Virus record (IMG/VR): IMGVR_UViG_3300007735_001031
Location: 8,349-72,348 of that record
Source: a virus
Reading direction: 5' to 3' (one strand)
Length of the DNA stretch: 64,000 nt
The notes beneath the pieces were generated by a model. The model saw only the letters and a list, made by a program, of their open reading frames with translations. It made no database searches and was not told the DNA's origin. The first letter of the stretch is position 1, and every line of letters begins with the position of its first letter. The position numbers and the translations under genes were made by a program. Of this stretch, positions 1 through 64,000 are shown piece by piece.

Positions 1-17
1 GGAGTTCGTCTTTCATT

Positions 18-203
18 TTATTCCTCAATATGTCTGATGTGTGATTCTACTTCGCCGTATAAATAATAGTCAACGAATCCATCTCCATAATCTGCGGCCG
101 GGCCATCTTCTCTATGGAGTTTATCATTTTTATACCAGAACTTAAATGGTGGGCAATTAAGATCTTCTGGATAATCAATTCGTAATTCTATTACTCTACC
201 CAT
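18..203 (-). CDS. small HRxDGPA-motif protein
   Basis: ORF track; FWYKNDKLHREDGPA motif typical of phage beta-hairpin repeat proteins. Confidence 0.75.
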   Translation of the reverse strand: MGRVIELRIDYPEDLNCPPFKFWYKNDKLHREDGPAADYGDGFVDYYLYGEVESHIRHIEE

Positions 204-466
204 TTGTAAATTGAAGTGTTGTATTTAGAATCAATACGGAATCCGCCATCAACCTCTTTCAGCTCGGATGCCTTGGGCCATAGTAGCAGGGACTCCTTTT
301 TGCTGTCAAGGTCATCATCAGACAAAGCAACATAAGAAGTAGCAACTCTTAATACTGAACGGGTCTTATTCATTTCCGCTCCAGAGAATTCAGTTAGAAC
401 AATCTTAGCTCCCGGAATCAATCTCCGTTTCAGTTCCGCTACTGTTAGTTTCTTCTTCTTCGCCAT
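191..466 (-). CDS. hypothetical protein
   Basis: ORF with SD (AGGAG) upstream; overlaps next gene. Confidence 0.75.
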   Translation of the reverse strand: MAKKKKLTVAELKRRLIPGAKIVLTEFSGAEMNKTRSVLRVATSYVALSDDDLDSKKESLLLWPKASELKEVDGGFRIDSKYNTSIYKWVE

Positions 467-480
467 TAGAGTCTCCTAAA

Positions 481-1146
481 TTAGTTAGTCTTACCAGTCA
501 AGAACACGACAGCTTCTTTGCTGTAAGTAAGGAATTCTTTTGTCAGTACAGTAATTCTTGAATCAAGCTCATTAATAATCATTTCTTTTGATTCACTATC
601 GGGCTGAGATTCCAACATCATTTTTACAACATTGATGGATCTAATTTCTTCAGTGAGCTTGAACCAGCGCATATCCTTAACCATAGGATTGGTCTTATAT
701 TCCGGTTGGAGCCACTTTGTATCAATAATAGTATTGAGTCCGGCGTTTGTTCTTTGTAGATCGAAATTTTCCCTTCTCAACTTATCGGTCTCCTGACTAG
801 AACTTTGAAGTTCGATTTCAAGAGAATAAGCATTGCTGGTGGCTTTCGATGCCACATTACGAAGACTCAGAACAATTGCTTCAAGTTCTTCAGTCTTAGA
901 GCGAACTTTTTCATCAAGTTCAGCTGCAACTTTTTTCTTCTTGTAATCGTCAATATTGGACCAGGTTTTAAAATTGAAGAAAAGAATCATCAAATTAAAA
1001 CCAATAAAAAATTTAGAAAAACTCCCGACTCCAATCTCGCTCATATAGTTTGCGAAAAGAACAAGAAAAATTGACGGAAAAATCCACCAATGGAAAAAGA
1101 TATACACAAAAGTTTCGGCCAACTTCTCTCTGTTAAACTTAAACAT
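481..1146 (-). CDS. membrane protein with coiled-coil C-terminus
   Basis: Two hydrophobic N-terminal segments then heptad-rich region; start moved to ATG 1146 (SD GAGGA, downstream of promoter). Confidence 0.7.
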   Translation of the reverse strand: MFKFNREKLAETFVYIFFHWWIFPSIFLVLFANYMSEIGVGSFSKFFIGFNLMILFFNFKTWSNIDDYKKKKVAAELDEKVRSKTEELEAIVLSLRNVASKATSNAYSLEIELQSSSQETDKLRRENFDLQRTNAGLNTIIDTKWLQPEYKTNPMVKDMRWFKLTEEIRSINVVKMMLESQPDSESKEMIINELDSRITVLTKEFLTYSKEAVVFLTGKTN

Positions 1147-1184
1147 TTTTCCTCGTGATCTGGTTGTCTCATCCAACGCCACCA

Positions 1185-1213
1185 AGAATACCAGCGAGAT
1201 AAATTGCTGTCAA
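1185..1213 (-). promoter_or_regulatory. sigma70-type promoter
   Basis: TTGACA-N17-TATTCT on minus strand. Confidence 0.65.
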
Positions 1214-1488
1214 CCAGCCGAAGAATCTTCTTCAGAATTTTCTACATCCTTTTCTGTTATTGGTGATCGTTCAACGATTTCTTTTCCATCGTCGTTAAAG
1301 TATCGAATACCTTTTCGTGTTTCAATTCTTTTAAGTTTGCCGTTTTCAAAGTAGCCGAATGTTTCGGATCCACTACCATAGTCAATAGCAAAGCCGTCTG
1401 CTCTATGGTATTGGCCTTCACCATTACGCCAGACCTTTTGGCCTGATGGGAATACTTCCAATTCAGCCTTCTTCGTTGAAACTACCAC
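1210..1488 (-). CDS. small HRxDG-motif protein
   Basis: VWRNGEGQYHRADGFA motif; exact start uncertain. Confidence 0.65.
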   Translation of the reverse strand: MVVSTKKAELEVFPSGQKVWRNGEGQYHRADGFAIDYGSGSETFGYFENGKLKRIETRKGIRYFNDDGKEIVERSPITEKDVENSEEDSSAG

Positions 1489-1657
1489 TTAGGAAACTCT
1501 CCACACATTCCTGTGCTTCTTCCTTTGTCCTGTATGGAATGGTTCTTACTTCTTCTTCTCGTCCATCATTCCATACATTAACAAGGTGCGCCCAATAACC
1601 GGCAAAGGTTTCGCTAAGCTCGGCAGACACATAACCTTCTCTAATAAATTTCGCCAT
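1463..1657 (-). CDS. hypothetical protein
   Basis: ORF with GGAG SD, overlapping both neighbours. Confidence 0.6.
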   Translation of the reverse strand: MAKFIREGYVSAELSETFAGYWAHLVNVWNDGREEEVRTIPYRTKEEAQECVESFLSGSFNEEG

Positions 1658-2177
1658 GAAACATACTCCCTAAATAATCCTTCCATTCATCTGGAAGTGG
1701 GTTATTCTTGGTTGATTTGTTAAAGATCTCAAAGTTGTCGGGAACATAAGGTTCCTTCAATAGTTTCATTCCTGCTTGTTTTGGTGTTCTATCTTTCTTC
1801 TTTTGATTACAAGATACACAGCAAGAAACAATATTCTTCCAATTCGTCTTTCCGCCCTGCGAAATAGGGAGCACATGGTCCATCGTAAAGGTTCGCTTAT
1901 CCAGCTTGATTTTACAATACTGGCATTCGTGATTGTCTCTAAGCATTACATTCGTTCGGCTGAACTTGGCGTTCTTTGCCTGACGATTGCGCTTGATGAC
2001 TCCCTTTACGAAACGAATGATTGATGGAATCTGGAATGATTCTGAGATCGTATTGACGACTCTATCTTTATAGAATTCAATAACCTCAACACGACCAGAG
2101 AACCAGAGACAGAAAGCCTCCTTCCAATCAACATACCGCATCGGCTGATAAGCTGTACTCAATACAAGTGTATCCAT
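1641..2177 (-). CDS. HNH endonuclease (McrA-like)
   Basis: RD-x3-CQYC, TMDHVLP-x2-GG, NIV-x2-C-x2-CN motifs; start moved downstream of the promoter. Confidence 0.9.
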   Translation of the reverse strand: MDTLVLSTAYQPMRYVDWKEAFCLWFSGRVEVIEFYKDRVVNTISESFQIPSIIRFVKGVIKRNRQAKNAKFSRTNVMLRDNHECQYCKIKLDKRTFTMDHVLPISQGGKTNWKNIVSCCVSCNQKKKDRTPKQAGMKLLKEPYVPDNFEIFNKSTKNNPLPDEWKDYLGSMFHGEIY

Positions 2178-2204
2178 CGTCGTCCCTACCACATAGGCAC
2201 CACC

Positions 2205-2233
2205 AGTGTAGGCCACCAGTAATTATCTGTCAA
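2205..2233 (-). promoter_or_regulatory. sigma70-type promoter
   Basis: TTGACA-gataattactggtggcc(17)-TACACT. Confidence 0.75.
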
Positions 2234-2242
2234 GTGTCTCAT

Positions 2243-2362
2243 TTATTCTAATATGATCCAAGTGGCTCTACCCGCTTCGTTATTCACCAACCAGTGATAT
2301 TGAAGCCAGGTGCGATTTAACGAGGGTAAATAAGCAACATGGAGTTGAACTTGCTTTTTCAT
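2243..2362 (-). CDS. 39-aa micro-protein (array family, dispersed member)
   Basis: Hand translation MKKQVQLHVAYLPSLNRTWLQYHWLVNNEAGRATWIILE; ATGA overlap with upstream stop. Confidence 0.6.
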   Translation of the reverse strand: MKKQVQLHVAYLPSLNRTWLQYHWLVNNEAGRATWIILE

Positions 2363-2793
2363 CGCATCACGTCTGCCTTGATTTGATCAACCTTATCGTG
2401 GTAATAAGATCTCCAATCGTTAGCCGGAATCTTCACATCCAAAGCGTTTAAAGAACCCTTAGCCAAAACATAAATGTAGGCGGCAACAGGATATTCTCTA
2501 TCGCCAAACACAACATCAACAAGCTTTCGCTGATAGAAATGTGGGCAACCCTCGAGAACATCCAATCGCTTCAATAGTTCATCACTAACCACATAGAGTT
2601 CGCCAAGGATGAACTTTCCTTTATCACTCTCGATAATGCCCGGAAAGTATCCAAGATCATACATATCGTATCGTTGAATGGTCTTGGCGATGGAAAGATA
2701 CTTTGCGTTGTTATTACGCAGGATTCCGTTGTTCTGTAGCCCCGAACAAAGGGAGCCATAAACGAATACCAAGTTCTTATTCTTCTCTTCCAT
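2359..2793 (-). CDS. gamma-glutamylcyclotransferase (AIG2/YtfP-like)
   Basis: VFVYGSL, GELYVV, LDVLEG, YQR motifs. Confidence 0.9.
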   Translation of the reverse strand: MEEKNKNLVFVYGSLCSGLQNNGILRNNNAKYLSIAKTIQRYDMYDLGYFPGIIESDKGKFILGELYVVSDELLKRLDVLEGCPHFYQRKLVDVVFGDREYPVAAYIYVLAKGSLNALDVKIPANDWRSYYHDKVDQIKADVMR

Positions 2794-2794
2794 T

Positions 2795-3157
2795 TTAATC
2801 CTCTCTCTTCTTTTCTACCAAATCTTTCTCAATAAGCGGGAGGATGTTATCACTCCAAATATCATTCTTAATTTCTTGGAAATTATCCCAATATCCGTCC
2901 GTTTTAGCGTCCTCTTTTGGATAATGGACATATTCCAAAAGAACATGCGGAGGAATTGTATTCAGACATTCTCTCAGGTTCTCATATTCTTCTCTGTATT
3001 CTCTATCATAGATAATATCAGTGATTACATTTTCGGTGGTAATGACTTCAATATCAGCAGAAACAATCTCGTCCTCACCAAGAGCTTGGAGTTCTCCAAT
3101 CTTTTCTTGGAGATAGTTGATTAGTTCATTAACGGGGATAATTTTTCTGTAATACAT
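2795..3157 (-). CDS. hypothetical acidic protein
   Basis: ORF, SD GGAGG. Confidence 0.7.
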   Translation of the reverse strand: MYYRKIIPVNELINYLQEKIGELQALGEDEIVSADIEVITTENVITDIIYDREYREEYENLRECLNTIPPHVLLEYVHYPKEDAKTDGYWDNFQEIKNDIWSDNILPLIEKDLVEKKRED

Positions 3158-3307
3158 TTAATCCTCCACTTTGACGGAACGAGTGTGAATAGAACCAAAG
3201 GTTTTGTGTGGAAATTTGTGATAGGGCTTCTTATTCAGCCACCAAGAATATTCAATCACGGTTGGATTTATAGAATAAATATCAGTCATTAGAAGATAGG
3301 TTTTCAT
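3158..3307 (-). CDS. micro-protein array member A (49 aa)
   Basis: MKTYLLMTDIYSINPTVIEYSWWLNKKPYHKFPHKTFGSIHTRSVKVED. Confidence 0.65.
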   Translation of the reverse strand: MKTYLLMTDIYSINPTVIEYSWWLNKKPYHKFPHKTFGSIHTRSVKVED

Positions 3308-3441
3308 AGCCACACAAATCGTCTATTGGTTAATCCAATCTTTTTATCCACACAGCAATATAATGGAATTTCGTTCAACCACCAAGAATACTTAACGGCG
3401 TTCGTAGCATAACTTTCAACTCTTAAGTGGTATGTTTTCAT
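3304..3441 (-). CDS. micro-protein array member B (45 aa)
   Basis: MKTYHLRVESYATNAVKYSWWLNEIPLYCCVDKKIGLTNRRFVWL; ATGA coupling at both ends. Confidence 0.65.
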   Translation of the reverse strand: MKTYHLRVESYATNAVKYSWWLNEIPLYCCVDKKIGLTNRRFVWL

Positions 3442-3551
3442 CTGAATTGTAGCAACTTAAACTTAAATGTTTTGCCGTTTATCAGCCATTCTTTTCTCAA
3501 GAGATCTGGGGCGGAATATTGTTTGCGAATTGTAAATGTATGAATCTTCAT
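3438..3551 (-). CDS. micro-protein array member C (37 aa)
   Basis: MKIHTFTIRKQYSAPDLLRKEWLINGKTFKFKLLQFR; ATGA coupling. Confidence 0.65.
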   Translation of the reverse strand: MKIHTFTIRKQYSAPDLLRKEWLINGKTFKFKLLQFR

Positions 3552-3664
3552 AGATAAATAAACCTCGTCCAAATTTCATAACCATCAACATAGAATGTTT
3601 GGCAAAGACGAGTTGGTATGTATTCCCACTCACTTGTATAGATTTTAAGTTTGTAGGTTTTCAT
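3548..3664 (-). CDS. micro-protein array member D (38 aa)
   Basis: MKTYKLKIYTSEWEYIPTRLCQTFYVDGYEIWTRFIYL. Confidence 0.65.
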   Translation of the reverse strand: MKTYKLKIYTSEWEYIPTRLCQTFYVDGYEIWTRFIYL

Positions 3665-3770
3665 CTAATTTAACGATCCTGCTTCCTGCGAAAACGAATT
3701 GATAGTTTATGAACCAAGAATACTTAATATAATATCGTGTTTGAAATACTCTCAACTCATATCTTTTCAT
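3645..3770 (-). CDS. micro-protein array member E (41 aa)
   Basis: MKRYELRVFQTRYYIKYSWFINYQFVFAGSRIVKLDENLQT. Confidence 0.65.
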   Translation of the reverse strand: MKRYELRVFQTRYYIKYSWFINYQFVFAGSRIVKLDENLQT

Positions 3771-3883
3771 AGATCAACATATATTCTAATTCTTTTGCCT
3801 TGGTTCTTTAGCCCAAACCATTCATAACGAACAAACGGCTCGGACACACTAACTATCTCAACACTTAATTCAATCGTTCTCAT
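3767..3883 (-). CDS. micro-protein array member F (38 aa)
   Basis: MRTIELSVEIVSVSEPFVRYEWFGLKNQGKRIRIYVDL. Confidence 0.65.
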   Translation of the reverse strand: MRTIELSVEIVSVSEPFVRYEWFGLKNQGKRIRIYVDL

Positions 3884-3983
3884 GATAAACAAACCATTGT
3901 TTAATACAACGATGATCAACAAACTTACGATACATCAAGGCATTACTTCTACATACATTAACATCTAATTCAATCGTTCTCAT
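3866..3983. repeat. 18-bp direct repeat (taattcaatcgttctcat), copies 100 bp apart
   Basis: Identical at 3866-3883 and 3966-3983; encodes MRTIEL in members F and G. Confidence 0.9.
3870..3983 (-). CDS. micro-protein array member G (37 aa)
   Basis: MRTIELDVNVCRSNALMYRKFVDHRCIKQWFVYHEND; ATG overlaps the deaminase TGA. Confidence 0.65.
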   Translation of the reverse strand: MRTIELDVNVCRSNALMYRKFVDHRCIKQWFVYHEND

Positions 3984-4390
3984 AGCTTCATCATCTCAAA
4001 GTATCCATCCTCAGTAGAGTAGAATACACGCTTGCTTCCACAGAATCGCATAGCTTCCTGACACATAGAACAAGGCTTGGAGTTGCGATACTCATTCTCA
4101 TAATTCACACGAACAACATAAACATCGGCTCCCTCGGTGGAGTCCTTCGCCATATTAAGAATGGCTCCGAGTTCAGCGTGAAGCGTTGCCTGTCCCTTAG
4201 TTCTGCAACGAAAGCGACCACCAAAAGAACAAGGCTTATCCTTGTTGTGGGAAGCATTTAGGACAACCCCGTGCTTCACCAAAACGGCACCATGACGAAA
4301 CTTTCCGTAGCTGGAAAGCTCCGCCATTCTCTTTGCGAACTCAAACATTCGCTCGTTTCGTCTGGTAAGATCAATAGTTCTGATATACAC
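3980..4390 (-). CDS. zinc-dependent CMP/dCMP-type deaminase
   Basis: HGAVLV, HAE and PCxxC motifs; GTG 4390 has an AGGAG SD. Confidence 0.85.
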   Translation of the reverse strand: MYIRTIDLTRRNERMFEFAKRMAELSSYGKFRHGAVLVKHGVVLNASHNKDKPCSFGGRFRCRTKGQATLHAELGAILNMAKDSTEGADVYVVRVNYENEYRNSKPCSMCQEAMRFCGSKRVFYSTEDGYFEMMKL

Positions 4391-4411
4391 GACACCGCTC
4401 CTCACCCTCAC

Positions 4412-4440
4412 AGCATACAGGGGAGATAATTACAGGTCAA
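4412..4440 (-). promoter_or_regulatory. sigma70-type promoter
   Basis: TTGACC-tgtaattatctcccctg(17)-TATGCT; reads into the deaminase and the micro-ORF array. Confidence 0.7.
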
Positions 4441-4567
4441 GCTTGCTAATAATGTTTCTATAATACCTTTCATTATAGAATCTTCCATTCTTTAACCATT
4501 CACGGCGAATAAGATCACCACCGAATAACCTAACTACCAGTTTGTATTCCGCGATCTCTGGCTTCAT
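4430..4567 (-). CDS. 45-aa micro-protein (array family)
   Basis: MKPEIAEYKLVVRLFGGDLIRREWLKNGRFYNERYYRNIISKLDL. Confidence 0.55.
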   Translation of the reverse strand: MKPEIAEYKLVVRLFGGDLIRREWLKNGRFYNERYYRNIISKLDL

Positions 4568-4745
4568 GTTCGTCGTCAATCCATATTCCATTTATGTAAT
4601 AATCCTTATTCATTCCTTCAAAAGAGTCATAAATAAAAGCAGGGCCATCCATTCTGTGAAGTCCATCGCCATTTCCCCACAATTTAGCGGGCATACGATC
4701 AAACTCAATTTTGTTATATTCCACAGAAAGGGTTATTACTCTCAT
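4530..4745 (-). CDS. small HRxDGPA-motif protein
   Basis: MRVITLSV...LWGNGDGLHRMDGPA. Confidence 0.7.
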   Translation of the reverse strand: MRVITLSVEYNKIEFDRMPAKLWGNGDGLHRMDGPAFIYDSFEGMNKDYYINGIWIDDEHEARDRGIQTGS

Positions 4746-5053
4746 ATCAGCCCACGATCCTTCCCGTCAATACAGAAATCACATTCGCCTCTTCCATCGC
4801 AGAAACAGCAGGAGAAATATTTATCTACATTCTCTTTCACTTCTGCTTCCGACATTTTAGCAATATCTTTGGCGAATTGTTCGGCTGAATCAAATGCTCC
4901 ACAATTACAATCGTGCCAATCTTTATACCAGCCGCAAGTTGGTGAATGTTCCTCTTCACCATACTGGCAACCAACAGAACACCACAAACGATTCAACTCG
5001 TTGCTACCAATCTGATATTCTTTTCCACAAACACAGCAGTTAAGCGTTATCAT
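4742..5053 (-). CDS. Cys-rich putative zinc-binding protein
   Basis: Multiple CxxC motifs and an H-x3-C-x9-C-x-C cluster. Confidence 0.65.
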   Translation of the reverse strand: MITLNCCVCGKEYQIGSNELNRLWCSVGCQYGEEEHSPTCGWYKDWHDCNCGAFDSAEQFAKDIAKMSEAEVKENVDKYFSCCFCDGRGECDFCIDGKDRGLI

Positions 5054-5058
5054 TTTGA

Positions 5059-5232
5059 TTATTCATATGCTCCAATATCAAAAAACTTTCCTTCCTTATC
5101 AAAGGAAAGAATGGATACGAAACCAGAATATCCTTTCTCAACTGAGATAAAAGTAAAGTTTTCATCGTGTTCTCCGCGAAAATCAATATTCTGCCGCTCA
5201 AGCCAAGAGATAAATGTTTCAAGTTCGGTCAT
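5059..5232 (-). CDS. hypothetical protein (57 aa)
   Basis: Hand translation MTELETFISWLERQNIDF...DIGAYE. Confidence 0.55.
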   Translation of the reverse strand: MTELETFISWLERQNIDFRGEHDENFTFISVEKGYSGFVSILSFDKEGKFFDIGAYE

Positions 5233-5235
5233 TAT

Positions 5236-5388
5236 TTACCCCACCATCCATTCTTCGTCTTTATATTCTGTAATGACGCTCCAAAGCAATCCTAAAAGAT
5301 TCTCGTTTGTATGTAAATAGCAGGAATAAGAACAGACCCAAACAGGCTTTTTGCTTATCACTCCTGCTTTCTCACGAAAGATTTTCAT
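5236..5388 (-). CDS. hypothetical protein (50 aa)
   Basis: Hand translation MKIFREKAGVISKKPVW...; ATGA-coupled to upstream ORF. Confidence 0.5.
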   Translation of the reverse strand: MKIFREKAGVISKKPVWVCSYSCYLHTNENLLGLLWSVITEYKDEEWMVG

Positions 5389-5489
5389 TTTGATTACCAC
5401 GATCTCCAAAAGATATATAGGACAAGGAATCCCATAACAAAGTAAAGTCCTTCCGGATTTTCTTTTACAACATTAAACGCTTCAATCAT
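5385..5489 (-). CDS. small membrane peptide (34 aa)
   Basis: MIEAFNVVKENPEGLYFVMGFLVLYIFGDRGNQK; SD AAGGA just after tmRNA. Confidence 0.5.
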
Positions 5490-5498
5490 TTTTTCCTT

Positions 5499-5861
5499 TG
5501 GTGGAGACGCCGCGAGTCGAACGCGGGTCTTGAATAATAATTGTAATCACTCATTCACAGGAATAGCCAAACACCCAGCAGTTCAGCAGACCACCCAAAA
5601 TATTGGGAACTTCATATGATTTTCTTTAAGGTAGAAACCATTAAAATAACCAATTGTGGATATTCTTTTCGGCAGTATCCAAGCTTATCCAAACTTATTT
5701 TACAGAGCGTTTGGCAACTCCGTTTAACTAAGCTGCTAGAGCGTAATTAAAAGTTTCAACATTATCGTTGGCACTTAAACATTTCAGCGTTTTTACGATG
5801 CCACGCTGCCCATCGTCCTGCATAATTACAAATCTTACCCAATCGAAACCAGTTCGTCCCC
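5499..5861 (-). ncRNA. ssrA: tmRNA
   Basis: 5' GGGGACG pairs with 3' CGTCTCC-ACCA (G3.U wobble); T-loop GTTCGACT; 363 nt; tag frame ANDNVETFNYALAA* at 5772-5728. Confidence 0.95.
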
Positions 5862-5866
5862 TTATG

Positions 5867-6121
5867 TTATTCCTTCTTTTCTAGCGAGGTGAAGGCACCT
5901 TCCTCAATTAGTTTATACACTTGTCGAACATTTTTAAGTGTCTGAAACAGAACAGCATGGGAGGGAGGAATAGAAATAATATTCTGTCCTTCGAACTCCA
6001 TTAAGTCCTGCTCCACAACAACATCTAATTCTTGCGCGACAATATTCTCGAGATTGTCGATAAGGCCTTCCATAGTTCGCTTGGTATAATCCTTATCATA
6101 AGACCAATAACGATTACGCAT
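5867..6121 (-). CDS. hypothetical protein
   Basis: ORF with GAGGA SD. Confidence 0.65.
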   Translation of the reverse strand: MRNRYWSYDKDYTKRTMEGLIDNLENIVAQELDVVVEQDLMEFEGQNIISIPPSHAVLFQTLKNVRQVYKLIEEGAFTSLEKKE

Positions 6122-6284
6122 TTCGTCCTCTAAACTTGTAGTTTTGGATGTTATAAATGTATTGAGCAGATTGGAGAACTTGATTCTCCTTCTCTTCCTT
6201 CTGTTCGCACCAGAAGCATACGCCGTTTCTCATATCTCTAATGTCGTGCTCAACACCACACTTCTTACAGGTTGCCGTATTCAT
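6114..6284 (-). CDS. small zinc-ribbon protein (56 aa)
   Basis: MNTATCKKCG...CFWCEQ; strong GAGGAGG SD. Confidence 0.65.
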   Translation of the reverse strand: MNTATCKKCGVEHDIRDMRNGVCFWCEQKEEKENQVLQSAQYIYNIQNYKFRGRNA

Positions 6285-6291
6285 AATGAAG

Positions 6292-6340
6292 TCCTCCTCT
6301 GCTATACACTAACTATAGCAGAGGAGGAAATCTGTGTCAA
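6292..6340 (-). promoter_or_regulatory. sigma70 promoter overlapping a 15-bp hairpin that contains the SD
   Basis: TTGACA-N17-TATAGT (6340-6312); stem arms 6292-6306 and 6314-6328. Confidence 0.7.
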
Positions 6341-6356
6341 GGGGAGTTAAAAGAGA

Positions 6357-6746
6357 TTATCCGTTGTCTAATATTTTACCAACAGTTTCAACAACTTCAT
6401 CAAGAGTTGAGCAGAACCTGCCTTTAACTCTAACTCCGAAATCATCATTATCAATTGCTAAGAACATAAAAATATCATCGCTGGATGACTTACCATGTTT
6501 GTTGCCGTTATAAAAGATACCTGCGATTCCTTGAGTTTGAATTTCAAACTTACCAGGACCAAACTCTCGATCTAATCTATCTACGATTTGATCAAGAATT
6601 GGCTTTCCTTTTCCTCTATTTGCTTTTAGCCCAAATCCACTACGACCACCAGCGGAAGGAGAAGCTCTACCAAAATCACCTTCATCTAAGGTATCTTGGA
6701 TTGCCTCTAAAATCATTTTCTTTAATAATCTATCGTTCATTAACAA
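6357..6746 (-). CDS. hypothetical, putative late/virion-cargo protein
   Basis: ACTATTTA upstream (6767-6774); LLKKMILEAIQDTLDE leader. Confidence 0.65.
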   Translation of the reverse strand: MLMNDRLLKKMILEAIQDTLDEGDFGRASPSAGGRSGFGLKANRGKGKPILDQIVDRLDREFGPGKFEIQTQGIAGIFYNGNKHGKSSSDDIFMFLAIDNDDFGVRVKGRFCSTLDEVVETVGKILDNG

Positions 6747-6773
6747 TCTCCTATAAGATTACAGGATAAATAG

Positions 6774-7436
6774 TTATTCAAATTCCTTAATTGCCTTTTT
6801 AAGCTTTTTCAATTCATCTTTCAAAGAGGAAATTGATTCAGAAAATTCTTTATCTTCTTCAAGACCAACAAACTTTAAGAAATTAGATTCCAAGCTTTCA
6901 AACTCTTTGTTTGTTTCATCAATTAAAGATTGAACTTCTTTTGATTTAGCATCACATTTGGTTTGTTCTTCTTTCTTCTTTTCTTCCCGCTTTTGTTGAT
7001 CTTGAGATTTATGATCCTGTTTGGGAGATTTAGATTTTGATCTTAACTTTTTCAAATGTCCTGCCTTTGATAGAGCAGAAACCCCTGTTGCTACTACTGC
7101 GGTTGTAGCCGCAACGGCAATCGTAGCAACGACAGCAGTTTCTGTATTGAGAACTGGCTTATCAACTTCTTTCGGAGGAATAGCAATAAGCGTTGAACTT
7201 TCTGATAGAGGAACAGAAACAGGTGGAGTTGTAGCAGTTTGATCTGTCGGAGTTTCTACCGCTGGTGGAGCCACTATGGTATCCTCCTGGGGTAGGGGTA
7301 TGGTCTTATCCTCCACCTGTTTCTTTTCTGGAATAGGATGATGTTTAACCACTTTCTTCTTCACAGAAGGTTGTGGTTTTTTCTCTTCATCCTTTTCTTC
7401 TTCACCATATTCAAAAGAGAAAGGATTATTACTCAT
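6774..7436 (-). CDS. low-complexity protein with one hydrophobic segment
   Basis: Pro/Thr-rich region, AVVATIAVAA segment, charged C-terminus. Confidence 0.7.
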   Translation of the reverse strand: MSNNPFSFEYGEEEKDEEKKPQPSVKKKVVKHHPIPEKKQVEDKTIPLPQEDTIVAPPAVETPTDQTATTPPVSVPLSESSTLIAIPPKEVDKPVLNTETAVVATIAVAATTAVVATGVSALSKAGHLKKLRSKSKSPKQDHKSQDQQKREEKKKEEQTKCDAKSKEVQSLIDETNKEFESLESNFLKFVGLEEDKEFSESISSLKDELKKLKKAIKEFE

Positions 7437-7935
7437 CGTCGGAATCCTTTACTCTTTTTTTCTTGCTCTTTCTTTCTCTTTCTTCTTGTTCTTCAATCTC
7501 TTCTTGGATCTTCTTAACTTTCTTCTTTAACTTCTTTACGCCTTCATCAAGAGCGGAAACTTCTTGTTTTTGCTTCTCAACAATCTCTTTTGAAGCTTTC
7601 TCTGTTTCGGCTGCCTTGTGGTTAATTTCATTAAGCTTTGCTTTGAGGGCTGAAACTTGAGAACCTAATTCCTCTTGTTTGGCTACGCACTGTTCGTGTC
7701 CTGTGGCTGAACTTAATTTAATCTCAGCCATCTTTTCTTCATGCTTTTGTTCTTGTTTTTGTTTTAACCAGTCCCAAACTTTCTTGCCGCCTAAAATACC
7801 AACAGCGCCCAAAGCAAGCATAACCACTGGGTTTCCGTTGCTAAGATGCGCTATTTGATTAATATCGATATTTCCGTCTGCGACGGCACTTGAAACTGAA
7901 TGTGCTAAATCAACTTGAGCTAATAAATTTATCAT
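7429..7935 (-). CDS. membrane-anchored coiled-coil protein
   Basis: Hydrophobic VVMLALGAVGILGG then coiled coil; ACTACTTA upstream. Confidence 0.7.
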   Translation of the reverse strand: MINLLAQVDLAHSVSSAVADGNIDINQIAHLSNGNPVVMLALGAVGILGGKKVWDWLKQKQEQKHEEKMAEIKLSSATGHEQCVAKQEELGSQVSALKAKLNEINHKAAETEKASKEIVEKQKQEVSALDEGVKKLKKKVKKIQEEIEEQEERERKSKKKRVKDSDDE

Positions 7936-8032
7936 ACATGAGTCCCTCCATGGTAAAAAAGTATGTATAATAAGTAGTTTGCAACATTCAGTTTTTCGGC
8001 CTTTGAGGTTTCATCCACATACCTAAACTCCC

Positions 8033-8111
8033 ACGAACTATGAGGGATTTGAACCCACATGACGCCTTCCCCTAGTGGGCAAGCGGTTCTACCACTTTGA
8101 ATTAATAGGGG
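8033..8111 (-). pseudogene. degenerate tRNA-like element
   Basis: D-loop-like AGTGGTAGAA and T-arm GGGTTCAAATCCC; acceptor stem only 4 bp; irregular anticodon arm. Confidence 0.4.
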
Positions 8112-8245
8112 AGTCATGCTTCTAAATGTTGCGTAAAGTATCCAGGATTGCGGCTAAAACTATACATAACCTATCATACTAACACAAGCCATTTTCAGCT
8201 CTCGATCTTCAAATGTTCGATTGTCTAGTATAACTACTTCTGGAT

Positions 8246-8321
8246 TGGTGCCGCCAGAGGGAGTCGAACCCCCGACCACATGATTACAAATCAAGTGCTC
8301 TACCAACTGAGCTATGACGGC
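8246..8321 (-). tRNA. tRNA-Thr(TGT)
   Basis: Cloverleaf; anticodon loop TT-TGT-AA; encoded CCA. Confidence 0.93.
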
Positions 8322-8330
8322 TTCTTTTAC

Positions 8331-8531
8331 TCATAGGTCTAGCATAGCAGACCCATATTTCTCGCGCAAGTTATCAAAGAATTGTTTTGAGGCGAGAATG
8401 ATTTTATCTGTATTCAATTTCTTCTTTGCTTTTAGTGTTAATAACTGACCAGCAAACAAAGACATATCAGCCCAACGCGGGGACAAGATATAATATTTCT
8501 CACCATCAAAAATATACTCTATAGTTGTCAT
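8331..8531 (-). CDS. hypothetical protein
   Basis: ORF between tRNAs; ACTACTTA immediately upstream. Confidence 0.55.
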   Translation of the reverse strand: MTTIEYIFDGEKYYILSPRWADMSLFAGQLLTLKAKKKLNTDKIILASKQFFDNLREKYGSAMLDL

Positions 8532-8551
8532 CTTTTTAAGTAGTTATTTTC

Positions 8552-8640
8552 TGGCGGAAACGACAGGATTTGAACCTGTGGAACCAAAAAGGTTCGGCGG
8601 TTTAGCAAACCGCTGCTTTCGGCCACTCAGCCACGTTTCC
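8552..8640 (-). tRNA. tRNA-Ser(GCT)
   Basis: Long variable arm, G73, anticodon GCT, CCA. Confidence 0.93.
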
Positions 8641-8641
8641 A

Positions 8642-9334
8642 TTATCTTAACGCTTCTGTCATCCTTATCGCTGAGTTCCCAACCTTACCATGATACCAAG
8701 GAGAAGTCAAGGGGTGGATCTCCAACAATAAGTTCTTTGACTTCTCAATTCTTTTTACTGAGGTTTGCGTTCCAGTTCCTTTTAAATACCAAATTTCAGT
8801 TCTAATTGGTTGCTTATTCAAACAGCTATTCCAAGCTTTATCTAGCCAATCACCATAAGAAGCATCAGACCAAACAACCCAAGTTGGGTTTAGATTACAA
8901 AGACCACCAGTTTTCGCTGCTTCTGCTATTGCTTTACCGCCGCGAGAGTGTCCGACAATAACTAGATTTATTCTCTTATTTGTTTCTGGAACAACTTTTA
9001 ATGCTGCTCTTACAAACTTTTCAAAGGAATCTTTTTGAGTCCAAGCATGTTGCCCATGCGGCTCAATAAGTCTTGTGCTCCAAGGTAATTCTGGATGAAT
9101 CCATGTAAAAGATTTCTTCTCTTGAACTAGCCATTTAATAGATGGTGCCGTTCTTTCTTCAAATTCATCTTTATCAAAACCATTCATTCCATGAAACCAA
9201 ACAATAATATTATGTTGTTTAGCCTCTGGAACTTCGTGATGAACTAGAACCACTCCTCTATAATCATTCTCGACCATGGAACCAGTCCAAGTCCATAAGT
9301 GAAGAGGTAATAATAATTTTAATAATATACTCAC
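8642..9334 (-). CDS. alpha/beta-hydrolase-fold protein, possibly exported
   Basis: WFHG, nucleophile elbow GHSRG, C-terminal His; hydrophobic N-terminus. Confidence 0.75.
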   Translation of the reverse strand: MSILLKLLLPLHLWTWTGSMVENDYRGVVLVHHEVPEAKQHNIIVWFHGMNGFDKDEFEERTAPSIKWLVQEKKSFTWIHPELPWSTRLIEPHGQHAWTQKDSFEKFVRAALKVVPETNKRINLVIVGHSRGGKAIAEAAKTGGLCNLNPTWVVWSDASYGDWLDKAWNSCLNKQPIRTEIWYLKGTGTQTSVKRIEKSKNLLLEIHPLTSPWYHGKVGNSAIRMTEALR

Positions 9335-9540
9335 TTTTCTCTTTTAGCTCTAATTGAATTTAGCCAATCTGATGTAGAATCCAAATCAAATGGCTTAGGA
9401 ATTGGTAGGAAAGGAAATACGGCATGAAGAAAATAAATTATTGCTGACATTCCAAGCCTGTAAGTTCCCTTCCAAGCAATAAGCAAATGCTCTAAATATG
9501 TTTCTCCAACTGAATGTGGATGCTTTGTAAAAGGATTCAT
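9331..9540 (-). CDS. DUF6356-like small membrane protein
   Basis: NPFTKHPHSVGETYLEH...HAVFPF pattern. Confidence 0.75.
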   Translation of the reverse strand: MNPFTKHPHSVGETYLEHLLIAWKGTYRLGMSAIIYFLHAVFPFLPIPKPFDLDSTSDWLNSIRAKREK

Positions 9541-9552
9541 TTTATTCTCCTT

Positions 9553-9641
9553 TGGCGGAAGCTAAGAGATTCGAACTCCTGGATGCTTTTAACATCGACG
9601 GTTTTCTAGACCGTTGCCATAAACCACTCGGCCAAACTTCC
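9553..9641 (-). tRNA. tRNA-Ser(AGA)
   Basis: Stem ACGGT/ACCGT, loop CT-AGA-AA, long variable arm, G73, CCA. Confidence 0.9.
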
Positions 9642-9649
9642 GTTGTTAT

Positions 9650-9913
9650 TTACTTTTCGTGGAAATCAACTGATTCGATTGCTACCAAAGTGATGGGAGT
9701 TGATGGATCCAATAAGCCCTGAGCTGTTCTATAAACTGAAGTTCCATTCTCTCCAAGTTCAACAACTTTATAACAACCTGGATTTGCTTCATCTGGAAAA
9801 TCCACTAGAATTACCAACTTATTACCCAATCTGGATGGGATCATAAAACAATCTCCAACTGCCGCATCAGATAGAACTTTTGGGCTTGAAGGTGTAACGT
9901 TATTAATATGCAT
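9650..9913 (-). CDS. hypothetical protein
   Basis: SD AGGAG upstream. Confidence 0.7.
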   Translation of the reverse strand: MHINNVTPSSPKVLSDAAVGDCFMIPSRLGNKLVILVDFPDEANPGCYKVVELGENGTSVYRTAQGLLDPSTPITLVAIESVDFHEK

Positions 9914-9943
9914 ATTAAATGTCTCCTATGACATAATAAGTAG

Positions 9944-10027
9944 TGGAGGAAGAGAGATTCGAACTCCCTAGCCGACAAAGGAACAGATTTACAGTCTGCC
10001 GCAACCCGCCATCGTTGCCGTTCCTCC
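9944..10027 (-). tRNA. tRNA-Tyr(GTA)
   Basis: Anticodon loop CT-GTA-AA, variable arm, unusual 5-bp D-stem, no encoded CCA. Confidence 0.85.
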
Positions 10028-10036
10028 AATATTTAG

Positions 10037-10121
10037 TGCTCCCGGTGAGAATCGAACTCACAAGACCCAAAGGGTCGGCAGATTTTAAGTCTGCTGCGTC
10101 TACCTGTTTCGCCACAAGAGC
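10037..10121 (-). tRNA. tRNA-Leu(TAA)
   Basis: Cloverleaf, loop CT-TAA-AA, variable arm. Confidence 0.92.
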
Positions 10122-10133
10122 ATTAACTTTCAG

Positions 10134-10213
10134 TGCGTCGGGAGAGACTTGAACTCTCACTCCAAAGGAAGCGGATTTTGAGTCCGCCGCGTCTACCATT
10201 CCACCACCAACGC
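10134..10213 (-). tRNA. tRNA-Leu(CAA)
   Basis: Cloverleaf, loop CT-CAA-AA. Confidence 0.92.
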
Positions 10214-10221
10214 ATGTGAAC

Positions 10222-10250
10222 AGTATAGCTGGTCTTTAATTAGCTGTCAA
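10222..10250 (-). promoter_or_regulatory. sigma70 promoter of tRNA operon
   Basis: TTGACA-gctaattaaagaccagc(17)-TATACT. Confidence 0.8.
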
Positions 10251-10254
10251 GTCA

Positions 10255-11136
10255 TTATTTAACGTTTGCAATTATTGCAGACAACTGCGAAAAACTTAAC
10301 CTTTTTCTATACTTTCCAGACTTCATCATAGACTTAAATGATGTTAGATAAAAATCATTAGTAGAGCGTCTCCAGTCTGAAATAAATTCGTTTATTTTTT
10401 GACAATCTAACTGTTTTTCCGAGAAAAATAGAGCATAATTTCTAGAAGTATTTTTTAAGAATTTTTTTCTATCAAAAGAATCATCAACTTCAGAGATGCT
10501 CAGATTTTCTTTATCTGTTCTATCAATTGCCGATAAGACATAATTTCCATGTGCTACATTAAATTTTAATTTTGAATCACCGGAAAGATTGTTCTCTTTA
10601 ATTTCTTTGCCATTTACAAAGATCTTTGTTTCACATTTATCTGGACCGAAATATGCAACTCCGACTGGATTATCTGTGTCGTCAAACAATTGATAATCTA
10701 GCTTATCCCATGCAATTAATCTATCTTGAAATTTATTTAAGCCATAGTATGTAGATGGAATAATTGCAGCAACGTACTCGCAATTATTCAACATTAATTG
10801 AATGCAGTCAAGATAAAGATCTTCGTTTTTCATTGAAACGGATAACTTCAACCTGCTGGCACTATTTTTTGCCAAATATGGTGGATTTGTTATGCAAACT
10901 TTATAACCAATTGGAAAATTACTTATCGTATCTCTTAATTTAATTGACGGATGATTGGGCTCAATATCAAACCCAACCCAGCTTTCTGGAAGAAAATTGA
11001 ATAGATTGCCTGCCCCAGCGAACGGCTCTAATACTTCAGCCCCTTGCGGGCGAACAGAGTTCCATAAAGAAAAAGCATCCCCAATAAATGGGTTTTTAGT
11101 CGTATAAAATTGACCAAGCTTTTTCTTTTTAGACAT
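10255..11136 (-). CDS. N6-adenine DNA methyltransferase (gamma class)
   Basis: LGQFYT, LEPFAGAG (motif I), TNPPY (motif IV). Confidence 0.88.
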   Translation of the reverse strand: MSKKKKLGQFYTTKNPFIGDAFSLWNSVRPQGAEVLEPFAGAGNLFNFLPESWVGFDIEPNHPSIKLRDTISNFPIGYKVCITNPPYLAKNSASRLKLSVSMKNEDLYLDCIQLMLNNCEYVAAIIPSTYYGLNKFQDRLIAWDKLDYQLFDDTDNPVGVAYFGPDKCETKIFVNGKEIKENNLSGDSKLKFNVAHGNYVLSAIDRTDKENLSISEVDDSFDRKKFLKNTSRNYALFFSEKQLDCQKINEFISDWRRSTNDFYLTSFKSMMKSGKYRKRLSFSQLSAIIANVK

Positions 11137-11656
11137 TTGCAGTTGCTTCCTTTAATGGACCAATATAAAACTTTTCTTTTAATTCTTGCGGAATTAAATC
11201 ATTCATTCTTTGCCAATGTTTAGAAAGTAATTCTCCATCTAGAATGAACAAAAATTTGTCTACCTTAATTTTATTATCAAGACTTACAGATTTTATACAT
11301 GCTTTAATATGCCAATAAACTTCCTTGATTGATCTATTCTGAGATCCACCATTTTCTGGAATCATTTTAAATGAAACTACACACTCTTTTCCATTTTTGG
11401 TGAAAACTCCATCAAAATCTTCAGACCATACGGATGGATCTAGTTCCTGCATGGAACTTTTTACAATTTTAATCTCTCCGGAGTCAATATTAACTCTAAT
11501 ATCTTTTTTCTTTTTAATTTGTACACCAAGGTGTTTTTCTAAATAATCTTTTTGAAATTTTTCATCTTCAGATTTACCTCTTCCATTTGAGATAATTTCC
11601 GATCTTAGTTTTTTTGTAAAAATTTTTGGAATTTCTTGTAAAACGTTGTCGCTCAT
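11129..11656 (-). CDS. putative PD-(D/E)xK restriction endonuclease
   Basis: EDFDG...SFKMI..GGSQ and FILDG pattern; overlaps the MTase start. Confidence 0.55.
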   Translation of the reverse strand: MSDNVLQEIPKIFTKKLRSEIISNGRGKSEDEKFQKDYLEKHLGVQIKKKKDIRVNIDSGEIKIVKSSMQELDPSVWSEDFDGVFTKNGKECVVSFKMIPENGGSQNRSIKEVYWHIKACIKSVSLDNKIKVDKFLFILDGELLSKHWQRMNDLIPQELKEKFYIGPLKEATANV

Positions 11657-11657
11657 T

Positions 11658-12035
11658 TTATTCTTCCCTCATAATTACCTGACTCAAATCAACTCTTTCA
11701 CCATCTGCATCCCAGCAGCCCCAAAAGTCATGATTGAAGAGATAAAAATATTCAGCCCAAGAATCTCTGCCCGCTCTCATAAAGATTTCAAATGAAGAAT
11801 AAGTATCGGCGTCAACACCAGTTTCTCCACGATCTTTATAAAAGACACACTCATTTAGAGTATGGTCAATAGTACTCATATCGCCACCAGCAAGTAAAGA
11901 ATCTACCTGCGCTTCAGTGATATAACTATCAATTAGAATCTTACCAACATGACCGGGATATCCGTCAAAATGGCAATAGATTGCAGTAATAGTATCATCC
12001 TTGTTGATCTTACCAATAAAACTACGAGTTGCCAT
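11658..12035 (-). CDS. conserved phage protein (MxTRSxIG...YCHxDGYP type)
   Basis: Recognisable N-terminal motif. Confidence 0.75.
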   Translation of the reverse strand: MATRSFIGKINKDDTITAIYCHFDGYPGHVGKILIDSYITEAQVDSLLAGGDMSTIDHTLNECVFYKDRGETGVDADTYSSFEIFMRAGRDSWAEYFYLFNHDFWGCWDADGERVDLSQVIMREE

Positions 12036-12043
12036 TTTATTTC

Positions 12044-12331
12044 CTAAACGGTGAAGGAGTCAAGTCTGTGTTTAATAAATGCGAGGAAAATTACTGTTCC
12101 AAAAGTATATCCAAATCCTTCGAACATCGCAAGCTTTAATTTCTCTTTAATTGTTTTTTCTTCTACAATCAAGAGAATTGGAACCATGCTAACGAAAGGA
12201 TAGGTTAAGTTAGAAAAAATAGCAACTGGATAGGAATTATGGTTTGCCGCATAAGCGCACATATTGAACCAAAATTCAACCAAGACCGCTGAAACAAAGG
12301 CGATGAAATATTTATGTTTTATCCAATTCAT
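12044..12331 (-). CDS. small multi-pass membrane protein
   Basis: Three hydrophobic segments; start at MNWIK (ATG 12331), just 3' of the tRNA-like RNA. Confidence 0.6.
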   Translation of the reverse strand: MNWIKHKYFIAFVSAVLVEFWFNMCAYAANHNSYPVAIFSNLTYPFVSMVPILLIVEEKTIKEKLKLAMFEGFGYTFGTVIFLAFIKHRLDSFTV

Positions 12332-12332
12332 T

Positions 12333-12420
12333 TGGTCCGCGCTGGAGGAGTTGAACCTCGACGGCACCGCCACTCAAGTTTAACCAAAGGTTTATAAGAC
12401 CCCCGAGTGGAGCAGCGCGG
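12333..12420 (-). tRNA. non-canonical tRNA-like RNA, anticodon TAT (Ile)
   Basis: 8-bp acceptor CCGCGCTG/CAGCGCGG+ACCA, 4-bp T-stem with TTCAACT loop, anticodon loop CT-TAT-AA, no D-arm. Confidence 0.7.
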
Positions 12421-12432
12421 CTTGATAGAGAC

Positions 12433-12461
12433 AGTGTAGCCCGTCTCTATTTGGCTGTCAA
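12433..12461 (-). promoter_or_regulatory. sigma70 promoter with -10 in a hairpin loop
   Basis: TTGACA-N17-TACACT; stem arms 12425-12432 and 12443-12450. Confidence 0.75.
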
Positions 12462-12467
12462 GCCTGG

Positions 12468-12782
12468 TTAATATTGACAGGCAACTTCACTTCCATGAAA
12501 ACTTGAATCATTGGGGTCTTTAATCTTAACCGAAAGTAATGGCTTGATTGACTTAAAGAACTCAAACGACTTCTCCGCAACTTCCTTCGCTTGTTCTTCG
12601 CTCGGGCAGGCAAGATCAAAGGCGTTCCAGTAAGTATCGCCCTCGATATGAACATTTACAGAAAACCAATCTTCTTTCTTCTCGCCTCTTGATTTAATCT
12701 CTTGAACCTTTACATGAATACCAGATTCTTCGTCGATAAATTCAAGATCAATTTCTTTTCTCTCTCTTGGTTTAAGTTCCAT
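12468..12782 (-). CDS. hypothetical protein
   Basis: SD AGGAG. Confidence 0.7.
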   Translation of the reverse strand: MELKPRERKEIDLEFIDEESGIHVKVQEIKSRGEKKEDWFSVNVHIEGDTYWNAFDLACPSEEQAKEVAEKSFEFFKSIKPLLSVKIKDPNDSSFHGSEVACQY

Positions 12783-12791
12783 TATTATCTC

Positions 12792-13193
12792 CTATGCTGC
12801 ATGGCCAGCAAAAATATACTTCTCATATCCGCCGTTATCTTGAAGCCACTTCTCCACAATCTGCTTGTCAGCTTCTTCAAGACGACCAATCATATAATCA
12901 TATTCCTTCTTTGTCAAGCGCATCTTATGATTATTCTTAACAAGAGAATACTTGAAATATCCATCAATTCTTTCGATAACAGCATTAGCCGTCTTTGATT
13001 GTCTTTCCTTATCCATCATCATAGTTTCATACTCTCGCATTCTCTTCTGAACATGAATCTTACATAGATCCTCGAGTTCATTAAAAAGTTGCTCGTCGCA
13101 GATATTTGATAGGTGTTGCTTCAATACATCACGGGCAAGCGATGAAATAAAGTTTGTATTATTCAGCACCAGATTCGCGTTTCCCATTTTCAT
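12792..13193 (-). CDS. hypothetical protein (start uncertain)
   Basis: The 5' part of the ORF-track call overlaps the next gene, so the start was trimmed. Confidence 0.5.
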   Translation of the reverse strand: MKMGNANLVLNNTNFISSLARDVLKQHLSNICDEQLFNELEDLCKIHVQKRMREYETMMMDKERQSKTANAVIERIDGYFKYSLVKNNHKMRLTKKEYDYMIGRLEEADKQIVEKWLQDNGGYEKYIFAGHAA

Positions 13194-13551
13194 ATCCTTC
13201 ATCATATCCTTCTTTGCGCCCTTCTTCTTTTCCATCTTCCCAGCCACGATCATAACCAGAATCACGACCTTCGCTTGCTCCTTCCTGATATCCATTATCA
13301 TACGCATCTTCGCGCTCTGATTCAATAATGCTATCGATGGTTTCTTCAAACTCTATTACATGATAGATTCTAGCATCGGGAAAATCTTTATCCGGGTTTT
13401 TATGTTTCCACTCAACCTTAGCCTCGTAATTCAATTGCTCAGCATAAGCAGCAGCAATATCATAATCGGTAAATACCTTTTTAATATCATTAAATGGACT
13501 TGCGATGTATCCATTACGGACAAAGTATAGATCCTTAAAATCATAAAGCAT
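13159..13551 (-). CDS. hypothetical protein with GxxxG (FliH/Yae1-like) repeats
   Basis: AYDNGYQEG...GYDEGYENG. Confidence 0.65.
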   Translation of the reverse strand: MLYDFKDLYFVRNGYIASPFNDIKKVFTDYDIAAAYAEQLNYEAKVEWKHKNPDKDFPDARIYHVIEFEETIDSIIESEREDAYDNGYQEGASEGRDSGYDRGWEDGKEEGRKEGYDEGYENGKRESGAE

Positions 13552-13692
13552 TTAATACCAGCAATCTTGTAGGAGTATTGTTCTTGTTTGAAGCTGTTTG
13601 GGAAGCATTCTTTTCCCTCTCCAGCAATAATACATCATCTTGTGTCTTGAATGATAATAAACTCTAAAGGTTATTGTTTTTACCTTTGGCAT
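13552..13692 (-). CDS. 46-aa micro-protein (array family, dispersed)
   Basis: MPKVKTITFRVYYHSRHKMMYYCWRGK...; ATG shares its A with the tRNA-Ala CCA. Confidence 0.5.
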   Translation of the reverse strand: MPKVKTITFRVYYHSRHKMMYYCWRGKRMLPKQLQTRTILLQDCWY

Positions 13693-13765
13693 GGTGGACA
13701 GTGAGGGAATCGAACCCTCGATCTCGGCTTGCAAAGCCGATGTTATCCCGTTTAACTAACCGCCC
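13692..13765 (-). tRNA. tRNA-Ala(TGC)
   Basis: G3.U70, loop TT-TGC-AA, CCA. Confidence 0.92.
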
Positions 13766-13769
13766 TTTA

Positions 13770-13846
13770 TGGTCGGCGTTGAGGGATTTGAACCCCCGAC
13801 AGCTTGCTCCCAAAGCAAGTGCGCTACCAGACTGCGCTAAACGCCG
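13770..13846 (-). tRNA. tRNA-Pro(TGG)
   Basis: C1-G72, loop TT-TGG-GA, CCA. Confidence 0.93.
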
Positions 13847-13854
13847 TTATGTTT

Positions 13855-13929
13855 TGGAGCGGGTAATGGGATTCGAACCCATGACGAACAGCTTGGAAGG
13901 CTGACACTCTACCCCTGAGTTATACCCGC
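13855..13929 (-). tRNA. tRNA-Gly(TCC)
   Basis: GCGGG start, U73, anticodon TCC, CCA. Confidence 0.93.
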
Positions 13930-13942
13930 ATACCATGAGACT

Positions 13943-13971
13943 AGCATAACTAGTCTCTGGTTTTAAGTCAA
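13943..13971 (-). promoter_or_regulatory. sigma70 promoter overlapping a hairpin
   Basis: TTGACT-N17-TATGCT; stem arms 13937-13944 and 13950-13957. Confidence 0.7.
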
Positions 13972-13980
13972 GTCCAAAAA

Positions 13981-14370
13981 TTAATCCCACCAATTACGCA
14001 TATTATTCTTCAGATAATCAAAGGCTCTGTTCCAGCGATCTTCTTCAATCTCAACAGCGCAAGCAGAAATCTTTCTCGCATCTTCTCTATCATCAGAGAA
14101 AACAGAAAGACCAAGTTCCTTTTCCGCAACCTCAATACTATTTTCGTGTTCGTTCATCAGAGCGAGATAAATATCAATCTGTCCCGCAGATTCGATAGAA
14201 CGATCCATCATCGCATCATCGCTTCTCATATATTCCGCAGTAAGTTCAAGAGAACGATTAAGCATCTTGAGATTGCAACCATAATCATAACGGCGGAAAT
14301 CCCATAGTTGCTTACGGAAAGCCCACAGGTTCTTGATGAAATGCTTGATACTGCGGAAGAACTGGAACAT
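13981..14370 (-). CDS. conserved phage hypothetical protein
   Basis: IKNLWAFRKQLW...DY and C-terminal MRNWWD pattern. Confidence 0.75.
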   Translation of the reverse strand: MFQFFRSIKHFIKNLWAFRKQLWDFRRYDYGCNLKMLNRSLELTAEYMRSDDAMMDRSIESAGQIDIYLALMNEHENSIEVAEKELGLSVFSDDREDARKISACAVEIEEDRWNRAFDYLKNNMRNWWD

Positions 14371-14371
14371 T

Positions 14372-14485
14372 TTATAACTCCGTACAACTTCTTTTGGTTA
14401 TATAGAACATGATTCCATCACTGCTTACAAACCAATCTTGATATAATCTACCATTATTTACATGCGTTCGTAGTTGAATTACCAC
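14372..14485 (-). CDS. 37-aa micro-protein (array family, dispersed)
   Basis: GTG start; MVIQLRTHVNNGRLYQDWFVSSDGIMFYITKRSCTEL fills the intergenic gap exactly. Confidence 0.5.
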   Translation of the reverse strand: MVIQLRTHVNNGRLYQDWFVSSDGIMFYITKRSCTEL

Positions 14486-14742
14486 GGCAGATCATCTTGT
14501 TCTTGATTAAGCCAGGGGGTAATAATCTTACCTTCTTCCATGCAGCGCTTTAGGAACGAGTCAATACCTACACCAACTTCTCCACCAACCTCGCCCCAAT
14601 CAGAAACCTTGCCTTCCGCATCGCACTTGAATACGAGGGTTTCAACTGGCTGGACGAAATCGGAACTCTGTGAAATAAGATAGTTCTTACCTTCCTGCTC
14701 CACAATCGTCTGCCGATAATCAATATGCTTAACAATCTTCAT
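14479..14742 (-). CDS. hypothetical protein
   Basis: Start MKIVKH with GAGGAG SD; ETLVFKCD...WGE. Confidence 0.65.
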   Translation of the reverse strand: MKIVKHIDYRQTIVEQEGKNYLISQSSDFVQPVETLVFKCDAEGKVSDWGEVGGEVGVGIDSFLKRCMEEGKIITPWLNQEQDDLPW

Positions 14743-15037
14743 TTGAAATAATCTCCTCTCCGTTTTGAACTTTAAATACTTGGAACATAGCGATTTCTTC
14801 GCTGTTGAAATCGTTGGTGCGAACAGACATAACCACATCATAATAGATGAAATCGCCTTCACGAATGTTCGTAACCACGCCACAACGATCAAGTCCGTTT
14901 GGATCAAACCAAATCATCGAACCAATCTGAACATGCTTCGGATCAACGAACTTCCACGGCTCGTCGTCAAGAAAATATTGACGCTCGCCAGTTTCTTCGT
15001 TCTCCATAATCTTGTATGTAATATCCTTGGGATCCAT
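14729..15037 (-). CDS. hypothetical protein
   Basis: ORF track, operon packing. Confidence 0.65.
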   Translation of the reverse strand: MDPKDITYKIMENEETGERQYFLDDEPWKFVDPKHVQIGSMIWFDPNGLDRCGVVTNIREGDFIYYDVVMSVRTNDFNSEEIAMFQVFKVQNGEEIISNEDC

Positions 15038-15038
15038 T

Positions 15039-15227
15039 TTAACCTACCATCTGAAGCTTAAGAAATTTCCAGTTGCCACCGTGTCTTTCACGGAGGGTAT
15101 GCTGAAGTTCAAAACAATATGAAGCAACCTCTCGCCAATCAATTGACTTGCGGATTTCCTTATGCATTTGTCCTGTCTCTTCCATAAAGAACTCAACTTG
15201 ATACTCTCTCATTTCACTTCTCCACAC
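15039..15227 (-). CDS. hypothetical protein
   Basis: ORF track, operon packing; true start probably MREYQ. Confidence 0.55.
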   Translation of the reverse strand: MWRSEMREYQVEFFMEETGQMHKEIRKSIDWREVASYCFELQHTLRERHGGNWKFLKLQMVG

Positions 15228-15424
15228 TTGAAAATTCCCTTGACGGCATCCTTGCTTCCAATATACATGTAAGCACCCTTGTTATAGGCCGGAGCCGTAC
15301 AGGTAGCTTTGTAAGCTTTCTCTGCTTCTGCGTGCTTCTGTCCGCAATCAAGGCAGGAAATGTAGCCAAGGTCAAAACGCTTCTTGGAATAATCTTCACC
15401 ACAATAACGGCAGACAGCAAACAT
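15209..15424 (-). CDS. small zinc-finger protein
   Basis: CRYC...CLDC and P.YNKGAY. Confidence 0.7.
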   Translation of the reverse strand: MFAVCRYCGEDYSKKRFDLGYISCLDCGQKHAEAEKAYKATCTAPAYNKGAYMYIGSKDAVKGIFKCGEVK

Positions 15425-15645
15425 TACAGATACTCCCTCAGCAACTCATAAGCAAACGCCGGGTAAGCGTTGGTATAATCTTCCACATCCCAAGTAGATG
15501 GGCTGGTAATGATATTCACCGAACCCGTTTCATGAACATAACCTTCACCATTGGAAGCCTTTTCCATCGCGCTCCATTCGTCATCAGCCTCGACAACAAA
15601 AGGAGTAATCTTCTGCTCTACAACATTCACAATAAACTTCTTCAT
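15424..15645 (-). CDS. hypothetical protein
   Basis: SD GGAGG; VEADDEWSAMEKA pattern. Confidence 0.7.
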   Translation of the reverse strand: MKKFIVNVVEQKITPFVVEADDEWSAMEKASNGEGYVHETGSVNIITSPSTWDVEDYTNAYPAFAYELLREYL

Positions 15646-15653
15646 TGTTCCTC

Positions 15654-15914
15654 CTAATCGAACAGGGTGATCTGCTGCTCACTCAACTGGTACATCTTCG
15701 CATCGAGCGAGTTGTCTGTCAAGACCCGATAAAGATATTCGTTTTGCCGCTTTAGATATTCCACTTCGGCAATAACCAAACCTTCGTCGCCAACCAAACA
15801 AATTTCATCTATATCAAGCTTCTTATCTTCTCCGTCCTTCATATTAAAGACCATACACGGCTCAATAACACGAACAACATCACCGATCTTGAACTGTGGT
15901 TCTAGCTTCTTCAT
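15654..15914 (-). CDS. SH3/KOW-like small protein
   Basis: FKIGDVVRV motif. Confidence 0.65.
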   Translation of the reverse strand: MKKLEPQFKIGDVVRVIEPCMVFNMKDGEDKKLDIDEICLVGDEGLVIAEVEYLKRQNEYLYRVLTDNSLDAKMYQLSEQQITLFD

Positions 15915-16335
15915 TTTTGTATTCCTCTGCTGAGTAGATGAAATCTTGACCGATTGAGTATTCTATAAAATCTGGATACTCCAGCTGCTTAATTACATAC
16001 TGATTATATTTATCTGTTTGCTTTGGCGTCTCCACTACGATAAAAGCTTTATCAAGCATGGGAGACATTCGCCAATTAAGATCCGCTAAGGATTCTTTCA
16101 TATAAACAATATCACCAACTTTGAATTTAGTTTTTGAGAACTTAATCATAAGCTTCTCAATAACGGAACTTGTTTTCGATACAATCTCCACAAACGAAGG
16201 AGAGTCCCTTCTGCTTTCTCGCATTTGGGAAATAATCTCGGCAATAGAGGCATGATTCTCCTCGTTCGCTCGCTTCTTTTCCCGCGAGATCGCGCGCAAG
16301 AGCGAGATTATATCTTCCTTGCTGGACGGCCACAT
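15880..16335 (-). CDS. hypothetical protein with SH3/KOW-like C-terminus
   Basis: FKVGDIVY motif. Confidence 0.6.
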   Translation of the reverse strand: MWPSSKEDIISLLRAISREKKRANEENHASIAEIISQMRESRRDSPSFVEIVSKTSSVIEKLMIKFSKTKFKVGDIVYMKESLADLNWRMSPMLDKAFIVVETPKQTDKYNQYVIKQLEYPDFIEYSIGQDFIYSAEEYKNEEARTTVQDR

Positions 16336-16355
16336 GACGCTTCTTTCCCATGGGA

Positions 16356-16988
16356 TTACCCCTTTTTGGTCTTGATTACATTTACAGCCGACTCGGGCAG
16401 GCTGAAAGTTTGTTGATGCTCCATCGCAGTCGTATCAATCACAACATAGTGATTGGTGAATTCACGGCTGGCGTTCTTGACGCACTCCAGTACCAGAAGG
16501 GGATTACCCATCTGGCTCTTGAACTGCGAACGATTACGCTGAGTATCCCGCAGGATACACATTTCGCCAACACTGAAACGGAATGGAGCCTTGTGATTAC
16601 CGATCACTCGCTTTGCCCAATCGGAAGCCACGCTCTTCTCAAAGATTTCCTTGGAAGGAACCCAGCCAGCTTCCTTGTAGCCCTTGGCCAGACGGCTGGT
16701 AGGATAATGCTTCTCGTAATACTGACCCATGATTTGGAGATCCTCCCGCATTTCATCGGTAAAGGAATTCACCCAAGCCTGTTCCTCCGCGAGCACATCC
16801 TCAGCGGGGAAACACTCAGCCCAAAACTTATCGACATAAGTAATCTGCTTCTCAGAAAGATCCTTACGCTTTGCCTGCTCGAGCATAGACTCGACAAAGC
16901 TCTTGGAACTCGCACGCAGACGAGGGGACGAAACAATCTTCTCAAGTCTCTCAACATTAGTCATTGTAATCTCCATAGGACAGGACAC
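16356..16988 (-). CDS. hypothetical early protein
   Basis: SFVESML...LSEKQ motif, SH3-like C-terminus; own promoter. Confidence 0.75.
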   Translation of the reverse strand: MSCPMEITMTNVERLEKIVSSPRLRASSKSFVESMLEQAKRKDLSEKQITYVDKFWAECFPAEDVLAEEQAWVNSFTDEMREDLQIMGQYYEKHYPTSRLAKGYKEAGWVPSKEIFEKSVASDWAKRVIGNHKAPFRFSVGEMCILRDTQRNRSQFKSQMGNPLLVLECVKNASREFTNHYVVIDTTAMEHQQTFSLPESAVNVIKTKKG

Positions 16989-17007
16989 CTAACCAACCAA
17001 CACCCCC

Positions 17008-17036
17008 ATCATAGAGGCTGGTTAATTAGGCGTCAA
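17008..17036 (-). promoter_or_regulatory. sigma70 promoter
   Basis: TTGACG-cctaattaaccagcctc(17)-TATGAT. Confidence 0.75.
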
Positions 17037-17052
17037 GTCCCAGGTTAAAGTT

Positions 17053-18303
17053 TTAGTTTGCCTTCTTCTTTTCTACCACAATCATCATCTCACTCGGACG
17101 AGGATCAAAGTAAGGACGATTCGCACATTCCTTCGTGGTCATCCACATACGCGAACAACGCGAAGGGATTGGCTTTTCTGCCATCATATCGGTAAGGATG
17201 ATGTGCCCGTCGAACTGACGATTCTCATTCACATACTTGGTAGGAGAAGAAAAGTTCGTACCACCGCAAAGCACACGCTCACGCTTACGATTCTCGCCCT
17301 TCTTCCACACATACACCTTATCGACGAACACTTGATCGTCAAAGGGAACAACGGTGAAGGTTGCGAGCTTCGCCAGAGAGTTCAACTCAGCAAAGAACAT
17401 CGAAAGCATTTCATCACTCACCGAGCCAGACTGGTCGATGGAGATTGCGATGTTGGCGATACGATTGACCTTTCGGCCAGGATTTACCGACACAACATTG
17501 ATGCTGTTGGCGTAAGCGTGAGTGCGCTTATCAATACGGCGACGAGTGTTGGACTTATCCGCCTTCTGAGCACGACCGATGAACAGACGAAGAATACGCT
17601 TCCAATCCACATAGGATTCCAAAGCCTTCTTGATTTCCTCACGGGTCTTGTAGGACATGGAACCCCAGCCCTTCTGATCGGCCTTCTCCGCAGCTTCCTT
17701 CAGATACTCCTTAACACGCTCGTTGGCGGTTTCGGCTTCCATTCCGTCGCCCGAACCTTCGGCCCAATTGCCGTGATCGTCGAACTGGCCGGAATCATCA
17801 ACTCCGCCCATACCTTGACCTTTACCATTCCCGCCACCGCCATTCGGATCAAGCTCAACCTTCTCGAGAATCTTGCGGAAGTAGAACTCAGCCGACTGCT
17901 CGCTAGGGAAATCCTCAAAGGACTTACCACCGGGAATACAGCAATTCTCGGGCAGATTATCGGCACCAATCAGACAGTTAATCGACAGGTCAGTAGCGAT
18001 ATTCCATAGCTTAAAGAAACGCTCTGGCTCACGGATAACCTGAGCAGGACGACGATTCGACACATGACGAAAGACAAGGTGATAGAACTCGTGGATGATA
18101 ACACCACGACGCTGCTGCTCGGTCAGCTTCTCAAAGAAATCGGGATTGTAGAGGAACTCATACTGCATAGCTTCACGGTTCAAGCCGACAGCCGCAGTAG
18201 GAATAGAAGTAGTGGAATTCTTCTCGATACGACGAGAAAGAGCAGCAAAGAAAGGCTCGTCCTTGAGCAGACGGGCAATATCAATATTAAGATCGTAAGA
18301 CAT
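17053..18303 (-). CDS. metallopeptidase-vWA protein (DUF2201 family)
   Basis: PTAAV, HEFYH, WNIATD..IN, MIDAS DQSGS, GGT.F, LTD. Confidence 0.9.
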   Translation of the reverse strand: MSYDLNIDIARLLKDEPFFAALSRRIEKNSTTSIPTAAVGLNREAMQYEFLYNPDFFEKLTEQQRRGVIIHEFYHLVFRHVSNRRPAQVIREPERFFKLWNIATDLSINCLIGADNLPENCCIPGGKSFEDFPSEQSAEFYFRKILEKVELDPNGGGGNGKGQGMGGVDDSGQFDDHGNWAEGSGDGMEAETANERVKEYLKEAAEKADQKGWGSMSYKTREEIKKALESYVDWKRILRLFIGRAQKADKSNTRRRIDKRTHAYANSINVVSVNPGRKVNRIANIAISIDQSGSVSDEMLSMFFAELNSLAKLATFTVVPFDDQVFVDKVYVWKKGENRKRERVLCGGTNFSSPTKYVNENRQFDGHIILTDMMAEKPIPSRCSRMWMTTKECANRPYFDPRPSEMMIVVEKKKAN

Positions 18304-18338
18304 TTTACACCTGTGAGGTGAGGGGTTGAACTTGATAC

Positions 18339-18380
18339 AAGACTACCACCCTGATAGTTTCCCGTCAAGGTGGTAGTCTT
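18339..18380 (-). promoter_or_regulatory. sigma70 promoter inside a 12-bp hairpin
   Basis: TTGACG-N17-TAGTCT (18368-18340); stem arms 18339-18350 and 18369-18380. Confidence 0.65.
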
Positions 18381-18396
18381 ATTGTTTAGGATTTGA

Positions 18397-19482
18397 TTAC
18401 TGAGCGACCTTCTTGCCGGTCAGAATCTGAACCGCATAGAGCGAAGCCAGACCCTTCGAAGTCTGCTGCTTCATAACCAGCGGATTGTTGAGCTTACCGA
18501 AGATACCGCCCATCTTGGTAGCGGCCTCGGAAGGCAGATTGACATAGTACTCGGCCACATTCTTGGCTTCGTCAGCGGTCAGCTGCGAATCGAATACCTT
18601 GCTCGCGCCCAGCTTCTCAATCAGAGCGAGGTGCTCATTCAGAGAAAACTTCTTGGTGAGCTTAAGCGCCTTACCATTCAGCACTTCCTCAACCTTGACC
18701 TGACGATCGTAGTTGCGAACGAAATCCACGAACGCGGTGGAAGCCTCAAAGCCAACGAAACCTTGAACGATAGCTTGGAGTTCGGGAGTCGCACCCTTAT
18801 CCAGCATCTTTGCCTTCGTCAGAGCGACTGAAGCGCGAGCCCACGACCGACGCGAAGGATAAACCTTGTTCGGCTCAAAGGTATCGGCGTGCTCAAGGTG
18901 AGCACGGTTGTTATTGATGAAGTCCCAGATTTCGCCAGCGACGTTATCCTTGGCCCAAGTCAGCCAATCCTCAACGGTCGGCTCCACATCGACGCACCAA
19001 TAGCGGTCAAGCTCGGCAACGTCCATATCGGAAACCTGATAGTTAGCGCCGTGGATACCGCCGTTGACTGCGGCAAACATCAGCGTATCAGCGTGAAGGT
19101 GCTTGCCAGCCAGCTTGCGGGAATCCATCAGCTCGAAAAGACCTTGGCGAACTTCCATCGCACCACGATCAACCTCGTCGAAGAACAGCACAACGCCACG
19201 CTCGCAAGCGTCTTGGAACCAGTCCGAAGCCGCCCACTTCGTAACCAAAGCGGTCTTGCGCTGTTCCAGCGTAGGCAGACCGATCAAATCGCCTTCGGTC
19301 ATCTGTGAAGCGCGACGCTCGATAACCTCCATCTTGCGACGATCCGAGAACTGATAGATGAGCTGCGACTTACCGATGCCGTGGCGACCACGGATCAGAA
19401 CAGGGAGCCGAGCGTCAGCAACAGCGTCCACGATAGCGTTGAAAGTACCGAAAGAAATAGTAGCCATAATAATAAACCTCAA
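18397..19482 (-). CDS. MoxR-like AAA+ ATPase
   Basis: Walker A GRHGIGKS, Walker B FFDE, D.A.LDR. Confidence 0.92.
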   Translation of the reverse strand: MRFIIMATISFGTFNAIVDAVADARLPVLIRGRHGIGKSQLIYQFSDRRKMEVIERRASQMTEGDLIGLPTLEQRKTALVTKWAASDWFQDACERGVVLFFDEVDRGAMEVRQGLFELMDSRKLAGKHLHADTLMFAAVNGGIHGANYQVSDMDVAELDRYWCVDVEPTVEDWLTWAKDNVAGEIWDFINNNRAHLEHADTFEPNKVYPSRRSWARASVALTKAKMLDKGATPELQAIVQGFVGFEASTAFVDFVRNYDRQVKVEEVLNGKALKLTKKFSLNEHLALIEKLGASKVFDSQLTADEAKNVAEYYVNLPSEAATKMGGIFGKLNNPLVMKQQTSKGLASLYAVQILTGKKVAQ

Positions 19483-19529
19483 AGGGTTAAGAGTCAGAGA
19501 GAGTGCCCCGAACCGCTCAGGACACCCCC

Positions 19530-19558
19530 ATCATAGGGGAGAGTTAATTACCTGTCAA
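19530..19558 (-). promoter_or_regulatory. sigma70 promoter
   Basis: TTGACA-ggtaattaactctcccc(17)-TATGAT. Confidence 0.8.
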
Positions 19559-20241
19559 GCCGGTGCAACAACCTCGCTGCTTCCAGCCTTAAATTTGTAT
19601 CCAGCCTTGAAGAACTCTTCTGCTGAACTAAACTTCATAATTGGACTTGAGTAGCAAGCCATCTTGTTCTTCATCTTATCAATCTCAGCTGGATCCGCTT
19701 TGCTGATAATACTTACATTCTTAGAAGTTGGCTTTGGAGCATAGAAAGAATGGTATGGAAGATAGATCTTTTGTACTCTCTCATTAGCAGTATCAACAGC
19801 ATCAACGGCAAACCAGTTTCTTTGGCTACCATTAACGAGTTCGTTGATAAAGCGGGTGAAAGTATATGGCCTGAAATCTCCGATTACAACCATCTTCTCT
19901 TCTTTATTACGCGAGTTCCAACGATACTCATTCGCCATACCATTAAGCATGGCTCCGGGACCAAAGCCAATCTCGTGCAGCCATTCAAAAGCCTTATCAA
20001 GATCACTAATCTCGGCTGAGAGTTTGGCTTTATGGTCGTTAAACTTCTTTGAACACTTGGTAGAGGCGTGGTTCATACCAGCGCAGTACCCACATACCCG
20101 CTTACCACCCGAGTCCATCTTAGCTTTCATCTTAACCGCTCTCATTCTACCCGCAGTTAGAGCTGCCTTGTAATAGGAACAAGAATCGATTGTGTGGCCG
20201 GTTTGCCACCGACCACACCACTTACAATTAATAGTAGCCAT
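19555..20241 (-). CDS. double CCHC zinc-knuckle protein
   Basis: CKWC..GHTIDSC and CGYCAGMNHASTKC. Confidence 0.75.
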   Translation of the reverse strand: MATINCKWCGRWQTGHTIDSCSYYKAALTAGRMRAVKMKAKMDSGGKRVCGYCAGMNHASTKCSKKFNDHKAKLSAEISDLDKAFEWLHEIGFGPGAMLNGMANEYRWNSRNKEEKMVVIGDFRPYTFTRFINELVNGSQRNWFAVDAVDTANERVQKIYLPYHSFYAPKPTSKNVSIISKADPAEIDKMKNKMACYSSPIMKFSSAEEFFKAGYKFKAGSSEVVAPA

Positions 20242-21038
20242 TAATCACCTTTTTCAGCCTTCTTGGCTGCTCTGATAGCGCGTTGATAACTCTTACGATC
20301 TGGATGCTTTAGAATCTCTGGCTTGCTGCCGAGAATAACATTCACAGCCTTCTCGACTTCCTCATCACTCGCAGGAAGAATAACTTGCGTTAGATCCTTC
20401 ATGTTCTGCCGACCAGACATGACCCGAGTGTAGCCTTGAGCATCATTGTCGCGCAACCACTGCTTTTGACCATCAGGGAATTCAGCTTGCATGGTAGCAA
20501 CAGCCTCATAAAGACCTGGAACGGGAACAGTATTACGGAACTCATTGCGAGCTTCAGTTGGTTCAGCAAGCGTAGCACAACGAATCAACGAAGAAGCTTC
20601 GTTGGTGAAGTAGCTTGGTCTAATCTTTACAAAATCAGTTACCGTGTAATTCACAAGCTCATAGCTATGATCGCTATCAGGCATGGAGTTCGAATAAAAC
20701 ATCATGGGACCATAAACGAAAGCGCCCGTAGCCAGCTTGAGATTCTTGATAACCTCAGCCACGCCAACCATACCAGCCCATTCCTTTTGGGCTCTATCGT
20801 GATCGTCGCGATAAAGCTTTTCGCAAGTGGTCTTGGTGTGATCCGTACCATTACAATACGAGCACTTCTTAACCGCTGCTCGCTCAACAACTCTTTGGGC
20901 GTAGGTATCGCCGTTTGCCGCAGCCTGCTTCGCAGTCGGGCAGTTATTACGATTGTGTCCCTGATTGTAGCAATAACTACAGCGCGGGCTTCTCTTCACC
21001 AAACTCATTTGTATCCTCTTCGTCTTTGGTTTCTTCAA
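20241..21038 (-). CDS. double CCHC zinc-knuckle protein (paralog)
   Basis: CSYCYNQGHNRNNC and CSYCNGTDHTKTTC; likely start ATG 21008. Confidence 0.75.
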   Translation of the reverse strand: MKKPKTKRIQMSLVKRSPRCSYCYNQGHNRNNCPTAKQAAANGDTYAQRVVERAAVKKCSYCNGTDHTKTTCEKLYRDDHDRAQKEWAGMVGVAEVIKNLKLATGAFVYGPMMFYSNSMPDSDHSYELVNYTVTDFVKIRPSYFTNEASSLIRCATLAEPTEARNEFRNTVPVPGLYEAVATMQAEFPDGQKQWLRDNDAQGYTRVMSGRQNMKDLTQVILPASDEEVEKAVNVILGSKPEILKHPDRKSYQRAIRAAKKAEKGD

Positions 21039-21327
21039 TTAGGTCTTCAACCAGCATCGCAACATCATCGAAACTATAAACTGAAGTCTCGGTTGGCCAA
21101 CCATTTTCTGGAAGGGCTGCTAGTGTTTGAAATACATACGGCTCAAACTCTGGCTGTAGAATGAGCATTACCTTTGGATTCTCCGCCATCATATAGAAGA
21201 ATCCATCATCATACTTCCATGTGCCATGCTTACCGGCTTTCTCGTTCAAATCACGAAGCATCTTGTGCTTCACGTTTGTATGAAAGTCCTTCTGTCGATT
21301 TAGAAATTCTTGTAGTGTGTTTAACAT
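20977..21327 (-). CDS. hypothetical protein
   Basis: SD AGGAG; first gene after promoter. Confidence 0.7.
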   Translation of the reverse strand: MLNTLQEFLNRQKDFHTNVKHKMLRDLNEKAGKHGTWKYDDGFFYMMAENPKVMLILQPEFEPYVFQTLAALPENGWPTETSVYSFDDVAMLVEDLIEETKDEEDTNEFGEEKPAL

Positions 21328-21354
21328 CGTCTGCTCCTGCTGTTCAGTCCCTAC

Positions 21355-21383
21355 AGCATAGAGCAGAGTTAATTACGTGTCAA
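21355..21383 (-). promoter_or_regulatory. sigma70 promoter
   Basis: TTGACA-cgtaattaactctgctc(17)-TATGCT. Confidence 0.8.
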
Positions 21384-21387
21384 GCGG

Positions 21388-22449
21388 CTAACCAATGTCA
21401 GATGGTTTTGGCTCTACAACTCCGGGCTTCTTTTCTCTTTTAACCGGGGCTGCTTCTGGCTCCAAAGAAGTTAAATCTTCACGAACATCTAGGAAGTTAA
21501 TAACTGCTTTAAGCACATCCAAAAGCATCGTTACGTCAGCAAGAGCATCATGCCAGCCCTTATTTTCTACGTCAAATGCCTTGATGATCTTTCCAAGAGA
21601 TACAGACAATTTGCCTTTATCTGTTGTCATTGCATTAAGAATCTTTGCGTCTTGCTCTGAAAGTTCTTTTCCGGCCTCTCTATTTGCCTTAAACATTTTT
21701 AGAGCTGGTGTTAAGAACTTTCTAAAGATCACAACTGTATCAACAGAAATGTCGTCTGGTGGTTCTCTACCAATTCTTTGATACATGTTATTTAAAAATC
21801 CAACGTCGAATGGAGCGTTTTGAGCTACCAATACTCTATCCGGGTATTTATCCAAGAACTCTGTAAACGATCTAAGAGCTTCGCCCATTCTCATAAATGG
21901 CGCTCCCTCTGGTACTTCTTCCATAGAGATATCTTCTTTGCCGGGCATTTCTTTTGCCTGTAAGAATGCTTTTCTTCTTGCTTTCTCTGGATCTCTTGAA
22001 ACTCCATATTGGGTCATAGAGAAAATATCTTCTATGCCTTTGAACTTTGAGGGCTCTTGTCTAACTCTTTTAACGCCAGGGCGTACTTCTACACCGGCAG
22101 CGCGAGCAGCTGCTAGTTTCTCTGCTTTCTTGCCGCGATCCCAATCCATAAATCCACGGGTTCTTTGACCTAGTTGGATCTTTACATTAAATTTCTCGAG
22201 GATTTCTGGATCTGCGTCCCAATTCTTTACATCAACAGCGATCGCTGCTATTTGAGTAACTTGGTGAAAATCTTTTTCTGCTGAAAGACCTGTCGTTTCT
22301 GTGTCATAGAAGATCCAAGTTTTATTTGATGCTTCTTTCATTAGCTCTCTCATTTCTTGGAATGAGGAGCCATATTGTTCATATTCCATTACATCTTCAT
22401 TAATGGTCTTTTTAAAAGATCTCCAGTTCTCAAATAGTTTCTGATACAT
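21388..22449 (-). CDS. DEDDh 3'-5' exonuclease (DnaQ-like) with N-terminal leader
   Basis: YDTETTG, AQNAPFD, HDALAD. Confidence 0.9.
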   Translation of the reverse strand: MYQKLFENWRSFKKTINEDVMEYEQYGSSFQEMRELMKEASNKTWIFYDTETTGLSAEKDFHQVTQIAAIAVDVKNWDADPEILEKFNVKIQLGQRTRGFMDWDRGKKAEKLAAARAAGVEVRPGVKRVRQEPSKFKGIEDIFSMTQYGVSRDPEKARRKAFLQAKEMPGKEDISMEEVPEGAPFMRMGEALRSFTEFLDKYPDRVLVAQNAPFDVGFLNNMYQRIGREPPDDISVDTVVIFRKFLTPALKMFKANREAGKELSEQDAKILNAMTTDKGKLSVSLGKIIKAFDVENKGWHDALADVTMLLDVLKAVINFLDVREDLTSLEPEAAPVKREKKPGVVEPKPSDIG

Positions 22450-22473
22450 TAAATTTCTCCTACTAGTACTAAA

Positions 22474-22992
22474 CTAATTAGTAGGCAGAAGAGCATTCAT
22501 CGCATTGTGCATCAAAATACCACTGGCTGTTCCTACGTTCAGACTTCTAACAGAACCTCTCATCCCGATATAAACAAAGTCATCGCAGAGATCGAGGATT
22601 TCATTATTCAACCCCTTTGTCTCTTCCCCGAAAATAAATAGAGATCCAGGCTTGATCTGGTAGTCGGCAACATTGATACAAGGTCTATCAATATTACATT
22701 CAATAGCTACAAGCCTATACTCCTTCTTAAGCTCCTTGATATCATCAATTGACTTAAGATGAACTACATTTGTGTAATGATGGGTTCCAACTGAGCCTCT
22801 GCGATCCCAAGCCTTCTTGCCGAAGTAGAAGAACTTTTCACAGCCGAAAGCATTGGCGTTTCTAATAGCCGTTGAAATATTGAAGTCTCCTTCAACATGG
22901 CTCATCATACACGCATAAGGAAGCGTGTTAAGTTGAACGTCAGCCTTGATTAGCTCGGTCGTCCAATTAGCATACTTATTCAGAACGTTCAT
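22474..22992 (-). CDS. SpoU/TrmH-family RNA 2'-O-methyltransferase
   Basis: N...IRNANAFG, FGEETKGL, I.MRG.VRSLNV. Confidence 0.92.
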   Translation of the reverse strand: MNVLNKYANWTTELIKADVQLNTLPYACMMSHVEGDFNISTAIRNANAFGCEKFFYFGKKAWDRRGSVGTHHYTNVVHLKSIDDIKELKKEYRLVAIECNIDRPCINVADYQIKPGSLFIFGEETKGLNNEILDLCDDFVYIGMRGSVRSLNVGTASGILMHNAMNALLPTN

Positions 22993-23188
22993 TTAGAGAA
23001 TCCTTGTAATCAAAGTGTCCATACTTAGAACAATACTTTCCGCAGTATTGATCCGAAAATACAATAGGCCATACGCCACCCCCGTAGATGTCCCCCTTAG
23101 TAGGGGCGGAGTAGATACATACACCTATCAAACCATTTTCTACATCTTGTTTAAAGTAGATACAATTTTCACAACTAATCTTAGTCAT
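22976..23188 (-). CDS. small Cys-rich protein
   Basis: CENCIYF...C...WP.V...YCG. Confidence 0.65.
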   Translation of the reverse strand: MTKISCENCIYFKQDVENGLIGVCIYSAPTKGDIYGGGVWPIVFSDQYCGKYCSKYGHFDYKDSLNERSE

Positions 23189-23356
23189 AAAACCTCGAGA
23201 TCACTTAATTCGTCCAGAGAAAACCAAGCCGACACCGGCTTATCACTAGGGTCAGTGTAGCTGACCTCAATGTTCTTGTCAAACAGGACAGAAGAGACAA
23301 TACCTTCGACAATCATATCTCTTTGAAAGACACCATAAGCTGTTTTATATGGAACA

Positions 23357-23794
23357 TCACTCTTTTTTACTCTTACGAAGTCCCCCTGCTTTGGCAGGTT
23401 TAATTGCTTTTGGCTTTTTTGCATTCTTAACCTCGTTTTTATCTTTAACAAGGACTTTGGTTGTGCATTTAGCATTACACTTGTTATAAGTTGTTGGGAA
23501 ATCAATTGTCTTTTGTACCCACTCAATCATAGCTTCCTCGGTAGGGAATGATCCTGAGTAGATAACAGTTTCAGTAGATTTCTTATGATTATAACCCGTG
23601 CTTGCTGTATGCCAGTCCTTAAAAATTGGATCCAGGACTTTAGTATAGAGTCCTCTTTTAATTCCATCAACCTGGAACCTGTATTCTATTTCTTCTTTTC
23701 TTCTGTGATAAATCCAAATTACGCCGTGCATATTATACAAGAGGGGAGTGTTATCTCCCCTCCCTCCTAACTCTAAGTATGTAGGATTTTTCAT
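23357..23794 (-). CDS. hypothetical protein
   Basis: ORF coupled to Hsp20. Confidence 0.65.
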   Translation of the reverse strand: MKNPTYLELGGRGDNTPLLYNMHGVIWIYHRRKEEIEYRFQVDGIKRGLYTKVLDPIFKDWHTASTGYNHKKSTETVIYSGSFPTEEAMIEWVQKTIDFPTTYNKCNAKCTTKVLVKDKNEVKNAKKPKAIKPAKAGGLRKSKKE

Positions 23795-24159
23795 TAGTTC
23801 ACAAGGATGGTCTTCACTTTTAGAACTGGTGGCTTAACCTTTGGAACTGAGACAGTAAGAATACCGTCAACATAGTCGGCTTTAATGTTGTCGAAATCAA
23901 CATTTAGAACCTTCCAAGCTCTATCAAAAGATCCGGCGTATGGATTCTTTTTCTCCGGCTGATATGAAAGAATCAGAACTCCATTTTCTTTTACAGAAAC
24001 CTTGATATCTTCTTTCTTGGCTCCTGGAAGCGGAATAGTTGCAAGATAATGGTCTCCCTTGTCTACCAAATGATAAGTAGAGACATCGTGTCTATCATAG
24101 GAACCAAAAGAGCCATTCATAATTTCATCGAAAAGCTTTGAATTGTAATTATACCACAT
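23794..24159 (-). CDS. small heat-shock protein (Hsp20/alpha-crystallin)
   Basis: LPGAKKEDIKV, F.R, IKADYVDGILTVSVPK. Confidence 0.92.
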   Translation of the reverse strand: MWYNYNSKLFDEIMNGSFGSYDRHDVSTYHLVDKGDHYLATIPLPGAKKEDIKVSVKENGVLILSYQPEKKNPYAGSFDRAWKVLNVDFDNIKADYVDGILTVSVPKVKPPVLKVKTILVN

Positions 24160-24232
24160 TCTATTTCCTCCATGCATATACCCCCAGTAGGGGGGTAGTA
24201 GTAGTCTATACTAATCCGGCCCTAGCAGTCTG

Positions 24233-24967
24233 TCAAGTCTCATCAGGAAATTTTCCTATATAACCAGCATTTCTATAAAATTTCTTAAACATTTCAAGTT
24301 TTACATTAATTTTTGGATATGATTTTAATGTTTTCATCAATTCAGTTCTAATAAATAAAGTTTCAGCGTAAGTATTGAAATCGTTTTCTTCATTTGTTTT
24401 TCCATAGTTATACATAAACCCATCAGAATTAATAGAATTATCGCTTGTGTATGCAAAATAAAAATCTGTTAAACAATGATCATTAAATTCACTGGAGAAG
24501 TCGTATTTACTGCGAGAAATAGCTTTCCATTTTAAAATTAATTCGTATTGGTTTGCTTTAAAAACATCACTAGAGAACTCATGATGAAGAATTCTCAGAT
24601 AAACTTCTGTGAGATCACCACTATAATTATCTAAACAAACAAATATCATCCTACCATCACTAAGACCCCCTATATCAATTCCATTCTTTTTTAAGTTTTC
24701 AACCAATACAATCTGATCAATATGTTTTCTTAAAAAGCTGGTATCATAAGATGATATGAATTTTTTTAAGTAAGGAAAAAATATATCTAACTTATTTTTA
24801 GAGGCCCTTGTTCCATAAATATTTGATGCATATTCGCGAGTTTTATTTGGATTGCATGATACTTTAATTCCTGATTCGGCTGAGTAAAGATCAATTTCTC
24901 TAGTACATTCATAAGCAAAAACATTCGCGGGCAATAGTAAAAGTAAAAATAGAATAATTCTAAACAT
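24233..24967 (-). CDS. exported zincin-like metallopeptidase homolog
   Basis: Signal peptide, GG strand, ILHHEFSS (second His missing), YG..N.ENDF..YAE. Confidence 0.55.
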   Translation of the reverse strand: MFRIILFLLLLLPANVFAYECTREIDLYSAESGIKVSCNPNKTREYASNIYGTRASKNKLDIFFPYLKKFISSYDTSFLRKHIDQIVLVENLKKNGIDIGGLSDGRMIFVCLDNYSGDLTEVYLRILHHEFSSDVFKANQYELILKWKAISRSKYDFSSEFNDHCLTDFYFAYTSDNSINSDGFMYNYGKTNEENDFNTYAETLFIRTELMKTLKSYPKINVKLEMFKKFYRNAGYIGKFPDET

Positions 24968-25323
24968 TATTTTCCTTTAAAATAAAATTGAACATAGATA
25001 ATACAGATAACTAAAAGGGAAGTTATTATATTTCTATGTGTAAAAAATGGCTCATTAAAAAATATCTTTGATAGAGTATACATAGCCGGAAAAGAAGCGG
25101 CAAACATAATCCATCTTATCTGCCAAATGCTATGGGTTTCTTCAAATATATATCTTGACGCCAGCCAAAATAATATGTTTGAAGGAATGCCAAAAAGAAT
25201 GATTGCGTATAATGGACTGCTTTTCCATGACTCCCATAGAAACTGAGAGTTGCCGCCGAACCATGCTACACTGTGTCCTAGGATAGCTAGAAGGCAGCCT
25301 AGAAATAGTAGAGTATGATTCAT
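24967..25323 (-). CDS. small four-TM membrane protein (DMT/SMR-like topology)
   Basis: Four hydrophobic segments in 118 aa. Confidence 0.6.
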   Translation of the reverse strand: MNHTLLFLGCLLAILGHSVAWFGGNSQFLWESWKSSPLYAIILFGIPSNILFWLASRYIFEETHSIWQIRWIMFAASFPAMYTLSKIFFNEPFFTHRNIITSLLVICIIYVQFYFKGK

Positions 25324-25649
25324 TAGTGAATACTTAGGCTAAAATTTGAAACACTTGTAAATAGTTTTTCGGCCTTATAGGTACTATTTTTGTATTCGTT
25401 AATTTTCTGCATAGTATCTTTAGTAATTAAGAAAGTATTTCCTTCTAATTCTAATATCTTTTCTATTTCTAGAAGATATTGACCAAGCCAAAAATAATAC
25501 ATATTCAAAGAAGTGAAAGAATAGAAATCATCGTGATTATAGTTTACAACTTCTTTCATGATTAATCTGACCTGGAGCATTAAATTCAGAGTTTTTTGTC
25601 TGGCATCCGCCAAAGCATCTCTCTGTATTTTAAACTTTGTGGTTTTCAT
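25323..25649 (-). CDS. hypothetical protein
   Basis: Coupled ORF. Confidence 0.65.
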   Translation of the reverse strand: MKTTKFKIQRDALADARQKTLNLMLQVRLIMKEVVNYNHDDFYSFTSLNMYYFWLGQYLLEIEKILELEGNTFLITKDTMQKINEYKNSTYKAEKLFTSVSNFSLSIH

Positions 25650-26038
25650 TTAACTTCAATAGATTGTTGCATTTCTTTTAATGATTTAATTGCTTCCATG
25701 AGATTGGATAATTTATCTGAGGCCGATGCTGTTTCAACTTTTTTCTCGACAGGTTTTTCTTTGGGTTCTTCTTGTTGCGGGGTTAAAGCTACGACATAAG
25801 CCTGTGTATTGTTTTTGAGATTACCAAGCATAGCATTGATAACTTTGATTAATTGTTCAGATTGCTCGATTGCGGATAGCGTTTCCTCTATATTTCTATT
25901 TTTACAAGCAACAGAGGCGGCTTTAATCTCACACACTAAATCATTTGAAATAGATGCAAGTTCTTCCGCATCAAGATGGATTCTATCCATCAAAGTCTCT
26001 TTTTTAACAAGAGTTGAATAATAAGCTAAAGTTGACAT
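25646..26038 (-). CDS. hypothetical helical protein
   Basis: Coupled to groEL. Confidence 0.65.
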   Translation of the reverse strand: MSTLAYYSTLVKKETLMDRIHLDAEELASISNDLVCEIKAASVACKNRNIEETLSAIEQSEQLIKVINAMLGNLKNNTQAYVVALTPQQEEPKEKPVEKKVETASASDKLSNLMEAIKSLKEMQQSIEVK

Positions 26039-27609
26039 TATACCTCCACGATTGCGTTATTTGTTGTAATCAACGTTGATACAACTGAAATAGAATTCTT
26101 TATGGCAGAGGTTGTAACTTTCACAGGGTCAATCACGCCTGCCTTGTACAAGTCTACCACCGTGCGCGTCTTGGTGTCAAGGCCGAGTCCGTCCTTTGAC
26201 TTGATAACCTTTTCAGAGAGAATTTGTGCCGGAAGGTCAAGATTCTCACAGATCTTTTCAAACGGAGCCGATAACGACTTGATAACAACATTGTAGCCGA
26301 CAGCTTGATCCTCGGTTAGATCCTTTGGGACTCTAATAGCCTTAGAAGCCTTTAGAAGAGTTGTGCCGCCACCTGGGTGGGTTCCGGCCATTTGCGCTGA
26401 TTTAACAGCCTCCAAGGCGTCCTCAATACGGTGTTTCTTTTCTACGACTTCTACCTCACTTGAACCACCAACACGAATGGTTACAACACCACTGGCAAGT
26501 CTTGTAATTCTATCTTGGATTCTCTTACATTCTTCTAAGTCAGCAGTCTCTTTGATAAGTTCTTTAAGTTCTTCAGATCTTTTATCTATCTCTTCCGCCG
26601 ATCCCTTGCCTCCGATAATCGCCGTTTGAGTCTTTCCAACTTCCACCGCTTTACAACGGCCAAAATCTGCAAGCGTAAATTGGGAAAAATCCAAACCAGA
26701 GTCTCTAGTAAAAAACCTACCATTAGTAGCGACAGCAAGATCAGCCAAAACATTTCTTCTTTCTTCTCCGTAGTAAGGGGCTTTCACGGCAACAATCTTC
26801 ATGGAATTACGAAGAGCATTCATAATCAAAGCAGCTAATAGTTGTCCTTCAACATCATCAGCAACAATAATTAAAGGTTTCTTTTCTCTAGCCGCAAGTT
26901 CTAAAACAGGCATGATTGGTTCTACATGCTCTAACTTCCAGTCAGTAATAAACAAGAGACAATCATTATGCTTGGCTACTTTTCTCATTTCGTCAGTGAT
27001 AAACTGAGAAGAGAGGTAGCCAGACTCAAAGATAAAGCCTTCGGTTAAGTCCAGTTCTGTTTCGTAGGACTTGGAATCCTCAATTGTGATCGCTCCATTC
27101 TTACCCGCCAGATCAACGGCTTTGGCGATTAGCTTACCAATAACTTTATCATTATTGGAAGATACGGTTGCGATATTCTCAATATCTTCAATTGAGTTAA
27201 TTGACTTTGACTTAGAATTGATAAAGGCGATTACATCGTCCTTTGCCTTTTCCATACCCCTTCTCATTTCAGTTGGAGAAATGCCGGATGAAAGATACTT
27301 CTGTGATTCCTTTAACATACGATACGCTAGGAGGGTGCTAGTAGTGGTCCCATCCCCTGCTTCGTGTGCTGTAAGCATGGATACTTGCTTGAGAATCTGT
27401 GCTCCAGCATTCTCAAACGGATCTTCAAAATCAACAAAGCGAGCAACAGTTACGCCGTCCTTTGTAATGATTGGTCTTTTATCTTTTTGTTGTAAGATTA
27501 CATTTCTTCCACCAGGTCCAAGTGTGGAAGAAACAAGATTAGATAGTTTTTCTACGCCTAACAGGATCTTTTCCTGTAATTGTTTGTTGCCCTCGTAAGC
27601 CTTTCCCAT
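26038..27609 (-). CDS. groEL: chaperonin GroEL
   Basis: TLGPGGRNV, ITKDGVTVA, AGDGTTT, RIEDAL, GVIDP.KVT. Confidence 0.97.
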   Translation of the reverse strand: MGKAYEGNKQLQEKILLGVEKLSNLVSSTLGPGGRNVILQQKDKRPIITKDGVTVARFVDFEDPFENAGAQILKQVSMLTAHEAGDGTTTSTLLAYRMLKESQKYLSSGISPTEMRRGMEKAKDDVIAFINSKSKSINSIEDIENIATVSSNNDKVIGKLIAKAVDLAGKNGAITIEDSKSYETELDLTEGFIFESGYLSSQFITDEMRKVAKHNDCLLFITDWKLEHVEPIMPVLELAAREKKPLIIVADDVEGQLLAALIMNALRNSMKIVAVKAPYYGEERRNVLADLAVATNGRFFTRDSGLDFSQFTLADFGRCKAVEVGKTQTAIIGGKGSAEEIDKRSEELKELIKETADLEECKRIQDRITRLASGVVTIRVGGSSEVEVVEKKHRIEDALEAVKSAQMAGTHPGGGTTLLKASKAIRVPKDLTEDQAVGYNVVIKSLSAPFEKICENLDLPAQILSEKVIKSKDGLGLDTKTRTVVDLYKAGVIDPVKVTTSAIKNSISVVSTLITTNNAIVEV

Positions 27610-28069
27610 TCATAGCCTCATTTATATATTTGATTAGTTGTTCTTGTAGTTGAATCTTGTCTCTATGTGAACGCGCAAGGTCAAGTGTATCAAAGAATTT
27701 CATTTTCGTCAAGCTGCCTTCTTCAATATCATTCACCAAGTCGTTTCCAGCAACTTCCAAAACAAACTTACATGGGGCTTTAGGAGCATACGGTCCATTA
27801 GTTAAAGGCTGAACGTTTGGTAGATAATCTACAATCTGTCCGTGCTTACTGATAAAAACCATATCCAAAGGAACATATGTATCCTTCATTTGAAAGGGGT
27901 GCTTATCTTCCTTGGGCATATCGAATAACATTCCGAAACCGTCGTCAAGTTTGTGTCTCTTTGAAAGACCTTTATATCTAGCCGCGTCATCCATAGCGAC
28001 TTCAACTACATAATGTTTATCCCCAATACTAATCATACCAAATGGTTTTGTCAAGATCTTTTTTTTCAT
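27539..28069 (-). CDS. DUF192-family protein
   Basis: VEVA...GL...GMLF...MKDT.VPLDMVFI...FVLEV. Confidence 0.85.
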   Translation of the reverse strand: MKKKILTKPFGMISIGDKHYVVEVAMDDAARYKGLSKRHKLDDGFGMLFDMPKEDKHPFQMKDTYVPLDMVFISKHGQIVDYLPNVQPLTNGPYAPKAPCKFVLEVAGNDLVNDIEEGSLTKMKFFDTLDLARSHRDKIQLQEQLIKYINEAMNGKGLRGQQTITGKDPVRRRKTI

Positions 28070-29310
28070 GGTTGTTCTTCTTTTATAAAATACTGATCAA
28101 ATTTAACAGTGGTCTCAGATAAATTATTCACTGTTTGATATCCCGTACTTTGATCTCTGGTTGAGAAAAATTTATTCATTGTTTGCACAGATGTTTTTAA
28201 TAAATTTAATACCTCAAACATTTTGCCAGATAAAGTCCTTCTATAATTTTCTATGACTTTATTTAAAACTTCATCTCTTAAATCTAACTCTCCAGTAAAA
28301 TATGAAGCTTCTGATGGTTTCGTTCTATCGGCATAGACCTTACTCATGAAAGCTGCGTTTAATGAATATTGTGTAGGGATAGTAAATTCTTCTTTCCCTG
28401 GTATAATTTCTCTGTATTTTTCTATAAATTTTAATGCTTGATATCTTCTTAATAAATATTCTGGACTTTGATCTTGTATTTTGTCTAAACTAGGTATAAA
28501 AATTTGATTTGTATTTGGATCAAACATATCCTGAAGATTTTTAATAAACCTTTGAAAAGTATCTGCAGATCCTCTAAAATTTGCTGGTGGTATATAAGCT
28601 CTAAATTCTTCTTTAAAATTTTTTAATTCCAATTTCTCCAGGAACCCTTTGAGATTTAATTCAAAAGTAAAGAATCTATATATTCCCGGCGTTCTATCTT
28701 TTAAAATAATAATATAAAAATAATTTGGGGATTCTTGATAATATTCTATCAGTTGAGTAAAACTTCCTCCGACCTTTGGATCTTTTGATCTTGGATTATC
28801 TGGATCTCTTGCCGATAGTGTTTTTAATTGTACGCCACCTTTAAATACTTTTTGTGATTCAATATCAACAGCGCCATTGTTTGCCTCATTGGATCCGTCT
28901 ATTAATTGTGCCATAATTGTTTCAGCTTGAAATCCCGCAACTGATTCGTCTGTATTTAAAAGATTTTCTCTTATTTCTTGTATCAACAAAAAAGACGAGA
29001 AAGCTCTTTTAATATTTCCTGCTCTAATTATTTTTTCTGGTCTCAACAGAAAATCATTTACTTTATCAATTCTCTGGTAAAGAAATGGGGAATTTCCTTT
29101 AATGTTCTTTAATAGTTCTGTGTATTCTGTATAGGCTGCCGTCTTTTTTTGTTTTCCTTCGATTTCTCCTTTGCCTGCCTCAATATCAAGAGGGCTTGGA
29201 ACAAATATTTTTGGAACATCCTCATTTAGTTTATTCTCAATCAATTTAATAAGAAGTTCATTTCCTTTCTTTGGAGCATAATAGTTGTCAAGCAGTTCTT
29301 CAAGATTCAT
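28066..29310 (-). CDS. hypothetical protein with PD-(D/E)xK-like motifs, putative late gene
   Basis: AGFQAE...VDI...QLK; LIENKLNE leader; CTAATTA upstream. Confidence 0.55.
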   Translation of the reverse strand: MNLEELLDNYYAPKKGNELLIKLIENKLNEDVPKIFVPSPLDIEAGKGEIEGKQKKTAAYTEYTELLKNIKGNSPFLYQRIDKVNDFLLRPEKIIRAGNIKRAFSSFLLIQEIRENLLNTDESVAGFQAETIMAQLIDGSNEANNGAVDIESQKVFKGGVQLKTLSARDPDNPRSKDPKVGGSFTQLIEYYQESPNYFYIIILKDRTPGIYRFFTFELNLKGFLEKLELKNFKEEFRAYIPPANFRGSADTFQRFIKNLQDMFDPNTNQIFIPSLDKIQDQSPEYLLRRYQALKFIEKYREIIPGKEEFTIPTQYSLNAAFMSKVYADRTKPSEASYFTGELDLRDEVLNKVIENYRRTLSGKMFEVLNLLKTSVQTMNKFFSTRDQSTGYQTVNNLSETTVKFDQYFIKEEQP

Positions 29311-29346
29311 TGGAATACCTCTGGAGTAATTAGGTTCTTAACAACA

Positions 29347-29377
29347 ACAAAGCCCAGTTTTTAGGCTGGGCTTTGTC
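29347..29377. terminator. hairpin, putative intrinsic terminator
   Basis: acaaagcccag / ctgggctttgt inverted repeat just downstream of 29401. Confidence 0.65.
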
Positions 29378-29400
29378 TGATTTCTAGGATTTAGGATAAC

Positions 29401-30339
29401 TTATTTCTTTTTGGCTTTCAAGGCTGCTGCTTTCTTTTTCTTCATCATCATTTCTTTCTTTTTCTTCGCAGCGGCCTCTTCTTCTTTCTTCTTTGCGGCA
29501 GCTTGCTTTTCTTTCATTAATTTTGCCTTAGCTGATGCTTTTGGATCCTTTTTCTTTGCTTCCATTAAGCGAGCCTTAACTCTAGCAGCTACTTTATTTA
29601 CGAGACGATTGATTGCTTCTGCCATTGGGGCTGGGGCTGCCTCTGGAGCTGCTGGTGGAGGGGCTTCTGGGGCTGCTTCGCCTTCTGGTGCTTTTTCTTC
29701 GCCCGATTCTTCAACTGTTACCTCTACGCCTAATGTTTCTTGTACCAATTCACCAAGTTTCTTTACAAACTCTTTAATCTTTGTTTCCATTTCATCACCA
29801 CCGGCTCCTTCTGGTGCTGGTGGTAGTTCTGCTGGGGCCTCCTCTCCACCTGCTGGTGGGGGTGGAGCGTCAGCTTGTTCGAGTAGCTTCTTTAGTCTTT
29901 TCATGCTCTTGCGAACATTTTCTTGCATATATCCTTTGCAAGAACCTTCATGAATTTCTCCACATTTCTTACAAGCCATACCTTCTTCTAACTCATTTTC
30001 TTCGTGGGGATAAGCCTCTTCTAAAGATTCATTCTCTTCATAATCTTCTTCGCCTTCATCTAAAGATTCATTCTCTTCATCATCATAAGCCTCTTCTAAA
30101 GATTCATTCTCTTCATCATCATAAGCCTCTTCTAAAGATTCATTCTCTTCATCATAGACTTCATCTAAAGCGTCTTCGCCTTCTTCTTCTTGATCGCCTG
30201 GATAGTATCTACCTTCATCGGAACCTGTATCGTGGTGTCCTTCTTTTAAGAATGGATTTGCTAATGAACCAATACCAGCAAGACCCATCATTCTCATAGT
30301 CGTTGCTTCTGTTAATAATAAATCTTTACGTTTTGCCAT
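29401..30339 (-). CDS. putative prohead core/scaffold-like protein
   Basis: RMMGLAGI leader, acidic LEE repeats, Pro/Ala linker, Lys-rich tail; ACTATTTA upstream. Confidence 0.55.
   Translation of the reverse strand: MAKRKDLLLTEATTMRMMGLAGIGSLANPFLKEGHHDTGSDEGRYYPGDQEEEGEDALDEVYDEENESLEEAYDDEENESLEEAYDDEENESLDEGEEDYEENESLEEAYPHEENELEEGMACKKCGEIHEGSCKGYMQENVRKSMKRLKKLLEQADAPPPPAGGEEAPAELPPAPEGAGGDEMETKIKEFVKKLGELVQETLGVEVTVEESGEEKAPEGEAAPEAPPPAAPEAAPAPMAEAINRLVNKVAARVKARLMEAKKKDPKASAKAKLMKEKQAAAKKKEEEAAAKKKKEMMMKKKKAAALKAKKK
30060..30154. repeat. 36-bp tandem coding repeat
   Basis: taagcctcttctaaagattcattctcttcatcatca units (EEAYDDEENESL); partial copy at 30011-30040. Confidence 0.9.
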
Positions 30340-30382
30340 TATAGTTTCTCCTAAGAAATCATAATAAATAGTGATGAGTTTT

Positions 30383-30634
30383 CTAAAATGCCATTTCTTC
30401 TTCTAATTGATTCCAGCTTTGTTTCATTTTTGCTAAAGCTCTATCTTCTAATTGTTTTATTCTTACATAAGATACGCCCAATCTCTTGGCTGTTTCTTCC
30501 AAAGTCAATGGACCATTTTTTCTTGCACATACTAACGTGCAATTTAAATCTTCTTCATAATTTATAAATTGATCACACTCAAAATTATTGCAAGGAACAT
30601 TGTCTCTCTCGCAAATCTCATCACAACTTATCAT
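30383..30634 (-). CDS. stand-alone sigma70 region-4-like HTH with Cys-rich N-terminus
   Basis: TLEETAKRLGVSYVRIKQLEDRALAKM. Confidence 0.8.
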   Translation of the reverse strand: MISCDEICERDNVPCNNFECDQFINYEEDLNCTLVCARKNGPLTLEETAKRLGVSYVRIKQLEDRALAKMKQSWNQLEEEMAF

Positions 30635-30641
30635 TTATTCC

Positions 30642-30980
30642 TCAGTCTGGCATTGTTTCGTCAAGAAGATCATAGATTCCATCTATGTCGTCATCATTAA
30701 GATTATACAAAGATTCTGTTTTTTTAGCAAGCTCAGTCTGCTTTTCTATATAATCTTTTTTACCACGACCTGAAATTTTATTTCTTTGTTTAAAGTTTTC
30801 TACAACAACTCTAACGTCTTTATCCCCGGCTAAATATGATTCCAAAAAGAATCTAATAAGTTTTGCTGGATGTGGAATGTTCTCAAACTTAAAATTAGCT
30901 ATTAGTTCGCCATATTCATATTCCGGCATATTACATATGATTCTTTTAGCATAATTTTCAGAAAGCTTTTTCTTTTCCAT
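30642..30980 (-). CDS. hypothetical protein
   Basis: ORF track, operon packing. Confidence 0.65.
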   Translation of the reverse strand: MEKKKLSENYAKRIICNMPEYEYGELIANFKFENIPHPAKLIRFFLESYLAGDKDVRVVVENFKQRNKISGRGKKDYIEKQTELAKKTESLYNLNDDDIDGIYDLLDETMPD

Positions 30981-30982
30981 TA

Positions 30983-31303
30983 TTATACCTTGAAGTGTTT
31001 CTTTATTTCTTTTGTTAAACTAACTTTATCAAAGCCTTCTTGTGGATAATCTAGTTCTTTAAACTTCTTACCGTGAATATAATAGAGCGTAGGAACGCCG
31101 TCTTTAATAAAGAGATCGGATAAATCTTCCTCTTCATTTACATCAACGTCGTAGAAATCTAGGTCAGGGAAAGACTTAGCAACAGCTTGATAATCTGGTT
31201 CCAAATCTACGCACACAGGACATCCATCGCTCTTAAATTTTATTACAGCTGGCTTGCCTCCATCAACAATTTCTTTGAATTTAAATAAATCAAGTTTCTT
31301 CAT
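30983..31303 (-). CDS. thioredoxin-fold protein
   Basis: VIKF...CPVC, VDV, GVPT. Confidence 0.9.
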   Translation of the reverse strand: MKKLDLFKFKEIVDGGKPAVIKFKSDGCPVCVDLEPDYQAVAKSFPDLDFYDVDVNEEEDLSDLFIKDGVPTLYYIHGKKFKELDYPQEGFDKVSLTKEIKKHFKV

Positions 31304-31553
31304 CTGGGAGTTGCTCCTTTACTTTATTGATACACTCTGGGCAGAACAATCTAACTAGTTTTTGTTCGCTCTTAACCACCACAACCCAAGTTTGCGCCAT
31401 TTCTTTTGATTTCTTATCAAATGGTTTGGAACAAACATCACACTTATCAGGCAATCTATCAAACATACTTATCTGTTTGCCAAGATTTTTTTCAGCGTCT
31501 TTTCTTGCTTCTACTTGTTTTTGTCTTTTAATTTTATTTATTGGATTACTCAT
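31290..31553 (-). CDS. zinc-ribbon protein
   Basis: CDVC...CPEC. Confidence 0.7.
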   Translation of the reverse strand: MSNPINKIKRQKQVEARKDAEKNLGKQISMFDRLPDKCDVCSKPFDKKSKEMAQTWVVVVKSEQKLVRLFCPECINKVKEQLPDEET

Positions 31554-31559
31554 AATAAT

Positions 31560-32006
31560 TTAGCATCCCGTCGAACCAAACCCGCCTTCACCGCGATTGG
31601 ATTTGGTTAGAGTTTTTGAATATAATGGAACGTCGTTTGGTAGTTCTTCAAATGAGGGAAGTTCTATTGGATAGACAAGAATTTGAGCGATCTTATCTCC
31701 TGGATAAATTTCTTGAGCACTACGACCAATATTATGAAGATTAATCATTAACTCACCTTCGTAGCCAGAATCAATAATACAGGCACCAACAATTATGGAA
31801 CGCTTGGCTGCCATTCCCGATCTGTTTTTAACTTCTGTAACGTATCCGAGTGGGGTGGCGATTTTAATTCCTGTTCCGAGGAGTTTTGACTCTCCAGCAT
31901 ATATGACAACAGCATCATCCCCAGCATAAAAAATATCAGCACCAGCATCGCTAGGATTTGATCTTTGTGGTAGTTTGGCATCTTCTCGAATCTTCTGTAT
32001 AAACAC
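31560..32006 (-). CDS. dut: dUTPase (trimeric)
   Basis: AGADI, RSG, IDSGYEG, KIAQ, RGEGGFGSTG. Confidence 0.96.
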   Translation of the reverse strand: MFIQKIREDAKLPQRSNPSDAGADIFYAGDDAVVIYAGESKLLGTGIKIATPLGYVTEVKNRSGMAAKRSIIVGACIIDSGYEGELMINLHNIGRSAQEIYPGDKIAQILVYPIELPSFEELPNDVPLYSKTLTKSNRGEGGFGSTGC

Positions 32007-32065
32007 AATAACCTCCTGATATGTTTAGTAGCAGGAGGTTATCATAGTTTTATTAAGTTGTCAAA

Positions 32066-32833
32066 TTAAGTTGCAGAACCAGTAATATATACCCACCAAC
32101 CTTTTGTTGTCGTGGTAGAGGAAGCGTGTGTTGCCGAAGAAGAGAACACAATTCTTAGGACATTACTTCCACCTAACAAACTGGCGGTATTAACACTTGC
32201 AGACATATAAATTAATGTTGAAGATGTTAAAACAAGAGAAGCCGCAAATCTTGTAGCGGTAGAGGTGGCTGAGCCGGTGTAAATATCGACTCTATCGGAT
32301 CCCGCAGAGGAAGAATTTACTTGACCAGCAAGAATGATCTTTAATTTTGGAAAATTTCCAGCTGCGCCAGTAATTGTTGTATCAAATGAAATAGAGGCCG
32401 TTCCATTTACACCGTCGCTCGTATAGTAAGGAGAGAAAGCTGCTTGTGGACCATCGGTAGAATATATCATCGCAGGAACTAAAACATTAGTCCAAGCAGC
32501 ATTTGCTGTTCCAACTCTTGACATTGAAAAATGCACAGTAGTTGAATTAACGCCAAATGTTGTTTCGCCACCAGACACTCCAGAGGCTCCATTTACACCA
32601 GTCCCTGACCAAACTCCATCCGCATTAGAAATTGCGTCAGATAATGGTCCATAAGTGCCGTTTTGCGTGAATGGCGCAGAATATCCGCCACTAGCATAAA
32701 GACCTAAATTGATGAGATTATTTTGATTATCTGTATTGCCTCTATCATTTTCGGGGACATTTGTTTCGCCAATTGGATTTAGAGTATATAATCTTAATAT
32801 ATCTGCTTTTCTTTTTCTGTGTCCACTTGCCAT
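32066..32833 (-). CDS. putative virion structural protein (G/S/T-rich, beta)
   Basis: Composition; ACTATTTA upstream. Confidence 0.55.
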   Translation of the reverse strand: MASGHRKRKADILRLYTLNPIGETNVPENDRGNTDNQNNLINLGLYASGGYSAPFTQNGTYGPLSDAISNADGVWSGTGVNGASGVSGGETTFGVNSTTVHFSMSRVGTANAAWTNVLVPAMIYSTDGPQAAFSPYYTSDGVNGTASISFDTTITGAAGNFPKLKIILAGQVNSSSAGSDRVDIYTGSATSTATRFAASLVLTSSTLIYMSASVNTASLLGGSNVLRIVFSSSATHASSTTTTKGWWVYITGSAT

Positions 32834-32886
32834 TTATTAGTTCTCCTAAAAGTTCATTAATAAATAGTATGTGGAATTGATAAATA

Positions 32887-35800
32887 CTAGCCAATCATCT
32901 TCCAACTCTTAGAAATTCCTATACAAGAGAATCCACCAAAGTTTTCATCATAATTGAGTTTAGCCACATACGGTCTATTTAAATAGATTACATCTTTATC
33001 TAAATCTACCGACCAACATTTAATTTCTGTTGTTTTACCAGAATCATCTACAACTTGAACCACATAATAATTCTTATCATTCTTGGACTTCTTAACTTCA
33101 AAAGACATAGGAACAAACCAACAGATTTTTAAGTCCTCATCATACTTGGAAATTGAATTAATATTTGTATCACTTAGCCGCTTATATAGTTGACTGGTCA
33201 TAACCATATCAACAGGGAAGAAGCCAAGAAGGGTTGTATAATTTTCCATAACCTCTTCTTTTGTAAAGTCTCCGGCTTCTTTATACTGATTAATGTATTC
33301 ATCAAACTTTTTCTTTGTCTTTGGTCTTTCACCGCAAAAGGACATCCAGAAATGCTTGCGACCAGTAAAGCGATTATCTATCAATTCGTCAAGAGCGCCA
33401 GAACGAGCAAGAGCATCAAAGCCCTTCTTATTTAATTTAGCGTAAGCAATCTTATCATGGAATAACATTTCGTCAATTGTTTTGAACGGACGATTGTTTA
33501 TGATCTGCTCGATTGCTTTTTCGCCCAAGCCCTTAATAGAACTAAGTGGCTGATAGAAAGTCTTTCCGTCATTTGATACACCCCATTCGTCGCCGGATAC
33601 ATTTACATTCGGCGGATCCACTTTATACCCCAATGCTTTAACGATTGATATGGCTTTAGTTTTTCCATCATCGTCTTGGGTTTCATCGTCCAAGTATGAA
33701 GCAATCCACTCGCTTGGGTGATAAGTAAGAAGCCATGCACACTGATAAGAGAGGATACTATAACAAACTGCGTGAGATTTGTTAAAGCCATAACCTGAGA
33801 AGAACTCAAATGTTTTCCATAGATTTTCTGCTTGGTCTCTTCCAATTTGTTTTTCAGCGCATCCCTCAATAAATTTCCTGTGAATTTCATCTTTAACCTC
33901 GTGTCCTTTGCCTGTGCCTTTCTTCGTCAAAACTTTCCGCAATAGGTTGCCTTCGTCCAAAGATAGATCCTTGCCTAGCTTGTGAGCGATCAAAGCAATC
34001 TGTTCTTGGAAAATTAGGAAGCCGAAGGTTTCTTTCGTAATCTCTTCCACGACTGGGTGAATATATTTGATAGAATCTGGATCTTCTTTTGCCTTCACAT
34101 AGTTATCATCCACATGAGCCGACAAAGGACCGGGACGATAGATAGAGGTAATAGCAGAGAGATCAATTATGCTTCTTGGCTTTGCTTTCTTACAGAATTC
34201 TTGAGCGCCTTTTTCTGCAAACTGGAATACAGCGACCCATCTTCCGTCATGGAATACATGCTCATAAACCTTCTGGTCATCAAAGTTTATTTTTGATGGG
34301 TGTAAGTTTGCATCGTAGAAGGTTTTGATATCATCGAAGGTGGGATTAACTTGTCCCTGCTTACGCAGGACACGGCTGATCGCATTCTGTATGATACGAA
34401 GAGTTGCAAGCCCAAGAATGTCAAACTTAATAAACCCAAGAGGCTCCAGGTGTCTAACATTTTGTCCCTCGCTCCAAGGTGTTTGGATTACTCCGCCACT
34501 ATTAATTAGTGGCATGAACTTCGAAATGTCCTCGGACACAATAACTCCGCCAGCATGACGGCTTGCGCTTCTTACTTGGCCTTGTAGAGCCTTGATGTGC
34601 TTGCCGACCTCTGGATACTTAGCTAGAAACTTTTGTAGGGTTTCTGAGAATTCTAAGCATTCTTCGAATGTTGGAACATACATACCAGCTGTAATACCAT
34701 GCTTTTCTTTTGCTGGACTTGTTGCTTCCTTAACCATAACAGAAGTGGTTTCATTTACTTCTGTAAACGGAATACCATAAAGCTTGCCTACATCTTTGAT
34801 TAGAGAGCGGAGTTGTAGAGTATTCCAGTTTGAGATTGGAACAACACAATCCTCACCCCACTGTTCGATAAGCATTTGTTTAAGGGTCATAGGATCGCTT
34901 ACATCATAATCGATATCAGGATAGTCCTTTGCGTTCTTCTGCAAGAAGCGACTGAATAGAAGACCATACTTGATTGGATCAATCTGAGTAATGTTTAATA
35001 GATATGAGATTAGAGAACCGGCCGCAGAACCACGACCAGCTCCAACAAGCTGATTCTCAACTGCCTTGTCTGCAATCGCTTTCATGGTTAGAAAATACTT
35101 TGCGAAACCACGATTTTTAATTACCAGCAGTTCTTCTTTGAGGCGCTCAATATACTCTTTGTTCTTATCTAGCCCATGCTTCTTCATAGAAGAAGAGCAG
35201 AGTTCGATAAGAGCTTGAATATCCGTCTTACCTTCCGGCACAACGAAATCCGGTAGTCTTACCTTTGATTCTGGTAGGAAATCCTCGATCTGTTCGTGAG
35301 CAATACGATAAGTATTTTCAAACGATTCCAATACAAGATCGTCGTCATACTCGTTAAATGTTTGAGCTGAATACTTTTTGTATGACTCCCACATTTGATC
35401 GCCGTTCTTTGGGTAAAGCTCGGAGTTTAGATCCTCTCGCTTTGATGGGAGAGAATCCAAAGACATATTCTTTGATCCAAGCCAACCAAGCATCTTATAG
35501 ATTTCTCTTTCCTTCCACAACTCGGGACGAGGATAATGAGAATCACAGGTCGATACCAGCTTGATATTATTAGCCTTGGCGACTTTGATTACAGCCTTGT
35601 TGATTTCATGCTGATCTTCATAGGCGTTCCATTGTAGTTCGCAATAGAATCTATCTCCAAGAATGTTCTTGAAGTTTTGAACCACCTTCGTCATTTCTTC
35701 TTGGACTTTGTCTTCGCCTTGCTCTTTAAACATCCAATAGCATTTAGATAAAGGACCACCCATACAAGCAGTTAAGGCAATAACGCCTTCGCTGTGTTGT

Positions 35801-36294
35801 TTTAGTAGTTCGTAATCAATCCGAGGAAAACGATAAAAGTTTCCTGGTCGATATGACTTGGAAACCAATTGAAAAATGTTTGAGAGGCCTGTTTGATTCT
35901 GAGCCAGAAGAACGAGGTGAGCGCGGAAATTAAGAAAGCTCTTCTCATCTTTCTTTGATTCCTCTTCGTCTTCAACAACGACTCCTGCTTCTTCATCATC
36001 GCTCTTTTTATTCTTCTTGTCTTCTTTATGCTTCGCATAAGCTTCTGCCCATTCCGTCAAAGACGGATTAAAATAAGCCTCAACGCCAAAGATAGGCTTG
36101 AAGTTCTTACCTTCCGCCCGCAGTTTCTTTGTGTGAAGAACTTGATAAGACAAGCCATTCATGTTGCCGTGATCGGTCAAAGCAAGAGCGTCTGCTCCGT
36201 TGCTAATAGCAAAGTCAATATGCTCGTTTGGATAGCCGAGTCCGTCAAACACGCTGAAACAGCTATGTCCGTGTAGATTTACAAACTTAATCAT
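32887..36294 (-). CDS. dnaE: DNA polymerase III alpha subunit
   Basis: PHP HxH/TDHG, GRGSAAGS, PDIDYD, HAGG, KFDILGL, YGFNKSH. Confidence 0.97.
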   Translation of the reverse strand: MIKFVNLHGHSCFSVFDGLGYPNEHIDFAISNGADALALTDHGNMNGLSYQVLHTKKLRAEGKNFKPIFGVEAYFNPSLTEWAEAYAKHKEDKKNKKSDDEEAGVVVEDEEESKKDEKSFLNFRAHLVLLAQNQTGLSNIFQLVSKSYRPGNFYRFPRIDYELLKQHSEGVIALTACMGGPLSKCYWMFKEQGEDKVQEEMTKVVQNFKNILGDRFYCELQWNAYEDQHEINKAVIKVAKANNIKLVSTCDSHYPRPELWKEREIYKMLGWLGSKNMSLDSLPSKREDLNSELYPKNGDQMWESYKKYSAQTFNEYDDDLVLESFENTYRIAHEQIEDFLPESKVRLPDFVVPEGKTDIQALIELCSSSMKKHGLDKNKEYIERLKEELLVIKNRGFAKYFLTMKAIADKAVENQLVGAGRGSAAGSLISYLLNITQIDPIKYGLLFSRFLQKNAKDYPDIDYDVSDPMTLKQMLIEQWGEDCVVPISNWNTLQLRSLIKDVGKLYGIPFTEVNETTSVMVKEATSPAKEKHGITAGMYVPTFEECLEFSETLQKFLAKYPEVGKHIKALQGQVRSASRHAGGVIVSEDISKFMPLINSGGVIQTPWSEGQNVRHLEPLGFIKFDILGLATLRIIQNAISRVLRKQGQVNPTFDDIKTFYDANLHPSKINFDDQKVYEHVFHDGRWVAVFQFAEKGAQEFCKKAKPRSIIDLSAITSIYRPGPLSAHVDDNYVKAKEDPDSIKYIHPVVEEITKETFGFLIFQEQIALIAHKLGKDLSLDEGNLLRKVLTKKGTGKGHEVKDEIHRKFIEGCAEKQIGRDQAENLWKTFEFFSGYGFNKSHAVCYSILSYQCAWLLTYHPSEWIASYLDDETQDDDGKTKAISIVKALGYKVDPPNVNVSGDEWGVSNDGKTFYQPLSSIKGLGEKAIEQIINNRPFKTIDEMLFHDKIAYAKLNKKGFDALARSGALDELIDNRFTGRKHFWMSFCGERPKTKKKFDEYINQYKEAGDFTKEEVMENYTTLLGFFPVDMVMTSQLYKRLSDTNINSISKYDEDLKICWFVPMSFEVKKSKNDKNYYVVQVVDDSGKTTEIKCWSVDLDKDVIYLNRPYVAKLNYDENFGGFSCIGISKSWKMIG

Positions 36295-36606
36295 TTATTC
36301 CTCATAGACGCTGTATTTTTCAACGTCTTTTTTTGCTGTTTCTTCTTCTAGCTCTTCTTCTGTGTCTTTCAGATCTTCGTTAAAGTCGTCAATTTGATAC
36401 TGAAAGTATGTTTCACAGATATTAATTAATTCATCTACATACGCTCTTTGATCTGTCGTAAGCAGGTAATAACTTGAGGCAAGGCCGGCGTTTGTTGTAT
36501 CTACGATATGTAGAGAATTAAAAACTTTAGCCGGGTCAAGTTTCTTTAGGGTCATCTTTGGTAGCTTCATCGTAATCATCTCCACAATCAATTGTTCTTG
36601 TTTCAA
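36295..36606 (-). CDS. hypothetical acidic protein
   Basis: ORF track; start probably near 36571. Confidence 0.6.
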   Translation of the reverse strand: MKQEQLIVEMITMKLPKMTLKKLDPAKVFNSLHIVDTTNAGLASSYYLLTTDQRAYVDELINICETYFQYQIDDFNEDLKDTEEELEEETAKKDVEKYSVYEE

Positions 36607-37477
36607 GATTCTTCATCTTGTTGAACTTAAAATACTTAACCTTCTTGGGCATTCTATACCATTTAGAGGTAGAAATATATTTAGCATATCCTTCCCAAGT
36701 AGATATATTATTACTTTTATCACACTCTACGAGTGTAGCGTCGTCTAGTGTAGCAGACCTGAATACTTCGTCAAGGGTCAGCCTTGTCGCCGTGTTCCTC
36801 TCCTCTTTCGGCTTTCTATGAAGGCCTTTCATTCCATCAAAAGAAATCCATGCGCCCTTATCTCTTGCCTTAAAGTCTTTCTTAAATCTTTCAAAATCCT
36901 CTTTAAAGAAAGTGAAGCCTACATCTACGCCGTCTTTTATAGTTTTGCCGTCTATTGTAAAGTAGAGGTTCTTGTTGGCGTCTTTTACTTTCTTCCGCAG
37001 ATTTTGTAGCATCCACGCTGAATAAACCCTGTGTGGAAACGACACGAAGAATTTATCCGGCACTGCCTTATTGGATAATCTTTGCGCGAGTTTTATGGCG
37101 TATTCCGCCCCGGCAAGAATGGTTCTACCATAGCAGTCCCGCCTTCCAATATCTCGAGCTGGAAGTGAGGCATACCAGATTGGAACTTTCATCTTAAAAT
37201 TATCTTTAAACTCTACTGGTAGTTGAGCCAAGATTGGATCCTCAACATAAGAGCCGACAACTGCTTTTAATAAAGGTATGTGTCTCTTTTCTGTTATTAC
37301 CCAAATAGAAGAACAGCCAGCCATAGCACATTCCAAGACGCTTCTATGAAGGGCTGTATAGTGTCTATAAAGAGGAGTTAAGGCATTCGGCCAAGGGAAT
37401 CCATCATTTTTTGGACCACTCTGGATCGGGACGATCCCAACCAGGTTTGAAACGTATGTGGCTTTCTTTCCTTCCAT
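36536..37477 (-). CDS. divergent sugar-phosphate nucleotidyltransferase-fold protein
   Basis: GIVP...P..L.P...AL.RSV.EC..AG...IWVIT resembles the NTP-transferase N-terminus; GxGxR missing. Confidence 0.5.
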   Translation of the reverse strand: MEGKKATYVSNLVGIVPIQSGPKNDGFPWPNALTPLYRHYTALHRSVLECAMAGCSSIWVITEKRHIPLLKAVVGSYVEDPILAQLPVEFKDNFKMKVPIWYASLPARDIGRRDCYGRTILAGAEYAIKLAQRLSNKAVPDKFFVSFPHRVYSAWMLQNLRKKVKDANKNLYFTIDGKTIKDGVDVGFTFFKEDFERFKKDFKARDKGAWISFDGMKGLHRKPKEERNTATRLTLDEVFRSATLDDATLVECDKSNNISTWEGYAKYISTSKWYRMPKKVKYFKFNKMKNLETRTIDCGDDYDEATKDDPKET

Positions 37478-38250
37478 ATTTCCTCTTCGTTCCTTTTATC
37501 TATTATCAGCCAATCTTTTTGTTCGTATTCTAGATTATCTTTTTCTTCCGTGTGTCTTTTTAGCCACTCTAATTTACCAGTTATATCGTGTTGTCCCAAA
37601 ACAGACTCTACTTGCTTTGTTATAAAAAATGAAGAGTATTCAGGCTGGTTCATTTGATCTGGTGTTAATAATGAATGAGCCATAAGTTTCTTTTTATCGT
37701 TTGATACATACACATTACGGGGGAAGTCCCCACTAGTAGGTATCATATGATAAAAGTGTTTTGATCTTAAATCAAAAGAGAATTCGTCCAAGACATAGTG
37801 TTTTTCGCTTGTGCTGCCGACTGAGTTGAGGAATTCTAATCCTCTCGTATCAAAGATTCGTAGTTTATTAAAGTTATATCTTATAAGTCGTTGATTTTTT
37901 GTGGTTATTTTTAATAACTTGTCTTCTTCGTCCAGCCGAATATCAGCAACTTTATCATCAAGCGGAATCATTCCAGTTAAAGATTGTATAAGATACAAAT
38001 GACTTAATACACTCTCTTTCAGATAAGGCATAATTAATTGCCCTTCTGGTGTATTAAGCTTCTTGTCGTCTTTAAGAATAGCCGTCTTAGTTAGATTAAC
38101 TGAATTATCGATATACTCAAAGAATCTATACTTTGTTTGATATTTATAGATTACTGGAACATTATGAATATAAGAATATAGAAGGGCTGGGATAGTTAAA
38201 CCTATCACAACCTCTTCTACTTCGTAGGTATGATTCTTTAAGTTCCCCAT
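37378..38250 (-). CDS. hypothetical protein, degenerate Rossmann-like N-terminus
   Basis: EEVVIGLTIPALLYSY beta-alpha start. Confidence 0.45.
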   Translation of the reverse strand: MGNLKNHTYEVEEVVIGLTIPALLYSYIHNVPVIYKYQTKYRFFEYIDNSVNLTKTAILKDDKKLNTPEGQLIMPYLKESVLSHLYLIQSLTGMIPLDDKVADIRLDEEDKLLKITTKNQRLIRYNFNKLRIFDTRGLEFLNSVGSTSEKHYVLDEFSFDLRSKHFYHMIPTSGDFPRNVYVSNDKKKLMAHSLLTPDQMNQPEYSSFFITKQVESVLGQHDITGKLEWLKRHTEEKDNLEYEQKDWLIIDKRNEEEIWKERKPHTFQTWLGSSRSRVVQKMMDSLGRMP

Positions 38251-38262
38251 ATAATAAATATC

Positions 38263-38928
38263 TCATAGCTGATTAATCATAGGGAAGATTTCTGTAATAA
38301 CTTTGGCGATTTCTGCGGCAACAAGCATATGTTCTTTTTGCGTTCCCGATCCTTCACCGCGAACTTCTAAGTAATGAACCCAAGAACGAAGAGATCCTTT
38401 CATGTAGAGGCGGGACTTTGTTAGACCTTCTGGTAGAACTTTGCGGGCAACTTCTTTGGCGATGCCGAGATCTATGGCTTGGCGATAAACCATATTACAA
38501 TATTCAATTACATTCTTCTGATAATCATTCCACCACTCTTGGGTCTTTTGATCTTCTGTTGGAATGCTATTCTGCCGATTCTTTAGATCTTGTGTTCTGG
38601 CCTCGGATAATTCAAACATATCACCAAGAGCAGAAACGTCAGAGTATCTCTGGCTAAACTCTTGGAAACTAAATGATCTATGTCTAAGCATTTGACGAGC
38701 AATATCTCTCGTCGTCTCGATCTCCAAAGTCATATCCACCATTTCCAACGGAGACCAGTGTTTATGCTGAATAAGATACTTAATCAGTTTCTCGGAGGTT
38801 GCCGAATTCATTTGATTTGTTGGATTGGATACACGAGCGCAATACGCCACCAGGTCGGTAGGAGTGGATAAACCTTGTTCTTGTAGATTATCGGCTGCTT
38901 TTGTATAGGAAACTAAACTAACTTTCAT
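38263..38928 (-). CDS. thyX: FAD-dependent thymidylate synthase
   Basis: ARVS, HWSPLE, RHRSFSFQEFSQRY, EVAR.VLP. Confidence 0.97.
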   Translation of the reverse strand: MKVSLVSYTKAADNLQEQGLSTPTDLVAYCARVSNPTNQMNSATSEKLIKYLIQHKHWSPLEMVDMTLEIETTRDIARQMLRHRSFSFQEFSQRYSDVSALGDMFELSEARTQDLKNRQNSIPTEDQKTQEWWNDYQKNVIEYCNMVYRQAIDLGIAKEVARKVLPEGLTKSRLYMKGSLRSWVHYLEVRGEGSGTQKEHMLVAAEIAKVITEIFPMINQL

Positions 38929-38980
38929 AAGACCTCATAGAGTTATAGTGTCTCTATGATAAGCTATGTTTAGTTTTAGG

Positions 38981-39388
38981 TCAAGACCACTTTCTTTTAA
39001 ATGCTTTTTTAGACATAAATGAACCGCCTGCTCCGCCAGCGTATCCCTCTACTGACGAAGCTCCTGGTCCGCCAGACATAGCAGACATTTCTTCTAATTG
39101 CTCTTCTTCTACAGAATCTACGGCTTTATTTGTTTCAGATCCAGAAGGCTCATTGATTACTGCTTCATTTTCGAATTCTTCCCATTCGTTCTTAACGACA
39201 AATGAAGGATCGGTCATTAATTCTTTTGCTTTCTTGGGTGGTGGTCCAACTTTCTTTTTGTTTTTCTTTTTATTATTCTTCTTATTTATTTCGTCTTTCT
39301 CTTCGTCTGGATTAATAATCATATCTTCCTTGAACGTATTTTCGAGGAGAAAAGATTTCCATTTATCATTTATATCTTTATAGTTCAT
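38981..39388 (-). CDS. putative virion-internal protein
   Basis: KWKSFLLE leader; LEEMSAM.GG...VEG motif. Confidence 0.6.
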   Translation of the reverse strand: MNYKDINDKWKSFLLENTFKEDMIINPDEEKDEINKKNNKKKNKKKVGPPPKKAKELMTDPSFVVKNEWEEFENEAVINEPSGSETNKAVDSVEEEQLEEMSAMSGGPGASSVEGYAGGAGGSFMSKKAFKRKWS

Positions 39389-39543
39389 TATCTTCCTTGA
39401 CCACGATATTTCTTCTTATAAAGCTTGGAGTGCTTATGTGTAGCAAACTTGGTATTGCAGCTATTACCTTGTCTTGTTCTCTTTGGCTTTGAGTATCCCT
39501 TTTTAGCGTTTTTTGATATTGCTGCTTCTGATTTCTTTGCCAT
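39388..39543 (-). CDS. small basic protein ending KYRGQGR (51 aa)
   Basis: Hand translation MAKKSEAAISK...KRTRQG...KKKYRGQGR; SD AGGAG. Confidence 0.75.
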   Translation of the reverse strand: MAKKSEAAISKNAKKGYSKPKRTRQGNSCNTKFATHKHSKLYKKKYRGQGR

Positions 39544-39591
39544 TTAATTAATCTCCTTTGATATTAATTATATAGCAGAAAACAAATAATC

Positions 39592-40137
39592 CTATAGAGG
39601 AAGATTTACTATACGAGTATCTACATCAATCTTCTTTATGATATCAAAACCTTCTTCTTCTGTAGGTTTTTCGTATTTATCAATCATTATTTTTAGGAAA
39701 TGTCTTGGGAGAGTTTTTCTTCTACCGACTTTCATATGTTCTATGTCTCTTAGTTCATTTGATCTAACAAGTTTCTCAAAATTATTTGAATCAATCATAA
39801 AATCTAAGGCTACAAACTGGAACTTATCCTTGGAGAAGCGTGTTAATATATAAGATCTCTCCGCTCTATTAATATTCGTCATATCAATCGCAACATCTTT
39901 ATCTTCGATCGAGGCTTGAGTCAATAAATCCTCTACTTCTTGCTTAATAGATACATTTATTTCAGCAATTTTTGGATCGTCGTTGAATAAATCATTATAT
40001 TTAAGACCATTTAGATCTGCGTGTTTCTCTCTTATATCATCTCGAGAGATAATGGTTGTGTTTGGGAGGTTCTTTCTAACATAATATGACTTTCCCACTC
40101 CTGGTGGGCCAATCATAACAAACAGATTATTCTTCAT
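39592..40137 (-). CDS. P-loop kinase (AAA_33/polynucleotide-kinase-like)
   Basis: GPPGVGKS, ISRDDIR, IDMTN..R, P..EEGFD. Confidence 0.88.
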   Translation of the reverse strand: MKNNLFVMIGPPGVGKSYYVRKNLPNTTIISRDDIREKHADLNGLKYNDLFNDDPKIAEINVSIKQEVEDLLTQASIEDKDVAIDMTNINRAERSYILTRFSKDKFQFVALDFMIDSNNFEKLVRSNELRDIEHMKVGRRKTLPRHFLKIMIDKYEKPTEEEGFDIIKKIDVDTRIVNLPL

Positions 40138-40182
40138 AATGCCTCTTGCTAATGAGTTGGCCGTATCATAAACGGGAGTTAA

Positions 40183-41760
40183 TTAAAAGTCAAATTTAAA
40201 TGATGTGTAATCTGGTTCTGGTTGTTTCTCTGCCTGTGGTTTTATCTCTGGCTTTGATTCTGGTTCACTGGTTAATCCCAATTTCTCTTTTTCAGCTTGC
40301 CAAGCTTTTTGAGACCGATATTTTTTTCCATCTATGTAGTATTCTTTAGAATATGGACTAAACACGGCTGGTCCATCTAATCTATGTTTTTTACCATCTT
40401 TATACCACATCTCAGATCCATCAATAGCTTTAACTGCTGGGCCTCCAATTCTATGTTGTTTACCATGCTTATACCAGCTTTCGGATCCGTTCTTCCAAAT
40501 AATTGCTGGCCCATTTTCTCTGTGTCTTTCTCCGTCTTTAAACCATTCTTTAATGGCACCGTTATTCTGGATCGATGCTGGTCCGTCATCTCTATCTAAT
40601 TTACCATTACGATACCAATATTGGGAATCGCGGGTAATTCTTGCTGGACCATCTTCTCTATGAAGCACTCCATTTTGCCACCATTCTTCTTTATTCAAAT
40701 AAGAATATTTGGGATCTTTATAAACAAGAGCAGGGCCACCTACTCTATGTCTTTCTCCGTCTTTATACCACTCTTGCTGAGTTTCTCCGAAATCAATTGC
40801 TGGTCCATCCAATCTATGTAGTTTACCATTCTTATACCACTCCTGCTTAATCATAAGACCATCTGTCGGAGTTTTAATTATAACTGCTGGTCCGTCGTCT
40901 CTATGTTTTTCGCCGGATGAATTATAATAAGTTATATGAGGGCCAGAATATCCTTTTACTTGCGTAACCATTCCACCATTTGGTAGTTTTTCAGATTTAT
41001 ATTCTTTAGCCTTATTAATAACTTGTTTTGGTAGCTCTTTTATTTGTTTAACAATATCGTTTAATATAAAGAATATACCTTGTCCATATACGGTTTTATC
41101 TTCTTTATCCATATATTGATTAGAACCATAACTAAACTGATATTTTTCACTTGGGTCCTGTTTAGAAATAAAAATAATTAATGGACTATCTCGCTTATGA
41201 TACTGCGTATAATAGTTTCTACTGCCTCTTGAAGCAGTACACCATCTAGTTCCAGTTCCAAGTTGGCAAGAGGCCGCCTTTGATTCTGGAATATAAACAT
41301 TCCATTCATTATCTTCATAGATTTTTCTTACGTCTTCTTCTTTAACTACGGCCGCTTTCTTTTTGCCTTGATAAACTCTCCATTTACGAGAAGATTTTTT
41401 CATCATCTCTGTAAATTCTTCTACGCTTTCAAAAGCATTAATATCATTTTTGGTTAGCATTCTATCAAGATTATTTGCCTTAATCATATAGAATTCTTCA
41501 ACAAATTTTTGCTTAGGTCCTTCAACAACTCCATTCATCATGAATTGTTTTATTCTCCAGTTAAGATAATTTGCTTTCTCAGAATCTTCTATATCTTCTG
41601 GAACAGTTGATAGTATTGCTTCTTTTGTTTGTTGAGCATCTACTTTATGATAATTGCAGGAATTAAGGAATTTTTGTGAATCTAATCTTGGTAGAACCTC
41701 TTCATATTTTAGTTCTACTAATAAATACCTTCTCCAAGATTCCATTAAAAGATGCATCAT
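40183..41760 (-). CDS. protein with leader, GTxWCT domain and about eight HRxDGPA repeats
   Basis: LLMESWRRYLLVE; LGTGTRWCTA; repeated WYKxG..HR.DGPA. Confidence 0.8.
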   Translation of the reverse strand: MMHLLMESWRRYLLVELKYEEVLPRLDSQKFLNSCNYHKVDAQQTKEAILSTVPEDIEDSEKANYLNWRIKQFMMNGVVEGPKQKFVEEFYMIKANNLDRMLTKNDINAFESVEEFTEMMKKSSRKWRVYQGKKKAAVVKEEDVRKIYEDNEWNVYIPESKAASCQLGTGTRWCTASRGSRNYYTQYHKRDSPLIIFISKQDPSEKYQFSYGSNQYMDKEDKTVYGQGIFFILNDIVKQIKELPKQVINKAKEYKSEKLPNGGMVTQVKGYSGPHITYYNSSGEKHRDDGPAVIIKTPTDGLMIKQEWYKNGKLHRLDGPAIDFGETQQEWYKDGERHRVGGPALVYKDPKYSYLNKEEWWQNGVLHREDGPARITRDSQYWYRNGKLDRDDGPASIQNNGAIKEWFKDGERHRENGPAIIWKNGSESWYKHGKQHRIGGPAVKAIDGSEMWYKDGKKHRLDGPAVFSPYSKEYYIDGKKYRSQKAWQAEKEKLGLTSEPESKPEIKPQAEKQPEPDYTSFKFDF

Positions 41761-41774
41761 ATTTTATTCCCTAA

Positions 41775-42416
41775 TTAATCATCGATCTCTAAACTTGGTC
41801 CAGAACTTCTCGGGGCAGACGATCTTGCTGGTGTTGGAATTTTTGGTAAAGAACGACCAACTGGGGCTTCGGATGATTCACCAGCCATCATTTTTAATAC
41901 CATAGCTTTTAGATCATCAAAATCTTGTTTTAGTTTTTCGTGTTCTCTTCTTAGTTTAGCCAATTCTTCTTGTTGATCGAGGGCGGAAGAAGAACCAGAA
42001 GTTCCGGCATCTTCATACTTATCTTCTGGTCCTTTCTTGGCTCCAGCCATCTTATAAATCTTATTGATTACAGGCTGCATAACTCTTTCCATTTGCTCGG
42101 CATTTTGGAGAAGAATATACGCTCCTTGCTTTGCTCCATCGGCCCCTTTTCTATAAGAGGCTGGTTGCATATCTGATTTGGTATATGCTGCTGAAACAGG
42201 AGTAAAGTTGTGGAACTTTCCTTCTTGATCTTTAATTGTAATATAAGAAGAGTGTCCTTCGGATCCTTGTCCTACTTCACAATTAGATCCAAATAATTGC
42301 GTTAAGGCAGCAGATAATTTGCTAACTTGTTTATCTGTTGGTGCCTCATTTAAAAGAGTTTCTTTTAAGAAATATCGCGGATCAAATGGTTTTTTGTTTT
42401 GTCTATTAAATAACAT
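41775..42416 (-). CDS. hypothetical, putative virion cargo
   Basis: DPRYFLKETLLNE leader. Confidence 0.6.
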   Translation of the reverse strand: MLFNRQNKKPFDPRYFLKETLLNEAPTDKQVSKLSAALTQLFGSNCEVGQGSEGHSSYITIKDQEGKFHNFTPVSAAYTKSDMQPASYRKGADGAKQGAYILLQNAEQMERVMQPVINKIYKMAGAKKGPEDKYEDAGTSGSSSALDQQEELAKLRREHEKLKQDFDDLKAMVLKMMAGESSEAPVGRSLPKIPTPARSSAPRSSGPSLEIDD

Positions 42417-43339
42417 TATTCCTCTCCCTCCACTTTCTTACCTGCTCTCCATTGATAACAAGACCAGTAGCGAGCTGTGCAACGATCTTTGCCTGCTGGC
42501 TTATCGCACTTATGTCTTGCTCTGAAATTCTTTCTACGGGCTGGCGAATCTCTCTTAATTGATAATCCTGGATCACCGAAAGAAATCTTCTTTACTCTTC
42601 CGCCGCATTTAACATAAACGTGAAATTTCTTATTTGAGCCTGCGGGATTACGTGTTACTTTGCCGAGCCTTGGTTTCTTTTTTTTTACTTCGGCTTCTGA
42701 GAGATATTCAACGCCTTCCTCCATCTCCCATCCTTCTCCTGGCGCTGGATCGTCTTCATCTGCCTCTTCTCCACGTTTTCTAAAATGTTCGTCCGCATCA
42801 TAATCACAATCTGGGCATTTACCGGTAACTGGATCAAATTCATAAGATCCACATTCTGGGCAACCATCATCGTCGCCACCAAAATCATCATCGTCGTCGT
42901 CAAAATCATCGTCGTCGTCAAAATCGTCGTTGTCGTCAAGATCTTGTTCTGCTTGGTCTGGCTCTCTTTCTTCGCCATATTCATCCAACATGGCGTCGGC
43001 TTGTTCTTCTGTTATTTCTCTGACTTCCAAATTCTCAAACAAGATTTTTTCAAGCTTCTCAATTGCTTCATCAATCTTGCTCTTCTTGGCTTTTTTCTTT
43101 TTAGCAATATGCATTCTTAATTGTGGGGGAATTTTACCTTTGCCTTTTTTAGCTTTTGGAGTATCCTTCTTTCCACCAGCTTCTTTTGAAGCTTTGCTCA
43201 TAGGTTCTTCTTTATCGCCGTCTTTATCAAGATCTAAGAAATCTGGCTTTGATCCTTTGGACTTGCTGGCCTTTACTTCTTTTTCCTTCTTCTCTTGTAG
43301 AAGGCGATACATCATTCTATCCCACAAATTATGTCTCAT
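42416..43339 (-). CDS. modular basic/acidic protein with C-terminal DUF6321-like domain
   Basis: PDFLDLDKDGDKEEPM; FGDP...RRKNFRARHKC...ARYWSC. Confidence 0.7.
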   Translation of the reverse strand: MRHNLWDRMMYRLLQEKKEKEVKASKSKGSKPDFLDLDKDGDKEEPMSKASKEAGGKKDTPKAKKGKGKIPPQLRMHIAKKKKAKKSKIDEAIEKLEKILFENLEVREITEEQADAMLDEYGEEREPDQAEQDLDDNDDFDDDDDFDDDDDDFGGDDDGCPECGSYEFDPVTGKCPDCDYDADEHFRKRGEEADEDDPAPGEGWEMEEGVEYLSEAEVKKKKPRLGKVTRNPAGSNKKFHVYVKCGGRVKKISFGDPGLSIKRDSPARRKNFRARHKCDKPAGKDRCTARYWSCYQWRAGKKVEGEE

Positions 43340-43372
43340 TACAATTCTCCTATTGGTATATTAAATAGTCTG

Positions 43373-43669
43373 TTAATCTTTAGTTTTCTTTTGACCGGCC
43401 CAAGTATTACACCATTTCTTGCCCATACACATAAAGTCATGCATCTCGCAGAAACCAAGACCTTCTCCGTCATCTACACACTTTTCTACAATTTTTGTAT
43501 TCCATGCTTTACAATTTTCGCAGAGTTCGCCTTTAACTTGTGATTTACCGTATTCATATTCTTCTATGGCGTGCTGTTTATTTTTAGCATTAACTTTTGG
43601 ATTCTTTGTTGCCTCGGGGCATTTTGAAATTGAAAGTTTGCTTTCATGAAGTTTAATTATAAGTTTCAT
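43373..43669 (-). CDS. small Cys-rich protein
   Basis: CPEAT, CENC, GFCEMHDFMC...WC. Confidence 0.7.
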   Translation of the reverse strand: MKLIIKLHESKLSISKCPEATKNPKVNAKNKQHAIEEYEYGKSQVKGELCENCKAWNTKIVEKCVDDGEGLGFCEMHDFMCMGKKWCNTWAGQKKTKD

Positions 43670-45534
43670 TAATCTTCCTCTCCTACGCCAATGTTTTTAA
43701 GCCGTTGTTGATTCGTTGGCTGAGTTGGGCCGGTTTCTTCTTGTTCTCTTTGTAAGTTATCGCCTCTTCTCTTATAGCCTTTGCACTGAGAAGGTGTTGG
43801 GCGGCATCTTGGATACTTAGATCTCTTCTCACCGCCTTGTCTGCCGCATGGCTTACATTTACCATCACGGCAAGTATTGCAATCAACCCAACCGCCTTTT
43901 TTGCCGGGGGCACCTTTGCGTTTAAACCAGTCGCCTAAGTTTGTTTCACTGGAAGGCTTACCGAGCTTACGTTCATCCAACTCAATCTCTTCGTTTTTCT
44001 TTCTACCTTGACAATGCGCTCTTTGAGAAAAGCCCTTTGGATTCTTACAGTCAATAGATTTTTTATATTTTTCAGACCATTTTTCGTCTAGCTCTTCTTC
44101 AGCTACAATATGTTTTTCTGTTTTTGCTTTCTTTGACTTCTGAAGTTTTTCTTGATCCTTGGAACCAAGCATCGTAGAAGCGGCGGCGGCAAGAGCCACG
44201 CCTTTTTTGGCTAGATGTTTTGCTTTAGAGTGTTTCTTTGTTTCTTCTAATTCTTCCTCTTCTTTTATGTTTTTCCAGATCTTTCCCTGACGGCATTTAA
44301 CAACAGCACCAGAAGCATAGGCAGAAGGCCAAGCATCATATTTACTCTTTGCTATTCTAGTACAACGATCTTCTTTGCCTTTTTTCTTTCCTTCTTCTAA
44401 TACTTCACCAAATTTAATTGTAATTTTTCTATTTTCGGATATTGTATTACCGAATTCTTGTTCAGCCTTGGCAATTGCAGCCATCTTTCTTTGTCCACCT
44501 TCATCAGTTCCGGCATACATTCTCATTGCTCTTTCTAAGTCGCCACCTTTAGCTTTTATGTTTTTGGCAATAGTAATAATAGATGCTTCAATTCCATATT
44601 TTGGAATCCAAATCATATAATGAGGAACACCAAGAATACTTTTAATATTATAACCCTCATATGTTGTAAGAGTTACGCCGCCCATTCCATAAGCAGTTGA
44701 GTTTGCTCTTATTGCAGCTTGGGGGTCTCCCTTTGATCTCATAGTTTGACTATAAATTCCAGTAGGAGTTAAACCAGACTCTCCTTTCATAACACCAATT
44801 GCAATATGTGGAGGCAGCCCGTATTTAGGAGCAATCTGTTTAATTAAATCAATTGATTGAGAGACCGTCCAACCGCTCACTGATGATTTATTTTCATCAA
44901 ATAATTTCCAAAGAAATTCTATATAACCATTAAATCCGCCAAATTTAGCAATCAATTCTTTTTTGCTTAATGACAAATCAGCTTTTGGATCGACTCCAGA
45001 TATATTAATAGAATCAGTTTGTTTGGCTTCGGGCTCTTTTTTCTTTTGTTCCTTGTCTTTAGAGTCTTCCTTTTCATCTCCATCAAAGGCAGATTTAATT
45101 TTTTCCCATGCAGAGCTACCAAAACTTTTTAAATCATCCAGCCAATCTTCTTCTAAAAGAGCTTGTTCTAATTCCTCTTTAATGATAGATTCTTTTAAGT
45201 GTTTAAAATATTGAACTTGTCTCTCTCTCTTCATTGCTCCCGCCTTTGATGAATAGCATCCTAAATTTCTTTTTGTCTTTTTAGAAAATAAACAATATTT
45301 TCCACCTTTTTTTCTAATAACTTCGTCTAGTTGTTCGGACTCTTCTATAGATCCACCGAATCCAGGAGGAGCTGACTTGCCCATTTTGTAGTCAGGCTTT
45401 TCTTTATAAGGACTTCCACCGCTACTTGCCTTTTGGCCACCTTTAGATAATAAACGAAGTTTCCATTTTTTATAGTTTTTTCCAACTATTTTCTGAAATT
45501 GGCTATCCGCTTTTGGAACCTGCTGATTATCCAT
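43669..45534 (-). CDS. mosaic protein: SLT-like lytic transglycosylase plus several basic Cys-rich modules
   Basis: APKYGLPP...GVMKGESG and AYGMG motifs; modules separated by L(D/E)E spacers. Confidence 0.7.
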   Translation of the reverse strand: MDNQQVPKADSQFQKIVGKNYKKWKLRLLSKGGQKASSGGSPYKEKPDYKMGKSAPPGFGGSIEESEQLDEVIRKKGGKYCLFSKKTKRNLGCYSSKAGAMKRERQVQYFKHLKESIIKEELEQALLEEDWLDDLKSFGSSAWEKIKSAFDGDEKEDSKDKEQKKKEPEAKQTDSINISGVDPKADLSLSKKELIAKFGGFNGYIEFLWKLFDENKSSVSGWTVSQSIDLIKQIAPKYGLPPHIAIGVMKGESGLTPTGIYSQTMRSKGDPQAAIRANSTAYGMGGVTLTTYEGYNIKSILGVPHYMIWIPKYGIEASIITIAKNIKAKGGDLERAMRMYAGTDEGGQRKMAAIAKAEQEFGNTISENRKITIKFGEVLEEGKKKGKEDRCTRIAKSKYDAWPSAYASGAVVKCRQGKIWKNIKEEEELEETKKHSKAKHLAKKGVALAAAASTMLGSKDQEKLQKSKKAKTEKHIVAEEELDEKWSEKYKKSIDCKNPKGFSQRAHCQGRKKNEEIELDERKLGKPSSETNLGDWFKRKGAPGKKGGWVDCNTCRDGKCKPCGRQGGEKRSKYPRCRPTPSQCKGYKRRGDNLQREQEETGPTQPTNQQRLKNIGVGEED

Positions 45535-45537
45535 TAA

Positions 45538-45903
45538 CTAAACCTCGTATTGTTTCCAGGCATATTTCTTTCTTTTTTGGAAATAAGAAATTTCATTTTG
45601 GTGTTCAAAAGCCTCTTGTTCAAATGGATTTTGAAAGTATGCTCTTCTTCTATCCTTATACTTAATTAGACCTTTAATATAGTAATAAGCATACATGGCC
45701 CATTGTCCTAGGAAATACAATTCTTTTTGTTGGACGTAGTGTATAAGTTCATGTCTTTTTGTTTTTTGAGATAACTTCTCAGCCGAAATAATCCAAATAG
45801 CAAATGAGATTGCTATGATATTTAAGTTAAATATTTTTGATAGATAAGAGGGGATCTTTGAATTTTCTATGATTATTGGTAATTTCATACATAAGCCCTC
45901 CAA
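45538..45903 (-). CDS. small HExxH metallopeptidase-like protein
   Basis: RHELIH..Q and NPFEQEA. Confidence 0.75.
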   Translation of the reverse strand: MEGLCMKLPIIIENSKIPSYLSKIFNLNIIAISFAIWIISAEKLSQKTKRHELIHYVQQKELYFLGQWAMYAYYYIKGLIKYKDRRRAYFQNPFEQEAFEHQNEISYFQKRKKYAWKQYEV

Positions 45904-45909
45904 ATTAAA

Positions 45910-47088
45910 TTAAGCAACTTGTGAAGTTGATTGTTGTGGTTCTGTTTTAACGGTTGAAACAATTTCTGGATATATTCCTCTTCTGTTCATTATACAATTT
46001 TTTGCTTTTGGATCCTGTTTACAATTACGTATCTTTTCAACAATATAATCTCTTACTTCTGGAACAGGTGTTCCTTTTGTTGCTTGCTCTATTTGATAGG
46101 CTAAATTTTCATATTCTTCTGGTGTCGCATATGATTGTAGAATAACATAATAATTTGGATCACCTAAATTTGGAATCTCTCCTCTTTGTATCTTCCCTTC
46201 CTTCTTTATTCTTTGAAGTATTTTAGCAAACCAGAATTTCATTGGACGATAATATCGTTGTTGAGATTCCGAACGAGAAAGAACATACGGGAGTTGATAT
46301 TCTGTTTTTTGAACATTTAACATGTCCTTAACTTTTTCATATTGTTCTGGTCTTTCTTTTTTAAAGCTTGGTAAAATTATTTGTCCAAGATTTGAAAGTT
46401 CATCATATATATTTTTCTTATCCTTTTCAAGATTCTGCACCCTATAACCTCTGCCCAAACCATATCCTCGTGATGTTGCTACATCCATCTGAGCTTCCGC
46501 ATTTAATCTTCCAGCGCTTGGTCCATCATTAATGCAGTGTCCTAATTCGTGAACGATTGTTTGAAGAGGATCTTTGTCCGCTTTTCTTAGCGCTGGAAAA
46601 TTAATAAATAAAGTATCAACAGCTGGTTTATATACTCCAAATCGCCCCTCTAGTTCACTATTCTTGGAAATTTTTAATGGCTTTGGTCTCCAATATAAAG
46701 AACCGCCAACACCATATGCTTTATTTTTTCTTATTTTTTGAGCATCTACCCACACCTTTTGCCACCCACCTGGAAATAAATTTGTAGGATATAGAGCATT
46801 TAAATATTTTGGAAGATCAATTATTATTGTTGTTCCATCTGGTGATTTTTCAAGTCCCAATAGTTGATTTTCAATTTCATCGCTCATTATATGAACGAAA
46901 GTTCCATGTTGGTCTGAGTTAGGATTATTAATCGGATCTTTCTTTGGGTCCTTTGAAACAGCGGGCTGCTTGGATATCGTTGGAGCGGTTGTCGTTTTAG
47001 GCGTTGCTAAATAATTACCTTGTTCTGCGGGAGAACCTTCTTCTTCTTTTAATAAGAATTTTATCCAATTCTCATACAAAATTTTCAT
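45910..47088 (-). CDS. HExxH zincin-like protein with N-terminal leader
   Basis: MKILYENWIKFLLKE; G.Y, IVHELGH. Confidence 0.7.
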   Translation of the reverse strand: MKILYENWIKFLLKEEEGSPAEQGNYLATPKTTTAPTISKQPAVSKDPKKDPINNPNSDQHGTFVHIMSDEIENQLLGLEKSPDGTTIIIDLPKYLNALYPTNLFPGGWQKVWVDAQKIRKNKAYGVGGSLYWRPKPLKISKNSELEGRFGVYKPAVDTLFINFPALRKADKDPLQTIVHELGHCINDGPSAGRLNAEAQMDVATSRGYGLGRGYRVQNLEKDKKNIYDELSNLGQIILPSFKKERPEQYEKVKDMLNVQKTEYQLPYVLSRSESQQRYYRPMKFWFAKILQRIKKEGKIQRGEIPNLGDPNYYVILQSYATPEEYENLAYQIEQATKGTPVPEVRDYIVEKIRNCKQDPKAKNCIMNRRGIYPEIVSTVKTEPQQSTSQVA

Positions 47089-47115
47089 TTTCCTCTCCAA
47101 AACAAAAAACAAAAA

Positions 47116-47145
47116 AGCCACCAAACTAAATAGTTCAGTGGCTTC
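47116..47145 (-). terminator. intrinsic terminator with ACTATTTA in the loop
   Basis: aagccac/gtggctt stem followed by a long U-rich tract on the minus strand. Confidence 0.65.
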
Positions 47146-47157
47146 TTAAAGGGTCTA

Positions 47158-47670
47158 TTAGACTATGATGAAAGGTATTTTTCGTCTTGCGGCAAACCAA
47201 TCAGGTATTTTATTTTTTGGATATCTCATTTTTTCTTTTGTAGAATAATAGTCTCGGTATGATTTTACAGGATTATTTGACTTAAATTCATCCGGCATAG
47301 CAAGACGAAGTGGTGTAGGATTTACATTTGAAAACTTTTTGGCGTCATATGTTCCACACATTTCAATCAATCTATCATAGCACTTATGCTTCTTCTTAAA
47401 ACGCTCTTCATACTCTTCATTTAGAGCAAGAGCATGAACCATAAGAGCGCCCCAATTGGCAGAGCTTTCAGCAGTCCAAATAGTAGAAGGGTGTTTGGCA
47501 TGATTGGGTTTGTATGGTCCTGGCATACCATTTAGTTGTAATGCTGTAGAAAGTAGTTGGGTGCTTTCTAATAGCATTTTAACTGTCCGCAGATTGTCCT
47601 GTGTTCTGCCAGATTGATACCAATCAATAGTTCCAGTTGTTTCATCACCCTCAATAGCAAAAATATTCAT
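47158..47670 (-). CDS. pyrimidine-dimer DNA glycosylase family (DenV-related)
   Basis: MNIF, VKMLLE..QLLST, H.KHP...W, EY..RF...H, AMP, YR.YY. Confidence 0.85.
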   Translation of the reverse strand: MNIFAIEGDETTGTIDWYQSGRTQDNLRTVKMLLESTQLLSTALQLNGMPGPYKPNHAKHPSTIWTAESSANWGALMVHALALNEEYEERFKKKHKCYDRLIEMCGTYDAKKFSNVNPTPLRLAMPDEFKSNNPVKSYRDYYSTKEKMRYPKNKIPDWFAARRKIPFIIV

Positions 47671-48056
47671 TATTCCTCAATCCAAACACGTAGTAATAAA
47701 CGATCGCCAACTGGCCCTTTCCGAGCATGGCGAATGTTTCTGTTGTTCATGATGATAGCCTGTCCCTCTTTTAGTGTCAATTCAATTTCTTGACCCTCAA
47801 CCTCTAAAAGAGTTTTTGACTCTCCACCTCTAATACAATAAAGCCCGACATAATCAATGCTATGCTTGGCAGCAATATCTTTTGAGTAATCACCATCCCT
47901 ATGGAATGGTAAATCAACATCTCTTCTGCTACCTCGCCCCTCTGAATCAAAAACTCCAACCAAAGATGTTTCAATTGGTTTGCCGAGTTTTAACATTTCA
48001 AGGATAAATTTATCTGCCGTAATATTTTCATAAACATAAAAAGTATTAATCATCAA
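47670..48056 (-). CDS. minimal TauD/TfdA-like Fe(II)/2OG dioxygenase fold
   Basis: PFHRDG, VGLYC..GG.S, NN...HAR...RLLLRVW. Confidence 0.75.
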   Translation of the reverse strand: MMINTFYVYENITADKFILEMLKLGKPIETSLVGVFDSEGRGSRRDVDLPFHRDGDYSKDIAAKHSIDYVGLYCIRGGESKTLLEVEGQEIELTLKEGQAIIMNNRNIRHARKGPVGDRLLLRVWIEE

Positions 48057-49060
48057 TCACCCATATCAAAATCGTGTGGAGTATATGAGAATGAAACTCT
48101 TATATCTTCTGATGCTAATTGTTTCTTCGTCCAATAAACAAAATCGGATTCTGAATCAAATGATAGGATTTCTCCATTAAATTTAACTTTCCATGCTTCA
48201 ACTTTATTTAGAATATCAACCTTATTCATAACGACTCTACTAACACCATTCATTCTAGCCGCTTTCATAACGAGGTTCCAATCAAGCCAATTACACTGAC
48301 GCTTTCTACCTGTTGTTGCCCCGAATTCTTGTCCTTCTTGTTGAATCCTATTAAAAATTTCGTCTTCTGGTTGAAATTTCTTTGCTCCAACATAGGTTTC
48401 GTATGCTTTAATGATTCCATAAACTTTATTGATATGTCTGTGATTAAAACCGTTATTTAAAATTGATCCAATGCCACAATGGCTAGAAGTTACATAAGGA
48501 TAATCGCCCCAATCAATATCTAACCCGAATGCTTGCGCTCCCTCGGCAAGAATTTTAAAAGTAGAATTATCTTGCTCATAAAACTCTTGGTAGATATCAA
48601 TTAAATAAGAGTTTAATAAATCAATTTCTTCTGCTCTAACGCCATTTCTGGCGTATTTATCACGATAGCATGGACCATTGCCAGTTCTGGTTGTTCCAAT
48701 TGAAGTATCAGTTCCGTCTTCGTTTAAATGATCATCTGTAATAATATGAGCGTTCTTAGAAATATAAACAAGGCCTTCTGTTTTAATTCCATTATCTTCA
48801 AGATAATCAATTTCACGGAAGAATTTTTCTACATCAACCACGCAGCCAGGACCAATAATAGATTTTACACCAAAAAATACTCCAGAAGGGATTAAGTGAG
48901 TAATTAGTTTTTTACCATTATGATAAATGGTATGACCAGCATTTCCGCCGCCATTAAACCTAATAACATGAGTATATAGACCATCTTTTAATAGTGAATG
49001 GCATACTTTACCCTTACCTTCATCTCCATATTGAAGACCTAAAACCGCATCAACTTTCAT
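48053..49060 (-). CDS. purA: adenylosuccinate synthetase (short form)
   Basis: QYGDEGKGK, GG.NAGHT, EGAQ, YPYVTSS, GATTGR.R, NKVD. Confidence 0.92.
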   Translation of the reverse strand: MKVDAVLGLQYGDEGKGKVCHSLLKDGLYTHVIRFNGGGNAGHTIYHNGKKLITHLIPSGVFFGVKSIIGPGCVVDVEKFFREIDYLEDNGIKTEGLVYISKNAHIITDDHLNEDGTDTSIGTTRTGNGPCYRDKYARNGVRAEEIDLLNSYLIDIYQEFYEQDNSTFKILAEGAQAFGLDIDWGDYPYVTSSHCGIGSILNNGFNHRHINKVYGIIKAYETYVGAKKFQPEDEIFNRIQQEGQEFGATTGRKRQCNWLDWNLVMKAARMNGVSRVVMNKVDILNKVEAWKVKFNGEILSFDSESDFVYWTKKQLASEDIRVSFSYTPHDFDMGD

Positions 49061-49069
49061 AATCCACCT

Positions 49070-50035
49070 TTAAATAAATTGCTTATTGGCCTTTGAGCTG
49101 AAATCTTCTAATGAAATACAGCCAGAATAAGATAAGCCGCTCTTTATACCTCTTAAAATTACATCTACAGTTTCCGCTAATGATTGTTCTTTTAGGGGAA
49201 CAAGAATTTCCTTTCCCTCTGAGACAGAGACATAGCCTCTCCAATCTTTTTGTGCGCTAGCTGAAGCCATACCTCTAAACTTCTTGTAGAGAGAGTTATT
49301 ATGATTAATGATTTCACCTGGAGATTCTTTGTGTCCAGAAAGCATGGAACCGAGCATAACCATATCTGCTCCACAAGCAAGAGCCTTCACAATATCTCCG
49401 CTATCTCTAAAGCCACCATCAGCAACAATCAAAGCATTTCTGTCTGTTTCAGAGCAGCGAATAACAGACTCTAGTGTTGGTAAGCCAAAACCAGTTTTGT
49501 TTCTGGTCTCACACACAGTTCCGCCTGAAACCCCAACGCGGATAAGATCCGCACCAGCGTCGGCTAAGAAATTAAAACCATCAAGGTCAGCTACATTTCC
49601 AGCCATAATCAAAATGTTTTCGTCTTTTTCTTTTAAAGAAAAAATGGCGTTAGCTACATTTTGATGATAGCCGTGAGCCACATCAATACAAAACATTCTA
49701 CAACCAACACTATAAAGAGCGTCAAATCTTTCTAGATAGTCGCCAGTCGCTCCAATAGCACAAAAAACACCGGTATTATCTTTTACTGATAGATATTCTT
49801 TGACTTGATCTTTAATTGTCATGTATCTATGTAGCACGGCAGAACTACCAGATTGGCGCATAATATCTGCCACTTCTGCCGATACGACTGTATCCATACA
49901 AGAAGCTATAATTGGGGTTTTAATGTGGCTCTTGTTTGTTAGTCTTGGCGTTAAATCAACACTGTGTCTTGTATTAATCTCACTGTAGCTAGGAATTAAA
50001 TACATATCGTCAAAATTTACAACTTTCTTTCTCAT
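49070..50035 (-). CDS. IMP dehydrogenase/GMP reductase family, no CBS domains
   Basis: MDTV, IDVAHG, AGNVA, GGTVCETR, ADGG, FRGMAS. Confidence 0.92.
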   Translation of the reverse strand: MRKKVVNFDDMYLIPSYSEINTRHSVDLTPRLTNKSHIKTPIIASCMDTVVSAEVADIMRQSGSSAVLHRYMTIKDQVKEYLSVKDNTGVFCAIGATGDYLERFDALYSVGCRMFCIDVAHGYHQNVANAIFSLKEKDENILIMAGNVADLDGFNFLADAGADLIRVGVSGGTVCETRNKTGFGLPTLESVIRCSETDRNALIVADGGFRDSGDIVKALACGADMVMLGSMLSGHKESPGEIINHNNSLYKKFRGMASASAQKDWRGYVSVSEGKEILVPLKEQSLAETVDVILRGIKSGLSYSGCISLEDFSSKANKQFI

Positions 50036-50301
50036 TGTTCCTCAATAAATCCAATAATAGCGTTCTCTGGAATTACCTTCCATTTTTCTTTTCTAAATTC
50101 AAATTTCTGAACCATTGTAGAAAAGACAACGGCGGTTCTGTTAACGAGATTATCGTTGGCTCCAAATGGCACGCTTAAGATTCTAACGGCAATTAGATCG
50201 CCATTAGTCTGCTGATCCCAGAGAAAATTTGGGGTTTCTTGTTCATCTTTAGCAGATACTTGTTCTACTAGAAAGTATCCGTTGTGTGGTTTAAATAACA
50301 T
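50032..50301 (-). CDS. GroES-like co-chaperonin
   Basis: FKP.N.Y.LVE N-terminus and VI.E..IIG C-terminus; 89 aa. Confidence 0.55.
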   Translation of the reverse strand: MLFKPHNGYFLVEQVSAKDEQETPNFLWDQQTNGDLIAVRILSVPFGANDNLVNRTAVVFSTMVQKFEFRKEKWKVIPENAIIGFIEEQ

Positions 50302-50543
50302 TAATCCTCCTGTTCAGGCATCATATCAAACATTTCTGTTAGTTGTTCCATATCTGTATTATCTTTACGAAGACGATAAGCCTTTAGTGCGGTCTTGATC
50401 TCTTCTTTGGTTAGCCAGCCATTCTCTAGATACGACTTACGAAGATCGGTTTTTTGCTCCTTAAACGGCTTCATGGCTTCGTCCAAGGCGGCAATAGACG
50501 TAACGTAATCAACAACGCGCTCTTCTTTTGACTTCTCACTCAT
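50301..50543 (-). CDS. DsbA/GapR-like dsDNA-binding protein
   Basis: Helical hairpin, KEQKTDL...EIKTALKAYRLRK. Confidence 0.5.
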   Translation of the reverse strand: MSEKSKEERVVDYVTSIAALDEAMKPFKEQKTDLRKSYLENGWLTKEEIKTALKAYRLRKDNTDMEQLTEMFDMMPEQED

Positions 50544-50544
50544 A

Positions 50545-50796
50545 TTATACCTCATACTCCATTTCTTGTTGGACGACTTCGGCTGTCGTCGTAGCCCAAT
50601 TAAAGATTCTGAAATCTTTTGCTTCCAGATCATACACCATTTCTGATCCTTCCGCAAGTTTCTTTTTCTTTGATTCTTTGTCTGGTGTTAGACCAATCTT
50701 GTTCTTTTGTTCCTCAGTCATATCAGAGATTTTAAGGAACTTCATTTCTCTTTCTTCGCCGTTTTGTTTTAGAAATTTACCAACTCTAATTAACAT
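50545..50796 (-). CDS. WYL_2/SH3-like small protein
   Basis: F.K.NGE.R.M ... VYDLEAKDFR.F. Confidence 0.7.
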   Translation of the reverse strand: MLIRVGKFLKQNGEEREMKFLKISDMTEEQKNKIGLTPDKESKKKKLAEGSEMVYDLEAKDFRIFNWATTTAEVVQQEMEYEV

Positions 50797-51259
50797 TTTG
50801 TTCTCCCTGAATTGTTCTTGCTAATAAAATAATGTTTCTATGACTCTGCATGGCATACTCTTCCGACTCCATGTAGACCTCGGACTTGCTTTGCTCGGAC
50901 AAGAATGAACAGTTGTCCATATCTGCTTCTATCTCATCTTTTGGAATATCAAATATGTTGGCCAAATGAAAATGAAGCAGACAAGCATTGCGCTCCTGCT
51001 TCTTCGAATTAAATAGATTCAATTCTAATCCGTAATTATTAAGTGAATATTGTTCAGGTTTTTCTACCACTAGATAATGGGCAATTTCATGAGCTAAATC
51101 AATTGCTCTAACTTTATCCCAAATAGCAAGCTTACCAGTTCTGCCTGACCAATAACAACCACCTTGGCCATTACCGCGATCAATTCTGCCGCCACGGTAG
51201 ATTTCATAAGGAATATTTGCTCTTGATGCTAGTTTGAAAAATTTATCTGCTGGACTCAT
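50786..51259 (-). CDS. HExxH metallopeptidase-like (ImmA/IrrE-like)
   Basis: LAHEIAH, downstream E..A. Confidence 0.65.
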   Translation of the reverse strand: MSPADKFFKLASRANIPYEIYRGGRIDRGNGQGGCYWSGRTGKLAIWDKVRAIDLAHEIAHYLVVEKPEQYSLNNYGLELNLFNSKKQERNACLLHFHLANIFDIPKDEIEADMDNCSFLSEQSKSEVYMESEEYAMQSHRNIILLARTIQGEQNVN

Positions 51260-51282
51260 GACACCTCACATGTAGAGGCACC

Positions 51283-51311
51283 AGTGTAGCAGGGGGGTAG
51301 TTGTGTGTCAA
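51283..51311 (-). promoter_or_regulatory. sigma70 promoter
   Basis: TTGACA-N17-TACACT. Confidence 0.75.
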
Positions 51312-51321
51312 GGGAGACACC

Positions 51322-51570
51322 TTAATCGGCGTTTTCGATATTAAAAACTTTTCTTTCTAATCTTTCTATTCTTTTCTCAAGTTTATCCACTTCTTCAAAC
51401 TTAGTTAAGAGCCTTTCTAAAATAACTTTAATAGAGGAGATCTCTGTCTGTAGATTTACTTTGATTGATGAAATATCTGAATGTAGTTTCCAGCTTGTTC
51501 CTACCAAAGTTATAAGAAAAGCTGCTACTGCCACCATATCACTTATGCTCATACTTATTGCTCCTGTCAT
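51322..51570 (-). CDS. small membrane/coiled-coil protein (holin-like topology)
   Basis: One TM segment plus coiled coil; ACTATTTA upstream. Confidence 0.55.
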   Translation of the reverse strand: MTGAISMSISDMVAVAAFLITLVGTSWKLHSDISSIKVNLQTEISSIKVILERLLTKFEEVDKLEKRIERLERKVFNIENAD

Positions 51571-51584
51571 ATGATAAATAGTAT

Positions 51585-53123
51585 CTACTGTTGTTCGAAC
51601 CAGTTGATGCCTATTTCGCCAGATATTTGACCAGAGGTCTTTATAGCTACCACAATAATTTCGCCAGCATTATTTACAAACTCTTCTGGAGTTAAATCAA
51701 TAGTTTGAGCCGAGTTTGCGCCAATGCTAAATACTAATTGTGGATTTTTTCCAGTAGTAGAAAAACTTAGAGGTGAAGCAGAAAAATCCGCTATTGAACA
51801 AATGCTGTTATTACTATTTATGTCAACAAAGTTGATTGGATTGTTACCCAAGTTGACATCTTTAAAAAACGCAACTGTCAATGTCTTTGCGGTTGATTCG
51901 TTTGATGCTGCTATTCTTAAAATATCAAACTCTCCATAACTCGTTTGACTATTGAAAACATCGTTTGCTTTTATCGCAAATAGAGCAAGATAAGTGGAAC
52001 TATTAACACTTGAAAATGTTGTAGAATAAGCAAATCTTGGATCTAATTTTCTAATTTCACCTTCAGTAAATACAGCCATGCTTAATGTTTTTGGAGATAC
52101 TGATGTTGTTGCTCCAATATTTGCGCTAACTATTCTTGTGCTTGCCTGTGGATTCTTTAGCACCGGAGTTGTTCTAGCGTTGGCATTTTTAATCATGTGA
52201 ACTGGAACCACTCTTCCAGTTTCTGGATTCTCAACCGCAAAAAAGGCATTACCAAAGCCGAGATACTGGAATCCAATTTGATAAACATTACCCTTTTGTG
52301 GATTTATAGTCATACCACTTGGATTTGGACCACCACTAGCGCCGCCATCTAGCCTGTCAATATTCCAAGCAGATTGAGAAACAAATGTTTGTGTTCCTGC
52401 CGATCCTACGGCAATAGAAGAAAATGTTCCAACAATCGAGTTATTGGCAACACTATAAGCACCACCAAGAGAACCTGCTCTTGAACTAATAAAGAATACC
52501 GAACTACTGACAGCATCAGCAATCCATCCTGTGCCAACATTAGAGTAATCGTATTGTGCTAATAAATATGCTGTTTGAACAGTATTACTAGCTCCAGTCA
52601 TTGGCACAGAAACAGAAACGCCATTTAATGTAACAGTGGTATTTCCTGTTCCCGCGCCAGTTGTTATTGTAAGCTTTCTTATTTCTCTTTGTGAAGTTTC
52701 GTTGTGAATAATACCAAAGCTAGTTCCATAATAAGCAAAATAATAACCAGATTCAGCATTTCCAAGTCCAGCAGCCTGCACATTGCCAGATATAGCTGTA
52801 TCAAATATACAAGTTAATCTTGCCAAAGAGCCCATTCCGGGTCTATATTTTAGATTTCTTCTTAAGGCAAGATCGGCAGAACCAGTAACATTTATTCCAG
52901 AATTTATAGAAGCGATACCGTTTGCTTGAGTAACTGTTCCACCATTATATACTAGGGTTTTAAAAACATTAGGATTAATATTATAAATAAAATCGCCTTG
53001 ACCGGCTGGACTTAACTCGGATACAGAAAGTTCGTTGAAAGAAGTTAGCGGCTCGCCGGACGGAGTAGCGATATCTGCTGTTATATCATATGGAGAGCGC
53101 CGCTTAACATTAAAACTAGCCAT
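51585..53123 (-). CDS. putative virion structural protein
   Basis: YRPG, WN.D.LDG, Y.I.FQYLG.G motifs; beta-rich; ACTAATTA upstream. Confidence 0.65.
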   Translation of the reverse strand: MASFNVKRRSPYDITADIATPSGEPLTSFNELSVSELSPAGQGDFIYNINPNVFKTLVYNGGTVTQANGIASINSGINVTGSADLALRRNLKYRPGMGSLARLTCIFDTAISGNVQAAGLGNAESGYYFAYYGTSFGIIHNETSQREIRKLTITTGAGTGNTTVTLNGVSVSVPMTGASNTVQTAYLLAQYDYSNVGTGWIADAVSSSVFFISSRAGSLGGAYSVANNSIVGTFSSIAVGSAGTQTFVSQSAWNIDRLDGGASGGPNPSGMTINPQKGNVYQIGFQYLGFGNAFFAVENPETGRVVPVHMIKNANARTTPVLKNPQASTRIVSANIGATTSVSPKTLSMAVFTEGEIRKLDPRFAYSTTFSSVNSSTYLALFAIKANDVFNSQTSYGEFDILRIAASNESTAKTLTVAFFKDVNLGNNPINFVDINSNNSICSIADFSASPLSFSTTGKNPQLVFSIGANSAQTIDLTPEEFVNNAGEIIVVAIKTSGQISGEIGINWFEQQ

Positions 53124-53152
53124 TTAGTATCCCCTCGGATACTAGTAATTAG

Positions 53153-55009
53153 TTATTTAATTTCACAAGCGCCACCAGCACAAGCCAATTCATTTTGTAG
53201 GTCTGTATTATCGTCCATTTCAAGAACGTGTGTTAGATCGACATTCTTTAAGGATTCAAATAATCTATCAAAAGTTTCTTTATCACAATCCTCAAATGGA
53301 GCTTGTTTGTAAGAGCCTCCGTCAAATGGAAGAACACTTAATCCAGTATATGAATCACGATTTTCCCACATCCATTCACCAACTTCTGCCCACTCATTAT
53401 CTTTGATTGATACTGTGGCTGAAACATTGTGAGTATTTTGACCTTTAACATGTCCTGGTTTTACCCAGCGACTATGAATGTCCTTTACTCTCTTAAGCAT
53501 TTCTATGGCGCTTTCCGTTCTCATGGTGGCACCTTCTGGGGCCTTTTGTGGAACCGAAATAACCGCTGTATCATGTGGGCGGAAATATTCATCTTCAACC
53601 AACTCTGGATGATTGTCTAGTAGATATTTGTATATTGCTTCATTCTTACCAACGCGAATACGGCGAATATAGTAATCATTATGCCAAGCGTGGACACCGC
53701 TAGAAGTTCCAAGGATTAAACTAGTTGTGCCTGAAGGCTTTACAGTCGTAACTCTTGCGGCTGGATTAATACCTAACAAAGCGGCCACTCTTTTATTTTC
53801 TTCAACGGCAACCTTGGCTGCCTTTTCCATATCCAAGTTTTGGACTTTATTGGAGGCAATACCAGTCATACCGATACCCAATAGAGCTTCTTTCTCTGTT
53901 GTTCTTCTCCAAATATCACGGAGATAATGGAAATCAGTATAAGAAGCTTGTAGTGTGCCAATAAAAGCAGCTGCCTTAACTCTTGCCTCATAATCTTCCT
54001 GACTTACTAGGTCGCTTACATTGACCTCGCAAAGATTACAGAACTGATTGCTTCTCAAAGCAATCTCAGCGCACGGGTTAGTTCCCCATTCTTTATCATT
54101 TGTAAAGAAAATTCCTGGTTCGCCAGCACCGGAGGACTTAATTCTTTCCCATAGGTCCATAAAGTATTCTTTGGTTATTCTGTGTCTTAGAATAACTGCT
54201 GAATTATTTGCTCTACCTCTTTGTGGTTGAGTTTCCCACCAAGCACCAGACTTGGCTGCGATCATATCATCGTCATCTGCGCTAAATAAACAGATAAGAG
54301 CAGAACGTCTGATTCCGCCTGCCAATACGGCATCTGCGATAAAGCAGACGATATCATGTACTTCAATTGGCTGTAATTTATCTCCATCTTCTTTGCCCTC
54401 CAAGATACCTTCTAGTTTAATTAGGCATTCTTTAAGTGGTTGTGGTCCGGGTGCTTTACCGCCAGCGGTTACCAACCTTGCTCCCTTTGGACGAATATCG
54501 CTGAAATCAAAGGTGAGTTTTGAGCCGCCCTCAAAGTAAGAACGCATTAGAGCTTTAACAGCATCAGCCCAACCTTCAATATTATCGGCAACCAAGAAAC
54601 GGCGATTTCTCTTTGGATTTGGCTTACGAATCTCTGGTAGTTTCTCTACATGATGTTTTTGAACTGAATAACCCACGCCGGTTCCGCCGAGAAGAAGAAA
54701 CATGATTTCACTAAATGCTCTTGTATCATCTAGGGCGACAAAAGAACAATTGAAGATTCTGGTTGGGTTTACCTCAATTGGTCTGCCGCCGAATTGCATT
54801 GAACGCATGGAAGGAAGAACTTTACGATCAAATACAAAGTTGTAAGCAGCTCTGATTTCGTCAGCTAGTTCAGGAAACTTAGTGATATGCATGTTCATAT
54901 TTCTACGAACAGTATCTTCGTAGCTTTCCCTGCGTAGTTCTTGCTTGATATAGCGAGCATACTTCATGTGGTGAGTAATATCGCTAAGAATTTTTTGTGA
55001 AATATCCAT
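53153..55009 (-). CDS. nrdJ: class II (B12-dependent) ribonucleotide reductase
   Basis: NC, GGIRRSA, TNPCAEI, CNL, T.KPSGT, C-terminal CAGGAC. Confidence 0.93.
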   Translation of the reverse strand: MDISQKILSDITHHMKYARYIKQELRRESYEDTVRRNMNMHITKFPELADEIRAAYNFVFDRKVLPSMRSMQFGGRPIEVNPTRIFNCSFVALDDTRAFSEIMFLLLGGTGVGYSVQKHHVEKLPEIRKPNPKRNRRFLVADNIEGWADAVKALMRSYFEGGSKLTFDFSDIRPKGARLVTAGGKAPGPQPLKECLIKLEGILEGKEDGDKLQPIEVHDIVCFIADAVLAGGIRRSALICLFSADDDDMIAAKSGAWWETQPQRGRANNSAVILRHRITKEYFMDLWERIKSSGAGEPGIFFTNDKEWGTNPCAEIALRSNQFCNLCEVNVSDLVSQEDYEARVKAAAFIGTLQASYTDFHYLRDIWRRTTEKEALLGIGMTGIASNKVQNLDMEKAAKVAVEENKRVAALLGINPAARVTTVKPSGTTSLILGTSSGVHAWHNDYYIRRIRVGKNEAIYKYLLDNHPELVEDEYFRPHDTAVISVPQKAPEGATMRTESAIEMLKRVKDIHSRWVKPGHVKGQNTHNVSATVSIKDNEWAEVGEWMWENRDSYTGLSVLPFDGGSYKQAPFEDCDKETFDRLFESLKNVDLTHVLEMDDNTDLQNELACAGGACEIK

Positions 55010-55036
55010 TAAGACCTCTAATGTTTAGTGTCAGCT

Positions 55037-55065
55037 AGTATAGTTGATATGTTTTTTTAAGTCAA
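55037..55065 (-). promoter_or_regulatory. sigma70 promoter of nrdJ
   Basis: TTGACT-N17-TATACT. Confidence 0.75.
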
Positions 55066-55066
55066 G

Positions 55067-55795
55067 CTAGAGTTGTCTGAGAAGTTTATTTATCTCTTTT
55101 CTGATTAAGGACTCTTGTTGGCTTCCCGGCGCTCCAGGAACTTTAGGATAAACTTCTCTTTCAGCTTTTCTTTTTTCTTCGGCTTCTTTTTTATCTCTCT
55201 CTATTTCTTCTGGTGTCGGCCCGACTTGAACTTGAATCGGTTTTTCCACTTTTCCACCTGGTCCCTCAAGTGGATTTTTTGGAGCAGCTGCGCCAGCTTG
55301 CTCTTGTGATGCCATATCTTGATCGTGCTTTTGTGTATTTGTAGCATATTGCTCTTTTGACATTTTAGATAAATAATTTGTAAGTAATTTTATTTTACTT
55401 ACTGATTTTAAATCATTGAGAGTCCATTCGTAAGTTTCACCAAATAATGCGTCTGATATTGAGGCAATTGTCGCATTACCAACAATTCCATCAGTTCTCA
55501 AAGGAATTACATTTCCCTTATAAGCTTGTGTGGCCCCTAGTTTTCTTAGTTGTTTTTGCAAATTTATTATTGCTATTGTCTTTGGAGACACAGATTTTTT
55601 TGAAGAAAAATTAGAAGAATCTCTACACCCAGGATCTCCAGGCTGGGTGCATGGACCAAGATCTGGACCAGATTTATCTCCTCTTGTATCTACATTATAG
55701 CTGGCGTCTGCATCTTGTGTTGTATCATCTTCTATTTCTTTCAATACTTTTTTTAATTCTTCTAATATAATTTTTCTTAAGTATTTTGTCGCCAT
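55067..55795 (-). CDS. peptidoglycan-binding-domain protein with leader
   Basis: LQKQLRKLG...DGIVG.AT; YLRKIILEEL leader. Confidence 0.7.
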   Translation of the reverse strand: MATKYLRKIILEELKKVLKEIEDDTTQDADASYNVDTRGDKSGPDLGPCTQPGDPGCRDSSNFSSKKSVSPKTIAIINLQKQLRKLGATQAYKGNVIPLRTDGIVGNATIASISDALFGETYEWTLNDLKSVSKIKLLTNYLSKMSKEQYATNTQKHDQDMASQEQAGAAAPKNPLEGPGGKVEKPIQVQVGPTPEEIERDKKEAEEKRKAEREVYPKVPGAPGSQQESLIRKEINKLLRQL

Positions 55796-55831
55796 TTATG
55801 GTCTCCTAAATGTATTATAAATAGTATCTAA

Positions 55832-57199
55832 TCATTTAGCAGTCCTAAATTTATCAAAGATTTCTTGTTTCTTGTTTCTGGATTTCTTTGGCTTAATTCC
55901 TTCAAGAATATCCTCTGGCTTTGCATCTTCCAATACTTCCATTTTAACTACAGAAGTATCCATATATAGTGGCATCACAATACCATCGGGACCATTTCGA
56001 TTCTTGGCAATAAAGATACGGCCAGAGTTCGTTTTCTTGTCATCCACGGTTCTTGATACTGAGAAGATAAAGTCTGCTACGAAGCACTTGTTAAAAGCCT
56101 CCGAGATTGATTCCATCGTAACCACTTCGGCATTTAGACCAGAACGATTTGTTTGTGAAGCAGTCCATACTGGACAAACAAATTCCATAGCAATAGCTCT
56201 AAGTTCTTCATAGATAGTTTCAAGTTCAGTTCTCTTTTCTTTGTAACGAACAGTTGGATTAAGTAGATCACCATAATCTACAATAATCATATCTACTTTT
56301 TGTCCCGCACTAGCGATTCTTTTAAGATGATTCTTGATTACAGAAGTAGAGGCAGTTTTGGTTGGATATTCTTTAATGATTAGCTTGCCGCGAACATTCT
56401 TAACTTCCTCAAGGATCATTTCCTTTTCGTCCATTAAGTTTGTTAGCGGAACACCAGTTAGGCAGGCATCATAACGGCTCGCAACCACCGTATCTGAGAG
56501 TTCAAGAGTGTAATGAACGACCTGCAAGCCAGCTTTAACTGCCATAGCTCCAAGATGAACCAAGGCCATAGACTTGCCAGCGCCAGTTGGAGCGATAACA
56601 ACACCCAATTCTCCTCTTCCGAGTCCGCCCTGTGTAATACCATCAACACGAACCCAGCCAGTAGAGACAGGATTACGTTCCTTAAGCATGAATCTTTTTT
56701 CGAAATCGAGTTTGTAGTCATATCCGTAATTATTATCAGTTCCAAGTTTAAGAGCAGAAGTTACGATCACACCAATCTCATCAAGAGAGTTAGACTTATT
56801 CATAAGCCCAGCTGACTTAACAAGCGCCTCTTTGATCTTTTGACGACGGCAGAAATCTAGAGAAGTATCTTTAATATAATCTTCATCCTCAATTTCTGGT
56901 GATGCTGTAATACGAGCAAAGTAATCTCTTACTTGCTTATTTAATGCTTCGTTATCCTCTTCAAGTTCAGTTCTAAGAACCGTGTTCATAATACTTGAAG
57001 AAGGATACATATCGTATTTATCACGATAATCAAACAGCTTCTTACAAAAGAGCTGAATATACTTTAATTCGAAGAAGTTTAGGTCAAGAACTTCTCTAAG
57101 CTGATCGGCAAATTGACGATCTTGAAACATCAATTGTGCTAGCTTTTCTTGGAAATTCTTACCAAACTTTGAAAAATCTAGTTGGTTATTCTGACTCAT
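55832..57199 (-). CDS. replicative helicase (DnaB/gp41-like)
   Basis: APTGAGKS, TLE, IIVDY, TASQTNR, KNRNG. Confidence 0.93.
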   Translation of the reverse strand: MSQNNQLDFSKFGKNFQEKLAQLMFQDRQFADQLREVLDLNFFELKYIQLFCKKLFDYRDKYDMYPSSSIMNTVLRTELEEDNEALNKQVRDYFARITASPEIEDEDYIKDTSLDFCRRQKIKEALVKSAGLMNKSNSLDEIGVIVTSALKLGTDNNYGYDYKLDFEKRFMLKERNPVSTGWVRVDGITQGGLGRGELGVVIAPTGAGKSMALVHLGAMAVKAGLQVVHYTLELSDTVVASRYDACLTGVPLTNLMDEKEMILEEVKNVRGKLIIKEYPTKTASTSVIKNHLKRIASAGQKVDMIIVDYGDLLNPTVRYKEKRTELETIYEELRAIAMEFVCPVWTASQTNRSGLNAEVVTMESISEAFNKCFVADFIFSVSRTVDDKKTNSGRIFIAKNRNGPDGIVMPLYMDTSVVKMEVLEDAKPEDILEGIKPKKSRNKKQEIFDKFRTAK

Positions 57200-58157
57200 T
57201 CTTTACCTTTGATGTAATTGAAATCATATTTAGATTCGCAAACAATTCTGTCCAAGAGAAATTACCAGTTCCGTCTTCCATCATCATTTTACGAAGATTG
57301 GTTTTATTGAATGACGCTGGGTAATTATCAATAATATCTCTGATTTTCTCTCTTACTCCGATTGATAGAGACGGAGCGTACAGCTGCATCATATCATAAT
57401 TATCTTTGATAAGGCTTTCTGCTTCTAGAATTGAATTGTGAAACGTTAATGGCTTGGCTTCATTCTTACATGAATCCATAATTTCGGTCAATAGAACAGA
57501 TTTGCCTTCTTTTAACTGCGGGAATCTCTTAGCGATCGTCTTAAGACCAACGCCCTTTGCACCCGGTAGATTATCAGAGGCATCACCCACCACGGATCTT
57601 GCCACTGCAAAGTTTGTTGGATGGATATTATACTCATTTACCACCTTTTCAACGTCATACACTTCTTCTTTACATGGACGGTATAAGAATGTATTAGCGT
57701 CTAGCAATTGTAAAAAGTCCTTATCGTTCGAAATGATTGTCTTTTTATCATTTGGCAACTCTCTACAAAGAACGGAAATAGCGTCGTCTGCTTCCACGAA
57801 ATCAAGATAGATCTGAGCGATAGGCATTTCATTTAGATACTCAACTACTCGTCCATATTGCCAATAACGATTTTCTTTCTCATCCTGCTCTGATAGATCG
57901 CCAAAGTTTCGGTTAAGACGAATTGGCTTTCTGCCTTCTTTATAGTTGTTATTAATTGCTCTGCGTCGAATGGCTGATTTTGGACCGTCCCAACAAAAGA
58001 ATATCTTGTCTGGGTTGTTTTCCCTAACAAGCTTTTGAAGCATTTTAAAAGATCCTTTAACTCCACCTGTGGGCTGTCCGTTTGGACCGAGCGAAGGATC
58101 CATCATATAGGCTCTGAAAAATAGATTCAGGCCATCAATTAACATTATATTACTCAT
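57186..58157 (-). CDS. 5'-3' exonuclease (RNase H/FEN family)
   Basis: LIDG.N, WDG, YK.GR, EADD, S.DKDF.Q, GD.SDN.PG. Confidence 0.93.
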   Translation of the reverse strand: MSNIMLIDGLNLFFRAYMMDPSLGPNGQPTGGVKGSFKMLQKLVRENNPDKIFFCWDGPKSAIRRRAINNNYKEGRKPIRLNRNFGDLSEQDEKENRYWQYGRVVEYLNEMPIAQIYLDFVEADDAISVLCRELPNDKKTIISNDKDFLQLLDANTFLYRPCKEEVYDVEKVVNEYNIHPTNFAVARSVVGDASDNLPGAKGVGLKTIAKRFPQLKEGKSVLLTEIMDSCKNEAKPLTFHNSILEAESLIKDNYDMMQLYAPSLSIGVREKIRDIIDNYPASFNKTNLRKMMMEDGTGNFSWTELFANLNMISITSKVKNESE

Positions 58158-58443
58158 TATTTTTCTCCGGTATGGCCCATAGAAAATCTGGATTTTGAAC
58201 TTGTCTATTGTCGTTCTTATCAATAAGAGCTTTTAGAGCATCTAAAACAAATCTCTCAAAATGTTTATCGCTCCACTTCTTTAATCCAAAAACTTGTTTA
58301 TATTCTTTCTTAAACCCTTCCGGTAGATCAAAGATAACTTTTGCTGATCCATCACTTTGATCTTCAACATCTACTACTTTTAAACTTGTGAAAATTTTTG
58401 ATTTAGCTAGTTTGTCTAGCTGCATTTTATCGGTATCTATCAT
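58150..58443 (-). CDS. hypothetical protein
   Basis: SD GGAGG before ATG 58443. Confidence 0.7.
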   Translation of the reverse strand: MIDTDKMQLDKLAKSKIFTSLKVVDVEDQSDGSAKVIFDLPEGFKKEYKQVFGLKKWSDKHFERFVLDALKALIDKNDNRQVQNPDFLWAIPEKNNE

Positions 58444-58460
58444 TTGTCCTCCAAATAAGA

Positions 58461-58505
58461 AACCCAAGGTGAATCCATTATAGACCAACCTTGGGTTCTC
58501 GTCAA
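58461..58505 (-). promoter_or_regulatory. sigma70 promoter with -10 in a terminator-like hairpin loop
   Basis: TTGACG-N17-TATAAT; stem arms 58461-58470 and 58488-58497. Confidence 0.75.
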
Positions 58506-58514
58506 GGACTTAAA

Positions 58515-59954
58515 TTATATTACTTTCTTTGCCGTGTCTTTAACTAATCTTTCAAAGAGATTTGATGCTGTCTTTTCTCTTGTTCTATCTAGCCAATTCT
58601 TGGATTCAGCCAAGCCGCCAGCAGCTTCTTCTGGTTCGGCTTGAGCCAATGTACCCTTTTCAATTTTTTTCTTACCAAATCTTGCTTTGCATTTTGCAAG
58701 ATCATATCCTGCAATTGTTCCACCTCGCACGCCCGCTGTCCCGGCTACTAAAACAAGCGCACATGCTGTTCTTGGGCCAGCACAAGCGTCTGGGTTTCCA
58801 AGAGAAGAACCTAACTCATTTTTTAATTTAGCCGCATACTTTCCACCATTTTGGGCTTGGAAATCATATAAAGCAGATTCTGTTGCTGGACCAAATGTTC
58901 CACTTTGATCGGTCATTCCTTTATATTTAAATCCTCTACTTCTATCTGCCTCACCAGTTTCTTTAAAATGATAATATTTCAAAGCTCTTTGTATGCTTTC
59001 TACTTCTGGACCGCTGGTTACTCCGTTGAAGCCAACGAATCCTTTAGCTTGAGAGCCTGGTTTGCATCCTGGGTACTTCTTTATTTCTTTTTCTTCTGCG
59101 CAACCTGTTTTTTGTCCTGGCTTACAAGGAGGAACACATTTTGGAGGCTGAAGATTGGGGTGATCTTTGCATTTTGGCACACAATTTATAATTTGTGGTC
59201 CTTTACAAATAATTTGCGCTGTAAGTTTAACGCAACGCCCGTCCAACAAAAATTCTCCAGGAGGACAAGTTTCTGGGCCTGGTTTTACATCTGGTGGTTT
59301 TGGTTGTGGTGTTGGACCAGTACTAATAGAGAATGTTTTTGCTGCTTTCCAGATTCTTTCCGCCTGACCGCGAACTATACTTCTCCAAAATTGATCCAAT
59401 TTTGCTATTTCTGAATTTGGATAGAGTAGGCCCTGTGGAACTTTTCCAGTTATTTCTATTGCTTTGGCAGCTGCTGGGTTTGTTAATTTATAGTATTCAT
59501 AGACAAATTGAAAAGATTTTTCTGGAGAGCCAGTATTTTCTCCAGCAGACGGTTTACCTTTAACACCGCTCCATTCTCCGGGGCCGCTTCTTGGATCAAT
59601 TGTCTGCAACAATACTGCCAAAGCATGTCCAACATCTTCAGCAGCATTAACGCCGGTACGATCATTAATAATTCTATCAAATGCAGCTGCGGCAGTTTTT
59701 GTGTCTTTTACTTTTGATAAAATAGATCGATATGATGGATTATCAGTTAATTGCGATTTCATAAGCGCAAAAATAGCCGTGGCTGTAATGCCGATTGGAA
59801 CTCCTATGCCAGACATAACTCCAGCGCCAGTAGCTGCTGATCCTACTAAAGCACCAGTGGCACCAGCTGCAATACCACCGGCCCCTGGGCCTCCAACTTC
59901 TTCGTTTAATAATTTTTTAATTTCACTTAAAATCTGACTTCTTAATGATGACAT
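58515..59954 (-). CDS. protein with leader, Gly-rich hydrophobic segment, Cys/Pro linker and PG-binding domain
   Basis: GPEVESIQRAL...G.FGPATESALYDFQ; ACTATTTA upstream. Confidence 0.7.
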   Translation of the reverse strand: MSSLRSQILSEIKKLLNEEVGGPGAGGIAAGATGALVGSAATGAGVMSGIGVPIGITATAIFALMKSQLTDNPSYRSILSKVKDTKTAAAAFDRIINDRTGVNAAEDVGHALAVLLQTIDPRSGPGEWSGVKGKPSAGENTGSPEKSFQFVYEYYKLTNPAAAKAIEITGKVPQGLLYPNSEIAKLDQFWRSIVRGQAERIWKAAKTFSISTGPTPQPKPPDVKPGPETCPPGEFLLDGRCVKLTAQIICKGPQIINCVPKCKDHPNLQPPKCVPPCKPGQKTGCAEEKEIKKYPGCKPGSQAKGFVGFNGVTSGPEVESIQRALKYYHFKETGEADRSRGFKYKGMTDQSGTFGPATESALYDFQAQNGGKYAAKLKNELGSSLGNPDACAGPRTACALVLVAGTAGVRGGTIAGYDLAKCKARFGKKKIEKGTLAQAEPEEAAGGLAESKNWLDRTREKTASNLFERLVKDTAKKVI

Positions 59955-60006
59955 TTTTGTTCTCCTGCAACACTACAATTAAATAGTATATGGGGGAGCA
60001 AAAATC

Positions 60007-61161
60007 CTATTCTTCTGTGTAATCAATATCAGGCTCTTCTTCTCCATCAATATTATAGAAATTAGAAGCGCTTCCTTCTCTTGAATCAAACTTCTGAATT
60101 ACTTCATTATCCATAATTTTGATAACCTCTGCTTTAAACTCGGGATCTTTTAGCATTTCTAACCATTTGGTTGTTTGGAATTTGACTTCCTTGCCAGAGT
60201 CAAAAATAAGAGTATACCAAGCGCCAGTTTGCTTAACTTGTTCTGAATTTTTGATAGCTTCGAACCAACTTTCTTCATCTTGGACTGCGATTTCATCTCC
60301 ACCCCACATAATCTTAAAGGTACATTCTCTACCTTGAGTTCCAAAACGAGATTTTTCAATCTTTGCTTTGACTTCGTTGCCTACTCTAAATCCTGCATCA
60401 TTAAGTATGTAGCTCGCTTTACCTTTTCTAGCTGTTAGCCAGATTCTTAATGAATAGGCATAAGCCAATGCTTTACCACCAGGAGTAAAATAAGGACTTA
60501 ATAGTGCTTCTTGTGGGCTTCTGGTAATATTTGTTTTTAACTGATTGAGACAGAGAAGAGTGCTGCCGCTGTTTGCTAGAGGCTGAATGAGTTTAGAAAA
60601 TGCTTTAGATAAAATTCTTGGTTTAACAGCCATAGAACTCTGCGGGTCGAAGTCTCCTTCTACATCTGTCTCGGTTGGGGTAAAAGCAATCGAGTCCCAA
60701 ATAAACATCATCTTACTTTGGTTATTAGCTAATAGCTCTTCAATTGTCTCTAATACAAATTCTACTGATCTAGCCTGAACATAGAGTAATCTACTAATAT
60801 CAACACCGGCATTCGTCATAAAGTCAGAGGCAATAGCAGATTCGGAGTCGAAATAGATTACATCAACTCCTTTCTTTTGGGCGTTAGCTGCTATCTGTGC
60901 TGCCATATATGATTTACCCGCAGCTTCTAGTCCTGCTAGTTCTACGATTTTACCCATAGGAATACCAGCTAGCTTACCGCGACAGATAATAGAATCTAGC
61001 CAACGAGAACCAGTTGGTATCCAATCTTCAACGTCAGTTGGGTTTGTTTCTTCAAGAGAGTATGCGACAACAGAACCAGCCTTCTTGTTGAGAAGCTCTC
61101 TCATCTGATCAATTGATATTCTACCTTTTGTTTCTTTTTCTTTCTTTTTTACATTAGCCAT
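60007..61161 (-). CDS. recA: RecA/UvsX recombinase
   Basis: G.EAAGKS, DSE, WDS, NQ, TPGG.AL. Confidence 0.93.
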   Translation of the reverse strand: MANVKKKEKETKGRISIDQMRELLNKKAGSVVAYSLEETNPTDVEDWIPTGSRWLDSIICRGKLAGIPMGKIVELAGLEAAGKSYMAAQIAANAQKKGVDVIYFDSESAIASDFMTNAGVDISRLLYVQARSVEFVLETIEELLANNQSKMMFIWDSIAFTPTETDVEGDFDPQSSMAVKPRILSKAFSKLIQPLANSGSTLLCLNQLKTNITRSPQEALLSPYFTPGGKALAYAYSLRIWLTARKGKASYILNDAGFRVGNEVKAKIEKSRFGTQGRECTFKIMWGGDEIAVQDEESWFEAIKNSEQVKQTGAWYTLIFDSGKEVKFQTTKWLEMLKDPEFKAEVIKIMDNEVIQKFDSREGSASNFYNIDGEEEPDIDYTEE

Positions 61162-61181
61162 AATTTACTCCAAATAAATAA

Positions 61182-61220
61182 GGGATGGTAGATTCTAGCC
61201 TACCATCCCCCAGAAGTCAA
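61182..61220 (-). promoter_or_regulatory. sigma70 promoter with -10 in a terminator-like hairpin loop
   Basis: TTGACT-N17-TAGAAT; stem arms 61182-61191 and 61200-61209, then U-rich tail. Confidence 0.75.
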
Positions 61221-61223
61221 GGC

Positions 61224-61976
61224 TTATACGCCGAGTCCCTTCAAAGCAGAATCAAGATCCTCTGCTTCGTCGCTGGCCGCATCAGAAACATCACCCCCTT
61301 CATCGCTACCACCCTTTAGGAAACTATCCAAAATCTCGGCAACCTGACTTGCTGTTCTGCGCTCAAAGAGATTATCAAAGTCAGTTCCGTGATTGATAAT
61401 CTCAGTCATCAACTCCTTACGAGAAGCAAGTGGTGAAGCCTTGCGCTTTGGAGTCAAACTGGTCTCGGCAAACAACTTACCGGACTTCTTGGAAGAAGAA
61501 ACTACAAGATCCAAGCCTTCGTCCGGGTCAGTAATATCGCCGTATTCCGGATTAAGCATTAGCTTGAGTAGCTCTTCGTAAATGGTCTTTGAGTAGCCCC
61601 AAAGTTGAACGCCCTTATCTTCGTCGCCACGAACAACAATCGGAGAGAAGAAACGCTGCTTGGCACTAATGTCTTTTGCCATCTTGCGGCTTTCCTCGTC
61701 GCCCTCTTTGTAGAGCTTTGAAACGAGATCACACATCGGGCAGTTCTCGCCAAAGTTCTTCTTCGGACAAAGAACACTTTGAAACTTCTTATCCTCGCTG
61801 CGAAGATAGTGGAAGTAATACTCCTTAAGCGGGTCGCCGTCTTCAGTTGGAACGATACGAATGGTTGAATCGGCATTCTCTACAGGACGCCAATATTGTG
61901 TGGTCTTACCCTTTCCGCCACTTTTGTCGTTGAGTTTGTTGAGTTTTTCGCGCATTTTTTTGATATCAATAGCCAT
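61224..61976 (-). CDS. gp32-like single-stranded DNA-binding protein
   Basis: IR.VP, H..C...CP.C, D.TD...G.D, acidic C-tail. Confidence 0.85.
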   Translation of the reverse strand: MAIDIKKMREKLNKLNDKSGGKGKTTQYWRPVENADSTIRIVPTEDGDPLKEYYFHYLRSEDKKFQSVLCPKKNFGENCPMCDLVSKLYKEGDEESRKMAKDISAKQRFFSPIVVRGDEDKGVQLWGYSKTIYEELLKLMLNPEYGDITDPDEGLDLVVSSSKKSGKLFAETSLTPKRKASPLASRKELMTEIINHGTDFDNLFERRTASQVAEILDSFLKGGSDEGGDVSDAASDEAEDLDSALKGLGV

Positions 61977-61991
61977 TTTTTTATCCTTTGT

Positions 61992-62816
61992 TTATTCTTG
62001 TATAATGTTGGTATTAGAGATAATGTAGACAAAATTTGATTCATAGTTGGTTGTTGTAATCTTGTATGAAATATCAAGCTCCGTTCCCGTATATGAATTT
62101 TTTGTCTGCTGTTGGATCATTTTAATCAGTTGACGATTCTCTGTCAAGTCAGCCTCTTTAATTGCATAAAGAAAAACCTTCTGTCTTGGCGAAGATAGTG
62201 GATAGAGATAACTCTCATCTCCGTCCTCTAAATTAAAAATACCAAGAGTAGAAATTCTATCTACCTCTCTCACAGCACTCATCTTACCGAAGACTTCTTT
62301 GGCTGTCAAGAGGTAGTTTATCATATGCATGGTTGAAACTATGACTTTGTTAAGACTATCATAATATTCTAGAACTGATAACCCGCCGAGCAATTGTTCT
62401 ACTTGCGGATTAGATACAATTATCATTCGTTCTAATAATCCACTTCTGGTATATTCCTGTAGAATACTGAATATTACTCTATCTTTTGTTGCTATTTCGT
62501 TTGAGATAAGGTTTAGATCTGGTCGTATGTATAATAATGTTGTCTTGGTTTGTTTTATTTGTTCTAGAACTCTTAATGAAGCCCCAGAAATATTACCACC
62601 TCCACATAAGATAAAGAGAGATTCTCCTTTTAGTTTTGAAAGCTGTTTAAAGTCAGGTACTTTCTCCTCATATTCTTCAATTGTTTTACATACTGGAATA
62701 TTAAAACAATTCTTTCCTTTCAGTCCAGCGTCAATCTTGAAGACTTTGTATTCTGGATACTGAGAGAATAGATCTGCTATGGAGCAGCCGCCCTTTCCTA
62801 AGCCTATAACATTCAT
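61992..62816 (-). CDS. divergent tubulin/FtsZ-family protein
   Basis: VIGLGKGGCSIAD (T1 loop), GGGNISG (T4-like), I.P, IVSN, Y..LN. Confidence 0.7.
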   Translation of the reverse strand: MNVIGLGKGGCSIADLFSQYPEYKVFKIDAGLKGKNCFNIPVCKTIEEYEEKVPDFKQLSKLKGESLFILCGGGNISGASLRVLEQIKQTKTTLLYIRPDLNLISNEIATKDRVIFSILQEYTRSGLLERMIIVSNPQVEQLLGGLSVLEYYDSLNKVIVSTMHMINYLLTAKEVFGKMSAVREVDRISTLGIFNLEDGDESYLYPLSSPRQKVFLYAIKEADLTENRQLIKMIQQQTKNSYTGTELDISYKITTTNYESNFVYIISNTNIIQE

Positions 62817-64000
62817 ATCTTTTTCATGTCTCCAAAGTTTTTACCAAGCTTCTTTTTTACCATTAACTTTCCAAAATCAGTGGTAGAAAAGTCTTCAAAT
62901 ATGTCTTTTAGCATACCTACATCTTCTTTTGAAATATCCAGAATAATTGAATCATGAATAAGGAATTTTATGAAGGATTTTTTACCTTCTAATAGTTTAT
63001 TAACCTTGATTGCTTGCCGCAGGAATACATCAGCAGCCGTGCTTTGGACGATATAATTTAAAGCGTGATCTTCGTCTGCTTTTATCTCTCGTCCATAATG
63101 ATTTTTTACCATTCCACCATCATAATACTTTCTCTTGATCTCTTCTTTATTGTAGGTAGCTGTTAGTTTTTTCTTTTGTGAATCTGTTAATTTAACAGAT
63201 CCTTTAGAATCATAGAGCCAAGCAATAAACTTCCTCTTTGAGTCATCCCGGCTAAGACCGATGAAAATATTATTCATATTCCAGTCGTGTAAATCCTCTG
63301 CCGGCTGCTTCTTTCCATTCAGAGCAATAAGAATTCTAGGCTCAAAGGCATTAAAATCCATTTCTAGCAGAAAATCGTTTGTTGGTTCTACAAATTGTCG
63401 ATTACCCTTTGATAAAGTTAAGATAGGGAAACTATCTGGTTCAGTTGAAAGCCGACCAGTAATCGCTCCAAACATATTGTAGTTGGTTCTCTTCTTAAAC
63501 TTATCTAGATTCTTGTAGAGAGCAACATTACCAGTTTCAAGAACTTTTGATAGATTTAATTTGACATCTTTATCGGAAATCTCATAGATCATTTTGTTTA
63601 AATCATATAAGAAATCATAATTATCAGGCCTTTTATGTGTTTCGAATATCTCGCTCAACAGAATTGAGCGGAACATAAATAATTCTTTGAGAAAATATAG
63701 AGGAACAAGATCAAAAAAGCAGTTTTCTTCTAGAGAAACCTTTGCTGTTCTGAATGATTTTAGATAAGCTTTGACTTTATCTTTGTAAATGAGATAATGT
63801 TCTCTGCTATCATGTGATACAGCATCTTCAATATTCTTTGATTTGATATAAAGTTTGGCTAGTTCATATTTGTTATCGCCAAATAAGGGTGAATAATCCC
63901 AAGTATGAGATAAATCAGATACTTCGTTAAATGGTATAATCTTTCCATTTACGAAACAAGAATCACAAATTTTCTTTGAGTCAATTAGTTCAAAAAGCAT
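62813..64000 (-). CDS. family A DNA polymerase, polymerase domain only
   Basis: TGRLS, MDFNAFEPR (motif A), NY.VQSTAAD, IHDS (motif C); ATG at the window edge. Confidence 0.8.
   Translation of the reverse strand: MLFELIDSKKICDSCFVNGKIIPFNEVSDLSHTWDYSPLFGDNKYELAKLYIKSKNIEDAVSHDSREHYLIYKDKVKAYLKSFRTAKVSLEENCFFDLVPLYFLKELFMFRSILLSEIFETHKRPDNYDFLYDLNKMIYEISDKDVKLNLSKVLETGNVALYKNLDKFKKRTNYNMFGAITGRLSTEPDSFPILTLSKGNRQFVEPTNDFLLEMDFNAFEPRILIALNGKKQPAEDLHDWNMNNIFIGLSRDDSKRKFIAWLYDSKGSVKLTDSQKKKLTATYNKEEIKRKYYDGGMVKNHYGREIKADEDHALNYIVQSTAADVFLRQAIKVNKLLEGKKSFIKFLIHDSIILDISKEDVGMLKDIFEDFSTTDFGKLMVKKKLGKNFGDMKKI

Follow-up and report, generated by a model that had tools for sequence, protein, structure and literature searches.

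The window considered here is a stretch of 64,000 nucleotides (positions 8,349 to 72,348 of IMG/VR record IMGVR_UViG_3300007735_001031) from a large, uncultured freshwater phage of approximately 180-200 kb, as estimated by CheckV on its relatives; all coordinates refer to this window. Its replication and nucleotide-metabolism module carries on the minus strand a dCMP-deaminase-like gene (cd, 3980..4390, 136 aa; phrog_174, E 2e-15), directly behind which lies an 826-bp "gap" (3158-3983). The gap is fully tiled, also on the minus strand, by seven ATG-started ORFs of 37-49 aa. In order of translation these are G (3870..3983, 37 aa), whose first 18 nt and six residues are common with F; F (3767..3883, 38 aa), the most widespread subtype, with the motif R-Y-E-W-F-G-L-K-x-Q-x-K-R; E (3645..3770, 41 aa), which has a "YSWFIN" strand like those of A and B and is missing from some strains; D (3548..3664, 38 aa); C (3438..3551, 37 aa), with the motif K-E-W-L-I-N-G-K; B (3304..3441, 45 aa); and A (3158..3307, 49 aa), whose last codons contain the Shine-Dalgarno (SD) sequence of the next gene.

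The likely start of cd is a GTG at 4390 after the SD sequence GAGGAG (duplex -8.9 kcal/mol). Its HAE and PCxxC columns do not vary among 13 sequences, and tblastn found identities of only 28.0-33.3%, in jumbo phages of Xanthomonas and Stenotrophomonas and in a Desulfovibrio phage. The coupled run ends in a 120-aa gene (2795..3157, minus strand) with a strong SD of its own (duplex -9.3 kcal/mol), the orthologue of which stands upstream of cd in the relatives L002 and L004.

Tiling and expression of the array

Stop and start codons overlap as ATGA at five junctions (deaminase/G, F/E, D/C, C/B and B/A), which bears out the first-pass annotation, where such overlaps had been reported for most junctions including that with the deaminase. 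The overlaps are longer at G/F (14 nt) and E/D (20 nt), and the stop of A directly adjoins the ATG of the following gene. ATG-started ORFs of at least 30 aa on one strand cover 100% of the array. The mean coverage in 5000 dinucleotide shuffles was 32% and the maximum 89%, with 95% or more reached in 0 of 5000; among 153 windows of 826 bp taken from the antisense strand of the window, the highest coverage was 91% and none attained 95%. The seven-ORF tiling claimed in the first pass is thus beyond chance, and the shuffled-sequence control that had been named there never did as well. Codon-usage log-odds did not separate real from overlapping ORFs, an alternative ORF at 3463-3591 scoring similarly. 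Rfam gave a single row at 22 bits, below the gathering score of 55, so that an RNA gene is not indicated. Two other explanations, one long gene read by programmed frameshifts and a pseudogenised multi-repeat gene, were dropped, since an ATG and an N-terminal cap belong to each unit and units come and go as wholes, independently of one another.

The SD duplex energies at the starts of G, F, E, B and A are -2.7, -2.2, +0.2, -0.9 and -0.9 kcal/mol, while 45 long genes have a median of -6.1 and random sites one of -2.2; the duplex is weaker than -3 kcal/mol at five of the seven micro-gene starts, and C has an SD (duplex -6.6). All seven starts lie in overlaps, and most thus show the arrangement of a coupled array, an overlap and no ribosome-binding site of their own. 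Since the five starts without SD lie in stop/start overlaps, we infer that the micro-proteins would be made by termination-reinitiation from the deaminase message. Their amounts would then be roughly fixed, probably declining along the array.

The first-pass annotation had also placed a sigma70 promoter at 4412-4440, reading into the array. This site matches at only 9 of 12 positions, and 11 sites of this quality occur in the region where shuffles give 12.6 +/- 3.6; being no better than chance, it is not taken as evidence. One weak promoter-like site lies inside E, the counts of promoter- and terminator-like sites are not above those of shuffles, and no terminator-like hairpin was found inside 3158-3983. 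Contigs over parts of the array were also seen in two RNA-library runs, X20, a library that may contain DNA and gives at most a weak hint of transcription, and X17, which is probably DNA and gave contigs over array parts only; bins uncovered by library contigs carry no information.

Paralogy, selection and turnover of units

Kinship among the units was assessed with leave-one-out HMMs searched against 1997 six-frame stretches. The left-out unit ranked first for A (E 8.2e-7), B (E 1.2e-7), F (0.003) and E (0.035), G ranked second (E 0.19) and D third (E 0.4), both marginally, and C, at rank 38, was not significant. An eighth micro-type member lies outside the array (2243..2362, minus strand, 39 aa; orthologue P0013) and was the recurrent top non-training match of these HMMs (E 0.017-0.3). 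A ninth (4430..4591, minus strand, 45-53 aa), with the motif R-E-W-L-K-N-G, is located just upstream of cd and has orthologues in L004, L005, P0032 and P0034. Where 11 micro-ORFs had been counted earlier, we could place nine of micro type in the 72-kb contig, A-G and these two, together with longer repeat-bearing relatives at 18-203, 4530-4745, 1213-1488 and 40186-41760.

All seven micro-proteins show the N-terminal pattern M-(K/R)-x-(Y/I/H)-x-(L/F), as had been described; the list of aromatic strands given with it stands apart from G, whose central strand is the "YRKFV" segment, while "KQWFV" is its last strand. The DNA traces of duplication noticed in the first pass are real: an identical 18-mer opens F and G, TATTCTTGGT is found in A, B and E, and ATGAAAAC(A/C)TA stands at the starts of A, B and D. 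As TRF detected no DNA-level tandem repeat, the units are regarded as old duplicates. Judged from the sequences, paralogy is well supported for A, B, E, F and G at the least, probable for D and possible for C. The proposal of a fully paralogous set therefore holds clearly for A and B and well for E, F and G, is weak for D and is unproven for C.

A search of 5.8 billion proteins yielded orthologues for five of the seven units, A (P0001, 92% identity), B (P0002), G (P0003), F and D (P0005, on 25 contigs), and none for C and E, both of which are covered by contigs from independent runs. In a collection of 15 billion proteins only one of the seven is recorded with its exact sequence, namely G, on 6 contigs. 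F, D (L004 5524-5682) and the 4430-4591 member are also present in the DNA of relatives, and P0031 is a further orthologue of A. Pfam, PHROG and NCBIfam models gave no usable match for any of the seven micro-proteins, the ESM Atlas none for F or B, and megablast of the region against 50,697 phage records no match at all. Longer fused forms of F, sought with the 44-aa L002 orthologue, were not found, which is weak evidence. The sole F-like match in a Bacteroidia MAG contig was rejected as spurious, since it runs antisense to a gene for a P-type ATPase.

Among 29 listed substitutions, 20 fall at codon position 3, 6 at position 1 and 3 at position 2 (binomial p = 9e-5), a count that is a sample (40 of 177 differences listed) with haplotypes mixed. 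Read in the ORF frames, these substitutions alter 9 amino acids, compared with 16-21 when fixed frames are used; all four listed in C are at third codon positions, and the indels listed inside the array are all net multiples of 3. Nei-Gojobori dN/dS is 0.16-0.32 for F, 0.19 for D and 0.25-0.39 for the 4430-4591 member, compared with 0.02-0.07 for cd. The micro-genes are under purifying selection, weaker than that on the deaminase. The 826-bp gap thus consists of seven genuine protein-coding micro-genes; orthologues, third-position bias, dN/dS below 1 and in-frame indels uphold the earlier view of the ORFs as real, selected genes. The cassette had also been called diversifying; in the sense of positive selection this fails, as whole-gene dN/dS values of 0.16-0.39 argue against positive selection overall.

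Array content varies between strains, as the first pass had supposed, with exactly E, or C, or G, F and E together missing. The relative L004 has the order cd-F-D and lacks E. E is also missing from a contig of run X6, in which the two sides of the joint (3657->3764) have the 7-nt ATGAAAA in common; 4 nt are shared at the joint 3660->3980, and a joint 3441->3542 is seen in array contigs as well. In a contig of run X20 C is replaced by 10 nt, and in one contig of run X10, at depth 5, cd is joined directly to D and F is absent. Whole units are present or absent between strains, and the joints fall exactly on the unit-starting ATGA(AAA) motif. Members of the family begin with Met-Lys or Met-Arg, and every unit consequently starts with ATGA. 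Recombination between two such starts would remove or add whole units with frame and coupling kept, which would explain the cassette-like turnover.

The hyperplastic regions of T4-type phages offer a comparison, small early genes being described there as shuffled modularly by means of PeSL promoter/stem-loop cassettes (PMC2839356, PMC4122927). Both systems gain, lose or replace small accessory genes between close relatives and use short conserved boundary sequences as recombination sites. Unlike in the cassettes of those accounts, the boundary here is the 4-7 nt ATGA(AAA) of paralogous genes, with no promoter and stem-loop at the borders of the exchanged genes, and the units are paralogues that are autonomous translationally, not transcriptionally.

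A tandem array of small proteins of approximately 60 aa also occurs behind cd in sister phages (L011-L018 and L020), with 8 copies in L017. It resembles the micro-array in occupying the same slot after the deaminase, in its head-to-tail small paralogues and in its variable copy number; two exact ATGA overlaps and one 11-nt overlap were found among six junctions examined in L017. It differs in belonging to an unrelated family with the motif V-G-D-L-x-x-Y ... Y-G-I-I ... W-x-D, for which five members gave no Pfam match and which leaves the impression of being SH3- or Tudor-like.

Predicted fold and relation to a repeat family

The AF2 model of F (pLDDT 91.9) has three strands, at residues 5-11, 17-23 and 32-37, and that of B (pLDDT 85.1) is all-beta, so that structure prediction gives beta-hairpin or beta-meander mini-proteins for these two, in line with the beta-hairpin peptides suggested in the first pass. 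It is well supported that each micro-protein is an all-beta mini-domain with an N-terminal strand "M-K-x-Y-x-L-x-V", an aromatic "Y-x-W-x-x-N" hairpin and a closing strand. The alignment of F orthologues (14 sequences, down to 53% identity) has 13 invariant columns; the strands are invariant, and it is at the first hairpin tip that both sequence and length differ, consistent with the fixed scaffold and variable loop that had been proposed. Fold searches with the F and B models stayed at noise level (Foldseek against PDB, best E 0.12; VIA, best Z 3.5; BFVD, best E 0.48). No MORN entry was among the Foldseek and VIA matches listed, and no similarity above noise to AcrF10 or other listed inhibitors was found. 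The modelled fold of F and B is a generic beta-meander.

Comparison of sequences makes it well supported that the micro-proteins correspond to the N-terminal cap and first repeat of "WYxNGxxHRxDGPA" repeat proteins, which are DUF6745/MORN_2-like and widespread, being known from bacteria as well as phages. With hhalign, the alignment of micro-proteins (A2) matched an alignment of repeat-bearing proteins (A3) over 32 columns (probability 92.5%, E 4.9e-7) and one of 8 canonical proteins independent of the window over 24 columns (probability 71%, E 3.6e-5); in the control for the latter the score was reached by 1 of 200 column shuffles. Profile-profile support for homology is thus moderate. The A2 profile also retrieved P0037, which has an F-type start followed by 3 repeats. 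At E <= 0.001 the A3 family takes in 2229 of 5680 candidate proteins, and many of its members are pre-annotated as PF20530 or PF07661 and some automatically as "antitoxin YwqK". Of four listed A3 matches compared with Pfam, P0040 (33.7 bits), P0050 (34.6) and P0052 (31.5) pass the DUF6745 cutoff of 27 bits and P0047 (25.7) lies below it; P0052 also passes MORN_2 (32.5 against a cutoff of 29.6), and P0062 passes DUF6745 (28.1 bits). Homologues of the repeat family found in isolate phages are all labelled "hypothetical".

Canonical members have 110-190 aa, 3-5 full repeats and a C-terminal "G-K-V-V-E-I-D-G-K-K-Y" tail. Like the micro-proteins, they begin with a cap strand (M-K-x-Y-x-V/L-x-V), after which come an aromatic "W-x-L-N-G" strand and a turn. 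A cap strand ending Y-x-V-x-V within the first 5 residues was seen in 6 of 9 canonical proteins inspected; in P0077 it follows three extra residues, and P0052 and P0136 have none. To this strand of the family, M-(K/I)-x-Y-x-V-x-V directly before the first repeat, corresponds the N-terminal pattern found in all seven micro-proteins. They differ in having one degenerate half-repeat, a single aromatic "x-W-x-x-N(G)" strand, in place of tandem repeats of approximately 24 residues, and in having neither HRxDGPA nor the tail. PF20530 and PF07661 gave no match at E <= 10 to the seven micro-proteins or to the 53-aa and 71-aa relatives in the window.

Longer forms are encoded by the same phage. A relative at 18..203 (minus strand, 61 aa) has the N-terminal strand and "WYKNDKLHREDGPA", one full repeat, and an intermediate form at 4530..4745 (minus strand, 71 aa) has the N-terminal strand and one "HRxDGPA" repeat; the latter is a member of A3 and matches the A3 HMM by construction. 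A long member at 40186..41760 (minus strand, 525 aa) carries at least 7 "W-x-x-N/D-G-x-x-H-R-x-x-G-P-A" repeats in its C-terminal half and matches the A3 HMM in 8 stretches (E 4e-38). One phage thus holds a graded series of family proteins of 39, 45, 61, 71 and 525 aa. The first-pass annotation knew of no described system like this array; the units now appear as minimal relatives of a large, Pfam-touched repeat family, and the sister phages have an analogous array of a different family in the same place.

Among the 37 profile matches obtained in 1.84 billion representatives, 23 were large proteins, and Pfam on 12 of these gave Ig_3-type domains in 10 and PKD/SprB-type repeats in 2. Their scores are sums of short "Y-x-W-x-x-N-G" strand matches and are hence read as motif convergence, not homology. 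Searches of PDB sequences with a 4-repeat relative and with the A3 profile returned chance rows only, alignment A4 recovered only the three known relatives again from viral contigs, and the literature on phage MORN, YwqK, MORN_2 or DUF6745 proteins contained no study of this phage family that we could find.

Possible function and significance

The explanation that best covers these observations, to which we give a probability of roughly 60%, is that the array consists of selected one-hairpin micro-genes, kin to the repeat family, translationally coupled, turned over as whole units and encoding accessory binders. More tentatively, and as a possibility rather than an expectation, the proteins may be soluble cytoplasmic binding modules, each of which meets a protein partner with a small beta-sheet face and a hairpin tip that varies. 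Together they would form a dispensable, fast-turnover accessory set for host manipulation or counter-defence, with F as its conserved core member that may work with the deaminase. Small phage proteins below 100 aa are reviewed as host-takeover and anti-defence effectors (PMC11323111); the micro-proteins share the size class, the accessory-gene location and the strain-variable presence of the effectors treated there, and differ in that no member of their family has a demonstrated target. A bolder form, which we consider doubtful, treats the array as a plug-and-play library whose minimal binders consist of one hairpin each, the tip serving as specificity loop and the coupling overlap doubling as recombination joint. 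Co-infecting phages could then exchange units, and units could be deleted or duplicated, with frame and expression intact; strains would deploy differing sets against host targets that vary, among them perhaps defence proteins of the deaminase or another type, and the sister-phage array would be another case of such a design.

The position of F invites a narrower reading, which we hold to be rather doubtful, in which F, perhaps with G, serves the dCMP deaminase as a small partner of its own, made in fixed ratio through the ATGA coupling, and the others are spare paralogues; F would regulate or stabilise the enzyme or dock it to nucleotide-synthesis proteins. All 10 informative close relatives have an F-type gene no more than two genes downstream of cd, which in 6 of them overlaps the cd stop by ATGA, and the 13 invariant columns over 14 orthologues, many of them charged, fit a conserved partner. 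However, the single X10 contig (depth 5) dispenses with F, and none of 10 relatives with a 58-62% identical cd has it. Some proteins of the parent family are automatically named YwqK, and YwqK is reported as an immunity protein that co-purified in complex with the cytidine-deaminase toxin YwqJ, of the PF14431 deaminase family and LXG/PT-TG/PF14431 architecture (bioRxiv 10.64898/2026.09.29.755374). That name is, however, an automatic label on distant members, and YwqJ as described there belongs to a different deaminase family; no polymorphic deaminase toxin adjoins the array, the neighbour cd being a metabolic enzyme without trafficking domains. Assembly of the hairpins edge to edge into an extended MORN-like sheet, as homo- or hetero-oligomers, would make the array a repeat protein encoded in separately translated, exchangeable units. 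The parent family does consist of long runs of the same hairpin, at least 7 repeats of it in the 525-aa protein of the same phage, co-transcribed and coupled units suit a stoichiometric assembly, and modelled three-stranded sheets of approximately 40 aa have exposed edges; yet each unit resembles the N-terminal cap plus first repeat rather than an internal repeat, strains do well on differing subsets (cd-F-D, cd-D, D-B) and AF2 models the monomers at high confidence, all of which makes this improbable.

A role as small basic proteins that bind DNA or RNA in replication appears quite improbable. It would suit the location in the replication module, the pI of 9.4-10.7 of A, B, C and E and the conserved K-x-Q-x-K-R-x-R cluster of F, but D, F and G are near neutral (pI 7.8-8.2), fold searches with the F and B models gave no beyond-chance similarity to known nucleic-acid-binding folds, and no such role is known for the parent repeat family. 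We regard it as very improbable that most units are non-functional leftovers, that is, duplicates in decay or pieces left from a longer repeat gene, open by chance or only recently inactive. Such an origin would agree with the dispensability of units between strains, the five starts without SD, the missing database orthologues of C and E and a dN/dS several-fold above that of cd; against it stand ATG, open frame and N-terminal motif kept in all seven, a tiling that no shuffle equalled, the third-position bias (C included) and in-frame indels, dN/dS well below 1 and the confident AF2 models of F and B.

Gene callers routinely pass over genes of 37-49 codons, and the array presents a whole row of them that is selected, strain-variable and predicted to fold with confidence. 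It ties orphan micro-proteins to a very large, functionally blank repeat family, of which they would be the smallest natural unit, a chemically synthesisable beta-meander of approximately 40 residues that lends itself to studies of structure and binding. That units come and go as wholes, exactly at the ATGA(AAA) overlap, points to a simple rule by which phages may reshuffle coupled small genes without loss of expression.

The minus-strand array and its genomic setting

Seven ORFs, each opening with ATG, tile the minus strand completely from 3158 to 3983, as the first-pass annotation had proposed for this gap: G (3870-3983, 37 aa), F (3767-3883, 38 aa), E (3645-3770, 41 aa), D (3548-3664, 38 aa), C (3438-3551, 37 aa), B (3304-3441, 45 aa) and A (3158-3307, 49 aa). 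Directly upstream lies a dCMP-deaminase-like gene (cd; 3980-4390, minus strand; phrog_174, E 2e-15), the HAE and PCxxC columns of which are invariant in 13 sequences, and the ATG of a 120-aa gene (2795-3157) immediately follows the stop of A. The cd stop and the G start share an ATGA overlap and the identical 4-nt overlap recurs at F/E, D/C, C/B and B/A, whereas the G/F and E/D overlaps are longer (14 and 20 nt); the earlier description of ATGA at most junctions, including cd/G, is thus accurate. The N-terminal pattern M-(K/R)-x-(Y/I/H)-x-(L/F) was found in all seven micro-proteins, and the DNA remnants of duplication reported previously are present in the sequence.

This tiling is far above chance: ORFs cover 100% of the array, against a mean of 32% and a maximum of 89% in dinucleotide-preserving shuffles (0 of 5000 at 95% or more, hence none equally good), and none of 153 antisense-strand stretches of 826 bp in the window was tiled at 95%. 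No tandem repeat was detected in the array DNA by TRF, and an Rfam scan of the region gave no above-threshold match. A 42-aa ATG ORF in another minus-strand frame (3463-3591), lying across C and D and with no orthologue seen, is probably spurious.

The window belongs to a single viral contig of 72,348 bp, with all long ORFs on the minus strand. PHROG matches include DNA polymerase, thymidylate synthase, ribonucleotide reductase, a DnaB-like helicase, a UvsX-like recombinase and SSB, together with a GroEL-like chaperonin, a methyltransferase and HNH endonucleases, and these matches identify the region as a large phage's module for replication and nucleotide metabolism. No close isolate phage was found among the phage records searched; related cd genes occur on 18 metagenome contigs and on three IMG/VR contigs. 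For the latter three viral records, of 46-112 kb, CheckV estimates 25-61% completeness, from which a genome size near 180-200 kb was extrapolated. The sequencing runs with the locus carry freshwater, sediment or viral metagenome labels, and one has a marine label. The phage-encoded chaperonin lies at 26041-27609 (phrog_5725, E 1e-134), the thymidylate synthase at 38266-38928, and an ORF at 48056-49060 matches phrog_1211 ('2-aminooxy adenylosuccinate synthetase', PurZ-like; E 3e-67); in combination with cd, the latter two may point to DNA with a modified purine (2-aminoadenine). Small ORFs are densely packed in the 8.3 kb of contig outside the window, where two further frames of ~70 aa upstream of the window (about -1858 to -1444 in window coordinates) encode a cap strand and 'HREDGPAW'.

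Coding evidence, strain turnover and expression

Searching a collection of 5.8 billion proteins with a profile of the seven units gave six candidates, five of them at E <= 0.01. These five correspond as orthologues to A (92% identity), B, G, F and D; none of C or E was found in this search. Contigs from X6 and X10, two independent DNA studies, and from X17 and X20, two RNA-labelled libraries, were mapped to 2795-4411. In a sample of 40 displayed differences out of 177, the 29 array substitutions fall mainly at codon position 3 (20, against 6 at position 1 and 3 at position 2; binomial p = 9e-5) and alter 9 residues in the ORF frames versus 16-21 in any fixed frame, and all indels listed inside the array are compensated to a multiple of three. 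Nei-Gojobori dN/dS was 0.16-0.32 for F, 0.19 for D, 0.25-0.39 for the related ORF at 4433-4567 and 0.02-0.07 for cd. The orthologues of five units, the third-position bias, the in-frame indels and the dN/dS below 1 show that the units are real genes; the same whole-gene dN/dS values speak against calling them diversifying in the sense of overall positive selection. The codon-usage score places all seven in the coding range and was given no weight, because an overlapping alternative ORF passes too. Contigs of X20, a metatranscriptome library, cover 3022-3441, 3542-3592, 3806-3939 and 3966-4089, which for a single RNA library is no proof of transcription.

Eleven loci carry a cd at least 85% identical, one of which (L005) ends just past cd, leaving ten. 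All ten have an F-type gene near cd, directly after it in six (L001, L002, L004, L006, L010, L021) and second after it in four (L003, L007, L008, L009). The ten include dependent pairs: L003 and L008 are one and the same 111,588-bp record, and L001 is near-identical to L002. The order is cd-F-D in L004 (cd 99% identical). An X6 contig joins 3657 to 3764, an exact loss of E between two ATGAAAA heptamers which gives the L004-like order cd-...-F-D; an X10 contig joins 3660 to 3980, placing D directly on the cd ATGA with G, F and E absent; and an X20 contig has 10 nt in place of C. Unit turnover is thus directly visible at these joints. Every family member starts with Met-Lys or Met-Arg and every unit consequently with ATGA, so recombination between any two unit starts would retain both frame and coupling.

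The gene order around cd is also rearranged between relatives (window 2795-3157 and 4742-5053 versus L002:5125-5595 and 6630-6983): in L002 and L004 the 120-aa gene has its orthologue upstream of cd, and a Cys-rich 'SPTCGW-x-KDWHDC-x-CGAFD' protein is encoded upstream of cd in the window and downstream in these two relatives.

The Shine-Dalgarno duplex has a median of -6.1 kcal/mol over 45 long genes versus -2.2 at random sites. It is strong at cd (-8.9) and at the gene after the array (-9.3), weak to fair at D (-4.4) and C (-6.6), and missing at G (-2.7), F (-2.2), E (+0.2), B (-0.9) and A (-0.9). Given these missing sites and an overlap at every junction, the simplest reading would be termination-reinitiation along a single message beginning at or before cd. 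The sigma70 promoter proposed earlier (4440-4412), a 9/12 match, was disregarded, because 11 such sites occur in the region against 12.6 +/- 3.6 in shuffles. The best promoter-like site of the region (6292-6340; 11/12, extended -10 TG) overlaps a hairpin with a perfect 15-bp stem and resembles a regulatory promoter/stem-loop element.

Paralogy, predicted fold and origin of the units

Leave-one-out HMMs were searched against 1997 stretches from a six-frame translation of the genome. B (E 1.2e-7), A (8.2e-7), F (0.003) and E (0.035) ranked first, G second (0.19) and D third (0.4), while C ranked 38th and was not significant; the competing frames are themselves relatives outside the array (2243-2362, 39 aa, and 4430-4591). 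On these ranks the subgroups A/B/E and F/G are well supported and D is a probable paralogue, so the proposal of seven paralogues stands for five units and probably for D; C is placed only by its motifs and position. An HMM from the micro-protein alignment A2 (25 sequences, orthologues included) detects members absent from its training set at L002 2463-2603 (E 1.8e-7) and L003 1473-1613 (E 1.9e-5). With nine micro-type matches in this contig versus 1-3 per whole record of relatives, the seven-gene run is a local expansion.

AlphaFold2 with family alignments predicts confident all-beta models for F (pLDDT 91.9; strands 5-11, 17-23, 32-37) and B (pLDDT 85.1; strands 4-12, 15-22, 30-32, 36-38, 40-44), in keeping with the suggested beta-hairpin scaffold. 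Fold searches with both models gave matches at noise level, as a 40-residue beta-meander does, and were uninformative; sequence searches found no solved relative. Among 14 F orthologues the 13 invariant columns all lie within residues 1-8 and 20-31, and the tip of the first hairpin between these blocks varies in sequence and length, which fits the idea of a fixed scaffold with a variable loop.

Pfam, PHROG and NCBIfam scans of the seven micro-proteins matched no model. A profile search of 1.84 billion representatives gave 37 matches at E <= 0.001. Small proteins of 37-48 aa account for thirteen of them (six F-type, two like the 4430-4591 member, and one each for A, B, D, G and the 2243-2362 member), and one, P0037 (113 aa), has an F-like beginning followed by three full 'WYxNGxxHRxDGPA' repeats. 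The remaining 23 are large proteins, ten of the 12 scanned with Pfam being Ig_3-type arrays and two PKD/SprB-type; the matches consist of multiple short hits at a 'Y-x-W-x-x-N-G' strand, and they were rejected as homologues and read as convergence.

Proteins with this repeat form a very large parent family: of 5680 candidates, 2229 reach E <= 0.001, many of them pre-annotated as PF20530 (DUF6745) or PF07661 (MORN_2) and a few auto-named 'antitoxin YwqK'. Of four listed matches scanned with Pfam, three passed the DUF6745 cutoff, P0052 that of MORN_2 too, and P0047 fell just below. Profile-profile comparison of A2 with six repeat-bearing members gave a probability of 92.5% (E 4.9e-7), the aligned part being the N-terminal strand with the first repeat, and with eight canonical proteins picked independently of the window 71% (E 3.6e-5), a score reached by 1 of 200 column-shuffled controls; both lend moderate support to homology. 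Canonical members start 'M-K-T-Y-K-V-x-V', continue with 3-5 repeats and end in a conserved C-terminal tail, so the micro-proteins look like this cap strand joined to a degenerate version of the first hairpin, with one closing strand. Intermediates in the window (a 71-aa ORF at 4530-4745 and a 61-aa ORF at 18-203) share the initial strand, followed by an 'HRxDGPA' repeat, and in L003 cd and F are separated by a 49-aa two-repeat gene, with another gene of at least four repeats further along. A 525-aa protein (40186-41760) carries at least seven 'W-x-x-N/D-G-x-x-H-R-x-x-G-P-A' repeats in its C-terminal half and no family match in its N-terminal half. Judged strictly, by Pfam score, a minimum of two repeats and the presence of HRxDGPA, the micro-proteins are not members; by profile homology and cap strand we regard them as minimal derivatives of the parent family, and the earlier view of an orphan without any described system is not upheld. 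Within the parent family, L007:6572-6730 (52 aa, two 'HRDNDQP' repeats) and L003:7572-7853 (at least 94 aa, four) are versions of one gene in relatives otherwise near-identical, and differ by repeat expansion or contraction.

Function and comparison with known systems

The micro-proteins are soluble and mostly basic, with negative GRAVY and no hydrophobic segment, and their genes sit among dispensable small genes; we infer small accessory modules that bind proteins and vary between strains. Among the alternatives, the most specific makes F a partner of cd, as the conserved F-cd linkage would suggest and as would YwqK, described in the available text of a preprint as the binder of a deaminase toxin (bioRxiv 10.64898/2026.09.29.755374); however, F is absent in one strain variant and from the more distant cd clades (0/10), and the YwqK label is remote. 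Overall, the observation in the first-pass annotation is confirmed and its interpretation partly supported.

In T4-type hyperplastic regions, as far as the available text of two reports describes them, small accessory genes are exchanged at short boundary sequences via promoter/stem-loop cassettes (PMC2839356, PMC4122927); here turnover takes place at the ATGA unit starts, and such cassettes are absent from the array. The parent family is present in databases without a described function, the isolate-phage homologues found (Celeribacter P12053L, Agrobacterium Atu_ph07) being annotated as hypothetical, and the literature searched contained no paper on its single-hairpin derivatives or such arrays. 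In sister phages with cd 58-62% identical, a tandem array of another small-protein family directly follows cd at nine of ten loci (L017:5399-6916, also L011-L016, L018 and L020). Its members (about 52-70 aa; V-G-D-L-x-x-Y ... Y-G-I-I ... W-x-D) are unrelated to the micro-proteins, and a Pfam scan of five gave no match; L017 has eight copies, several with ATGA overlaps. Four features are new: the micro-size derivative itself, a cap and hairpin of 37-49 aa; its arrangement as seven coupled genes in a row; the gain and loss of exact units at the stop/start overlap; and, in the same slot of sister phages, a parallel array built from an unrelated ~60-aa family.
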